DNA of 63,795 bases, filler included, from Pelomyxa schiedti (GCA_020536535.1; 4 parts of 4 records of this genome joined end to end with filler, not necessarily neighbours in it), one strand, 5' to 3'; counted from the whole stretch's first letter, positions 1 through 63,795 are shown. Notes: generated by a model from the letters alone, not told the origin. Numbers and translations are program-made.

Positions 1-303
1 TGTGTGAAAGTTGCGTTGGCCATGAATTGTAACATTGTCGCTGGCTGTGACGATCGCCACATGTGGACTTGATTTTGATATCACGACAGCCATCAGCATT
101 TTCGCAGCATTAAAGGCTCGAGCAAAAACACAACACTTCAGACAATTTTCCCCAAAGTCTCAGGAAAACCCTTTTAACTTAAGTTAAAGAAGCAGCCAAA
201 GTTTGCTAAAAAAAAGTCTATCCTGGTTTTGGGTGCGTGGGAGGGTTGGCGTAAACTCTAGAAAGTGAAAAAAAAATTGGTCTTATCCCCGTAGGAGGGT
301 TGA

Positions 304-3300
304 ATGTACGACAGTTTCTATTTCCTTAAGGGACATAGGTGCCATCCGCGTTCGGTGGTTGCTCTCAAGGGCAGGTATGAAGGGTGTTTAAACGAAAAAG
401 GGGAATACATGCATGGAAGGATGGATTACTTCAATGGATCAGTCTATTATGGGACTTGGACTAGTGACAAGCACGATGGTCGTGGAACAATGACCTGGCG
501 CAATGGTGACAAGTATTGTGGATGCTGGAACAACGACATGAAAGAGGGAGAGGGCACACAGAATTGGGAGGATGGATCAATTTACACGGGCAACTGGCAC
601 AAAAACCAACAGCACGGCCATGGTGTGATGCAGAGTCAGAAGAAGGCATACATATATGATGGAATGTGGAGAAATGGCAAGAAGCATGGCACAGGCACAA
701 TAAAGTACACGAATGGGGATGCTTATGTAGGATCATGGGCCAATGGTATGAAAGAGGGAGAGGGCACCCAGAATTGGAAGGATGGATCAATTTACACAGG
801 CAACTGGCACAAAAACCTACGGCATGGTCATGGCGTGCTGCAGAGCCAGCATAAGGCATACATCTATGACGGAATGTGGAAAAACAACAAGAAACAAGGA
901 ACTGGCACCATAAAGTATACGAATGGGGACACTTATGTAGGATCATGGGAGAATGGCAAGCGGAACAATGGCATTGAAACTAAAGCCAACGGTGACACCT
1001 ACGACGGGCAATGGACAGGGAGAGAAGAAGGGAGTGGGGTGATGAGATTGGCAAGTGGGGAGTGCTACATTGGGAAATGGATGGATGACAAACCAACAGG
1101 CAACGGTGAGATGACAATGAAAAATGGGGATGTGTATTCAGGGGAGTGGGTTCTTGGGAAGATAAGTGGGCAGGGCACTGTTACTCGGGCAAGTGGGCAT
1201 GTGTTAAAGGTGAATTTCACATAAGGGATGCCAGAAGGGCCTGGCCTTTGGATTTACAACAACAGCACTGGCGACTTTGTGACATTCAGCTGCAACTTTG
1301 TGAAGGGCAAGCGGAATGGGTTAGGCAAGTTCGCACTGAAAGATGGCAGGGAAATTGCATGTCACTGGGTAAATGACGAGCCAGATCCTGATCGGCCACA
1401 TGCTGTTTTGGTGGAAGTTAATCGTGTGGTAATGCATTGCGAATGGAAACCAGATGGACAAGATTTGCTATTGATGTTTCATGGTAAGGGTGCATCAATA
1501 AACTTGCAACTTGTGACGTCATCACATTCAATTACGTGGAGGGAGTCTATCAACACAGTGGCATAGTGGGAGGTGTGTATCTTTGGAATGACATCTCTTG
1601 TTGTTAAAATAAGACCACAGAGCATCAGTCAGCAGGAGAGCTAGAAGAAAGGCAAGTGGTGCTAAAGGTCTCAGGTAAATTTCACTTTTGTCTTTTTATT
1701 ATCTATTTCAAGCTCCCCACAGATCCACAGAAGGAATTGGAAACTGTGAAAACTGAACTGGAGCAACTCAATTGCTGTAATGTCGTGGAACTGAAGAAAC
1801 TCGAAGTTGCAACTGAAGGTACACTTCCACTTTTTTCTTCAATACTGACAAAGGCTCTGAAGTCTTGAAACTAACAAAGAAAGAGCTCAAAGTCAAACAA
1901 CAAGACCTCGATCACACACTACAATGCATACAAGAGCTCCAAAATGAGAACAATCGACTTACAAGTTGCCTCAAAGACACAGAGGCGGCTGCTTCCAGTA
2001 TGAAGATAAAAATGGACACAAGTTACGAGGTGTGCCTACCAGACTGCTAAAAATTATAACTTGCACAGCAAATTGATTATATGGGGAAACAACTCGCCGA
2101 GTTGGAAACGGAGAGGGAAAGTGTGAGTGTTATTTCTTTCTTTGTTTCTCTCCACTAATCTGCACAGGAACATGGTGCGGTGATCAAACTGGAGGTTTCA
2201 GACAATCACTTCTTCCCTCCCTTTTTTTTTTTTTAACCCCAACTTATTCAAATCAGGAAGGCTTGAAGGCACTGGCAAAGGAGAATGAACAGGTATGAGA
2301 GCCAACCAACCGCCAATATCGATGTTGATTGTCCCAGTTACAACAAGAAAACAAGCAACTTGATTGCCGTGTTCAGGACACCAAGGCTACCCTCTGTCAA
2401 GAACGAACTGCCATGGAAAATCTGCGGAAAGCCCTACTGGAAGAAGTGGAAAGATATAAGGTTTCTCCTTCCTTCAGACTTTGATCCCAATCCCTCTCCA
2501 GACCATTGTGAACACGATGACCTCACTGATTTCAGCAACTCCTGGTGATTTTGGTGTGGAGAAACTCCTTGGGACTGGTTCAAATGCAGCTGCATTCAAA
2601 GTTAAATACCGAACAAGCGGCTCCACAAACAATAGAAGTTTGTTGGCCACGAGTTCATCAACAGACATGGTGATGAAAGTTCTTTTCAACTGGGAGAACA
2701 CACCACAGCAAACCATGCTGAGGCAGAAATACATGGCTGAGTGTGTGGTACTCTCGTTGGTTCCTCATCACCCTAACGTGATCCACCCTCTCGGTGCAAT
2801 TGTCATTCCTTGGTATGTGTTGTTTTTTTTTCTTCAGGGCCATCCCACTGACACGCAATTCTCTGTCACCATTGAAAAACATAAACAACAGCCTCCCGTC
2901 TGAGTTTGTGGAAAAGATACCAAGTGACCAACCAGTTTATAGAGAGCTGGGCAACCACAAATCATTGGCCATCATAATGCCCCATTGTGGCATCACCCTG
3001 TCATCCTTCCTCACTGCATGCACCAACAGGACAGTCAAAATTGCACAGAGCCTGTTTGTTCAAGGAGTCAAAGCCATACAGCACATTGAGTCACACTCGA
3101 TTGTTCACAGGTTTTTGCGGTCTCTGACTGTTCATTAAACAAACACAAACACCCACAGGGATATCAAAGGGGACAACATTCTTGTTGACACTGAGAACGG
3201 GAGGCTGACACTGATTGACTTTGGCGAGGCCCAGGTCTGCCCAAACATGGAGATGACGATAACTGCCACAACAGAGACGTGGGGAAACACCGGAACAATT

Positions 3301-3630
3301 CCTCCTGAGCTGAGTGTGTTCCTCAAGTGCATAACAAGGGGTGGCAGTGGTGTGTTCTCATACTCAAAGTGTGACTCGTTTGCACTGGCGCTCACATTCT
3401 GGGATGCTCTCCTGCCACAGACCAACAGGTTCATTGGGAGCACAATGAACCACGACATGAGCACGTTCAACACCCAGTCACTCCTCAACGAGTTCCCTGT
3501 TTTGTTTTCGTCAAAACCAACAGGAGCACCAACTAATGATGCTTTGGAATCAGTGATGATTGGGATGATGAACACTGACAAATCTATGAGGCTCTCTGCC
3601 ACTCAGGCAATTTCAGCACTCACGTCATGA
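304..3630 (+). pseudogene. MORN repeat - coiled coil - PINK1-like Ser/Thr kinase gene, multi-exon, with in-frame stops (probable pseudogene or split gene)
   Basis: MORN repeats (YxGxWxxGxxxGxG) at 304-1350, short coiled-coil exons, then kinase motifs LGTGSNAAAF, VMKVLFNWE, HPNVIH, HR|DIKGDNIL (intron 3111-3158), DFG, WGNTGTIPPE, YSKCDSF. In-frame TAA at 1222-1224 lies inside a MORN unit (NFT*GMPEGPG). TAG at 1564-1566 sits where paralogs have GAG TGG GAG|gt. Confidence 0.75.
538..957 (+). repeat. Intragenic tandem duplication of a 210-nt (70-aa, three-MORN) unit
   Basis: ATGAAAGAGGGAGAGGGCAC occurs at 538 and 748. The peptide MKEGEGTQNWxDGSIYTGNWHKN...GTIKYTNGDxYVGSW is repeated twice. Confidence 0.9.
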
Positions 3631-4549
3631 CAATGGCTCAATAAAAAACCAGACCAGCTTGTGTAGTAAGGGAGAAAGAAGCCCAAATACAAACACAAGA
3701 GTTTATTTATTGTTTATTACTTTAGCTTGAGCCACTACAATGGCGTTGTTCCCGCCTTATAAAGGCACTCGAATCAGTTCTAGGCGCCTGAATCTCTCTC
3801 AGGGTCTTAACAGATTCGCGGTAGTTTTCCCAGAAAAAAGTGATTAGAACCGCACTTAGCGAAGTCACCTCGCCACACCATCAATATCGAATTCAATAAG
3901 CGGGTGATCGAATCTATTACAGACGTAACAGCATCGTAACAACAACAGCGCGGAGATGGAGCGTTTCACACACAAGTGAAGGAGTGTCTCGCGCAAAATA
4001 TCAACCAAGGAATGCAATCTTTTTCGCTGCAGCAGGGTCCTCAACGTCGGAAGACACTAAACAGTGTTGTTCATTTGTTGGGTATGCTACAATGATGGCC
4101 CCACACTGTTGTGTGTTGTATTTCGGTTACTATGTATAAAGAACCCCAAAAAGTGTTTCTTTTCTGAAGTTCGGCAATGAAAGAATCACTGACTACCACT
4201 GTTTCATGTCCAATCCAGGCAGCTCCCAGATAATCTTGAAAACAACTTCTGATGAGTCATGCCCAGGACTGAGGGTAACCAAGGTGGTTGGCACCCAAAA
4301 CAACACTCGTCAGATCAAGCTTAGCACCACTCCAAAAGGACAGCAGAGCAAAGCATGGAGCAGGAGGAGCTTGTAACTGAATACACTCCCAGACTTCAGA
4401 AACAAGCAAGAAGACAACACCAGCGTATGGTTGCTTCTCACACTGCTGACCCTCAGCCTGAGCAGCAGGGTCAAGAAGACAACAATGGGAACAACCACAA
4501 CCACCATAGCCACAGTGGTCAGAAGCAAAAGCAAACACAGACACAGCCA

Positions 4550-4796
4550 AAAAACTTGAGGGAGGCCAGTATCGAGTACCAGGGGATGAATGCACCTGTG
4601 TTGGGTGATTCCTTCAGGGAGCCAACTGTTGATGTGTGACTTCCCTTTTTTTTATCCCTACAGGAGGAATCCTGGCATTTGGATCGCTTATGAACTTGAT
4701 GTGCCCCAGTTCATTGGTACTATTGGAAAGCCAAGTGAAGGGCGAAATTCATACTACATTCCCAAGTTATCTTGAAGGACTCTCTCCTGGATATAC
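4550..4796 (+). repeat. Duplicated gene-fragment block, also at about 12559-12823
   Basis: Near-identical DNA encoding KN(L/F)REASIE..GMNA.VLGDS.REPTVD and GGILAFGSLMNLMCPSSLVLLESQVKGEIHTT, with an intron-like T-rich spacer in both copies. Confidence 0.85.
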
Positions 4797-6330
4797 ACAA
4801 GCTTGTTGTCACCGAAATTTGAAGCTGCAAAACTCTGAAGCACAGAAACACTTTCTGACAAGAACTCCAATTATCCAAAATCGAGAACATTTAATATTCT
4901 AAATGGACCCAAAGAAATCTAATCCGAAATCTAATCCCTCTGAGTGGGAGTGTCCTACTTGGGTGTGCAGAAATGTGGGATTTTTCTTTATTTTCCATCA
5001 TCTTTTCCTTCTGTCATCCCATGGTGGAAAGTGGACTGTGTTTTTATCTTTTAAATGGGAGGTGGCAGTGCACTCCCTGAGGATTTGATGGAGTCTGACT
5101 TCTCAATGTAAACTGTGGAGGAACAGACACCAAGCCATTTCTTGCTGGCATGAAGTTCAAAAAAAAATCATCACAATCTGCTCTCTTTGGCCCTCATACC
5201 CTCTGTGGTGAAGCATAAGATAGTTCAAGCACCGAAGGGCAGAAGACACAGCAGGACGAACCATTTAGTCCTACAGTAATGCCAGTGCCAGGGGCCCTTT
5301 CATCCCTTTTGGTGGCACTGTCATCACACTTTTCACTCGCATACATCAACAACCTCAAAGGCAGTGAAATATATAAATATTAACCCAATGTTAGGGTGCC
5401 TTGAAGATACTTAATGCCGGAACTATCATACTGTAAATGGGGAATGCTGTTGCAGGCAGGGCAACACAGCACATAAGTGACAAGAAATACAGAATAGTCA
5501 CATGTGTCCCTTTGTCTTTAACATGTGCTTGCTTCCACAGCTTCACCTGGGCCCCAGGGTCTTCCATCCAGCGTTCTCTGTGCACAAGAAGTAAGTTGCA
5601 AATGCCGTAAAAACTACTCAATGTGTGCCACAGTCGCGACCCATAATGGACCGCGTTTTTAATTTTTAAGTGGGAGCAGGTCACAATGGACTTCCGGAGG
5701 ATTTGAAGATACAAGCTTGACTACTTTTATGCCATTACAGTGATCTCAAAGACTTGGAGTCTTACTTTTCATCTCAGGCTCAGAGTCATTGGCATTACTG
5801 GATTGGGTGCACGGACTATTTTTTTGCATCCTCCATCACGCTTGAGAGGCAATGCAGACCAATGTTAAGGGCTCCATCGTTAGATCTGGTGTCACAAAGC
5901 ACCTGTGATATGTAAGCTCTGAGCAAAACCTCTGGAAGTACAGAGTGCTGAACAACCACAAATAAGAAGCCACTGCCAGCTGCAACCTGATCGAAGTTAT
6001 CATTGATCATCAGGGTTGATTGCCCTCGAAGTACCGCATCGGCGGACATGATTCACACCGGGCCAGCAGGTCACCTTGCGTATGCGTGGCGTCGTGGCTG
6101 TGGACGAGTTTTGTTGGAAACAAATCATCAGACCACACAATTCCAGAGACCTGTTGAGCCTTCAGAAACTTCATATTTTTTCTGGCTCAATTTAGCCAGA
6201 TTAAAGTTCTCGATTCAGAATAATTGGAGCTCCTACTGAAGAAAGGACTGCTAGGTGGAATCGGTGCATCCAAAGCAGTGGGGTCATTCCTCACTTCAAA
6301 ATAATGTTTACCGTGACTATGTTGAATTTC

Positions 6331-6962
6331 AGCGTCAAGATTGTCAACAATGACTGGCGTTTCGATGGAAGAGGCACTTCACGAGGTTTACTTTGCGCAC
6401 TTTATTGGCATGCTATTTACTTGTGGGTAGGTTGATTTGTCAATTGACAGAATGTTCTATTGGGCTACTTACAAACGGCGGCATCGTGCAAGAAACTCCA
6501 TGGAAAGGCTTGAGCCAGTTGAAACGATAAGCATTGTGTGCCCCAATAACAATCCACTTCTGTCATTTATTTCTCTCATTGCGCCTCCAATTAATTGCCA
6601 GTGGAAATACGATTATTGTGGTACCCTCATCACAGTTCCCCTTGTGTGCACTGGACATGTACCAGGTAACCTTAAACCCTGCACACAGTAAGTGACCACT
6701 CACCCTCCAACAGATATTTGACACATCTGACTTTTCTCCCGGTGTTATCAACATCGTTACCGGAGTTGCCGATCACCTCGCCACGGTGCTTGTTGACCAC
6801 CAGAACCTTCGCGCCGTCTTGGTACTTTGGTTCCGCTGAGGTATGTTCGACTCCGTAACAACACACAAACAGTTCACGCAATAACCGCATCACTAGTGAA
6901 ACATGAAGCGTACCTGAGTTTCCTATGGCCAAGTCCGCGATTGGAGTGATCGCCAAGGATTC
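6331..6962 (+). pseudogene. ALDH16-like aldehyde dehydrogenase C-terminal fragment, copy A
   Basis: Peptides EVDLSIDRMFYWA, EPVETISIVCPNNNPLLSFISLIAPP, PGVINIVTGVADHL and KRT*VSYGQVRDWSD lie in shifting frames, with intron remnants, deletions and a TGA at a Trp position. Confidence 0.7.
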
Positions 6963-7230
6963 AATCTTGTAGCAAACTCACATCCAATGTAGCACAGCCT
7001 CTTTCCATAACTCCTCTATTTTGATCCTTTCCCAGAATTGTTAACGAAAAGTCCCAGAGTGAGCCATTTGAATAGCAAGGACAACCCGTATGCATTGAAT
7101 GCACCAGCCAAGAAGCAATTTGTATTTGTGAATAGGGGAAAAAAAAATACAGAGAGCAATTGTCCTGTGGTTCAAAAACCACTGTGAACCAGTTATGAAA
7201 CACTGGAGTGAGAGGACAAAGGCAGTGGAG

Positions 7231-7877
7231 TCAGGGCTCTCTCTCTGCAACATAAACAACAGTTTTTCCATCGATGACATCCACCACACTCCTGAGGGGT
7301 ACCTTGGACAAGATTGAAGGAGCAACCTTGACGGACCTGCTCCTGACAAGGATATCCGCTTCAAGCTGTGTTGCAAGCCACTCGACAGACTTTTCCAGGA
7401 AATGAAATGGAACGTCGAGGTTGTACAGGAACTCCGGTGCTGATGAAGACTTGGGTCTTGCCTGATAAACCCCCAGTACACAAAAGGCTGGTGGGATCTT
7501 TTGCACTCTGATTGATGGCGTGTCTCCTGCGAGCAGGATTTGCTTCAGTGTGAGATTGGCCTCCTTTGCAGGAGGCACTGGCACCCCAGCAAGATCCACA
7601 AAGACCCAAGCTGAGATCTCTCCTGTTTTGTCAACGTCGTCACGCACGGCGGAAAGTTTCTTGTTGCTGTTCAGGGAGCATGAGGTTGTGTGCGACTTTG
7701 AGGAGGGAGGTGGATCTGAACCTGTGTATTCCCCACAGACTGGAGACCACGGAGGTATTGTTTATGTGCAAAATATCGACCTGCTTGAGCACTTCCCCCA
7801 GGCTGCAAGAGGGTGAGGCTGGCACGTACTGTGGAATGAGGAAGGGAGGGGGAGAGTTAGGTGGATTCCAACAGTGT
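7231..7877 (-). CDS. 3' exons of IFI44-like GTPase paralog, copy A (truncated by scaffold gap)
   Basis: Nearly identical to the 14343-14989 C-terminal exons (DKTGEISAWVFVDLAGVPVPPAKE...VYVAEREP*). Confidence 0.75.
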
Positions 7878-7977
7878 NNNNNNNNNNNNNNNNNNNNNNN
7901 NNNNNNNNNNNNNNNNNNNNNNNNNNNNNNNNNNNNNNNNNNNNNNNNNNNNNNNNNNNNNNNNNNNNNNNNNNNNN
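7878..7977. other. 100-N scaffold gap
   Basis: Run of 100 N. Confidence 0.99.
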
Positions 7978-8169
7978 TTTCAAGTCGTTTTCGAGTCCTT
8001 ATAAGCCCGACACACTCCGACCTTAGAATCACGACCCAAACCTCATAAATCAAAACAAACAACAAACAGAACAAATAATAGAATCCTTTCTTGATCTCGT
8101 TCTTGTTCTCTGCTTTGCTGTCACACAACGAACTACATCCCACAGAAGCACACACTCCTTCAGGCAGGA

Positions 8170-10242
8170 ATGGAGACTGTATATGACCATGGTGACCTCT
8201 TCCATGGTGTTCTTTCCTCACACAAGGGAAAGAAATTCTTATCCACAAAAGTGAAAGTGAAGAACGGGAGAGGGAGGGTGCTCTTTGATGATGACAAAGA
8301 GGGAGGAGGGAGTTACATTGGTTGGTGGAAGGATGACAAATTTGATGGGAGGGGTGTGCGCTTGTGGGCAAATGGAGACAGGTATGTGGGCAACTGGGAA
8401 TTAGGAGAAGAGAGCGGGCCAGGGACAAAAAAGTGGGCCCGAGATGGATCCTCATTCACTGGTAGTTGGGTGTGTGGTTTCCCATCCTCTGGGATAATGA
8501 CGTGGCCAAATGGAGACAACTTTGAGGGCACATTTGTGCATAAACAAGTGGGAGGAGAGGGCAAATATTTTGGCAAGGGCGTTATGCACTTCTCACCTTC
8601 ATCCCCCAAAGCTCCACTGGAAGGTGTTCTTGAAGACACCACATTTCATGGAAGTGATGGGTCTTCCCATAAAATGGGAATTTCATCCCGTATAGACAGT
8701 TCTTCTGATCAAATGGGATCCAAGCTATCAGCGCAGAGAAACCAATGGAATGAAGAAAAAAAACAGCTTGAGGCACCCACTTTCACTCATTCACTTGAAA
8801 GAACCTACTAACACCAACACTAGGAACAAATTGCCGAACTAACAAGGAGGAATGAGCAGGTAGGCCACTCTTTGCAAGATTTCTTCTGACTTCTGGGGAA
8901 ACTTTTTTCCAAGCTCCAAACTGATCAAGCACACATTCAGAATCAGATAACATCCACACGAGAAACCTGTTCTCAAGAACAGCTGACTGTGACCAAGATG
9001 GAAAAAGACATTGCAAGATACAAGGTTTCCAGGTTGGGCAGACTGATGCTTGTTTCTCATTACCGCTCTTTCCACATACACACAGGAGATTGTAAACACA
9101 ATGACATCACTGCTTCCAGCAGATATTTCTGATTTCCGAGCTAACAGACTCCTTGGGACAGGATCAAATGCCGCAGCATTTGAGGTGCAATACCAGAGCA
9201 ACGATTCATCAGCCAGGGAGATGGTGATGAAAGTTCTTTTCAACTGGGAGAACACGCCACGACACACTCTGTTGAAGCAGAAATACATGGTTGAGTGTGT
9301 TACACTCTCACTGGTGCCAGACCACCCAAATGTGATTCACCCCCTTGGTGTTATGATTGTGTCATGGTACCAAAAAAAAAACACTCCAAAAAACCAATAA
9401 TGCGTAGCCTTCCACCTGAGTTTGTTGAGAAAATACCTCCTGATAAACCAGTCTTCAGGGAACTGTGCAGGAACAAGTCACTTGCCATCCTGATGCCACA
9501 CTGTGGGACAACATTGTCATCCTTCTTGGAACAATCACGTTCACTTTCTCAGCAGCGACATTTAGCCGAGGTACTACATCTGTTTGTTCAAGGACTCAAA
9601 GCAATCCATCACATTGAGTCATGTTCGATTGTTCACAGGTTGAGTGAAAAGTGCTGCTTAATTAATGACTCACCTCACTGAGGCAGAGACATCAAGGAAG
9701 ACAACATCCTTGTCACCCCTGTGACTGGTAAGCTTACCCTTATTGACTTTGGTGAAGCACAGCACTGTCCCAACAGCACAAGCCTCGAAATGATGATCTC
9801 CAGCACATCGCAACCCTGGGGAAACACAGGCACCATGCCACCAGAGCTGAGTGCTGTCCTCAGGAGCATAGCCAGGGGCAGGGGTGTTGTGTTCTCATAC
9901 TCCAAGTGTGACTCCTTCGCACTTGCTCTCACGTTTTATGATGCACTGCTCCCACCTTCAAACAAGTTTATTGGGAGCAGCCTGTTCAGTGACATGAGTG
10001 AGTTCAACACACCCTCCCTATGCAATTCGTTCCCAGTCAGGGCATTGTCACCACCACAGATACCAACCCCCACAAGTCCAGCATCATCATACACATCCAC
10101 CAGCCAACCCCACATAAATATCCCCAACATGACAGAGGCTTTCAAGCAAGTGTTGATTGAGATGCTGAACCCTGACAAAGCACACAGGCTTGCAACCTTT
10201 GATGCCCTCGCAAGGCTTGCCCCAACCCAAGATCTCTACTAA
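8170..10242 (+). CDS. MORN repeat - short coiled coil - PINK1-like Ser/Thr kinase, multi-exon
   Basis: ATG at 8170 and MORN units (GSYIGWWKDDKFDGRGVRLWANGDRYVGNW). Kinase motifs LGTGSNAAAF, VMKVLFNWE, HPNVIH, HR|DIKEDNIL, DFG, WGNTGTMPPE, YSKCDSF. Stop TAA at 10240-10242. The first intron needs a GC donor at 8773. Confidence 0.85.
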
Positions 10243-13200
10243 ACTTCCACTACAAGAAGAAACAAAAAAGATCAGCTGTTCCAGGAATTTCTGGGGTGGG
10301 TCAGAATTACCACTATCACAGCAACAATAATGGCAGTGAATAGAATAGTTCCCCAGAAACGGAAGTGATTCGGTTTCTTGCTGAGAAAAAGAGAAATTTC
10401 ACTCGTGTTAGATCCAGTGTTTTTCATTTTTATGGTTTTCATAAAAATGTTAATGAATGACTTACTACGGGGCTGACTGACTTGCAGCTGTATTTTCTGA
10501 AGTGTTAGTGAGCACTGCTGCTGCTCAAGGCAAGTTTAATGATAAAGTAACATGACATGAAGACCGGCGCAAGTATGAACATATACTCGAAAGCGAAAAA
10601 CCTGAGTTGCCATTATTGACGCTGGTTTACACCACGTTGGCCGTGTTTCTCTGCAACGAAAAATTCTTGTAAGTTTACTACGGCTGAAAAAGAGATCGGC
10701 GCTCTTCGACTGGGCATGGGTTATGTGTCGGCTGGGTTGCACCTGGGCATTTCTGCCATTCAAAATCAGAACTCGGGTGCCAAACCGTTGACTTCACAAA
10801 ACTTGACCGTGCATACACACAGGAGCTCCTACTGTTTGCAAAAAGCAAGGACCCAGGCCTTCTCAACAGAGAGCTTTATTTGTAAATGTTTATTACATAT
10901 GTAACAGATCTGTCCGATGTTGAAGTATTTCTCATTCATATTACTCGCTATACAAACCGCGCGGTTGAGGCCGAGACGGTGGCGATATATACCTTTGATT
11001 TGATTTATCTGGAATACTCTTGAGGCAACTCTTGCAGAGATAAACAAACCACTGTAGACTGATAAGTTCATGGAGCTGACGAAAATCTAAACTCCAAAGG
11101 CAGGCGGGGCTTGCAACCCTCTTTTGGTGTTATAAGAGTTGAGCATAGGTTCTGAACTTGGTAGCTTGACTGTATTTTTTTTGTCCTTTCCCTCACCTTC
11201 CCAGATACACTGGAAACTTGCGAAAGGAAATGTTGAGAGTTTGCGCATATGAAAAACTCGTTATACACCTTTGAGCCTGAAATGCTGTGTGGTGCAGCTT
11301 TGTTGATCTGATTTGGAAGTCAGAACTCGATGCGCAGTACTGTACACTTCATGGTTGTGGAGATAAATAAGCCACTGGTGAGTGATAAGCAAGTCGAAAG
11401 GGAACCCACTACTGCACCGTGGCTGAGGGATGGAGAATCCAATGCTTTGTTTACCTGAGCAGCATAACAACGGAGATGGATATATACAAACAAAGAAAGG
11501 CAAAAATTGCTGTGTTTGAACATTGTTGGCTTCTCATTAGAGATTATAGTGAACAACCATGATAAGATGACACTGAGAGTATTTGAAACTTTATCCTGTT
11601 GGGTCAGTATTATGACCAGTTTATTCTCCCAAACGCGGAATTGATTCAACTGAGTACGGAAAGAAGGAGTTGAGGATTGCAATTTATTTGCAAGAAAGCC
11701 CTCATGTGCTGTCTCACGCCATTGGTCAAACTTCAGGCTTACTTTAGGTTTCCATGTCTTGAGTACTGAGATATTGTTATACTAATCCACATTCCAGAAG
11801 AGGGGAATATATATATATAGGAATATTCTCCTTCAGTTGGAATGCATGGTGCCTCCAAAAATATTAACAGTGGGAGTGTTGTGGTAGAACTGTGTTTTGG
11901 CTATCACTGAGAGTTGCGTTGTGACAAGTTTGGTTGTTCAGCACCAATATTTGTTCTCATTTTTTTTTCTTTGTTGATACATGGAACTTTCTGCCTCTGG
12001 TTGCTGTATTTTTCAGGCCCAAGCTGGTTCACCAAATGGATGAGCTTACATGAGCTTTCTCTCGTACTACTCCCTCCAAGTTCTGGGCCCTTTCCTTCAG
12101 CCACCCCCACCCATAATGAAAGATGGATGACAATTTATCTCTGGAATGGCAGTGGTTCACAACAACTTCTGGGTTTCAACCTGAGTTCTGTGTGAAAACT
12201 TACCAACAAACTCTGGGGTATTCCTTTACCTATTTCAATCACCCATAATGAAACATGAGGGTTATAGCCTCTGTTTGGTTACGAATGTTTCGGACTCTTA
12301 ACGCTGATTGATGGTGAGACTACCCAATTGCGTTCAACAAGATATAAAAAAGATGACATGTGAGAAGAAGGCTTTTCTGGTGTGGGGCCTGTGCTGCTCC
12401 AATTTCTTGCAGTCATCTCTCCAGTCGGAGCTCTCATTATCCTGAACCAAGAACATTTAATCTGCTGAAATGAGCCAGAAAAAATATGAAACTTCTGAGG
12501 AGATAGGAGACCAGAACTGGAAGTATACGTCTCCAGCACACACTGGGCTTCAAAAGACAAAAAACTTCAGGGAGGCCAGTATTGAATGCCGGGGGATGAA
12601 TGCACTTGTGTTGGGCGATTCCCATAGGGAGCCAACTGTTGATGTGATGACTTCCCTTTTTTTGTTTTTTTTTTTGTTTATCCCTGCAGGAGGAATCTTG
12701 GCATTTGGATCGCTGATGAACTTGATGTGCCCCAGTTCATTGGTACTATTGGAAAGCCAAGTGAAGGGTGAAATTCATACTACATCCCCAAGTTATCTTG
12801 AAGGGGACTCTCTCCTGGATATAATGCTGAACAACCACAAATAAGAAGCCACTGCCAGCAGCAACCTGATCGATCATCAGGGTTGATTGCGGACATGATT
12901 CGCACCGGGCCAGCAGGTCACCTTGCGTACGCGTGGCGTCGTTGGCTGACTCTCTCCAGTGAACAAGGCCCACAGCACTGGGGCAATCCCGCACCCTTCC
13001 AAAGGGAGGGAGTTGCAAAGCGGTCTGTATAGTACATGTAAGTGTAGTGTACTTGATAGATTTAACAAGTACCCCATTATCACGGTAATAGTAATGACCA
13101 CCACTATTAATGACAAAAATTGTTGAAGGGAGCACATGTGCCTCAGCCAATCAATTGCCAATAGGTAGAAGCTCAGGAGTTGTCGAGTGCCATGGAATGG

Positions 13201-13374
13201 AACCACACAATTCCAGAGACCTATTGGGCCTTCAGAAACTTCATATTTTTTCTGGCTCAATTTAAAATGCGGATGTTGTATGCATGATTACCATCATTTC
13301 CGTTCTAATTCTGTTTCACGATGAGCGCAACGGCATTCATTACTGGTCACCTTCGTTTAAAACATAACAGAGTT

Positions 13375-14080
13375 TGCGTCAAGATTGTCAACAATGACTG
13401 GCGTTTCGATGGAAGAGGTTTACTTTGCGCACTTCATTGCCATGCTATTTACTTGTGGGTAGGTTGATTTATCAATTGACAGAATGTTCTATTGGCTACT
13501 TACAAACGGCGGCATCGTGCAAGAAACTCCATGGAAAGGTTTTACTGTCCAAGTATGCTAACGTTGAGAAAATCGAATTACTTACGCACCGAAGGTGAAT
13601 GAGCCAGTTGGAACGATAAGCATTGTGTGCCCCAACAACAATCCACTTCTGTCATTTATTTCTCTCATTGCGCCTCCAATTAATTGCCCGTGGAAGTACG
13701 ATTATTGTGGTACCCTCATCACAGTTCCCCTTGTGTGCACTGTACATGTACCAGGTAACCTTAAACCCCAGTGGGGTTCCCCTCACCCTCCAACAGATAT
13801 TTGACACGTCTGACTTGCCTCCCGGTGTTATCAACATCGTTACCGGAGTTGCCGATCACCTCGCCAAGGTGCTTGTTGACCACCAGAACCTTCGCACCAT
13901 CTGGTACTTTGGTTCCGCTGAGGTATGTTCGACTCCGTAACAACAAACAAACAGTTCACGCAATAACCGCATCACCAGGGATCCTACCACGTTGAGTGAG
14001 AGTATCTTGCTGCCTCAAACAATAAGCGGACCTGAGTTTCCTATGGCCAAGTCCGCGATTGGAGTGATCGCCAAGGATTC
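13375..14080 (+). pseudogene. ALDH16-like aldehyde dehydrogenase C-terminal fragment, copy B
   Basis: Peptides GGIVQETPWKG, NEPVGTISIVCPNNNPLLSFISLIAP, LPPGVINIVTGVADHLAKVLVDHQNLRTIWYFGSAE and SNNKRT*VSYGQVRDW. Frameshifted, with introns retained. Confidence 0.75.
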
Positions 14081-14342
14081 AATCTTGTAACAAACTCGCA
14101 TCCAATGTAACACAGCCTCTTTCCATAACTCCTCAATTTTGATCCTTTCCCAGAATTGTTAACGAAAAGTCCCAGAGTGAGCCATTCGAATAGCAAGTAT
14201 GCATTGAATGCACCAGCCAAGAAGCAATTTGTATTTGTGAACAGGGGGAAAAAAAAATACAGAGAGCAATTGTCCTGTGGTTCAAAAACCACTGTGAACC
14301 AGTTATGAAACACTGGAGTGAGAGGACAACAAGTCAATTGAG

Positions 14343-16122
14343 TCAGGGCTCTCTCTCTGCAACGTAAACAACAGTTTTTCCATCAATGACATCCACAACA
14401 CTCCTGAGGAGTACCTTGGACAAGATTGAAGGGGCAACCTTGGTCGACCTGCTCCTGACAAGAATATCTGCTTCAAGCTGTGTTGCAAGCCACTTGACAG
14501 ACTTTTCCAGGAAATTATATGGAACGTCGAGGTTGTACAGGAACTCCGGTGCTGATGAAGACTTGGGTCTTGCCTGATAAACCCCCAGTACACAAAAGGC
14601 TGGTGGGATCTTTTGCACTCTGATTGATAGCGTGTCTCCTGCGTGCAGGATTTGCTTCAGTGTGAGATTGGCCTCCTTTGCAGGAGGCACTGGCACCCCA
14701 GCAAGATCCACAAAGACCCAAGCTGAGATCTCTCCTGTTTTGTCAACGTAGTCACGCACGGCGGAAAGTTTCTTGTTGCTGTTCAGGGAGGATGAGGTTG
14801 TGCGCGACTTTGAGGAGGGAGGTGGATCTGAACCTGTGTATTCCCCACAGACTGGAGACCACAGAGGCATTGTTTATGTGCAAAATATCGACCTGCTTGA
14901 GCACTTCCCCCAGGCTGCAAGAGGGTGAGGCTGGCACGTACTGTGGAATGAGGAAGGGAGGGGGAGAGTTAGGTGGATTCCAACAGTGTATTCTCCACAC
15001 ATTGGACGTCACAGACTCCATAGTCCCCTCAAGATAACACTCCCGAGGATGTGCCAGAAGATATGTGATGGCATTCCTGCACAAAACGGTGACAAAGCAA
15101 AAGGGAGAAGAAGGAAAAAACCATTACCTATAGGCAAGCCTCAAGATACCCCAGTACTGAAGATCCTTCTCCATGTTGCGTGTTGTTTCTTCAACATAAT
15201 TTTCAAACTTGATCACAGACGTCGTGGGCAAATATGTGGCAGCACCTATTATCTTGATGTTGTGCTCCACCTCGAGATCGTCTGTCATCATGTTGATGAA
15301 GTTGCACACAACGATTGGATGCCTCCCAGCCCGGATTATGGACTTCACGTGGGTGCCCAGAACTTCAAGGCTTTGGGGGTTGGTTGCAGCGCTGATCGGG
15401 ACAATGATGATGACTGAGTGAATGATGCGTGACTTGCCTTGCTCAACAATAAGGTCGAAGGAGTCGTCCATGCATGTTCCCGGCTCAACCTTCCCATTCA
15501 GGAACTCCTCAACTCTCAGCGTTGTGTAGTTTCTCTCTGACAGACCCCATGTATCCCAGAAGTGCAAGTTGAGCCTCTTCATCATCTCGTCGGTTGGGGC
15601 GTTTCCTGGCAGAAGATCTGCAAGTGAGTGCTCAGTGTATTTGCGGGTTACATGATCTGCAATGTGGAAGGCTTGCAATGGGGTAAGTACATCTTGCCCA
15701 GAGCTAAAGGAGGTTGCCAGTCCATTGTAAAATGCACTCTTTCCAGAGCCTCGCCATCCCCACACCTTTTTTTTTTTTTGGGTTGGATTGGGATCTGCAC
15801 ATGCCATGCATCAACACATTGATACCAGAATGTTGATCCTTGTCTTTGTTGGATTTGCCAACCTTGTCCTTTCTGGAAGCCACTCAGCTCCAAACCACGC
15901 TGTGGGGATGGGTCAAAAAAAAGATAAAAAAGGGTAGGTGAAGGCGGGGGCACCAAGGAGAAGGGTAACACAGCCCATGTACTTGGCTCCATCCACGAAG
16001 TACTCATACAGGACCTTGTCAGGCACAAGCCCTTTGTGGATAAGAGCCCTCTGTCCTGGCCGAAGGGTGACTGTCGTCACAAAGGGATGTTCCTTGTCTG
16101 CATCTGCAGTTGTCTTGACAAA
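14343..16122 (-). CDS. IFI44-like P-loop GTPase with extra C-terminal domain (5' end truncated by contig end)
   Basis: Spliced RINIL|VWGWRGSGKSAFYNG (Walker A), FWDTWGL (G3-like), EFLNGKV, IHSVIIIVP and FENYVEETTRNMEKDL follow the IFI44/IFI44L motif order. Further exons splice in frame to the stop at 14343. Confidence 0.75.
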
Positions 16123-16222
16123 NNNNNNNNNNNNNNNNNNNNNNNNNNNNNNNNNNNNNNNNNNNNTTAATTAATTAANNNNNNNNNNNNNNNNNNNNNN
16201 NNNNNNNNNNNNNNNNNNNNNN
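16123..16222. other. Artificial contig linker (N44-TTAATTAATTAA-N44)
   Basis: A six-frame stop linker embedded in Ns. The identical structure recurs at 47827 and 58305. Confidence 0.97.
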
Positions 16223-18092
16223 CAACATTTTCTCTGCCTACACCTGGTGTGATTGTAACACCGCCAACACCAGCTATGACACCACCCCCAACATCTCCAC
16301 CACTACAATCTATCACACCAACTGTGAATATTCCTCCTGTGCAGGCACCTCCGAGAATTACATCACCACCTGTACTGCCTCCTCTCGCTATTCCAGTGGC
16401 TGCACCTGCACAAAATAGTACTGCGGCCACCTCTCACTCTTCTGTACTCAGCGTTCTTCAAACATCACCATCACACTTCAATGCCGCTATCCCTCCACCA
16501 CTTTCACTTGGTCCAACTTTTGGAATGCCCCCTCCACCCCCACTCCCTCCTTTACCGCCTCTTCCTGCACCAACTTCACCTCTCCTTCGAAAATGGCTTG
16601 AGTACGGGCTTAGCCTTGGTCCAACTCACCTCGGCTCCCCATTACCCCAGTCCTCAACCCAATCGCCACAGGAAAACCCTGGATCAAGTGCCAGTGGCCC
16701 TGTGGTCCCACTTCCTGAACCTCTGAAAATGGTACCCATACCGCCGCCTATCGTGGATCTATATGAATCCGAATCCCCAGCTAGCTCATTCAAGGCTAAA
16801 AGACCGCCCTTTAATCAGTTCAGCCCTGCTCAGATGTGCTTTTTGTGGGGTATCTGCCAAGTACTAGGTTCGACGCAATTAAATTAAGTCCAGATAAGAA
16901 GGGATACCTTGCACAAGTCGTTTCCACTCTCTCTAAGCCATCGCAAAATGACAGACTCTGTGCTTTAAACAACTTGATTGAAATAAGCCAAATTGTTCAA
17001 GATATAGCCCTATACCATGAACCCAAGGCACTTATCGATGCGTAAGTTAACCTGACTCACCCAACTTCTTACAATATACCCAAGTGTCCGCGAGTTTCTC
17101 ATAAGCCGTATCCGACCTCTGAGAATAGCAGGAATGAGAGCACTCCACGGGTTCTGCAAGACATCCCACTTCATTGCCGCCTTGAATAACTCCCATATCC
17201 CTTTTTTTATAGCACGGTGAGTATCTTGTTTCTCACCTGTGCTGTACTAAATCATACAAGATCTCTTGAAAGACCCCTTTCAGCCCGTGACAAGCAAGGG
17301 GAGGAACGCAACGAAGCATTTAAATTCTGTCAAACAATGCTTGCTGTTTCTCCTTCTCTGGTTCATAGGTGTGTATTTATTTTTTTTTTATTGAATCTTT
17401 CTATTTCCCCAACTTTTAAACAGGAGTATTGTCCAAGCTCTCGTCTCAGTGACTGAAATTCCAGAAGAAAGTAACGTGTCATGGCACTTTTCCTCCAATA
17501 TTAATTCCCCTAGACAACGTATTTGCACATCAGTGCTTAGAACTTCTCTGTGAACTTGGTTAGTTGACCTTTCTCTTTGATCCTCATTGATGTTCATTTA
17601 GCAATACAAAATCCACAGCTGGCGGCTCATTGTAACGGAATTACTACCATATTTAATGCTACTCTGAACCCCTCCTACGAGTGTAATTACTATGCTTCGA
17701 CCTTCAAACACTTTTGTTCATTGTGTTTAAGGCATGTTTTCCTCGTTAGTGAGGGTTATTCTCTTCCTACTCAATGATGAGTGCACACGAAAGTACATCC
17801 GGCCTGAAACTTCTTTACAGGTACATATTATATTACACAGCATAAACTCAATGAACATAAATCAGCTGATCCTGTGGCCTCTAACATCCAACTTGGGGGT
17901 GAATCTTCAGTACCAAGACCCAAAAGATTCCGCCAACACCCAGGTGTCTCTACAATCTCTGTTGTAGGGTATAACGTATTAAACACTTTTCAGCAGGCAC
18001 GTGACAAACGCACTGGTAAATCGGTTGGCATTCCCTCAGAAGAACTCAATATCCGTAAAGCCCAACTGCTCAAATCACGTCAATTTGTTTTT

Positions 18093-18133
<41 letters not shown>

Positions 18134-21100
18134 ACTATTTTTTTCCCACGCACCATTCTTTCCAGTTTTGCAGTCTTGGCAAGGGATCATTGAATTCTCT
18201 TCCGAGTAGGCCTTCCTCCCCTTTATTCCACTGTCTCCTCATCAAATTAGTTTTGGCCTAGAGTCCCTTGTTTCTGCTTTAAAAGTACCAGCAATCCTTA
18301 TCGTGTCTCATTTAATGTTTTATTTAGTTACCAAAAGAAGATTTCCATGTAAGCTTTATCCCAATCCCGTTTTTTAACTGGGGGGAAGGATGCCATCTTG
18401 GACATGTTCTTTGATCTTTTCCACACCCCTAAACCCATTAAACCCACTAATGTCAACCGGGGAAGTACACCACCCTCCTCAACTTCAGCTGTATCAAGTT
18501 CTATTGCCAAGTTGGCTAAACCTCGTCATAATCTTCTTGTAAACTACTGGTACTAACTTTGAATTCTTCCTTTTACTGAACATTGTGTAGGGCAATGCTT
18601 TTGATCGCCGTTATCAAATCTGGCTTAATCGAAGTTAAACTGTGATTTGAATACCTAAGAGGATAACTTCAAATAGGTTCTTGTGTCTATTTCCAACACA
18701 CCTCCTCTCAATTACGGGCTGTCTCCATCAAATCCTCCTTATACTACAAAAGCTACTGCTCTTCTTGGCGATCTTTTACTTCTTGCAAGCAAAATCTTAT
18801 CTCCTGAACAATGTGCTGACCTACAAGTATTTAGGTTAACATAATTTGTAAAACTAAATCTGTCCAAAGCAACTACCGTCACTTGTGAATAGCGCTACTT
18901 TGGTTGTTCCTCCACATACTGGTTCAATGCTAGACCGAGTTGGTGATCACCAACCAATACCGCCGCAAGCTGCAAGAGCAATTGCAGTAATAACTAATCT
19001 TCACTCACACTCAAGAGTCAAAGTCAGTATTTCACAATCAATAAACATTCTCAACCAGCAAAAAAAAAAGGCGGCACAAGGAGAGAAAAATGATGGCAGT
19101 GAACGAGAAGATGCTCGTTTGGAAATAATCGAAGGTGTTAAAGCAAGAATGGACTGGTCAATGGACGATGAACACCTATTGCAGATGATTGATGCCACAA
19201 ATGTAGTAAAATTCACGTTCTTTTTTATTTACCTCCATGCTAAGGTTCTCTCCAACAAAGACTACTCCAAGTGGAATGCAGATGCCATCGTTGAAGTATT
19301 GGAAGGACCCCTTGTTAATCCTGGTAAGATATCATCTTTTTACATGGTCTCACTCTTTGCAGCACATACAGAAACGATTTTAAAGACACAGTTTTACAAA
19401 CGCCTTTTGTCCTTTTTCAAGCCAAGAGAGAAGGAATTCTCACAAGCAAAAATTACCAGCTCGAATGAGGTAGCCTTTCACCTAAGGCTGTGAATTAATG
19501 TTGTTTAGCGATACACAAGAGCAGGAAAACAACTCCTACGGAATCTCGTTAAAACCAGTGCAAGCGATCTTCTTTCGGAACTTGTTTCTCAAATTGCTGA
19601 TTGCCTCAAATCGGAGCTTGATGAAAATAATGCCGTTTTAGCAGGAACAGGTGGAACCACCTCGGGATCTGCTCAGCCAAGTAGCGCGAGCACCGCAGGT
19701 GGTGGTCGTTCTCGTGCAAATACTTTAGCTAATGTGGGAAGTTCCATAGAGCACAAAATCACTACTGTACGGTAGTTTTACTATCAGTATTTTCCCTGAG
19801 TTACTTAGAAAACCTGTGACCCGAGTTCCAGAATATTCTCCTCCGATAATCAACTGAAAACTATGAGCAGAGATTACTTCAATATTCTTGGTACCCAGTA
19901 GTCGATTTTTTGCTTTATTTTGCTTGAACTTATTCCTTAAGGTGGCCTTACTGAAACGAAGGATGGAAACAAGCTTTTGAAGAAACACCTCATTTACGAT
20001 TTGTATATGCGCACGATTTCATCGGGAAGGGAAGATCTAAGTAAATCTATTTTACAATGTCTAGATTTCAATCGGTACAACACATTTTTTCCCTTTGACA
20101 ACTAAGTGTGAAAGGAAAATTTCCAAGGACATTCTTTTGTGTATGTTGTATCCGACAGTTCCAATAACTGTACGTGACTATACATTTGAATTGATCTTTG
20201 TAACTCTTGAAATTAGATAAGGTATAGAGCAACCCAACACCTACAGCTTCTTCTTCACAAGGGCTTGGACAACTTTCACATATGGGGAATCAGAACATTG
20301 ATTGATCTGGCTGTATGAACCGCAACCCAATGTTTCCTAACGCAAAGCAAGATGAAAGATAAGGACCCTTACAAGCGGGTTGTGCGAGCTGCATTGTCAA
20401 TATTAGACGATGCATGCAGCGATTCTGCCTGTCTAGAACAAGCAATTCTAAGAGTCTCTGACCCTATCATGTTAACACTGCTTGATAGAAAGGGAGAAGA
20501 TTTATTTTTGAGGTAGGAAAATCACCAAGAGTTAAACTTAACACTTCCTTAGGTTTCTTGGAAGCAAAAGCGGCCTCAACAAAATTGACAAGTCATATCT
20601 ACAGAAAGAAATGCAAATTTGGCTTGAGAAACGCAATGTTGAATATGTGTATTCCCTTGAAAGTTTTATGTGGGAGAAATTGGACCCAACAGTTTGGCAA
20701 CGAAATCTAAAAGCGGGAGCCGATCTGTATAACATTAAATTGTTAGCCCGTCATTGATGTTTAATCCTTCTAGTGCTTCAGATGTTGTTACCCTTCCTCC
20801 GCACTTGTATGGAGAGTTATCCAAAACTGAAGTAGGATTGGATTTGATTAAGAGAAGCGGACATTTCGAGCAGTTTCTGAGGATCATCACAGACTCTTCT
20901 CTAAGTTGCATTCAGAGAAGAGCAGCTGTCATGGCAATGGTACGGACAAAATGATAGCGGGATTTTAATGTTGTTAGGGTCAAGTTGGATCCACAAAGCT
21001 TGGCTTTACTTACTTCACAGAAATGGGAGCACTTCCTGTCATTGTTGACATTACAGAAAATTGCACGGATCTTACATTGCGAGGGTATTAGTCAATTCTA

Positions 21101-22038
21101 ATTGGTTATAACAATAACACAAATGCGAAAACAGAATGTGCTTTGTTGTACTGGGGCTGCTATCCCAAGTTGACAGTTCTCACGAGCAATTAATCCGCCA
21201 TGGGTGGACACCTTCCCCGCAATCGCACACAACTGCCGTGTGCATTCCATCTGATATCCACAACTGCAAGCTGCTAAAAGTCCCTCTCGTTCATTTCGAA
21301 GGCAGTTGGGCCAGCCATATGCCACCTCCCCTAAACCAAGATCAGCAGCACCAGACAGCCGATACCTCCCAAAACTTGGAAGGCCAAAAGTTGATGTATC
21401 CTTATATTTCTTCACTTGGAGGACTCAAATTCGGCGATGAAAGAGATGACATAATAGAGGCAGCCATAAGTTTAATTAACCCTGTAGCACTTCTTCACGA
21501 CCCCTCAATAAAGACACTTATCAAGTACTTCGCTGCACTATGGAGTTCATACTTATGCTTTTCTAGGTTGCACGAACACAATCCCCTAGCATTCCAATCG
21601 CCCACACTAATATATGCCTTACTTGATGTACTCAGCACGTACCATCTTCACAACAAAGAGCGCTCCTTGATATATACCATAACCCTCGACTCACTCTCTT
21701 CCTCCACACCCGTTGCCGGACACTTTTTCACCGACTTCATACCACTCCCAGCCCTCGTTTCCCGCAACATCCCACACTCAGAATCCACAACACCCATAGA
21801 ACCACCGCCTGGCCCTCCTTCCCCCAAGCCGGAGCCCACTGGCACCTCCGCAGCACCGCCGGTCCTCACCACAATCAAACCACCAGTTCTTCCCTACATA
21901 ACTCCCCCAGCTCTCACACTCCCGACAACCATCCCATTGTCTATTCCAATCCCGATTCCACTGCCCACAGCCGCCACAACAGAATCACCCCCTCACCATC
22001 TTGGTGATTCCATTCCCCCACCACCTCTTCTTCCCTGA
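16223..22038 (+). CDS. RICTOR: Rictor/Pianissimo/Avo3 (TORC2 subunit), many introns, 5' truncated, Pro-rich termini
   Basis: Conserved Rictor segments: ERNEAFKF, VLSNKDYSKWNADAIVEVLEGPLVNP, FYKRLLSFFKP, RYRATQHL, LPPHLYGELSKTEVG, RRAAVMAMGQVGSTKLG, LTLRGMCFVVLGLLS. Stop TGA at 22036-22038. Confidence 0.9.
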
Positions 22039-22276
22039 AATTCACCTGGATGGAGATGAGAAGGCACCAGCACCCAAGTTGTCTGCTTTGTGGCTATTTT
22101 TCTATTTCTTTTCTTTTTGTCAACTGCGCAGTTGTCCAGGTGCATGACGTTTAAAAAGAAAGCGAGATCTGCGAAGGCAAAACACATAAAAAACCAAGCA
22201 AGGAGCCGCGGTCGGTAGAGATCGTCGTCGTGCGTGAGAGATTTTTTCGAGTGAGTGTTTGAGAAGAGAGTTGGAG

Positions 22277-23694
22277 ATGCAAATGCAGGGCGCAGTCGCT
22301 TTTCAGGCTGGTGGTCGCAGGCCCCCAAAGTGCTACAAGTAGACAAAAAATCGCGTTGTGTTGCGTGTTTGTTGTACGCCGCGCGGCGGGCGTAGCGCGT
22401 TTGCAAAACCAACGTTGGATATTAATTTTGGTTCATGGTGTAGTTGCCAACAAGTTGGACACGTGAGCAAGGAGTGCACAAATGAAGCAGTTGCCTCTGT
22501 TTGTTACAATTGCCAGCAAACCGGTCACATTGCGAAGACCTGCACATTGCCGGTAAATTTTCTCCCTCCACGTAGTATGACAAGCACCTCACACAAAAAA
22601 GCCTGTTGAGAAGCCAGCAAGGAACCCCCCACAGTGCTTTATCTGCAACCAGACCGGACACGTTCAGAGGAACTGCCCAGTGAGTGTACTATAACAAAAT
22701 ACTAATCCAATAGCAGTACTATTATCTTCTCTGTTTGTGTACCTAACCTCTTCACAAGATGAACCAAATGGCACAAATGAGCCAAATGGGGATGCCCCCT
22801 ACCCAGAGTTCCCCCTCCCAGCCATTCACTGGCCTGTGCTACAACTGCGGCATGACAGGACATCAGGCTCGCTTCTGCACGATGCCTCCCAAGGTTGCTT
22901 GACATTTCCCAAAGTGGAAGTACTTACATAGTTTAAAGCAAATCTGTTACTGCTGCCAGCAACCAGGCCACATTTCTCGCTCCTGCCCATTCATCAATGC
23001 CCAACAAGCAATGTTTGTCCCTCAAACCATGCAACAGCCCGTTGTCGTGTTGCCTGATACAAATGCCACTACTAACGCCACAATCAATGCAACTGCCTCA
23101 ACTCAAGTCGGTGAGGCAACCCCACCAGCCGGACGCAAGAACAAGAAGAACAACAAGAAGAAGTCTGCAGCAACCGCCCAAACACCCGCAGCTGTTGCCC
23201 AGCCACCAGTTGTTGCCCAACAACCAATGGTTGTCATGCCCCCCATTACCACACCCCAAGTAGCCACCGGAGTTGCCGTTGTCATGCCACCCCAAATATG
23301 TTACACCTGCCAGCAACCCGGACACATTTCCAGGAGGTGCCCAATGAACCCGCAGGCCCAGCAACCACAGCAGCCACGACCCGCCAGGCAGCTCAACATA
23401 GTACGCTCATTCTCTTTTCTACTTGCGCACTAACCATACCAACAGACCAAGGTGAAGCGCAACCCAGCTGACGCAGCCACCACACCCGCGTCCACAAGCA
23501 CCACACCAAGCACAGCCGCAACAACCACAACACCCGCAGCCACACCCACAGCTGCGGCCACCACAAGCACAGCTTCGGCAACAACCCCCGAGGCCCCCAA
23601 GGTGCCGCTCCCCCCATCATCCTACGTACTTGGCAGCAGGACCTGCTTCAGGTGTGGCCAACCAGGCCACTTTATCCGCACTTGCCGAGCCTAA
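22277..23694 (+). CDS. CNBP/GIS2-like nucleic-acid-binding protein with seven CCHC zinc knuckles and low-complexity linkers
   Basis: Seven Cx2Cx4Hx4C motifs after splicing: CYNCQQVGHVSKEC, CYNCQQTGHIAKTC, CFICNQTGHVQRNC, CYNCGMTGHQARFC, CYCCQQPGHISRSC, CYTCQQPGHISRRC, CFRCGQPGHFIRTC. Confidence 0.85.
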
Positions 23695-23906
23695 GTAACG
23701 TCACCATCCCCCATCCCCAACAAATAGAAAAACAAAACCATAATAGAACTCATAACCCACACTTCCGCGTCTCTTTTTCTCTGGGTCTTTCGAGGGCTAA
23801 CGTGTTTCAAGATAAATTCAAAGAACCGCACAATAAAAAAAACACTCGTAAAGGGGGAAAAAAAGGCCGAGATCCACGTGGAAATACACCCACCAAATAA
23901 TCAAAC

Positions 23907-24979
23907 ATGTTGTTGAGCAAAGCGGTGCAGCGCACCTTGAGACCGTCGACGTACCGGAACTACGACAATGATGATGTGGGGATGGGCTGTGCGGAAAAAT
24001 CGGCCGACGTAGATGCGACGCGAGGCGATTGTTGTTGGTCCGTTATGCCTGAAACGACCAACGAAGACGGAGTTGCCGTTGACGCGGCGGTGTGGTGGGC
24101 AAATGCTACTCCACAGATAATACACGCCGTACAAATTATCGAGCAGGCGTTTGACGAGTACAGGTATAAACCCGAACACGGGAGTCAATTTCCTGTTTAA
24201 TCGTGCGTTTTTACAGTATGGAACAACTGGCACTCAGTTTCAACGGCGGGAAAGACTGCACAGTGTTATTGCACCTGTTGTACCACGTGTGCAGATCGAG
24301 GAACTTGCCTATGTCCAAATTGACGTGCCTCTACTTTGTAACAACCGATTGCTTCCCAGAAATAGATCAATTTGTCCAGTCCTGTTGCGAAAGGTTTTTT
24401 TTTGTTTCCGTTCTCCTGTGTTCGCTCTAACCCTTTTTAAAAAGATATGGTGTAACTATGGTTTCAGTGGACAAATCAATAAGGAAAGGGCTGGAAGAAC
24501 AAGTTGACAAGGGAATAAAGGCGGTATTCACTGGAACAAGACGAAGTGATCCTGGTGGCGGTAAGGCTTCTTTTTTCATTCAAGCTTTCTTTTCTGAGAG
24601 CTTGGCAGAGACTTTGGACTTCTTTAAAGCTAACGATCCCGGATGGCCAAAGTTGATGCGAGTTTTCCCGATACTCGACTGGACCTATAGTGATGTGTGG
24701 GATTTTTTCCGAATTGCCAGCGTTCCTTACTGTTCACTTTACGACCTTGGGTAAGCTAACAGCACTTATTGTGTAAACATCTCTGACATTATCTTCAGAT
24801 ACACCTCACTAGGCAACCGCAGCAACACCCTTAAGAATCCGCTCCTGCTCAGACGGCTACCAGACGGCACCGCTACATACTACCCAGCCTACATGCTTCG
24901 TGATGAAGCACAAGAACGGCTTGGCAGACCACAGGTCCGTCTGCTAGGAAAATCACCAGTCAGTTGCACCAACTTATAA
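23907..24979 (+). CDS. FAD1: FAD synthetase (FMN adenylyltransferase, PAPS-reductase family)
   Basis: Motifs LSFNGGKDCTVLLHL, FPEIDQFV, GTRRSDP, PGWPKLMRVFPILDWTYSDVWDF, YCSLYDLG|YTSLG, ERLGR. The start could be 23907 or a downstream ATG such as 24045. Confidence 0.9.
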
Positions 24980-25257
24980 AACCAATCCCCCCAACACCAC
25001 CCACAGTTCACCACCCCTCCTCACTTACAACGGCATTTCAGACAGAGCACCAAACCCGTGTGGCCCGTAGGCCACCTTTTTGTCCCCATATAAATGCACA
25101 TAGAATATGTAACACTATAAGTTCACAATTGTGGAATCCCCCTCCCTCGCCCACCCTTGTTTGCACACCAAGTTGGTGGGGTGGGGGCTGAGCACGCGAC
25201 ACACACACAAACGCAATCACGGGGAGGTGATTTCGACGAATCAATACCAAACAAGAA

Positions 25258-28200
25258 ATGTCGGTGTTTGGTAGCGGACCCGCAGTCACAGACACAGCAA
25301 CCAAGACGAGTGCCGAGGGGCAACAGCAGCCCCCCACGACCACGATCGTGCCCATGTTCGGCGCGTCGTCGTCGGGGGGGTTCACCGGGGTGGCGTTCGG
25401 GACAACAGCCCCCCCCTCAGCATCATCGCTGTTTGGGGTGGTGCCACCATTGGGGCCAGCAGCGACGTCTACCACGGGGGCGTCGGGCGCGAAACCAACA
25501 CTAGCTCTGTTTGGCGGGGCCAGGGCCACGGCGACCAACAGCAGCGGGGGGAGTGTGTTTGGTGGCGGGGGCGGGGGGGGCAGCGGAGGCGGCGGGGGCG
25601 GGGGCGCGGGGGGCAGTGTGTTTGGTGGTGGTGGGAATACCAATCCGAATACTAGTGCGAGTACGAGTACGACAACGGTGGTGCCCTGGGTGGTGGTCAA
25701 CGACAAGACCAACAACAACGGAACCAGCGGGGGAGGGGGAGGGGGAGGAGGGAGCATATTTGGCGGGGGAGGTAGTATCTTTGGCGGTGGGGGTGCCACC
25801 AGCACGGTGGGCGACAGTGCCAATAGCAACGCCCCATCAACCGGAGGAGGAATAGGGAATATATTCGGCGGTGGTGGGAGTATATTTGGTGGGGGAGGCA
25901 GCCCCACCATGTTTGGTGCTCTGGGTACAAATAGCAACAGCAATGGGGGCGTGGCTAGCAACAGCAGCAGCAGCAGCGGAGGGAATGCGGCAAGTGGCGG
26001 TGATGCCCCCAGTATTTTTGGAGGCGGTGCGATTACGTTCGGAGGCATGGGTGCAAACAAGAGCATAGGGTTCGGCGGCAGTAGTGGCACAACTGGCGGT
26101 GAGAGTGGCAGTGGCAAGGACACCGCTGTCAGCTTGTGGGGAGCCAAGCCCCAGACTACAAGTGAAAATGCACCTGCCGAAAGTGCGGTTACGAATTCCT
26201 TCGCTGTGAGCGTCGGTGGTACGGGAAAGAATGATACCACGCAGGCCGACAGTTTATTTGGCGCATTGACTGTTAAGACAGGAGAACCCCTTGCGTTTCC
26301 AAAGCCGGCAGTATCCCCCCAAAACACAACAGCTTCTGATCTATTTCCAGTATCACAAATTTCGACACCCAAAGCGTTGGCACCTTCCGCTGTATCCCCA
26401 ACTCCTGCAACCTCCAATCCGTTCTCTCCAACACTATTTTCTGCAGTCTCTATACCGGTCAACAAGGATAGACCGCCTATCTCCAATCTCCCTGCCCAAA
26501 ATTACCCTGCTGATAGTGTGGACAAAGAAAAACCCACCTTACCCCTTGCACCAATGAAATCTGCACCCTCAATCCCCATTGCACCTGCTATTACTGTTGT
26601 GCCCAGTCAATCCACAGCATCAGTAGAAACAGACGAATCGGAATACGATTCACAGCCTTTGCCACTTAGCCGTGGAAGGGAAAGTGAAGGTGAAGAGTCT
26701 CAGGATTCCACAGAGGAGGAAGATTCTTGTTCAATTCCATATGAAGATTCGACAGACCTCCAGTTCCTCCTTCTTCCACCTGATTCTAGTTCCGCAATAC
26801 GTCCAAACTTCCTTCCTCTTCAGTGTCGTGCCCAAGAAAGTTCCCTGTGTGCCCTCACATCAGGGCCACTCTTTGCTGTCTCGAACACCTTTGGCTTTGC
26901 TTGTGCACCCTATGTTGAGAGTGCCACAAATTCGACGCTCAGTGGAGTATCCTATGGCTTGGTAATCTCTGAGCTATGGGGTGAACGACGTGTATACATA
27001 AAAACAGACTCGCCAGTTATCTTACTGTCCATGTCGCAAGTCGAAGAGTTACATTTGGCATGTTTGACACAAAGTGGCTCTTTGTTGGTGATTGACTTGT
27101 CTCTTATCATGTTGCAAGTATCAAGGAAAGCCTCTGGCACAGGAAAGGCATATTCAGCCCCAATTCCACCGGTATTTCACATCATGTTTGGTGACCAAAC
27201 ATCTAATCTTTACCGATTAGGAGGCTAAGAAACACATTTACGGAAAATACCGTAATATTTCCTGGTCTCCAACATCTGAAAATACCTTACTTTGTCTGAG
27301 TGAATCGAATTCTTTATGTGTTCTCAAATTGAAGTCAAGTACCACCGATGATGACAACTTCTGCCGCGACACACTGACTCCTGTAGCTAACTACGTCTCT
27401 TGTGGTGGGTCAGTTACACTTTGCTTTGGATCTCACTCTAGTAGCTACTTGGAATCCTGACGGGACAAAAATTGCATGTGCAATGTTGTCCTGCCCCGAA
27501 ATTCATATACTGAGTTACCCAGAGGAACTGGAGCCTCCAATAATGTTACACCTCCAGCCAAAGAACCAACCCGATGACTGTGCAAGTTACTCAAAGAATT
27601 TTTAAGCAATTTCTTACAATGATTGCAAAAAAGGTTCGTTTATTGCCTGGCCATTTGGAACGACTATATGTTTTGGGATGGAAAAGCCAACCTCCAACTC
27701 GGTGTTCTTCTTGATATTTTCAGAGGTAGTTTTCCATACTCAGAAGTTATTTTTCATTGCTTTAGGACCCTACCAGGGATCCAGATACCTTGACTTGGTT
27801 TTTGAGGCCACATAGTGACTATCCCCTTCATTTCTTCGTGAAATGGCTTCCTGAGTGGTAAGCCTTGGAGAAAGTAAGCCCGCTCTCATGTAATTCTAGG
27901 CAGATACTGCTGGTTGGATCATCTATATCATCTGATGTTACTGTACTTCGCTATTCACCAAACGAAGCACCTTTGTGGATCTCTCTTAGTCCGCCTGAAG
28001 GAAGGAGGGTACAGCTTCCAACCAACGAAAATGGTTCTGCCTTCCATAATTATTGCTGTGTCTAAAGATCGTAGGTGAAGAAGAGCTTATAAGAGGAATG
28101 GAACTCCTTCTTTCGTATCCGGTTTCATTTCTCAGATTTGAACTTCAAAGAAATAATTCTACTAAGGCTACAGCTACAGTACAGCTCCCGACGCATCCTG

Positions 28201-31200
28201 TGCTTGTTCTATATTCTTCCGTTGGAAGGCTCTATGAATACCAATTGCAGTACCAGCCTCCCTCAGGGTGCTATTCATCAAAGCTATCTTTCAAAGAAGT
28301 TTTGCATCTGCCACCACCATATGACCCTCTCACAGTTGTAATTCCCAAAATCAGTTATTGTAAGTCATACTGAGGTTTTTCAGATTAGGAAAGCTAGAGC
28401 AAGCCTTATAGATGACACCAACAGCATAGAGACTTACGCTATACTCGAACCACTGTTATATGAGCTCGATAACACCTTGCACTACCTCAAAACATCAAAA
28501 GATGCAGACCCTAAGTTGCACGATGATATTGTTGCGGAGCATCTGAAATGTATCTGTATCTTGTCGACTTGTCTAACATTGAGTAGGTCAGATAGAGTTC
28601 CAATCCCTTCAAAAATATTGGGCTTATTATTCAGAGCACCAGGACATTGCTTTTAACAATTATCTGGATTCGTGCAGTAAAAAATTGATGGTCAAAAGTT
28701 ATTTAATCTCTTAGCCTAACTGGCTGTAGGACATTGAAAAACGGTTGTCACTCTTCAATGTGTTCCATACCTCGCAATCTTCCTGTGACCACAGTGACCA
28801 CCCCTATCACAATTCTACACGTACAAATGTCTTTGAGAGTGTGGAGAATATCATCAAGATGGCAAACAGTGTATATGAGGAGGGACAGAAGATAAAACCC
28901 AAGAATCCAAGTACTTTCTGGACTGCATCATCTACTAACCGTGACTGGTCGAACCCAATTACAAGTACTGATCGACGAACATTCGGGACATTTGACCAGT
29001 TTATGGCAACTAAAAAGGATTGTGTTTCATAAATTTCTTTTTCTTACTGACCTCCATTAGGGTGTGGTAAGAACTCGTGCAACGAATGCTCCAAATATGG
29101 TGAAAGTGTTACGTGAGGTCTGGATCCCCCACCACAAATTTTTATCAACATTTTCCAGGATTCTATCAAGCAAGCCCAAACTACAACAAAAGCTCAACAA
29201 GTCCCAGTTAATAATAGTGCGAGGGCAACTCCGAGTGCCAAGGAAGCATTGCATTACCAAAAGTTACCAGAATTACAGGGAACAGTGAAGGCAGACACAA
29301 CTGCGAAACGGCCAAACATGGAAGCGCTACCGAAATCCACAGTTGTGGAAAATCCACTAAAACTTAATTCTCCAGAAATCACAAACATAGAAAAAAGCTC
29401 CCTAAGTCCTCTGGAGTTCAAAGTACAATCTGTGGCACCACCCCCCAAAATGGAAGCTAGTATAATACCCAAAGCTACACAGAGCAGCACATCATCAACT
29501 CCCACCTTTACACTTCCATCTTCAACTGCGCAAGCAGCTTCTGCCTTACCTCCCCTGATAGCCTCCACTTCATCTGCGACATCTCACATAAAACAGGACA
29601 TCCAACGTCCCATTCCTTCCCTAGCCAGTGCAACCACACAAACCGGTGCATCACAATCCCTCGCCAAGAACCTGTTCACAGCCCCAACAAGTTCAAGTAC
29701 CCAACTCAGTTCTGCAGAAGTTAAACCTACAAAGCCTTCAAATCTCTTTACAGGGGCATCACAACCTTCGAATCTATTCACCCCGCCAGTGCCTGCCCCG
29801 GCACAGAAACCAGTTACTGCACCTGCAAGCCTACCGGCTTCAACTCCATCTACAACACCACCACCAACTCCAGCTCTAGCTCCAACCGCAACGCCGGTCC
29901 TAACACCAACACCACTTGCACCTCCTTTTGCAACACCAGCACCAACAGCAACTGCACCAACATTTACCGTAACCCAGCCCCAGACATCATCACAACCAAC
30001 AATAGCGGTACCAAAGCCAACACCAGCACAACCTACACAATCAATACCGTCAGCACAAACCCCTCCAACTGGAACAACACAATCCCAAATTCTGACACCA
30101 ACGCCGGCTCGGCCTGCAACACCAACACCAACACCAGCTCCAACACCAACACCGGCACAGGCTGCAACACCAACAACTATTCCAACTCCCCAACCACTGC
30201 CAGGGGTCTCTGCACCCCCGCAACAACAACAACAACAACAACAACCCAATATCTTCACTGCATCCAGCCCCCTATCTAGTATTTTCGCCCCACCATCAAC
30301 ACCAACACCAGCCCCAACTCCACCATCAGCACAAACACCAACACCAACACCAACACCAACAGCACAGCCGAATTTCCTTACAACACCATCGGCGCAGCCC
30401 AGCCTCTTCACATCTCAAACAGCTCCCCCCGCCGCCACTCCCTCATCGTCCCTGTTCAGTGCCACAAACAACCCCTTCTCCAACCTCTCCTTCTCGCCGT
30501 CCCCAGCACCCCAGACCCCCCCGAAGCCCCCCACTGTCGGCGGGTCCGTCTTTGGGCCCACCGGCGCCGCCACCACGCCCAGCACCGCCACCGCCCCCTC
30601 CTTCCTGGTTCCCTCCATATTCCAAACTCCCACCACGACCACGCCGCCCCACGCGCCCTCGGCCCCCGCCGCCGCGTCCCCGTCCATCTTCGGCAACCCA
30701 GGCGGGGGGTCGGTGTTCGGCAGGGCCACCCCGACGCCCGCGTCGCCGGCTCCCGTGGCCAACATATTCGGCGGCGGGGGCCCATCAGGGATGCCTATGC
30801 CCTCGGCTACCCCTGGTGGGATGATGTTGCCGCTCTTTGGCCAGCCGCAGGCCCTTGGCTCCGCACCTCCTACTAGTGCCCCTACCTTTGGGCAACCCAC
30901 GGCACTAGGGGGCATGGGCGGATTCGGGGCTACGCCGGCGTTTGGCCAGCCCACCGCTCTGGGTGGGGGTTCTATATTTGGGCAGCCTCAGGCACAACCA
31001 CAACCAACTGGAGGTTCTGTATTTGGGCAGCAGTCACAACTGGGTGGTATGATTTGCCTATTCAATATAATAAAGATAATAAAATATATATTATTATATA
31101 ATAATATAATACCATAATATTCATTAAAAAACCCACCCGGTTCCTAACCACATTGTTCTTAGGTGGGAATTTGAGCTTCTCCGCAGTTGCGGCTAGTGGC

Positions 31201-31220
31201 TCAGTGTTTGGTCGCCATTG
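25258..31220 (+). CDS. FG-repeat nucleoporin, Nup214/Nup159-like
   Basis: N-terminal SVFG/SIFG/xxFG repeats, then intron-rich beta-propeller-like exons (LFAVSNTFG, ISWSP, ATWNPDGTKIAC, ILLVGSSISSDVTVL). These are followed by a helical region, a P/T-rich spacer and C-terminal FGQPxxLG/SVFG repeats. Stop TGA at 31218-31220. Confidence 0.8.
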
Positions 31221-31294
31221 AGGTTTAGAAGGACTAACAAAATTCAAACGAAATTAAAAAAGGGGTCTCTTTTATCATTCTCTTCTGGATGCTA

Positions 31295-33261
31295 TCAACG
31301 CTTTTTTTTCTTGTTTGTGGCTCTGCCCTTTGTCCTTTTGTTTGTTTGGGTTGGCGTTGTTGGTTGTTGTAAAGGGGTTGATGGATTGGCCTGTGTTGGT
31401 GCTTGTTCCGGGGTATCAGGAGTTTGAGTGGCGGCTGTTGATGGGGAGGTTGTTGTGGCTAGTGTCTGAGCTATCTGGGATTTAGCTGGTGCTTGCCCGT
31501 TGATCAGGATGTTCCGGAAATCAGTGGAGATGCACGGGAACTGCAGGGGACCCTGTGGGTTATGTTCCAAATGTTACTGGAGTGAAGCGGTTAACGGATG
31601 AGAAACAAACCTCCTTCAAGTGGGTGTAGCTGACACGGCGCACTTCAGGGCTAGTTACTGTAAGAATCGTGAAGTCAGTGACGGCCGTGAAAGCTATGTG
31701 ATGCAGTAACACAACGGCGGTATTGCCCAAGGAGTCAGCTGCTGTAACAGTGCTGTGTTATATAAGAAGGCCGCAGGAAAAGTATGGTCATACACAGGTG
31801 AATCTGTCTGTTCGGACACGATAGATAAAATACACACAACTAGGCAGACTCCGTCATTGCAGCCCTCGGTCAAGCTATGCAAGGAAACGCCATTACCTCT
31901 GCCACCAGAGGCGGAAATAAAAGCTTGCAAAACAGAAGAAATGTTATTTCTCACGCCAATCTGGGTTACGTGTTACTGCCAAGAATCTTTGCACTGCTTA
32001 CCTCAGAGAGTTTTGTTCTTATTCTTAATAGTTTGTCCTCCATCTGCGCTAGTGAAGACATATTCCAGGAGGGCTCCAGAGTTCTTGCTCGTAGATATTG
32101 CTGAGCGGCTGATTCATAATCGCCTTGATACTGCTGAATCTAAAGAGAATGAAAAATTAATATATCAAGGAGTGTGAGGTACCAAGGCCCAGTTGTGGCA
32201 GAGGTCGGGAGAAGACAAACCGAGAGATAAAGCTTTCTTATAAGCCTTCTGTGCATTATCAAGCTCTCGGTGTTGGATAGCGTTTATAAAAACATTTGTC
32301 AAATACGCATTGCCAAGTAAATCTACTACAGTTACAAAATAAAACTGTAAGTAGCGCTACTCACACCAGCCGAGGGGCTCGTTCATATTCAGGGAAACAG
32401 CTTTTTTCGCCAAGACAAGGGACTGAGAGAAATTGGCAATTTTTTCTTCTTCATCTGTCTAAAGTTAGATTGACTTGCATGTTGGAAGGCTTTTCGACAG
32501 TACTGTTTGTTGGTAACACTCTAAGAACAATAGAAAGGCACAGTAACGCTTGGACATTATCACCATTTAGAGCCAGTGCGGAGGAGAAACAATGATGTGC
32601 AGTAGAAGGGTCGCCCTTCTTGGCAAAACATTCTCCCAGGGCCACCCAAGCAGAAGCGTTCTTCGGATCTAGTTTTACCTGTTAATTGATTGAAATGGAG
32701 TTGGCGGATGTAACACTTGGTTTTTTAGAATTACAAGCACATACCGCTTTGGATAAGAGTGTTTCTGCTGCAGGATTATATTCTTCTTCCAAGTTCAAAG
32801 TGCGGCCCTCCAGATAGCTCAACCGAGCTCTGGTGGCAATATCCTCTTAAGAGGGATAAGGAAAAGTGTGGCTATTAGCAAAAGTTTTTACCAAGTTCTG
32901 GCTGAGGAAATTTGTGCATAATTTCAATGATTTTAGTAATAAGCACTTTGATATATTGGCCTCTCTCGAGTCCACACCCAGCAGAACAAGCCCAATCAGA
33001 AGCAGAAGTACTAGAAGGAGTCTGGGAATTGAGAATAGACAGTAATACACCACTCATTATTGGTGTGTCTTGTCCTGTATGTATGTGCATAATGAATTTA
33101 GTGCACCAGCAAGCCCATAATGTAGAACGTAGTCGCGGTCACACACCCCATTTGTAGTCCCGCCATGACTCAACCGCATCTAGGTGGCTTTGCATTGCTC
33201 CCATAATCTCCTCCGTCGCGTTGTTGGGGTCCCCATCGGCACGGACGCTGACCGCCGCCAT
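31295..33261 (-). CDS. TTC5: Tetratricopeptide repeat protein 5-like (TPR plus C-terminal OB fold)
   Basis: GRTLNLEEEYNPAAETLLSKA|VKLDPKNASAWVALGECFAKKGDPSTAHHCFSSAL...ALLCLSIVLR, DLCHNWA and C-terminal FPCISTDFRNILINGQ follow the TTC5 motif order. Confidence 0.8.
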
Positions 33262-33682
33262 TTTTTTTATGTTTATGGTTTTCAGAACGGCCCATAAGTA
33301 TTCACCAGACAAGCTCTCCGTACTTTTAATGATTCCCAGAAGCTTTTTTTTTGGGAATCAAGCACTAGGTAGTTTGTGGAATCGACACTTTATTATATGG
33401 CGTTTGGGTTAGGGTTTGGGTTGGGGCCAACCTCCCCGAGCTTTGAACTCACGTCTGATCACTACAGTCACATTACTTGAATGATTATATCCTGCAAAAT
33501 AGGTTGCTAAGCCACCTGAGGATGGCCTCAATGGCTGCGGTGCATGTTGCCCTGTAGGAGATCACTGTCCTGGTGATCTCCCGGACCGTGGTCTGTTCCC
33601 AAACACATGCTCTGATCTCCCTTTTTTGCTCAACGTTGTTTTTGCCGAAAACTCGAGTTTGAAGCGTTGTGGGCATCTCTCC

Positions 33683-35431
33683 ATGCTGTCGGCACCACTG
33701 GAGCCAGGCACACCCATAACCGCAACTATCGACCCGCTCCCTGTCCCCTCTATCAGGGGAAACAACGACCAGGACTCCGACGAAGACAATAATGACGACG
33801 GGGACATGTACCACGACGCGTCGTCGGTGTGCCTCACGGTCAGTCGCCACTCCTCGGTATCCTCGGGCCTGGCGTCCACCGACACGCCGGCTGATCCCAT
33901 AATTGCCCCGTCCACCACGCCCCCGATGGACGCCGGGGTCCTGCTGCCCCTGGCCACGCTGCCCCGGGCGGCGTCTCCTCCCATAACCCCGCTGTCACTG
34001 TCGCGACACGCTCAGAAACCATTACCCGCCACTCCGTGGCAGACGCTGATACGTACAGTCTCGTGGCTGGTGATGCTGTCATACATCGGGGGTGCCATCA
34101 GGATGCTGCTCGAGGCGGCGACGGACGCGCTGGCTTCTCACTCCACCAACTTGGGGTATGCTGTAATGTACAAGGACGCAATTCCAAACATGGCAGGGTG
34201 CTTCGCTATGGTGCGTGCATTTCAATTACTTCACAAAAACTAGTTATTATGGGATTCCCTTACCCTTGATACTAATTTAGGATAAACCCAAAAATGTTTA
34301 CCTTATCACTAGTCCTTATAACGTTAGAAATATGTAATCGTATGAGTATACAATGTAAAACAACCAATCAACTCAAATGCTTGCATTTTAATGTATTTGA
34401 AGGGTGTTATTGTTTCACAAAAAGGACTACTGGCAGGAACACCACTATTTGTTGGGCTTACCACCGGGATGTGCGGAAGTATAACAACCCTCAGTGGCTG
34501 GGGGAATTTTGTCTGCCATGAATTTGCCAATGGGAATATAGCTAGTGGAATAGCGTGCTTCCTATTTGGCTGGTGTACTTCACTGGTATCATACAACCTT
34601 GGCAAGTAGAACACACCTCCATTTTGTGTAATTTGTTAAATCACCCATATAGACAATACGGAGGGAGTTTGGAGAGAAAGCCAAGAAGATCTAGGCCGGG
34701 AAAAATTGCAGTATACGCTATAGTTATGACACTTTTAGTATGCGATTTCCGGCAAGAGTGCCTTTTTAACCTATACCTTGGAAAAAAAAATACAATATTA
34801 CACCAAATCCCAGGTGTGGGTGTCTGTAGCGGCTACCTGCACAACTTTCTTGCGTAGATACTTTCTGGCTCTTTGCTTATGCCCATTTGGCTCCTTTGTT
34901 CGATGGTCAGCTTCCAAAATAGCCGGATACATACTAGGCAAGGCCCCAACAACACTAGTGGTTCCAACAACCATCAAGACCACGGACTTTGACTTTCACG
35001 ATGCTGATTTCTCTCTACAAATTCACGATGAACTTCCACCCAGACCCACAAAGCCGGCCCCGCGGCCCAATGCGCAGGACTACATGTTCCATGTTGGAAC
35101 ATCCTGCGGAATGCCGGTTATTAGCCTGTGGAAGAGAACAAAGATACCAATACACACACTGACAGCCAATACCATTGCCTGCGCACTCTATGCCTGCCTG
35201 TTGCGCCCTCTGTCACATGTACCAGGCACATACCTGACCACAGAAACAGTGGAATTCAGATATGACTTTGTATGGGCTACAACAGCGGGGTTCTGTGGGT
35301 GCTGCTCCACAGTATCAACACTAGTTCATGAAGTAGTCAGTGGTGGAATGTCACGGCCCGTTCTTTACACCTATGGACTTATTACCAGTTCCATGGTATT
35401 ACTTTGCTTCATTCTAGCCATTAAGTTGTAA
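33683..35431 (+). CDS. FEX: FEX-family fluoride exporter-like protein (two Fluc/CrcB domains)
   Basis: Domain 1: GGAIR, PNMAGCFAMG, GLTTGMCGSITTLSGW. Domain 2: PFGSFVRW, TLTANTIAC, AGFCGCCSTVSTLVHE. Start codon is approximate. Confidence 0.88.
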
Positions 35432-35520
35432 AACACAGCCCTCTGGTTATCTCCTAAGCTCTTCTATTCATAATTCCATTTTGTTTAGGACTGTAGATAT
35501 ATTTATCACCTTCGTTCCAG

Positions 35521-38460
35521 TTATTTGGAACTATACATTTGTTTAGGGTGATGGGAATATATTGGGATACGAGTAACGAAGGTGATGCAACATAGGCTTG
35601 ACTAGCACTAGCATCAAAAACGCTGAAAGAAGGAGAAGAGCAGAGGGACCCAATAATGATGACCTCCTTTTGTTGGTGAATCGTTCCTGTGTTACCTGTA
35701 AAATAAGGGTTGTTTTAGACTTTGAATTCGGAATTATATACCGTTTTCTCTTGAGTGTTCTCCAAATCGTTCCAAGCTTCTTTGAAGAAGAGCGACGTCG
35801 GTAGAATTATAACATGAAGACCAACCCAGAATAGCAGTAAGCAAGACCCAGCCAGAGAATCAACCTCGGAACCGGATTGTGGGAAGTGGGCTGGAAGTTG
35901 GAGTAATTCTGACTCCACTGCCCAGGACACAACCAATCCTCCAATTATAGCTGAGAGCAGAAGGAATGAGGTAAGGAAGTAATGATCAAGCCAGGTCAGA
36001 TACTATTTTTTTTTGCCGGTTGAGGAAGGAAAAGATAGATGATATTGTATTTATTTAATTAAATAAGTTACAATTATTGCTCAGGGTTTTACCTGGGTCT
36101 TGCATACAACAGCACCAACAGAGAATCTGCGATTTATTTTAGAGTGACAGAGAGGAAGGCCAAGTTACTTGAAAAATACTACGGTTGCAACAATTCCACA
36201 AGCAACTTGCAATCTGTTTCCAATCTCCAGTGGATCACAGCAGTAAGTTGTGAAGGCCGCGCAAACAACAAGGAAGAGAGGGATCTATGACTACCAGTGA
36301 GGAACTATCCAATAAACAGTCCACATACAATACAGTTCCAGAAGTAGTACTTCGGCCGCCTGTCTACAGCACCAACAAGATGAACGTGAGAGTATGCTCG
36401 TTTAAGGAGTTCTGCTTCCGCTAATTTCTCACCCACTCCGGTAGATTCTTTCGCTGCTTCCATAACTTCTTTAGAACTTCGGCAGCTGTCGTTATCCTCT
36501 TTTTCAGTTTCATTGGCCCATGAAAAATCAACAAATGACTTGTCATTAGAAGAGACCTTTACCCAGGAGTAATCATAGGGTGCCCTGAAGTTTGTTGGCA
36601 TGTGTAGAAGGGAGTGCGAAAAGCATACCAGTCAGTGTGCAAAGACTTCATCGAGCCATAAAGTACGCCATTGGCACCGGCTGGCGCTGGGCTTGGTGGC
36701 ACAAACACCTTGAGTTTGGTTCCATCCTTTTCCTTAGGGGATTGCCCATGACAGAGGTTGAAGGGATTAAGGTAGTGTAGGAATGAGGTTTTAACTGGGT
36801 GTTTCTGTGATTCCACTAGTTCTTTAGGAGACTTGACATAGAAGAACACCCTTTCGTTGGATGTGGAGGCCTCATTTTCTAGTCGAACATGCAGAAGTTG
36901 TCTATCCAGAGGGAATCTTACAAGTTCGAAGATTTCAAGGAAAGTTCCCTCAAATATCACGTGATAGAGAACTTGGTATCTGTGTAAAGTCAAACAATGG
37001 TAGTGTATTACTTTGAATACTTGGTCGGTTTTCCTGGTTTTGATATACACTTCAGTTTTGCCTTCTGATACAAGAAAGAAACATCACCAACAGCATTGCT
37101 AAATTTGAGCTGTGGCAACCAGATTGACCGAATGTCTACTTCAACTTCAAGTTGTGGCAATGAAGTTTCCTTAGTCACATCAAAATCCCATTTCATTACC
37201 ATAGAAACTGTTGCAGAAAACTAATGAGGAAGGTTAATTTGGAAATGGTTGAATGAATAACACACAGTATTTTCCTCCTCAGAAAGTCCTCGAGTTTCAA
37301 ACTTAAGCCTGGTGATTTTCACTACGCGTGATTTCTTCGAGTCCACACATACTGGATATTCACTCACATCTGCAGCTGCCTTTAGAAACTCCTTGATTGG
37401 GCCAACTTTAATGTCCATAGCCAAGAGGTCGGCTTGTGTCAATTTCGGTAGCTGCGAATACAAAATCTTTTTATTTGAAGGTGCCTTAGTGGAAATATAT
37501 GAATAATGAAGATATACCTCGTGCTCTTTGAAGGGTTGAACAAGGTAGGGCAATCTATTTTTTTGTAGCCACCGTGTAGTTTTTTGTAGGGCTCTGTCTC
37601 TGTTGAATCCAAGGATGACTGACGTAACCTTTTCAGCCAACACAGGGCTTATCTGTAATTCCAGCATGAGCTCATTCTTTAGAAACTCCGGGTCAGATTC
37701 AGCCAGCAAATCGAGCATTTTCTTTGCTGACTGGAGCTGCCGGGCCATGGTATCAGTAATGAATTCCGCTTGTAAACCTGTAGAATCAACCAACCCCTCA
37801 GTAGGCCCCAGTGCTCTCATGAGAGTGTGGTAAAGCGACTTTGGCCCAGTCGGAACTTCAGCACAATGAAATGATGCGCGCAGCAGGCCGTGCTTGCTTG
37901 ACTTATGAAGTGGAGTGCCCCCTCTGAGAGGAGAGGACCCGCCCATCACCCTGACCGCAGTACCAACCACATTCTCACCACTTCCGTGAATTGATATCTT
38001 TTCCATAGTGGGAGTGGTGGTGTCACTACTATTGACAGAGATTCCTCCATCCACAGTTTTGCTATCAGAGGGATTCGTAGAATCACTAGCTGCAGGGATA
38101 GGTGGTGGTGTCAAATTCTCTGCGTTCCCACAAGTAATACTAGTCGTAGTTGTTGTTGCGGTTGCGGTGGTTGTAGAAGTACTAGTTGCAGGAGGGTGAG
38201 AACCAGCCGAAGCACCGCCGCTGCTTCCGGGATGCGATTGTGGGATGGTGGCAGCGGGGTCGACTGCGTCATCGTCATCGCGGACCGTTACTGCCTGCTC
38301 CTCTGGGTCGACGGTCGGCTCTTCTTTTGGCTGCTGCTGCACGTGGAGCAACTTGCCTTTCTTGTTGTGCTTGCGCTGGCGAAATTCATTGTTTGACAAA
38401 AAACAAAGGAGGGAACGTGCATACATTCTGCTGTCGCGTACCTGACGCCGAGTTCTTCAT
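35521..38460 (-). CDS. Cys-less (Pro-loop) pentameric ligand-gated ion channel with N-terminal SAM domain
   Basis: Extracellular-domain motifs IWLPQLKFSN and FELVRFPLDRQLL, pre-M1 DRRPKYYFWN, M2 GNRLQVACGIVATVVFFK, M3 YLTWLDHYF, hydrophobic M4. The upstream SAM reads WLQKNRLPYLVQPFKEHE|ILYSQLPKLTQADLLAMDIKVGPIKEF. Termini are approximate. Confidence 0.82.
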
Positions 38461-38657
38461 CGTTTCGTCAAAAGGTTGGCTTCGGAATTCCAAGAAGACA
38501 CCCTTCAGGGAAGAGGCTCTGGTGCCCTCATTGAAGCTGAGCCAGGCTCGTGTCAGTGCGAAACCAAGGATATCACTCCAGTATGCAAGGGGAAGATGAA
38601 GGGATAGTGAGTTCCCGTAGAATCCGCCTTTCAACACAACAATCAAAACGAAAGAAG

Positions 38658-41600
38658 ATGGCCACGATAGGGGCTTCACGGGGAGTTGGGGACGCGACGG
38701 TGGGAGTCAAGGCCGGGCGCACCCTCGACTGGGCGGGCGACACCAAGCGCCTCTTCGCTCAGTCTCTTCTCCTAGCCCAACAACAAAAGCAAAAACAACA
38801 ACAGCAAACTAGCCCACCCAGCCCGGCCACGCCTTCGTCGTCATCGCCATCGCCGTCTCCGTCGGCATCGGTATCGGCATCGGGGAGTACGTCCGCGGGG
38901 GTGCTTGGGCAGGTGCAGGGGAATGGTGTCAACAAGGAGGGGATGGGGATGGGGATGGGGACACAGGGACGCGAATGTGTTGGTGTCGGTGGGGGTGGTG
39001 GTGGTGGTGGTGGTGTTTTTGATGATGGGTTTGTAGGGGTGTACCTTGGTAGATTTGTGAGTGCTATAGCCAACGCGTCAACCAATAATGGGTGCGGGGG
39101 AACCGGCCCAGATTCATTGATTGCCCTCTCTGTGTTGAGGGTATTCCCCCCTCCCCCACCTTTCCAAAGACCGGGTTTCAATTTCAATATCAACGCTTTT
39201 AATTTGGTTCTTGGGCTTTTTTTCAATTTTTTAAATTTTTTTTGTTCTTTCTTCTCCACTTCTCCTATAATTAATTCCGTCTCTTAGGATGTAAGGCAAC
39301 ACTCACATGTTCTATCACTGGCACATTATTTGTCTCACTGTGTACTGGACTCACCAACCACTTCCAACCTTCTGGAACCAGCATTTCAAATTCTGTTGAG
39401 GTACTCTCAAAATTATTATTATTTGTTTTCTATCAGTCAACTCCCTCCTTAGATTTCTCAAGAGCCTCTCACTTTGTCGTTCTGAAACATCAACAAGAAT
39501 GGGTACTCCATCAATCTAAAGTAATAATTTCAATTTATTCCTTGCAGAGGTATTTACATATGAGCTGATTTGTAGTGCGGCCCACATTGCTGTGCACAAT
39601 CCACTTGCAGCCGTACCAATATCAGCTGTAACTGCATCCCTGTGCACAGGTAATCATACACCCCATTATTTTTCTTTATTAATTGTACTTAGAGGTACTT
39701 TCCAATCCCAATGGCAGTATTACAAGAGGTCTCCTTCGTGCTTTTGCTGCCGAGAACTTCCGTTTTGAGGACGCCGATTTTGTGGTGGTTATCAAGTTGC
39801 TCGAGAGTATTATTAGTGAAGACATCAGTATTGTATGATCTAATACTTATTAGTCAAGTTATTAATGGAAATGAAAAGGCCGGCAAATTACCACTGTTTG
39901 AGGCATTGTCAAAGCTTATGCATGGTAGTACACATACATATCCAGATGGCATGATAGACCGCCTTCTTTCTCTTGCTTTGTCTACCGATGCCAGAACGGT
40001 CAACTCAACTGGTGCAATGGTTTGTAACAAATTTTTCTCCAAACGGACTCAATTAATTTCTGCATTAGCATTTGGCTGCATCGTGTGCCGTGAAAGAAGA
40101 CTTCGCCCGCAAGCTTTACCTTCAGTTCCAGACTATTCTAACAACTGATAACAAAGCCACCTCCCTGACAGCTGTGATGGAGGTCTTGCCAATCCTGTAT
40201 GAAAGGTAGAGTTTCACAGTAAATAGTCAGCCCGTTGATCAAAACAGGTATCCGGTTACACTCAGTTGTGTGCATGAAGATATGCTCAAGGTTGTGCTGT
40301 CTCCTAAGTTTTTAGCGGATACAAGTCGGTGGAATGTAGCCCAATCTTCATTTTGCAAAATGCTGAAAGTACGCAATATCCACAAAACTACAACTCACTT
40401 TGAAATAGTTCGAACTTGAGCATAATGGGATGCCTTTTGTTCGCCCAGTAATTAATACACTGGTTTCAAAAATGTATAGCCTTCGTCAAAAGAGAGCTGA
40501 TATCCCTGGTGATGTAACTAAGGTATTTACTTGCCCTCATTTCGTTGCCCCTCATTTAATTTAGAATAATCCTGAACCACCAAGCTTCAAAGACGTTATA
40601 ACTCTTCTGGGGCTTTTGACATGTCACATTGATGACCCTAGGGTATTCCTTCCTTGCTCATTGGACACATTAACAATGAGTGGAAAAGGTGACTGAATTA
40701 GTTGTACCCACAATCATCAGCAATACGATATCATATCCCCCCAAGGAAGATGACTTCTTAATGCTAGATCAACTCACAAAGATAGCGCAACTGAAGACCT
40801 CGACTGTGGAGGGGGAAGTCATAAAAATCCTGGTATACCAAGTTCGATTTTTGTGTTTGTGTGAATGTCCTGCACAGGGTAACTTGTACCATCGAACGTC
40901 AAAAAATATTCACTGCGACCCAACTATTGAAGACATTTTGGCAAAGGTGCCCAAACCCTTATCTCATGTGATTTCATTAATACCCCGCACCCATAGATAT
41001 CCATGCTGTTCCAGTTCCTAGCAGAACGAATCAAGTCTGTCGAGGGAAAGAAATTCATGCTTAGACGTATGCTAGTTTTGATTCAGCAATGCGCCAAACT
41101 AAGTGCACTGAGGCCACCAGGAGAGTCAGTTGTGAATCTTCTTTGCAGCATTCTTCCTAATACACAATCAAGATTGCTACTCTTTCCCCCCTGAAGGGCA
41201 TTGGGCTCCTACTTCCGGTTCTAGCGTCACTAACGTCAGCTGTGGATGATGAAACTGTTATACATCCAGATTCAGCAACTCAACAACTCTTTAGGAAAGT
41301 GTGGTTTTCATGTGTCCTGAACAGATTCACAACAGAAGGTTCGCTGGGAATTGTAATTGCCCAACACTTATACTCTGCTAGGCGAGTGGCGCAAAGACTG
41401 GCTACAATCTATTCTTCGCTTCGCACACAAGATACCAGTCCTTGTCTTTGGAAAGCAGCATGTGTACATGGAAATGAACCTAGAGCTAGATGGAATAATT
41501 CGAGGGCTCGGATCAGTGTGAAAAAATACAGTATTATATAAACGCTCATACTTCACAGCAAGAGATTCCCGTTATCCGCAATAATCTCCTAAGTGCTTTT

Positions 41601-44600
41601 GGAAGCATGGAGATAGGAGGTTACACTGCGGCCTCACTACTGAAAGGTTTAACTGATATTAATTCCGCCTATATCTTGTGCGTTTTCCACCTGGAAGTCA
41701 ACAGGTGGGTGCTCTCCTGACATCTTGACTTCTAAAAAGACTGCTCACAGACCCTACAATGGCAATTTCCAGTCCCTGTTCTCTTATTTGGAAGATCAAT
41801 CTCTGGAAGGCTCCACTGTGCCAAATAACAACACTCTTCCTCTGTTGTTTCGTGCTATTTCTGACAAGGTTGCTCTCAAGAATTGTTTCCCTTCTAAACA
41901 AAAAAGGTATTTGATTCTCTGTGCAATTGGTTCAAAGCGCAGCCCAATACTCCTGCTCGTGACAACAAACTTTCAAGTTTTGGGCAATTTCTGCTGGTGA
42001 ATGTTTGCAACAGGTATTTCCACACTCCCGATGCATTGCTTCTGACACTTCATAGAGTCCTGCCAGCAAGTAAAGCTGCCACGGCTTATGTAAATGCCTT
42101 TGTGGAGAGGTCACTTGGAGTAAACTTAAGTTTTTCTGACTTCATCCAGATTCCCACAGGTTCTATGGCAACGACCTTGTATTCATACACTTCTGGAGCT
42201 AGTTGAAGCAGTCAACTCAAGGTTGAAGGCATCCCCAATTGAATTGGTGTGTTGAGAAAGGTATCAGCATTCTCTTTATTCTGATCCGTTTCAGTCACAT
42301 GTCCGAGTTCCTGGAACTTCCTTTTCTGTAAACCTTCCTGAGGATTCAACAGCAATAGCTGAGATGTACAGAGAGGTAACTCCTTTTTTCGAAAAAGAAA
42401 TCTAAGATTTTCCTGCAGATTCAAGCTATTGCTGCAAACTGGATTACACTTGGAAAAAAGACCTCCTCTGAAGAGACTGTTTCAGCTTTGCAAGTGTGCA
42501 CTGTTTCTGACTGCTTACAATAACATGTTACAGGAATATTTGCAAAGCTTTACAAGGTCGACTGCAACACTTCCCATCACACACTCTGGTGTGGCCTTGG
42601 CAATTCAACTTGGCACCTCCACCAAAGGTAAGTTGAAACACAATTTATGGTAGTTTCCCGACTATCTGCAGAGCTTGTCACCCCGAATTCGACAAATGAA
42701 AATACAGCAGCACTAATGGTGGACACTATACAAGCAAAGGCTGCCCACACTGGAAGTATAAATGGAATGTTCAATTTACTATCAGTTATCTATCCGGATG
42801 GTTGTCCAATGTTTTTCCAAACACTTTTCTTATGAAACTTAGCTGGCCCGGCTGAACTTCAAGCAAGGCTCGCGAGTATTCTTCTTCAAAATCTGACAAA
42901 AAGTTGCAACTCATTTGGAACACCTTCCTGGAGTTTTGCCTTATATGCTGGAGCTATGTTTGAAGCAGCAACTTTTGTGGTTACGTGTGACCAAGTAGGA
43001 TATTATTACTTAGCACTTGTCCTCCCTTACCCTGGACAGTATGACCTCTTGTTGAAGAAGCTTGTATGGGCTCCTGTAGAGTTATTTAGTGTGGAATCAA
43101 TGCAAGTGGGAGTAGCAGTTTGGGGATGGCTCCTTGCTGAACGGGTGGATTTGGCAATTAAAATAATGTCTGAAATCTCTCATGCATGGTGTGCCCGTCA
43201 AACTGTGAAAATCACACTAAACCACTGCAGGTTTTGGACAGTGGACAATCACAAGGGTTTATTTAACCAGGCCCCCAGGTCCGAACAATAAAAGTAATTT
43301 CACAATTATAACTTCTGCATTTAGACCTCCAAGTCCTTTAGCAGCTGAGCCTTCTGCATCACAGTTTACGGGCAATGAACATGCCCCACATCGTGTGTGG
43401 ATTAAATTCCTACGCCAAAGACATGCCGTCATACAAACAACAAGCAAACCGCTGTTACAAATCCTGTCAAAGATGATGGCTAAAGCATTAAATACACCAG
43501 AAACATGGACGTGTGTGCTTGTACATAAATACCAGTCTAACTTCTCCTTGGTAGTCTTTTACCATCCAGTCTTGGCACTCGATTCCAAATTCTTCTTCTT
43601 GCAATGCAAGTGTTCCCTTCCTGCGTAGAGGAGTCCTACCTGAGGCAAAGAATATTCGCGTGTGCTTTTCAGTGGTTCGAAAATTTTCCTATGTGTGCCT
43701 GCCTTCCTTTGACTCACTATGAGCACTAAAACAACACTCAAAGATGGTATGAACCTTCAACAAGAGAGGAACTGGTCGAAGATGTCAAGTACTATCCTAC
43801 ATGCAAGAACAAACATTTACGCTCCTTCAGGGTTCTCGTGGACTTCTGTAAACTAGTGGCACAAGACCATACCCTGTTAAACAGCGTACTTGTGAAAAAT
43901 AAACATGCCCTGGGTGCAACAGCAACAATACGGTAAGATCCAGCCAATGTCTTATGTAGTTGTAACTAGAAAATAACCAGAGCCTCTCGAGCTCTTGATG
44001 CGGGAACCAAGTCAGTTTCAAGCTTAACCATTGTACCCCTGATCTCTCCACTGGAAGGTATTTGTCTTTCTGTTTCATACAAACTTATTGTCACTCATAC
44101 TATCCAAGAGCAACTCCTTCAGATTTACATGGTACTGAAACTTCAGACACGCCTGGTCATTCTTCTCGTTGGAAATGAAATTGAGCGCATCATAGTGTGG
44201 AACAATCCCCTCAACAGAATTTGCCTTCAAATCCCAGAGCAGAATATGTTCTCTTCGAACTCAATTCCTGCAGTAATCTCTCCTCTCCTACCCAACTTTT
44301 ACATTTAGATTGAACCCATGAAGGATCTGAAAGGTCACTGGACAGATCACGTTAATACAGCATGGAGTGTGGCCCCAAAACTAGCTGTTCAGCTCTGGAT
44401 AAGGTTGGTCCTGTATTCGTTTTTCCTCCAGTAACCCATATTTGGTAGATTTCCACTGACACATGTCAAGCAACTCTTAAGTCGCAAAGTCATGCTCAAC
44501 CCGAGGGATGTAACAGCCTGCCCAGAAGCCGTTACCCTGTTAGTCACTGAAGAAAATGTGAAAAACAACATTCCAGAGCTGAAGGTATGAGTCATAGTAA

Positions 44601-46200
44601 ATGTCTTTCTTTTAATAAAAGGAAAATAAGTATCTTGTATTCTGGGCTACCACAGACCCACCCACTGCATTATCATTTTTACGGGGGGAGTATCACTCAC
44701 ACCCCATTGTGACACAGTATGCTATCCGAGTGTTGAGGAAATTCAATCCTGAAACCATAATTTTCTACATTCCCCAACTTGTTCAATCACTTCGGTTTCT
44801 ACTTACTGGTTTTATTGAATATCTCAATCCCCACTCAAGGTATGACAAGTCTGATCTGGTAGAAGACTACCTTGTTGAAGTTGCTTCACAGTCACAGATT
44901 ATTGCACACCAGCTTATTTGGAATGCACAGACATACCCACTGGAAACCACCTTTGGTGGTGGCAAAGTACCAATCCCTCCTCTACCCAAATCATAGCCCA
45001 TAACATGCCTCCAAAGGTTGATACGGATTTTGCCATAAAAGCGGGGCACATGCGGGAACGAATCATACAAAACTTTACACAAGAGGAATTCAATGCATAT
45101 GAAGAGGAGTTCGGATTTTTTGGAAATTTTACAGCCATATCAGGGAAGCTCCTTCCCGTTGAAAAGGACCTCAGAAAGGTGAACGAAATCCAAGTATTCT
45201 CAAACTTACACAGTGTTAGCCCACACTGAAAGCCGAGCTTCGTAAATTACCTGTAAAAGAGGGCAAAGTGTACTTACCGACTAATATCCACACGGTTGTG
45301 CACTCCATTGACCCAGAATCAGCTGCCTGTCTCCAGAGTGCAGAGAAGGTAGAGTCAAGTCCCTTTCTTCCTTCAAACAAAAAATAAATAGGTTCCCATT
45401 TTAGTCAATTTCATGGTTAGCAACAAGAATGACCCCTCTGGCACTATTTCTAAGATGGGTTGCATCTTTAAGGTTTAGTAGTTCAAAAACTTCATCCATA
45501 ATCAATAACAACACAAAACATAGAGTGGGGATGATATTCGGCAAGATATGTTGGCATTGCAGTGCATTGAACTATTGAAACGGATATTCCAGTCTGCCGG
45601 ATTGAAATTGTTCCTCTTTCCATATAAAATCATTGCAACTGCACCTGGGGTTTTCCTCCTTTTTGGTGCTTGATAACCTTTACAACAATTTAAAAGTGTG
45701 GTGTGATTGAGATGGTACCCAACACCATGTCGCGAGACCAACTGGGCAAAAATTATGCAGGAAATCTTTACAGCTACTTCCTTGATAAATACGGGAATAA
45801 AACGAGCTCTACATTTCAAACTGTACAACCTTTCCTCTTACAAAAAATCACCATTTATGTACCCACAGGCCCGCCGGAACTTCATTCAAAGTATGGCCGC
45901 ATATGCAATTGCCTCGTACCTTTTGCAGGTGAAAGACCGGCATAATGGGAACATTCTAATTGATGAGCAAGGGCACCTCATACACATAGGTTTGACGCCG
46001 GCAGTGGAACAATGTAAAACTCATTTCCACAACTCAGATTTCGGCTTCCTCTTTGACCACACTCCTGGTGGTGACATGGCATTTGAAAAGGCACCCTTCA
46101 AGCTCACTGCGGAGATGATTGACATAATGGGTGGTGTGCCCACTGCAGAACAGTTTGTCTGGTTCATGGAACAGTGTGTCCGAGCTTTCCTGGCATCCAG
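38658..46200 (+). CDS. PI4KA: Phosphatidylinositol 4-kinase alpha (STT4-like), many introns, last exon displaced by an assembly chimera
   Basis: Motifs [40 protein letters not shown]|YD, AHQLIWN, LQSAEK|VP, CIFK|[46 protein letters not shown]|[13 protein letters not shown]. Confidence 0.95.
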
Positions 46201-46301
46201 GTTTTTTTTCCGGACACCTAATGCCATGTCACCACCAGGAGTGTGGTCAAAGAGGAAGCCGAAATCTGAGTTGTGGAAATGAGTTTTACATTGTTCCACT
46301 G
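46002..46301. repeat. 82-bp inverted repeat (46002-46083 and 46220-46301), fold-back chimera
   Basis: The second arm is the exact reverse complement of PI4KA intron/exon sequence. Confidence 0.9.
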
Positions 46302-46460
46302 GGGGTTGATGGTTGTGACGGGATTGGGGAGTGCTGTGGGGCCTTCTTCTTGTATTTGATGCGGTTAGATCAACCACAAATCGGTTCCATGTTACTTCAG
46401 TCCTGGGACTCCGGTTTTACATAGAATCCTCTTTCACACTATTTCACTTATTACCATACA

Positions 46461-47063
46461 GGGTACCATGCCTACGTAGCCATGCTTGTGCTCGATCACG
46501 CATACAACAACCCAATAGCAAATGTATTTGAGGAACTAATATTCACATCAACACCAAAAACCATACCCAAAGCGGAACATCCCCCACACACTCACAACCA
46601 ACACCAACAAACAACAACCACCCCACAGCACTCCCCAATCCCGTCACAACCATCAACCCCCAGAGGAACCAATGACCAACAAACAATAACCACCACACTG
46701 ACTCCAGCAACCACAACAACCACCACCACTACAAGTACCACTGCCACCACCACACAGGATACACACATAGAACCACCACCACCACTCCCACAGCTTCCAG
46801 TGTTGCTGAGCCAGGCCCCAGGAGCGAGGGGGAGGAACAGGAACAACCGGCTGCAATGGGCTGTGCTGGCCACCCTCCTGGTGCAGACTGACACTGTGCT
46901 GCTCAGGGAGCAACAGCAGTTACTGGTGCAGGAGGACAGGCTCGACTTGGCCATGGTGTTGACTGCAAGAAAAATGCTGGCAAAGCCAAAGGAAGTAACT
47001 GCAAAGGAAAAGGACAGCAACGAGTCCAAAGAGGAAAAGGAGGTTGTTGTTTCAGGATTGTAA
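46461..47063 (+). CDS. 3' exon of an unidentified gene (Thr/Pro-rich), within the inverted block
   Basis: Acceptor ...ccatacag| is followed by an open frame to TAA at 47063. Parts recur inverted at about 46301-46341 and 47485-47628. Confidence 0.5.
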   Translation, partial: GYHAYVAMLVLDHAYNNPIANVFEELIFTSTPKTIPKAEHPPHTHNQHQQTTTTPQHSPIPSQPSTPRGTNDQQTITTTLTPATTTTTTTTSTTATTTQDTHIEPPPPLPQLPVLLSQAPGARGRNRNNRLQWAVLATLLVQTDTVLLREQQQLLVQEDRLDLAMVLTARKMLAKPKEVTAKEKDSNESKEEKEVVVSGL

Positions 47064-47247
47064 TAGAAAAAAATGAAATGGATTATCCCGGGATGTTTTC
47101 CTCTTCCTCCAGTCACAACTTACAGCCCTCCACCACAGCTGGGAGGTTGTTTGTATTCTGCTCCATACGTCCGTGTAAAGACAGTTGTGGGATTCCGGGC
47201 ACGATCACGAGAAAAAAACAGGATTCAGGAAATAGTGGCACGATTAG

Positions 47248-47482
47248 TTACATGGAAATGCCGTTGTCGAACTGTTGGAATTTGTCGTAGAAGTAGGTGA
47301 AGAATGTGCCCTTGGCAGAGAATGCACTGGCAACAACCCCGGCCATGAACTTTGCTGCATCAGTGGTGCTACTGGGGGGAGTGAACCGCTTGGTGAGGTT
47401 CTCTATTGTCACCGGCTTGAAGCAAGGCAGCTGCGTGTCAAGCATCAGTTGAACCAGCGTTATCAGACTGTTCATGTATTGC
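47248..47482 (-). CDS. PI4KA: Terminal exon of PI4KA, inverted relative to the rest of the gene
   Basis: QYMNSLITLVQLMLDTQLPCFKPVTIENLTKRF...YDKFQQFDNGISM* is the canonical PI4KA C-terminus and continues directly from RAFLASR at about 46200. Confidence 0.9.
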
Positions 47483-47826
47483 CTGCTGGAGTCAGTGTGG
47501 TGGTTATTGTTTGTTGGTCATTGGTTCCTCTGGGGGTTGTTGGTTGTGACGGGATTGGGGAGTGCTGTGGGGTGGTTGTTGTTTGTTGGTGTTGGTTGTG
47601 AGTGTGTGGGGGATGTTCCGCTTTGGTTTGCTGGTTTCTGACCTATATCCTTGTTGTACTGATCTCATTGTTCATTGTGCTTATGGTATACGTGGATCAG
47701 TTCCAGAAGTTTGTTTTTAACTTGTTCATAATCCTATTGGTTCCCCCCATACTCAGCTATCTTATCAACTTCCTGTTAGTAGTGTTTCATTTTTATCGTA
47801 GTTTTCTGAATATTTTCCATCTAGGC

Positions 47827-47926
47827 NNNNNNNNNNNNNNNNNNNNNNNNNNNNNNNNNNNNNNNNNNNNTTAATTAATTAANNNNNNNNNNNNNNNNNN
47901 NNNNNNNNNNNNNNNNNNNNNNNNNN
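47827..47926. other. Artificial contig linker
   Basis: N44-TTAATTAATTAA-N44. Confidence 0.97.
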
Positions 47927-48870
47927 CAACGGCAGAGAGGACGTGGTGAGGGAACTGTTGGGTGTGGTTGAGGTCAGCACATTGCGACAAAGTAATTCCA
48001 TAACAATATCTCAGAGAGAGTGCCACACAATCCAAAGGGGTTCCGCACCATTCCCTGAGTGCCGAAATGCGCAGCAAGGATTCAAGGTAACATTACTTTT
48101 TCAAGACTAAATTGACTAAGAAAAGGCTCAATACACCCTATTCTGTGACAATATCAATACACTCTAAGAGTGGTAATTGATACATAGCTTTGCTGTGCAC
48201 ACAGACAGAGAGTGCCGGGCTTCTCTGAATGTTTGTGAGATGTCGTATATCCTAATCCCGTTTGCGAGATGCATGCATTGAGTGTGCTGGAAACAACCGC
48301 TTCAATGGAAATATTTACTCCAAAGGTCAGTGAGAAAAAACACCACTATGGCTTGAAGATTTCCGAGTATCACCGCGCTTTTATGAATGCTTGTCAGATG
48401 TATGGATGATTGTCATCGTTTACATGCTAATATCTCATAGCAAGATGCATGCATCCAAGTTCCGCTGCAATGCCGGAAATATTTCCACCAAAGTGCCGTG
48501 TTGAGAATGTCAGTATGTGGCACTGACGTGAACAAGCCGAGCATGGCTTGCTGTTCTGCCACAACCCCGCTGGCAGAGGCTCTCATCCACGGCCACTTGG
48601 GCGTGGCACGCATGATTGTGGTGCGTGGTGGCGCAGCCAATGAGGAGGCGCAGGATGAAGTGGACAAGGCCATGGGTGGGCACCACAAGTACGAGCAGTG
48701 GCTGATCGAGTGTGCTCACCCAACTGTTGCCATCCCGTAAGTAGGACTTCTGAACAACCAACCCTAAAAAATGAAAAAAAGGCCAAGGACAAGATCATTA
48801 TCAGGCAGCTGGAGGAAGAGGTGAGAGCATTGAAGTCAAAGTTGTCAACAACCGAATTGATACTGAGACC
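47927..48870 (+). pseudogene. Interrupted ankyrin - coiled coil gene fragment (paralog of 52751-55023)
   Basis: NGREDVVRELLGVV (47927-47970) and TDVNK...TPLAEALIHGHLGVARMIVVRGG...DKAMGGHHKYE (from 48520) are separated by about 550 nt of foreign repeat. The fragment ends after IRQLEEEV. Confidence 0.75.
48120..48510 (+). repeat. Dispersed non-coding repeat, second copy at about 57500-57885
   Basis: AAAAGGCTCAATACACCC...GTAATTGATACATAGCTTTG...CAGACAGAGAGTGCCGGGCTTCTCTGAATG...GTTGAGAATGT is colinear in both places. Confidence 0.9.
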
Positions 48871-49020
48871 AGGTTTTTTACTCTCAAATCATTTTTCAGG
48901 TTTTGAATTTCACACCTCCACAAAAAAAAAGAGCTGTTGGTTGGTGTGTTATAGCTTGGACCCGTGGAGTCCCAAGTGATTCCCTGAATCATTCACAATC
49001 ACTCTTCACAACTGTTATTG

Positions 49021-51994
49021 ATGTTTCGTCGAGTCTCTCTGGTAGTCAACAACACGTCCTCGCCTGGTGAAACCTACAGTGGCCGGCTGGTCAATGGAAA
49101 AAACGACGGCATGGGCACCTGCAAATTTATAAACGGTGACACCTACGATGGAGTGTGGCTCAATGGAGACAAGAACGGCCGAGGAGTGTACAGGTGGCCC
49201 AATGGCGAAACCCACGAGGGTGAGTGGCTCAACGACAAGATGGATGGGTGGGGTGTGGCCCACTGTGCTGGTGGTGGCTGGTATGTGGGCCTGTGTAGAG
49301 ATGACCACTGGAAAAGGGGAACGTGGCACGACGGCGACGGTGTGGATGTGTGGGATGGCGAGTGGGTGTGGAATGCAACAGAAAATACTAATGAGATGCA
49401 GGGGTGGGGTGTGCAAAGGAGGATGACAACCAATGGGGGGGCCTCAGTAAAAATGGTGGTCACGGTGTATGAGGGTGAGTGGGACAGGGACCAGTGGCAC
49501 GGCGTGGGAACGTGGATGTCACCTGATGGCTTGGGTGACATCTACCATGGTCAGTTTGACCACGGCAAGAAATGTGGAACAGGGAGTATCCTGTTTGGAG
49601 GTGGTGGGAGTTACGTTGGTGGGTGGAAGGATGATGTGTTCCACGGTCGGGGTGTGAGGCTGTGGGCAAACGGTGACAGGTATGATGGCCAGTGGGTCGG
49701 CGGCAAGGAGCACGGTGAAGGAACCAAGACATGGTCCAGGGATGGGTCGTCATTCACTGGGTTGTGGGAGGGTGGTGTTCCAACAAAGGGGACAATGAGG
49801 TGGCCAAACGGTGACATGTTTGAAGGCACGTTCACGCAAGTGCGCCGGGTATGGTCCTGGAGTGATTGGGAGTTCATGAATGGGGAAGGCACACTTACAT
49901 TGTCGAAATCATCATCTGGAGGGTTTGGCATGATGAAGGGAACTCTCAACAACAACCAGTTTGAAGGGGTGAGTTGTCCAGGAGTGAAACATCAAATGGG
50001 ATCATCACTTCCACAGTTTGAACACTGGCAGCAGATTGAGGTATGTATGACTCTGCTCTTTTTTTTTTTAGCTCTCACAAACAAAAAACCACAGAAACTG
50101 AAAACTGAGGCCACCAAAGAGAAAAGTGAGATTGTGGCAAAACTGAAAGAAGAAATGAGAGCAGCCAAAGAAGAGTGGGAAGTGTGTCTCTCTTTGCTGT
50201 TATGAGGTCAGGTGTTGACAAAAACTACAGAAACTTAAAGAAGTGCACACAAAAAGAAAGAGAGAGCTGGAGAACAAACTGATGAATCTTCAAGCCCAAT
50301 TTTCATCACTCATGGAGGAAACCCAGAAAGAAAAGGTTCAAGTGTGGGATGTGCAAGTGGCTCTTTTGTGTTGGCTCATGAAACAAAAAAAAAAAAGAAA
50401 CAGAAAAGTGAGCTGGAGACAAAACTGAAAGAAGAAATGAAAGCAGCAGAGGAGTGGGAGGTGAGTGTTGTTGTTCTCTTTTCTTTCATTTTCAACACTT
50501 AAAGCAATGAAAAACACACACACTACACTTTAAGGCCAAGGACAAGCTCAGAATCAGACAGTTGGAGGAAGAGGTGAGTGGCCTGAACACAAAGTTGTCT
50601 GCAATGGAGGCAAAACAGAATTCAGCCAAAAAAGAGTGGGAGGTATGTGGTTCTACTCCTACCATGGTCAATTGCTTCCATCTCACTCAGACTGACACTT
50701 TCTTTTTCAAGCAAGCAACAAAGATACTCAATGAGCAGCACGCTGAGGAGCTCAACCAGATGAAACAAGTGCAAGATCAACAGGAAGAGTGCAATTCAAT
50801 GAGGCCAACAACAGCAATGCCTGAATTGAATGAGGCTTTCAGATTGGCCACACTCTTCCAGACTCAGTTGGAGCAATCAGTGCCGCAATTTCTCTTGCTC
50901 CAGGAGTCACTGCAAAATCTGACCAGAAACCTTGAGGGAGCCACCAAACACAATGAGGAACTGGCCTCTCACCTGCAGAAACTATCAGGCCTGAGGTGCA
51001 CACTTGAGGGGAAACTCAACAAATCAGATGAGGGCTGCAAGGAGATCCTTGGGAAAAATCTGACGGTTCGGAACAGTGAAGCAGAGATTCAGGAGTGCTC
51101 AAGGCGCATCTCATCATTGACAAAGATCTGGGGAATGCAGGGCTTGATGGCAGAGAAGAACATCGTTTCCGCCACCGAAGGTAAAAAAGAAGCTTCAACA
51201 ATTTCAAACGTTTCAACTAAAAAAAACAACAGAATGTGAACCTGTTGACGAGGGCCTCCTGGAGCCTTTGATTGTTCCTCTCAAACCACAAGATGATGAA
51301 CCATTCACACCACCGTTCCAGCTGCTGTGCACACTCACCAACACACTGGCACAACTCCAATCATGCAGATTCGAGGAGTTCACAAAGCTTGCTGACAGAC
51401 ACACAGAGCTGTCAAAAGAGCTGTCTGAGCAGGTTTCAATTGGAGGCACACAGAGAGGAAACACAGAGAGAATGTTCAGAGCTGAGGAGAGAGCACAAGA
51501 GCAAGTGGATGCTTCAGCGAGGGTTGGAGGGTGACAAGCAGTTCATTGGGATGCCTTGTGTGTGGTCAATGCTCTCTGAGTTGCTCCCTCAGGCTCAACA
51601 AGCAATCGTGGACATCAGCCTTTCCAAGGCCTCTTCATGCTTTGGGACCAACAGCAGCTGTAGTCAGCACAACCAACCAACACCAACAGCAGTGGGCACT
51701 CTCCCAGGTCACACATCCTCACCCCCTGATGTGCCACCATCAACAACAACCAGCGGGAGTGCCACAGTTATGGTGTGCATTGAGTGTGATGAGAGGCCAC
51801 CAAACATGCAGTTCCAGCCTTGTGGCCACGTTGTGCTGTGCTCCCAGGTACACCATGCCCCCCATGTATTTTATGTTTCATTTTTCACCTGACAACACCA
51901 CAACAAATAAAACACAACAACACAGTGTGGAGCCACTGTGAGGAAGTGCCCTCACTGCCGTGTCCCAATCAAAACAAAAATACAAATACCTTGA
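49021..51994 (+). CDS. MORN repeat - coiled coil - C-terminal RING (IAP/MIB-type) E3 ligase, with a frameshift at about 51450
   Basis: Long MORN exon, EEWE|gt coiled-coil exons, and RING CIECDERPPNMQFQPCGHVVLCSQ|CGATVRKCPHCRVPI. An 11-nt deletion relative to the paralog near 51450 shifts the frame unless a 25-nt intron is spliced. Confidence 0.8.
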
Positions 51995-52750
51995 AGTCCT
52001 CGTCTTCCTTTCTTTGGAGCATCACAGTGCTTTACCGCATGGTAGTAAAGCGTAAGTCGAACTCCACAAGATTTTATACCAACCAACCAACGTTGTTCAT
52101 TTTACGAATCTTTAATACAAACAAAGATTAAGTGGGTGGCATACTTCAGACAGCCGCCCCTCGGGGCGGCTGTTTTGCACATGGTTTCCACAGCCAGCCT
52201 TTGTAATTTCCTCCTGTGAAGTGATACTGGTGTGTGGCACATGAAAAACAACGCAATTTGTTCTTTCTCTCGTTGAATGCCAGACATAAAAAGAAATAAT
52301 AAGTGAACCTGTTGCAAAGTGAAGGCTCCAGCTTGACAGCAGAGCCATGCAAGGCCAAGGTTCTGTTTGTTGTTTGTTTTGATTTGTGAGGTTTGGGTCG
52401 TGTGTGTAGGGCTTACAGATTTCCAGGAAAAAATTGGGTTTGTCAATACAACGACGAAGAATGTCAGGCCGAAACACACAATCAATGCTGTTCCACCATG
52501 CCACAGCCTCTCACACACCACAGTGCTCCCATCATCAGGATGAGAATCGAATCCTACACTGCGGGTTTGAAGTCTGTGGCTGTGCTGTTGTGGATGACAT
52601 GGGCCACCGATGGGAGGCTGGTGAACAACCAGGCCACGGTGGGCCGTGCCACTGGTTTTTCTCCCACCAACAACAAAAGCATGGTCACACACGACAGAAC
52701 AAAACCCAGCCTCCGGAAGTTGTTTTGATGGGTTTTTTTTTTTTGTTCCA

Positions 52751-55023
52751 CTACAGATGAACCTTGCCCTTGATGAAAGCACGACAATCAGGGCACTTTT
52801 TCATGACTGCTGCACACTGTTGTTAGGTTAGCTGGGAAAAAATGGGTGCCACACAGGCAAAAACAGACCTGGGAGCACAGGACAACGTGGCCACAAGGCT
52901 GCAACTCCACCTCTGGTGGCCTCTCTTCACATTCCACGCAGATGTCCGTTCCTGCTGTTGTCATTGACAACCCTGGTCGTTGCTGGCCAGATGATGTTGC
53001 CTTGCAAACCATGAGATCCACGATTGCTTGTTGAGCCTGAGGGAGCAACTCAGAGAGCATTGACCACACACAAGGCACCCCAATGAACCTCTCGTCACCC
53101 TCCAGCCCTCGCTGAAGCATTGACTTGCTCTTGTGTTTCCTCTGAAGCTCTGAACATTCACGCTGTGTTTCCTCGATTGCCTTGTGGAGTGTGCATCCAA
53201 GTGTTTCCTGCTCTGACAGCTCCTTTGACAGCACTGTGTGTTTTCCAGCAAGCTTTGTGCACTCGTCGAATCGGCATGATTGGAGCTGTGCCAGTGTGTC
53301 TGTGAGTGTGCACAGCACCTGAAACGGTGGTGTGAATTGTTCATCATCTTGTTGTGGTTTGAGAGGCACAATCAAATGCTCCAGGAGTATCTCGTCAACT
53401 GGTTCACATCCTATTTGTACCCAGTGAGTATTTGAATTTATTTTTTTTTTACCTTCTGTTACGGCAAAGGTGTTCTTCTCTGCCATCAAGCCCTTCATTC
53501 CCCACATCTTTGTCAATGATGAGATGTTCCTTGAGCACTCCTGAATCTCTGCTTCACTGTTCCTAACTGTCAGATTTTTCCCAAGGATTTTGTTGCAGGT
53601 TGCATCTGATTCGGTGACTTTCCTCTCAAGTGCACCCTTCAGGTCTGAGAGTTTCTGCAGGTGAGAGGCCAGTTCCTCATTGTGTTTGGTGGCTCCCTCA
53701 AGGTTTCTGCTCAGCTTTTCCAGTGACTCCTGAAGCAAGAGAAATTGTGGTGCTGATTTCTTCAACTGAGTCTGGAAGAGCGTGGCCAATCTGAAAGCGT
53801 CATTCAATTCAGGCATTGTTGTTGGTGTTTTTGGTTCCATTGAATTGGACTCTTCTTGTTGTTCTTGCAGTTGTTGAAGCTTTTTGTTCATCTGGTTGAG
53901 CTCCTCGGCATGCTGCTCGATGAGTATCCTTGTTAGTTGCTTGAAAAAGTCAATCTGAGTGTGACGGAATCAATTGATAATGGAGAACTCCACACACCTC
54001 CCACCCTTTTTTGGCTGAATTATGTTGTGTCTCCAGCCTTGTGTGTTCTTTCAGTTTCTGTTTTTTTTTTGTTGTGTTTTTTTTGTTTGTTTTGTGTGAA
54101 ATAAACCAACACACGTTTCTGGCAGCTTTCAGTTCTGTGTTCAGTTTTGCCTCCAGTTCACTTTTCTCTTTCCTAATGCTCTTTTTTTGTGGTGAACATC
54201 AAAACCCCAGATCAAGATGAGAGACAAACTTGTTGATTTTGCTCAAGTTGAGTCAATGATGAAGCCATTGCTGACAACTTTGTGTTCAGTTCACTCACCT
54301 CTTCCTCCAACTGTCTGATTCTGAGCTTGTAATTGCCCTTAAAGAGTTGTGGGTGGGTGTGTGTTTTCATTTTTTTAAGTGTTCAAGTTGAAATGGCATC
54401 CTTACATCCACTTGTTGGTGTGTATTCAGCATCCACAGCTCATATTTGTCGTGCCCACCCATGGACTTGTCTACTTTGGGCTGGCTCTCCTTGTTGACTG
54501 TGCCACCACGTGCCACAATCATCTGTGCCACCTCCAAGTGCCCATGAATCAGAGCCACAGCCAGTGGGGTACTTCCATCTATCCCCACCCTGTTCACGTC
54601 AGTGTCCGGGTGTCCCAGCAGCAGCCCCACCACCCCTGCATGCCCGCAGCTGCTGGCCCAATACAATGGCTCCCACATGTTTGGGTCGACACCAACCACA
54701 CCCAGCAGTTCCCTCACCACGTCCTCTCTGCCGTCGCTGCATGCTCGCGACAGTGGCGTTCCGCCACCACTCTCTCTATCCCTGTTGGTGTATGGTTGGT
54801 GTGGTGGCGGTGGTGACGTCAGCAGCAGGCGAACCACCGAGGCGCTTCCCGCCTCGTGCAGCAGCGACGGTATCGTGAGTTGTGGATACGTGTATGGTTC
54901 ATAATACATCGCGTTGATGTCGATGGTGGGGTTGCGTGCGAGGATGTCGCTGGTGGCCTTGGCGTTGCCACCACGAACAGCCGCCAACAGCAACTTGATC
55001 ACTTCAGGTGTCGTGCAAGACAT
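52751..55023 (-). CDS. Ankyrin repeat - coiled coil - RING E3 ligase
   Basis: Ankyrin units (SLLHEAG, TPLSRAC, EPLYWAS, TPLAVAL), the shared ELNDAFRLATLFQTQL helical domain, and RING CVECEERPPEVELQPCGHVVLCSQ|CAAVMKKCPDCRAFI. Stop TAG at 52751. Confidence 0.85.
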
Positions 55024-55339
55024 TTCCCTGCTGTTAATTTTGATCTTTTTCAGAAACCTCAATCGGGTTGGACTCTGGGACACCGAAAGGATTTCTGAAT
55101 CGCAGGCAGCAGCGAGCACCTTCAACAGATCGACCTCTCTGCTTTAGAAGACATTTGCCTTTGGTTGTGTTTGTTCTGTCTCGCTCCCTCATGTAGATTT
55201 CCGCGAACTTGATTTCCTCAGATGTGAGGTCTGAGTGCTGACTCAGTGGGTCAGTCTCTCAGTCTCGAAGTTCGTGCTTGTGCTCACAGAGAGTTTGCTT
55301 GTGTATTCTACAGAATCACACAATCTCACAAAGTGATGG

Positions 55340-56707
55340 CGAAAATCATGGTGCTGCCTTGTTGCAACATCTGATGGGATCCTCACTGTCACAGGTAGAA
55401 CAGCAAAAAATAGAAGTATGTGTAGAAATCAGCACCACAGTTCATCTTGCTCCAGGAGTCACTGGAAAATCTGACCAGAAACCTTGAGGGAGCCACCAAA
55501 CACAAGGAGGAACTGGCCTCTCACCTGCATAAACTCTCAGACCTGAAGGGTGCACTTGCGAGGAAACTCAACGAATCAGATGCAGCCTGCAAAAAGATCC
55601 TTGGTAAAAATCTTACAGTTCAGAACAGTGAAGCAGAGATTCAGGAGTGCTCCAGGAACATCACATCATTGACAAAGATGTGGGGAATGAAGGGCTTGAT
55701 GGCAGAGAAGAACGCCATCACAGTCACAGATGGTAACAATTTCAAACCTGTTTCAACCTACATAATGTGAAGATACTCCTGGAGCCTTTGATCGTGCCTC
55801 TCAAACCACAAGATGGTGAACAATTCACACCACCGTTTCAGGTGCTGTGCACACTCACAGACACACTGGCACAACTCCAATCCTGCAGATTCGATGAGTG
55901 CACAAAGATTGCTGACAAACACGCGGTGCTGTCAAAGGAGCTGTCAGAGGAGGAAACACTTGGAGGGTGATGAGAGGTTCATTGGGATGCCTTGTGTGTG
56001 GTCAAACCTCTCTGAGTTGCTCCTGTGTACTTCCACAAAGTACACGAACTTGGCCTTGCTCGCGAGGCTCTGAAGTCCTGGCGCACTTTAGCGGGATGAT
56101 TGGAGAGACTGAGGACTGAGCCGAATCTGGACTATTACCAGAATGAGACAGCGAAGGTAATGATCAGCGCACAGCGCAGCTGGGCGCACAAATACAGCAA
56201 CAAGAACGTGGCAGGCGGTTTTGATTACATGCACACTTGTCCGAGAATCCATTTGAACATCGCAGCCTTTTAACCCAATCGCACAACCGCTCTGCGAGAT
56301 TTTACACACTCCCTTTTTATCCCCTTTCCAACAACGACCAAACAAACAAGAGAACACTCTTTATTCTCTTCACTCTCACTCGTTTTCTTCCTCTGTGGGA
56401 CTTATTCTCGAGCCCACAGAAGCTAACACTCCCTCAGGCCCAACAAGCCATCGTGGACATCAGCCTTTCCAAGGCAACATCATCTTCTGCCTCTTTAGCC
56501 TTCTCTTATGGTTTTCACCACGACAATACCTGTTCCAGCCAGCAACAACAACGAAGGTCATCAATGACAACAGCAGCAGGAATGACGCTTCCAGGAGGTG
56601 AGGCCCTCTTTATTCGCGCTAACCTAACCAACAACACACAGTGTGCAGCAGTCATGAGGAAGTGCCCTCATTGTCACTCTTTCATCAAGGACAAAATTCA
56701 TTTGTAA
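55340..56707 (+). pseudogene. Decayed coiled coil - RING paralog
   Basis: It is 5' truncated, has internal deletions relative to paralogs (EETL|EGDERF), carries a 405-bp insertion and keeps only the last RING exon (CAAVMRKCPHC). Confidence 0.85.
56024..56428. mobile_element. Solo-LTR-like insertion, 405 bp, TGT...ACA termini, 4-bp target-site duplication CTCC
   Basis: Paralogs read GAGTTG-CTCC-CTCAGG. Here the sequence is GAGTTG-CTCC-[TGTGTAC...GCTAACA]-CTCC-CTCAGG, with CTCC at 56020-56023 and 56429-56432. Confidence 0.8.
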
Positions 56708-57239
56708 TTTCCTCCTGTGAAGTGATACTGGTGTGTGGCCCACCAAAAACAACGTTGAATGCCATACATAAAAAGTGTTCCTCAGGCGCCCTAACAGATC
56801 TTACAGGAATTGAAGGTAAGCAGAGTGTCTTAGTTGCGCGCAAAGGCGTTGTGGCAGCATCGTAGGTGCATTATATTATTGGTGTTTGTTGGTTGCATTG
56901 ATGGACAGTAGGTCACACAGAGGCGGACAAAGGCATAATTGCGAATCAGTGGTAGTTCAAAGGTGTGGCACCACCCACGCAACGCATCAACAACTAATGC
57001 AACGTCTCATTCAAGGGGCACCACCGCCTCTGGGAATGTTCTTGCTCATGGACGTCCTGGAAGAAAAGTGCTGATTGCTCCAGTTCTCCCGTTGTTGAGC
57101 CGAAGATGGTTTGGCGAAAATACAACATGTTAGCTTCTCCAACAATAGGTACGATTTGAAAATGGCTCATAATTCTCAGCAATTTCATTTCTTGGCGAAC
57201 TTATGCAAATCTGCTCTTTCTGAATTAGATTTTTTGCAC

Positions 57240-57890
57240 CTGATAAGTGTGCACAGAGACAGAGTGCAAACAACACACCAGGTTAACATTCCTCACTCAT
57301 CCAGATATTTAAATTGTAGAGTGATTTTCAAACCCCACAATAGCCTTACATGCTTTTAAATATCTGTTCGTATCTATATCTAGCACTACCGGCGGTTCTC
57401 TGAACACTTGACAGATGACTTGTATGCACAACTTTCCTCATTTACATGCTAATATCTTGTTGCGAGATGCAGCGTACGGTTCAATGCCGGAAATATTTTC
57501 AAAAGGCTCAATACACCCGATTCTGTGACAATACTAAGAGCGGTAATTGATACATAGCTTTGCCGCTGATCAGTGTGCACACAGACAGAGAGTGCCGGGC
57601 TTCTCTGAATGCTTGTGAGATGTCGTATATCCTAATCCAGTTTGCAAGATTGAGTGTGCTGGAAACATCCGCTTCAATGCCGGAAATATTTACTCCAAAG
57701 GTCAGTGGGAAAAGATACGAGCATCAAATTTGCGTATATAGCTAGCATGACCGCGCTTTTATGAATGCTTGTCAGATGTATGGATGAGTGTCATCGTTTA
57801 CATGCTAATCTCTCATAGCAAGATGCATGCATCCAAGTTCTGCTGCAATGCCCGAAATATTTCCAAAGTGCCTGGTTGAGAATGTGAGAC
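57240..57890 (+). repeat. Degenerate tandem non-coding repeat (about 170-200-nt subunits)
   Basis: CAATGCC(G/C)GAAATATTT recurs at about 57482, 57675 and 57846. TTTACATGCTAAT recurs at about 57441 and 57797. Confidence 0.7.
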
Positions 57891-58087
57891 TGGCCCTATC
57901 ACCTCGGTAATGTCACCACGAAACCACCGCCACCCTGCCGGAATCTCTCACGCCACCACTATGCCAAAAGTATCTCCTCATTACTATGCGTCAGTATGTA
58001 GTATCGCAGGAGATTAACAGAAGATTGAGACACTGATCTCTTCTGCTTGCGTGATCACCATCTGGAACTACCACAAAAGAAAAGGAG

Positions 58088-58304
58088 ATGTTGCAGTCCC
58101 GCCGCACGCCACCACAAAACACGAAAGAGGTCGAGGCGCTGCTGCTGGCCGTTCGTTGTGGCAACGTCGAGGTGGCTCGCACGGTCCTCACGCGCAACAC
58201 CCCCACCACCATCGACATCAACGCCGCCTACACGGTGGACTTCGCAGAGGGAGGGCGAGACCAGACGACGCTGCTGCACATCGCAGGGAGCGCCGAGGTT
58301 GCGC
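58088..58304 (+). CDS. N-terminus of another ankyrin-family paralog (truncated by contig end)
   Basis: EVEALLLAVRCGNVEVARTVLTRN...IDINA...LLHIAGSAEV aligns with the start of the 52751-55023 gene. Confidence 0.8.
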
Positions 58305-58404
58305 NNNNNNNNNNNNNNNNNNNNNNNNNNNNNNNNNNNNNNNNNNNNTTAATTAATTAANNNNNNNNNNNNNNNNNNNNNNNNNNNNNNNNNNNNNNNN
58401 NNNN
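58305..58404. other. Artificial contig linker
   Basis: N44-TTAATTAATTAA-N44. Confidence 0.97.
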
Positions 58405-58691
58405 AAAATAAAAAAATTAAAACAAGCACATTGGGGGAAAAAAACCGATACCGACGACTGAACGACCTGTGTCCCCAAAAGGCGACGTTCTGTCGCACCA
58501 CCATCCACCGTTACGCCACCACACCGTCAAGCGATCATCAAGAGTGACGATGACGCCACCAAAACCAGAGCCTGGCACACAACACCGCAACAAGCGCTCC
58601 AAAACCCCAAAATGTCGCTTGGTTTTCTCATTTTGTCAAAACGAAAACTTACAAGACGCGAAGGTGTCATTAAGAGAAATACGCTGAGCCA

Positions 58692-61600
58692 ATGGGGCGC
58701 TTGTTCGGCTCTACACCAAACAGTAGGCCTCGTAAGGCAGTGACACCGCACGAGTGCTTCGTCCTCGGTCCTGGCGAATTTGTCTCATCCATGTTCTCGG
58801 CGCTGGGGGGCGCAGCCCTCGAGTACGGGGAGGAGCGTGTCGGCGACGTCGCGGAGTCGCCCACGATGGTGTTGACCAGGGTGGTGCCGCCGCCGCCGCC
58901 GTCGTTGTCTTCTCCGATCGATGCCGAGCACAGAGCCAACCGTGCTCGGTGCCAGGCCAGGCTGATATTCAGGGACACAACTTATCGTGAGAACCGGATG
59001 GAAAAGTCCCAGACACCTGGGGGGTGGGAAGTGCTGTCAGAGTATAGGTTCTATCTTGGATTTCAGGAGGGTAATAGCCTCGTCAAGACGGTCAAAAAAG
59101 TTCGGCTCATGTACTTTCCCCCTTCCATTTTTCAAATTCCTGCCACCAGCTGCCCAACGTGATTCCCTTTTTTTTTAACTCCATTGTATTTGGTAGGAAT
59201 GACAAATTTGTGGTGCTTATTCTACACTCTGCAAAGACCTATTGCACCCTCCCTGACCAACTGAGAGAGGTGCTGACTTCTAAAGTTTCAACGAGTGTTG
59301 CCACTCTGCTATTCATTGACTGCAGTGACAGTCAACAAAGTGATACATCAGCAAATAACTTGCCTCAATGGCACACTTTAAATGCCATTCAGCTCGCGTT
59401 TTCTGTGTGTCTCACCTTTTTTGTTTTTGTTCACTAACTTTGGGCCAAAGTATTGTGCAAGTAAGATGATGAAGTGGAAACCAACCCCAGACACTGTCGA
59501 TGAAGTGTTATCACTCATATCAGGTTCTGCAAAGGGTGCACCTAAATTGTACATGGAATTGAGTGGTGACCCGGCAATACCCACCATACTTGACATTACA
59601 TGTTCTGATGCCTCAACAGCACACATGATCATGCAACTTGTGCACGATTACAGGTCACAGTTCCCATTCTTCACAGTGACAATGGCACTCAGGACCTGGC
59701 TGAGAGCAAAGAATGAGGCTGCTCTTGGCGTTGTGTGCCTTGCTCACACTCTCACAGAGTCTGAAAACATTGACCTTTCAGATTTGAATTTGGACTCTGT
59801 TCCTCAATGGCTGAAGATACTGACATTCCAGACGCTGAACCTCTCCAGCAACAACAAGATTCACGAGATTCCCAAGTGGTTGGCTGAAAGTCCCAATGTG
59901 AGATTGGGAAGAGGTTATGAACGGATTACTGTTAGAAATGGAGAGGAGATCAGTTGCTTTCATTACAATAACACACACAAGCTTGTGATTGTTGGGGATA
60001 CAGGTGTTGGGAAGACAACACTGTTGAGGTGCATAATGGAGGGAAAGAAAAAACTCACAAAAATAAAGCATGTTCACACAGGAATTACTGTTCATTATGA
60101 TGTGCAGTTCAAAGAGAACCCAACCAATTGGACCATTTGGGACCTTGGTGTGCATCTATGGATTAATAGTTCCCACAATACTCACTCCCCACCACACAAA
60201 ACACAACAGGAGGGGAATCGATGATACCGTTCCACCAATGGTTCCTCCTCAGCAGGTCTGTGTTCATAATCGTTTTTGATGTCTCCAAGGCACTGATGAT
60301 GAAGGAACCACACATGGCAGTTTACCGTTGGTTGAATGAAATCTCAGTTGCCAGGAGCAGGGGTGCCAAGACCAAGGGCACCATAATACCAGTAGGAACA
60401 CACATGGAGGGAATTGATCCAAATGATCCCAAGATTTCTGAGGTACTTACCCGAATTTTTATGTATGAGGATGTTCCCTGTGCCATCCTTCTGCAACTCA
60501 GCAATGGGAACGCATGGAGGTGTGATAAGTCTTCACAGATGAGAAGATTTCAATGGATACCTCTCTATGCTGTTCCACCTACAATATTTGATGACGGAGT
60601 GCTGCATTCTGTACCCCAAGCCTGGATCATTTTGAAATGCCTCATCATAAAAATCAGAGAGAGAGACAAAATCTCCTGGCTTAAATGGACACAGTTTGTT
60701 GGGTTGGCAAAGGAGTGTGGTGTGCATGGAAGAAAACCATTGGAAATTGAGAAGTGTGCAAACTTCTTGGCTGACATTGGGACCATTGTTCACTTCAGGT
60801 ATCCTTTTTGGCTCTTGTCACAGCACTCGGAACCAAACACTGAGGGTCTCTCTGACTTAGTCATTGTTGAACCTCGTTCTTTTTTGTCTCAGCTTGTTCA
60901 GGAAGTCCAAAGGTTGTGGTTGGAGAAGACAACAATTAGAGGTATTACCCATCAAACATCCACAAGTAAGGCAGCTCTGACATCAATCCTGGATGAGTTT
61001 TCTGACATTCACAGAATTCTTTCATATTCTTCACCCCTTCCATCCATCAAGGAATGTGTTTCATTTCTTCCAATCGTGGCAAACAGGGCTCCAGTGATTA
61101 CACTGGAAAACCTGTGGGTTTCCACTTCTGCCACTGTACCAGAAGTATTTAATGGGAGATCCCTCAAGTTCCCAGTGTTTACGCAGGAAATGTTCTTCAA
61201 AGCCATTTCAAAAATCTCAAGGTTTCTTATGATCAAAGGATGGATCTCTAATTTCTGCTGGTCTGATGCGTTTTTACTCTCACACCCTTGCAAACATGAT
61301 GAGATACCACTACATCGTCAAGCACTCTTGTTCATGACATTCCAGGATGCGACTGTTTCAATTTGCATGCGATCAGAATGCAACAAACACTGGACACAAA
61401 CACAACAGCAGAGCCTCTGGGGATCCCTGATGAACGCTCTTTACAGTCTCCAACCTTCTCGGTTTGAAGAAGAAAGTGATACAGCACTATTCCCTGGCGT
61501 TGTTGAGCTCTTTCCGTGCACACATTGCCTGCTTCAAGGCGGTTCCCATTGGAAAGAAGAAGGAAGACCAGCCGCGCTACAGCCCAACTTGTTCTATTTC

Positions 61601-62720
61601 ACCAAAGAGGATATACTCAGAGCAGTGAAAAATGGAGAACAGCAACTGTGCTGTGGAAAGGGAAAGTGTTCAGTTGCAGAAGTTGCACCGAACATTGTGG
61701 CACTTCACCAAGATCCAACCCCCCCATCCAGATCCGAAATACTGGTGGCAGCAGAAATAGTTCCTCCACCACTATCATCAATGGCAATTAGTATTGGAAC
61801 AGATGTCAACCTCAACAAAGGAATAAACCTGGCCGATCTTCTGAGGTTGCTCATTGAAAAAGGGGATGGGACCACGTCAATCCTTGATCAGGTTCTCCCA
61901 ATCAGCGTGAGGTTGAGGATGCTCCACAATGTGGCCTGTGCATTACAATCCTTGCACAGCAGTCAGAACTGTCCAAATGTGCACACAAAGATTTCAAGTG
62001 GTATATGGCTTTCTTTAAGTGCATCCTATTATCTTGTGACTCTGTAACCACACAGATAACATCATTGTGCTGTCACTGGATGAATCGAGTGCCAGTCCTT
62101 TGGTAAAGGTTTGCGTTCAAAATCACATTCTTCATCTCAAATGTAATAAAGATCATGGCTCCTCATGCACCATTTGTTTACTTATCTGAGGGTTATTATC
62201 AAAGAACGGAACCAATTTCACTGTCGGACTTACATTTCCATGCCCCAGAGATTCTTTCCGGCTTGAAGTTTGACACACAGGCTGATGTTTGGAGCTTTGG
62301 TAAGTTCCTGCTATTACTGCCGCAATTGATTCAAATGCAGGAATTCTGGCAAGTGTTCTGTTGTACCCGCTGAAACGACCATATTACCCCCACATCACCA
62401 ACAACAACAAGACAACCAACAAGAAGTACCTGTTCACAGACTACAGTAGCACATCATCCCATAATAACAACCACGAACCCCGCCTTTACCCCTGGTCTGT
62501 CTGCCGGGACCTCCGGATGGGCCTCATCACTCCATTCCCCCCCACAACTTCAAAACTGGGATCTGGAACACCAACAACAGACAATGATCACCATCACCAT
62601 CGGCAACAGAACAAACTGTGGCGACTGGGAAACGAGATTGTGGGAATGTGCCTGGAACCAAACCCCATCAAAAGGCCCCCAATAAAAACTGTACTCACAG
62701 TGTGGGACTATTTTGTGTAG
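58692..62720 (+). CDS. Roco-family protein (LRR-ROC-COR) with degenerate C-terminal kinase domain
   Basis: LRR (IDLSDLNLDSVP, LNLSSNNKIHEIP), ROC (KLVIVGDTGVGKTTLL, IWDLG|GE, HQWFL, FIIVFD, VGTH), COR (VPQAW, FLADIGTIVHF, LVIVEP, CWSDA, PCTHC), and kinase C-lobe (RLRMLHNVACALQSLH, APEIL, ADVWSFG, CLEPNPIKRP). Confidence 0.85.
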
Positions 62721-63135
62721 GTGATGCTTTTCCCTGAATTTTGGCCAAACACCAGTAGTCTCACTCACTGTGTGAGACTACTTTCTACTTTTTTGTTTTT
62801 GTTGGTTGTATGTCAAACCCTTGAATGGGATTATGGCTTCATCGATTGTAACGTTCCTGCCTGTTACAACCCAGTGGATGGATCTCAGCCTGTCATCTCT
62901 GTTGAGGTCCCTGAAGGTGGGGAAAAACCATCTTGCCGCGTATCGGACGACCATTTTCGGACTTTCCGTAAAAAGCGAACTTGTGTAGCACTGTTTGTCA
63001 TGGCTGGATCACTTTGGAACAATTTCCAAAGTGTCGGCTTAAGTCTGTGAAAACGTGAGAGGAAGAAAGAGGAAAAACAAGGGGACCTACCCAACTTCCA
63101 AGTCGGCCAGCAGAGTGGAGTGTAGGGCCCACCCA

Positions 63136-63235
63136 NNNNNNNNNNNNNNNNNNNNNNNNNNNNNNNNNNNNNNNNNNNNNNNNNNNNNNNNNNNNNNNNN
63201 NNNNNNNNNNNNNNNNNNNNNNNNNNNNNNNNNNN
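63136..63235. other. 100-N scaffold gap flanked by an approximately 120-bp direct duplication (unmerged overlap)
   Basis: About 63015-63135 is repeated exactly at 63236-63356. Confidence 0.95.
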
Positions 63236-63795
63236 TGGAACAATTTCCAAAGTGTCGGCTTAAGTCTGTGAAAACGTGAGAGGAAGAAAGAGGAAAAACA
63301 AGGGGACCTACCCAACTTCCAAGTCGGCCAGCAGAGTGGAGTGTAGGGCCCACCCAGCAAGTGGGGGTGTAGGTGTGCAAGAGCAAAGGGTGTGGGTGTA
63401 TAAGGGAAGTGGGTGAAGGCGGAAGTCATGTCTCACACTGCACTCCATTTGTCAGTTCTGGCATCTATTATTGTTGAGTGGGGGATAATAAAAAGAGAGA
63501 GGTGTACCTTGGTGATAGATTGTCAGCAAGTCCGCTACCTGAATAATATGTGAGACTGCAGGGAGAAAAAAAAACCAAAAACTCACAGGCCGTCGTCTGA
63601 GGTCCGCCATGTCCACCACAGCACCTGGTTATAAAGTGTGAGAACTCGAAAAAGAAAAACAGAGAAGATACCCTGAAGTTTAAGTCCGACTGAGTTGCTG
63701 CATGAGGGAGTCCGATGTTGGAGTGAGGGAGACCTAAAACAAAATGGAAACATACCACACACACACATGCAGGAGGATGTGAGGAGTGAGGAAGC

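Follow-up and report, generated by a model that had tools for sequence, protein, structure and literature searches.

A lineage-restricted family of multidomain protein kinases in Pelomyxa schiedti whose closest characterised relative is probably PINK1

Do two kinase genes of an anaerobic amoeba descend from the PINK1 lineage, or do they only resemble it? PINK1 (PTEN-induced kinase 1), a member of kinome family NKF2 known from Parkinson's disease, senses mitochondrial damage and is the mitochondrial Ser65 kinase of ubiquitin and of the Parkin Ubl domain in animals. The window, that is, the whole 63,795-nucleotide stretch of DNA that we analysed (contig C392 of Pelomyxa schiedti), carries two intact-looking genes, in each of which MORN repeats are followed by a coiled coil and a C-terminal kinase. 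The initial annotation had proposed that these kinases belong to an expanded protist family of PINK1-like enzymes in which MORN repeats stand in place of a mitochondrial targeting sequence. Its interval ran from 2503, one base inside the first kinase exon of gene 1, to 10242, the stop codon of gene 2.

Gene 1 (409..3630, plus strand) comprises 13 exons. The exon structure that we derived from the sequence is matched exactly, exon by exon, by P0055, an 872-aa protein from a 16122-bp P. schiedti contig; an in-frame ATG further upstream, at 304, is a possible start. The MORN region (409..1571, plus strand; exons 409-1191, 1237-1425 and 1491-1571) contains nine repeats of PF02493 (E 3.5e-48), and an in-frame TAA at 1225-1227 falls in a short intron. 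It is followed by a coiled-coil linker of seven small exons (1620..2460, plus strand), established by three-frame translation and the exon map, which terminates in ...ERYK with the kinase adjoining. Coiled-coil Pfam models give weak matches in family members, and in the AF2 model residues 2-29 form a long helix that runs into the kinase. The kinase itself is encoded by three plus-strand exons. Exon 1 (2502..2812) carries the juxta-kinase helix, the glycine loop GTGSNAAAF, a variable beta2-beta3 loop, the catalytic Lys in MKVLFNW, the alphaC Glu and HPNVIH. Exon 2 (2892..3110) carries most of an element resembling PINK1 insertion 3, then the hinge and alphaD/E, and ends within the R codon of the HRD motif; the element as a whole (LPSEFVEKIP...KSLAIIM) is encoded by 2796-2812 and 2892-2964. 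Exon 3 (3159..3630) carries DIKGDNIL, DFG, WGNTGTIPPE, FSYSKCDSFALA and the subdomain XI Arg, and matches Pkinase (PF00069) at 35.7 bits, above the cut-off. The introns in the kinase part measure 41, 79 and 48 nt and are all GT..AG. The stop codon, TGA at 3628-3630, lies 12 residues past the subdomain XI Arg, and the protein therefore has no C-terminal extension.

P0055 has been deposited as "phosphatidylinositol 4-phosphate 5-kinase 8" (PIP5K 8). No PIP5K domain was present among its precomputed domains or in a Pfam scan confined to the large exon ORFs outside the small coiled-coil exons; the only families in either source were MORN and protein kinase (PF00069/PF07714). We rejected the PIP5K assignment because the catalytic domain is a protein kinase. 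The wrong name arose because the MORN repeats drove the name transfer.

Gene 2 (8170..10242, plus strand) was mapped through P0093, and its introns are homologous to those of gene 1. Its MORN part (8170-8772, plus strand) has one scored PF02493 repeat (E 3e-7), and the coiled-coil exons (8824-8859 and 8914-9024, plus strand, from the exon map) lead into the kinase exons (9086-9366, 9408-9638 and 9687-10242, plus strand; exons 2 and 3 were translated). The kinase-part introns are again GT..AG, of 61, 41 and 48 nt. We queried the gene 2 exons one by one, separately, and exon 3 matched Pkinase at 28.8 bits. Exon by exon, the kinases of genes 1 and 2 are 51-63% identical, as diverged paralogues, and the short introns that split them occupy homologous positions. 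The MORN and coiled-coil modules of the initial annotation were thus recovered in both genes.

An assembly gap (N run, 7878..7977, unstranded) lies between the two genes, 193 nt upstream of the gene 2 ATG, and overlaps no kinase or MORN exon. To its left, and ending at it, is copy A of a segmental duplication (5946..7877, unstranded), 91-98% identical to 12825-14989. The left flank of the gap extends for at least 204 nt that resemble the window from 14990 onward, in the other copy of this 95% duplication. The right flank begins within a high-copy interspersed repeat of 178 nt (7978..8155, unstranded) that ends 15 nt before the gene 2 ATG, has at least 40 genomic copies at 91-99% identity and reaches a contig depth 100-800 times that of its flanks. 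No contig across four public runs spanned the gap. Since no contig bridges it and its flanks are a duplication and a repeat, the adjacency of genes 1 and 2 is unconfirmed, with scaffolding as its sole support. Duplication copy A also contains an aldehyde-dehydrogenase fragment.

Such a setting, rich in repeats and segmental duplication, would suit decaying, non-functional copies of a repeat-associated gene family. Many matches elsewhere in the genome are fragments, some of them containing stops, the public gene 2 model is cut short, and no joints matching the predicted introns were seen in contigs of the public runs, none of which is recorded as RNA. The truncation is accounted for by annotation: P0093 (354 aa) retains the 41-nt intron at 9367-9407 and ends early, so that the cause is an unspliced intron and not a mutation. 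Both genes have open exons with GT..AG introns at conserved positions, and in both the catalytic residues are all intact. We consider decay highly improbable.

The kinases are part of a large set. In the 52-Mb genome we detected 137 kinase exon matches, of which about 100 had E <= 1e-20. A search of 1.84 billion representative proteins returned 52 matches; the ten that were looked up by name came from Pelomyxa or Mastigamoeba, and every strong match was named P. schiedti. Across 1.8 and 5.8 billion proteins, the family's only further relatives were distant ones: proteins of Mastigamoeba and a single metagenome fragment. The family thus has about 100 copies and is lineage-restricted, so far almost only to P. 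schiedti, in keeping with the expansion that had been proposed. Its N-terminal modules include Sel1, ankyrin, Ras/Rho, SH3 and MORN, and have changed at least ten times on the family tree. MORN repeats had been put forward as the retargeting module; they are present in both window genes, but only a minority of the family has them; Sel1 and ankyrin repeats occur much more often.

We assessed whether these proteins have the features of eukaryotic protein kinases. Every motif quoted in the initial annotation was found in both genes: GTGSNAAAF, MKVLFNWE, HPNVIH, LP(S/P)EFVEKIP...KSLAI(I/L)M, HR|DIK(G/E)DNIL (interrupted by an intron in both), DFG, WGNTGT(I/M)PPE and FSYSKCDSFALA. All 42 family members compared have the catalytic Lys, the alphaC Glu, the Asp of HRD and the Arg of subdomain XI; the other HRD residues, the Asn of the catalytic loop, DFG and the APE-type motif PPE are retained in 38-42 of them. 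Family kinase domains score above the Pfam cut-off for Pkinase, and with these residues in place they have the full set of features of a catalytically competent eukaryotic protein kinase. The AF2 model of the Pelomyxa kinase has a mean pLDDT of 88 and a pTM of 0.83.

Several of these motifs are shared with PINK1. The glycine loop is G-x-G-(S/C)-N-A-A in the family and G-x-G-(C/S)-N/S-A-A/V in PINK1; the catalytic Lys is followed by K-x-x-(F/W)-N, with 21 residues from Lys to the alphaC Glu in both. HPN(V/I)I then precedes a beta4-beta5 insertion of about 30 residues that starts with (I/V)PxLP and ends with SL..(V/I)M, and further on come HRD(I/L)KxDNILV, GN...(P/A)PE and, in alphaF, YSK(C/A)D(S/A)(F/W)A. 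The human PINK1 motifs that the initial annotation gave for comparison were present in the alignments, the glycine-loop motif in louse PINK1, and the (F/W)N after the Lys, the GN before PE and YSKxD align with PINK1 as had been suggested. A possible counterpart of insertion 1 (beta2-beta3 loop) is a variable, low-complexity loop at that site in the family; it is about 5-35 residues long, has a pLDDT below 50 and shows no sequence similarity to PINK1.

We searched a PDB set of 177,635 sequences. Human PINK1 was the top match for P0055:515-872 (E 1.5e-12; residues 43-304 against 204-463), and the runner-up, Pim-1, scored 5e-10 across only 65 residues. PINK1 was also first for the paralogue P0013 (1.9e-12) and, in a near tie, for the distant relative P0045. 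Profile A1 put PINK1 in each of the first 12 places among distinct PDB sequences (58 vs 45 bits). With profile A2, louse PINK1 scored 108, beetle PINK1 90 and human PINK1 85 bits, and the next kinase 79 bits; among 8000 other word-sharing kinases the highest score was 77.6 bits. Human PINK1 was only 6 bits above PHKG2. The best E values (1.5e-12 for a single sequence, 4e-30 for a profile) indicate a similarity between the family and PINK1 that, judged from sequence, is far beyond chance. PINK1's lead is moderate, 8-13 bits with a single sequence and profile A1, and increases with the more diverse profile. In structure comparisons of the Pelomyxa model, PINK1 took the first 9 places in Foldseek and the first 14 in VIA-align; its alignments spanned 286-307 residues, those of CDK2 about 255. 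This structural lead is small (Z 26.9 vs 24.4) and is supplied in part by the extra N-terminal helix: aligned without that helix, the PINK1 structure 5oat tied with CDK2.

These modest margins leave some room for a kinase group that diverged independently within this lineage and is not particularly related to PINK1, in which the motifs and the insertion would reflect convergence or long-branch similarity. As lone queries, P0051 (Mastigamoeba) and P0089 (metagenome) left PINK1 outside their top 60 by sequence, and the predicted structure of P0051 was best matched by CDK2, WEE1 and TNIK. An ESM-Atlas feature search yielded generic kinase clusters only, and other members carry the automatic label "calmodulin-dependent protein kinase". 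Yet seven motifs and one insertion match PINK1 in order and spacing, PINK1 of three species outscores all other solved kinases with two independent profiles and gains with profile diversity, and the Atlas shape search singled out one distinct cluster, of 612-aa rotifer kinases (TM 0.76 vs 0.66). We regard an independent origin as rather unlikely. By sequence, PINK1 appears to be the solved kinase nearest to the family, a ranking that P0051 and P0089 alone do not give; the proposed relationship to PINK1 thus stood for P0055, P0013, P0045 and both profiles but not for these two proteins.

Resemblance in the kinase core does not extend to the rest of PINK1. A mitochondrial targeting sequence is absent, as had been noted, and the P0055 N-terminus begins inside the MORN repeats. 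No membrane-like segment was found outside the kinase core of P0055, and its most hydrophobic 19-residue window is in the kinase core. Insertion 2 (alphaC-beta4), which in PINK1 is the dimer interface for Ser228 trans-autophosphorylation, is missing: the alphaC Glu is 9 residues from HPN, compared with about 30 in human PINK1. Human Ser228 itself lies nine residues after the catalytic Lys, where the family has Thr-Pro or Pro (Thr at +8 in 36 of 42 members, Pro at +9 in 35 of 42). The C-terminal extension is likewise absent, 40 of 41 members, and both window genes with them, ending 11-25 residues past the subdomain XI Arg; in PINK1 its roughly 68 residues pack, together with the N-terminal extension, against the C-lobe (PMC11160474). 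Without these four parts (presequence, membrane anchor, insertion 2 and C-terminal extension) the family is not orthologous to PINK1, and its kinases therefore cannot serve as import-failure sensors at the TOM complex.

A closer functional link would still be conceivable if the kinases were PINK1 descendants that phosphorylate Ser65 of ubiquitin or a Ubl, lost their mitochondrial targeting, came to act at many sites in the cell through MORN, Sel1 and ankyrin modules and feed a phospho-ubiquitin/Parkin-type pathway. PINK1 leads the solved kinases in sequence and, with the Pelomyxa model, also in structure. The element resembling insertion 3 is strongly conserved (40-41 of 42 family members keep P123, P126 and F129) and confidently modelled (pLDDT about 90). 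The structure of PINK1 with bound ubiquitin, 6eqi, aligns over 290 residues, and a Parkin-like protein with RING0 is encoded in this genome (zf-RING_12 above the Pfam cut-off; all 23 PDB matches are Parkin). The insertion agrees with insertion 3 in position, in its (I/V)PxLP start and approximately in length (28 residues in gene 1 vs 32 in human PINK1, at about 285-318), but not in its key residues: R302, G307 and G309 are unconserved and align with D/E, E/D and A/C/S (D/E/S, E/D/Q and A/C/S/G in the full family columns). These three residues are reported to be conserved in PINK1 and needed for substrate recognition, and the PINK1 insertion is reported to be intolerant of insertion or deletion (bioRxiv 10.1101/2023.03.31.534916), so that the difference in length also counts against this descent, as do the Thr-Pro or Pro at the Ser228 position and the missing insertion 2 and C-terminal extension. 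One substrate common to about a hundred paralogues would moreover be unusual. We judge this descent to be distinctly unlikely, and a ubiquitin-directed role is an unproven, predicted possibility.

The kinase expansion is real, undescribed, and PINK1-like but non-orthologous. The reading that we favour, as the probable one, is a multidomain Ser/Thr kinase family of about 100 copies with PINK1 as its closest characterised, non-orthologous relative. MORN repeats of other proteins bind membranes or phospholipids. The members would be active kinases that are cytosolic or membrane-associated, in which the N-terminal module (MORN here; Sel1, ankyrin, small GTPase or SH3 in most paralogues) may provide targeting or interaction. 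Judged by what such modules generally do, the coiled coil would probably dimerise the protein and so permit trans-autophosphorylation, and MORN repeats may bind membranes. The conserved insertion may serve in substrate docking.

We compared the family with three known systems. PINK1 is an animal mitochondrial kinase encoded by a single gene, with a presequence, membrane segment, insertion 2 and C-terminal extension and with GGN and APE motifs. The Pelomyxa family has about 100 copies in an anaerobe with hydrogenosome-like organelles, has none of those four parts, and has WGN and PPE; coiled coil plus MORN, Sel1 or ankyrin replaces the PINK1 N-terminal region. Plant-type PIP5Ks share with gene 1 an N-terminal MORN array ahead of a C-terminal kinase-type catalytic domain, but theirs is a phosphatidylinositol-phosphate kinase domain, whereas gene 1 has a protein kinase domain. 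The Roco/LRRK-type kinases of Dictyostelium are expanded, multidomain, TKL-like amoebozoan kinases. They resemble the Pelomyxa family as a lineage-specific expansion that combines one kinase type with changing repeat and GTPase modules; the Pelomyxa kinase differs in being PINK1-like and C-terminal, after a coiled coil.

Two kinase genes share the same design, both on the + strand: MORN repeats, then coiled-coil exons, then a kinase domain. Gene 1 (409-3630) has 13 exons encoding 872 aa and was analysed through the public entry P0055, to which it is identical exon for exon. It comprises nine MORN repeats (PF02493, E 3.5e-48), seven small exons encoding a coiled-coil linker between the MORN repeats and the kinase, and kinase exons at 2502-2812, 2892-3110 and 3159-3630 (exact mapping of P0055). 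Gene 2 starts with the ATG at 8170 and has a shorter MORN region than gene 1; translations and the exon map place its kinase exons at 9086-9366, 9408-9638 and 9687-10242. The six introns in or just before the kinase parts of both genes are GT..AG introns of 41-79 nt at homologous positions. Every motif of the series quoted in the initial annotation was found in both genes, with HRDIKxDNIL split by an intron after HR. Because their kinase exons share 51-63% protein identity, we consider the genes old paralogues rather than a recent tandem copy.

The public model of gene 2, P0093 (354 aa), retains the 41-nt GT..AG intron at 9367-9407 and ends at a stop within it, so the last two kinase exons fall outside P0093. 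We searched the exons of gene 2 singly, never joined, and gene 2 was left out of the fold and the tree. Exon-level Pfam and PDB matches were too weak for kinase classification, and full-length public models were used instead. Among the four sequencing runs found, all from one study and none on record as RNA, two contig joints were recovered that match no predicted intron; both are short-sided and resemble paralogue cross-matches. Gene 1 is deposited as “phosphatidylinositol 4-phosphate 5-kinase 8” (PIP5K). This reading was rejected, as the protein has no lipid-kinase domain, and the name was wrongly transferred from plant PIP5Ks that contain MORN repeats.

Between the two genes, 193 nt upstream of the gene 2 ATG, is an N run (7878-7977) that touches no coding exon; a reading frame spanning it was rejected since the gap is intergenic. 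To its left, 5946-7877 is 91-98% identical to 12825-14989, a segmental duplication containing a fragment of aldehyde dehydrogenase (PF00171, E 6e-9, 13623-13940, with a partner at about 6511-6893). Contigs from the four public runs end at 7877 and then extend by up to 204 letters, the first 30 of which equal 14990-15019. Copy A of the duplication enters the gap and beyond 7877 continues like copy B; the resemblance of the extension to the other copy implies that the missing stretch is longer than the 100 N suggest. To the right of the gap, a 178-nt interspersed repeat (7978-8155) has at least 40 genome copies at 91-99% identity and a contig depth 100-800x that of its flanks, and ends 15 nt before the gene 2 ATG. 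No contig of the four runs bridges the gap, so the adjacency of the two genes rests on scaffolding alone; the kinase argument is independent of it. Other dispersed repeats (4545-4795 and 12555-12823, and an inverted pair at 6162-6254 and 12406-12498; 83-87% identical) lie downstream of gene 1 and near the second duplication copy. On the - strand, 15124-15807 holds a 227-aa ORF with P-loop-like GSGKS and DTWG motifs and no Pfam match at E ≤ 0.1; the motifs suggest a candidate GTPase.

Both genes belong to a large family. The last kinase exon of gene 1 had 137 matches in the genome (52.4 Mb, 5,337 contigs), with about 100 reaching E ≤ 1e-20 and single contigs often holding several, which bears out the initial annotation's proposal of an expanded protist family. 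The known range of the family is narrow. When the last exon of gene 2 was run exhaustively with HMMER against 1.84 billion representative proteins, only 52 matched; ten were looked up by name, and each was assigned to P. schiedti or, for distant matches, to Mastigamoeba balamuthi. A word-index search of 5.8 billion proteins added 53 further proteins, all from P. schiedti except two marginal generic kinases. The profile search added P0089, a 235-aa protein from a JGI metagenome with the motifs WGNPNYIPPE and YDKCD (E 5.7e-39 to the family profile). It is the only relative found outside the Archamoebae, and suggests that unsampled environmental protists also hold the family.

The kinase is always C-terminal, with a helix or coiled coil directly before it, and the N-terminal modules vary: Sel1 repeats in ~19 models, ankyrin in ~11, and also Ras/Rho, SH3 with CS, and an INTS5-like region. 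MORN repeats occur in the two genes described here and in P0008 (3021 aa, named as a MORN repeat protein). The MORN and coiled-coil modules noted in the initial annotation are real in both genes, but Sel1 and ankyrin are far commoner than MORN across the family. A quick maximum-likelihood tree of the family, which has long outlier branches, requires at least 10 module changes, indicating repeated domain shuffling, and places gene 1 beside a Sel1/ankyrin subclade. Deposited names (PIP5K 8, Sel1 repeat protein, calmodulin-dependent kinase) obscure the family.

The catalytic Lys, the alphaC Glu, the HRD Asp and the subdomain XI Arg are invariant in the alignment of 42 members, and the other HRD residues, the catalytic-loop Asn, DFG and PPE are kept in 38-42 of the 42. 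All of these are present in gene 1 and gene 2. The AlphaFold model of P0055:520-872 is confident (mean pLDDT 88, pTM 0.83). From these residues and this model, family members are predicted to be active Ser/Thr kinases; with the catalytic residues intact, we rejected a pseudokinase reading.

We compared the domain with known kinases. In a search of all PDB sequences, human PINK1 was the best match to the gene 1 domain (E 1.5e-12, residues 43-304 vs 204-463) and beetle PINK1 the second, with louse PINK1 further down (1.2e-8); the Pim-1 alignment, at 5e-10, was confined to 65 residues surrounding the catalytic loop. The paralogue P0013 gave the same pattern with PINK1 first. PINK1 also came first, in a near tie with MINK1, for P0045, a remote relative whose deposited name is “PTEN induced putative kinase 1”. 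With profile A1, built from 42 members of the core family, PINK1 filled the first 12 places among distinct PDB sequences (58 bits vs 45). Profile A2, which includes Mastigamoeba proteins, scored louse, beetle and human PINK1 at 108, 90 and 85 bits, with alignments covering almost the entire domain; the next kinases reached 79 bits, and the top score among 8,000 other word-sharing kinases was 77.6 bits. Features that align with PINK1 include the unusual glycine loop, K-x-x-(F/W)-N, HPN(V/I)I, HRD(I/L)KxDNILV, GN...(P/A)PE and YSK(C/A)D. Structure searches with the Pelomyxa model returned PINK1 for all of the top 9 Foldseek entries and the top 14 VIA-align entries (Z 25.3-26.9, 286-307 residues aligned), against Z 24.4 over ~255 residues for CDK2.

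The score margins of PINK1 over other kinases are modest. Searched alone, the Mastigamoeba protein P0051 and the metagenomic P0089 had no PINK1 among their top 60, and the confident model of P0051 best matched CDK2, WEE1 and TNIK. The structural lead of PINK1 for the Pelomyxa model comes partly from the extra N-terminal helix of that model, and 5oat, a PINK1 entry aligned without that helix, ties with CDK2. No PINK1 protein appeared among word-index matches to P0045 or profile A2, and an ESM-Atlas feature search returned generic kinase clusters only. The proposal of a PINK1-like kinase holds in that PINK1 is the top solved match for gene 1, P0013, P0045, A1 and A2, but it is qualified by these margins and by the disagreement of P0051 and P0089.

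General knowledge of the modules allows a tentative mechanism. The MORN array may place the protein on a membrane or a partner, the coiled coil would dimerise it, and this dimer could stand in for the trans-autophosphorylation dimer formed through insertion 2 of PINK1; the conserved insertion might dock a substrate. The ubiquitin-contact residues are not conserved in the alignment, an argument against ubiquitin recognition having simply been carried over. The same genome holds a Parkin-like gene (G000:C291:68884-69663; L031:1385-2164, + strand, continuing at L031:2244-2414); such a gene is surprising in an anaerobic amoeba and is relevant to any PINK1-type pathway. Its ORF scores above the cut-off for Pfam zf-RING_12, which represents Parkin RING0; all 23 of its PDB matches are Parkin (best E 1.7e-5), and the next exon is RING1-like. 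Because this RING0 protein is encoded, we leave a phospho-ubiquitin role for the family a small probability. It is similarly doubtful that Pelomyxa, perhaps with the Archamoebae generally, runs large mitochondria-independent phospho-ubiquitin signalling, in which ~100 PINK1-derived kinases, each aimed by a different repeat module at a membrane, organelle or endosymbiont, would phosphorylate ubiquitin or Ubl and act with the C291 ligase.

The usual view of PINK1 is that of a sensor of mitochondrial damage present in single copy. In P. schiedti, an anaerobe with hydrogenosome-like organelles, ~100 kinases have a PINK1-like catalytic domain. Should the kinship be genuine, the family would illustrate the capacities of the PINK1 kinase core beyond mitochondrial quality control, and its many natural insertion 3 variants could serve the study of substrate recognition; with the Parkin-like gene, it would also raise the question of the age of the PINK1/Parkin pair. 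The Pelomyxa genome paper makes no mention of PINK1, MORN or Sel1 and uses “kinase” only for metabolic enzymes. Literature on PINK1 in Mastigamoeba and Amoebozoa, and full-text searches for “PINK1-like”, gave no description of such a protist family. PINK1 is reported missing from Entamoeba (PMC9796589), and the Archamoebae literature consulted discusses it solely as absent.

PINK1 is defined by a presequence and membrane segment, N- and C-terminal extensions, three loop insertions, and kinase activity on Ser65 of ubiquitin and Ubl (PMC11160474). We found neither presequence nor membrane segment in P0055, in agreement with the initial annotation, which had noted no mitochondrial targeting sequence; none of the elements linking PINK1 to the TOM complex is present in the family. 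The C-terminal extension is missing, with 40 of 41 members ending 11-25 residues past the subdomain XI Arg, as is insertion 2, with nine residues between the alphaC Glu and HPN. R302, G307 and G309, which insect and human PINK1 reportedly share (bioRxiv 10.1101/2023.03.31.534916), are acidic or merely small residues in the family alignment, and the Ser228 position is Thr-Pro or Pro. With these elements missing or changed, the two genes are not PINK1 orthologues. Insertion 3, between beta4 and beta5, is kept at the PINK1 position, as previously proposed, and at approximately the same length (28 residues vs 32 in human PINK1); it starts with (I/V)PxLP, ends with SL..(V/I)M and is strongly conserved among members. 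The family is PINK1-like, with an architecture different from that of PINK1.
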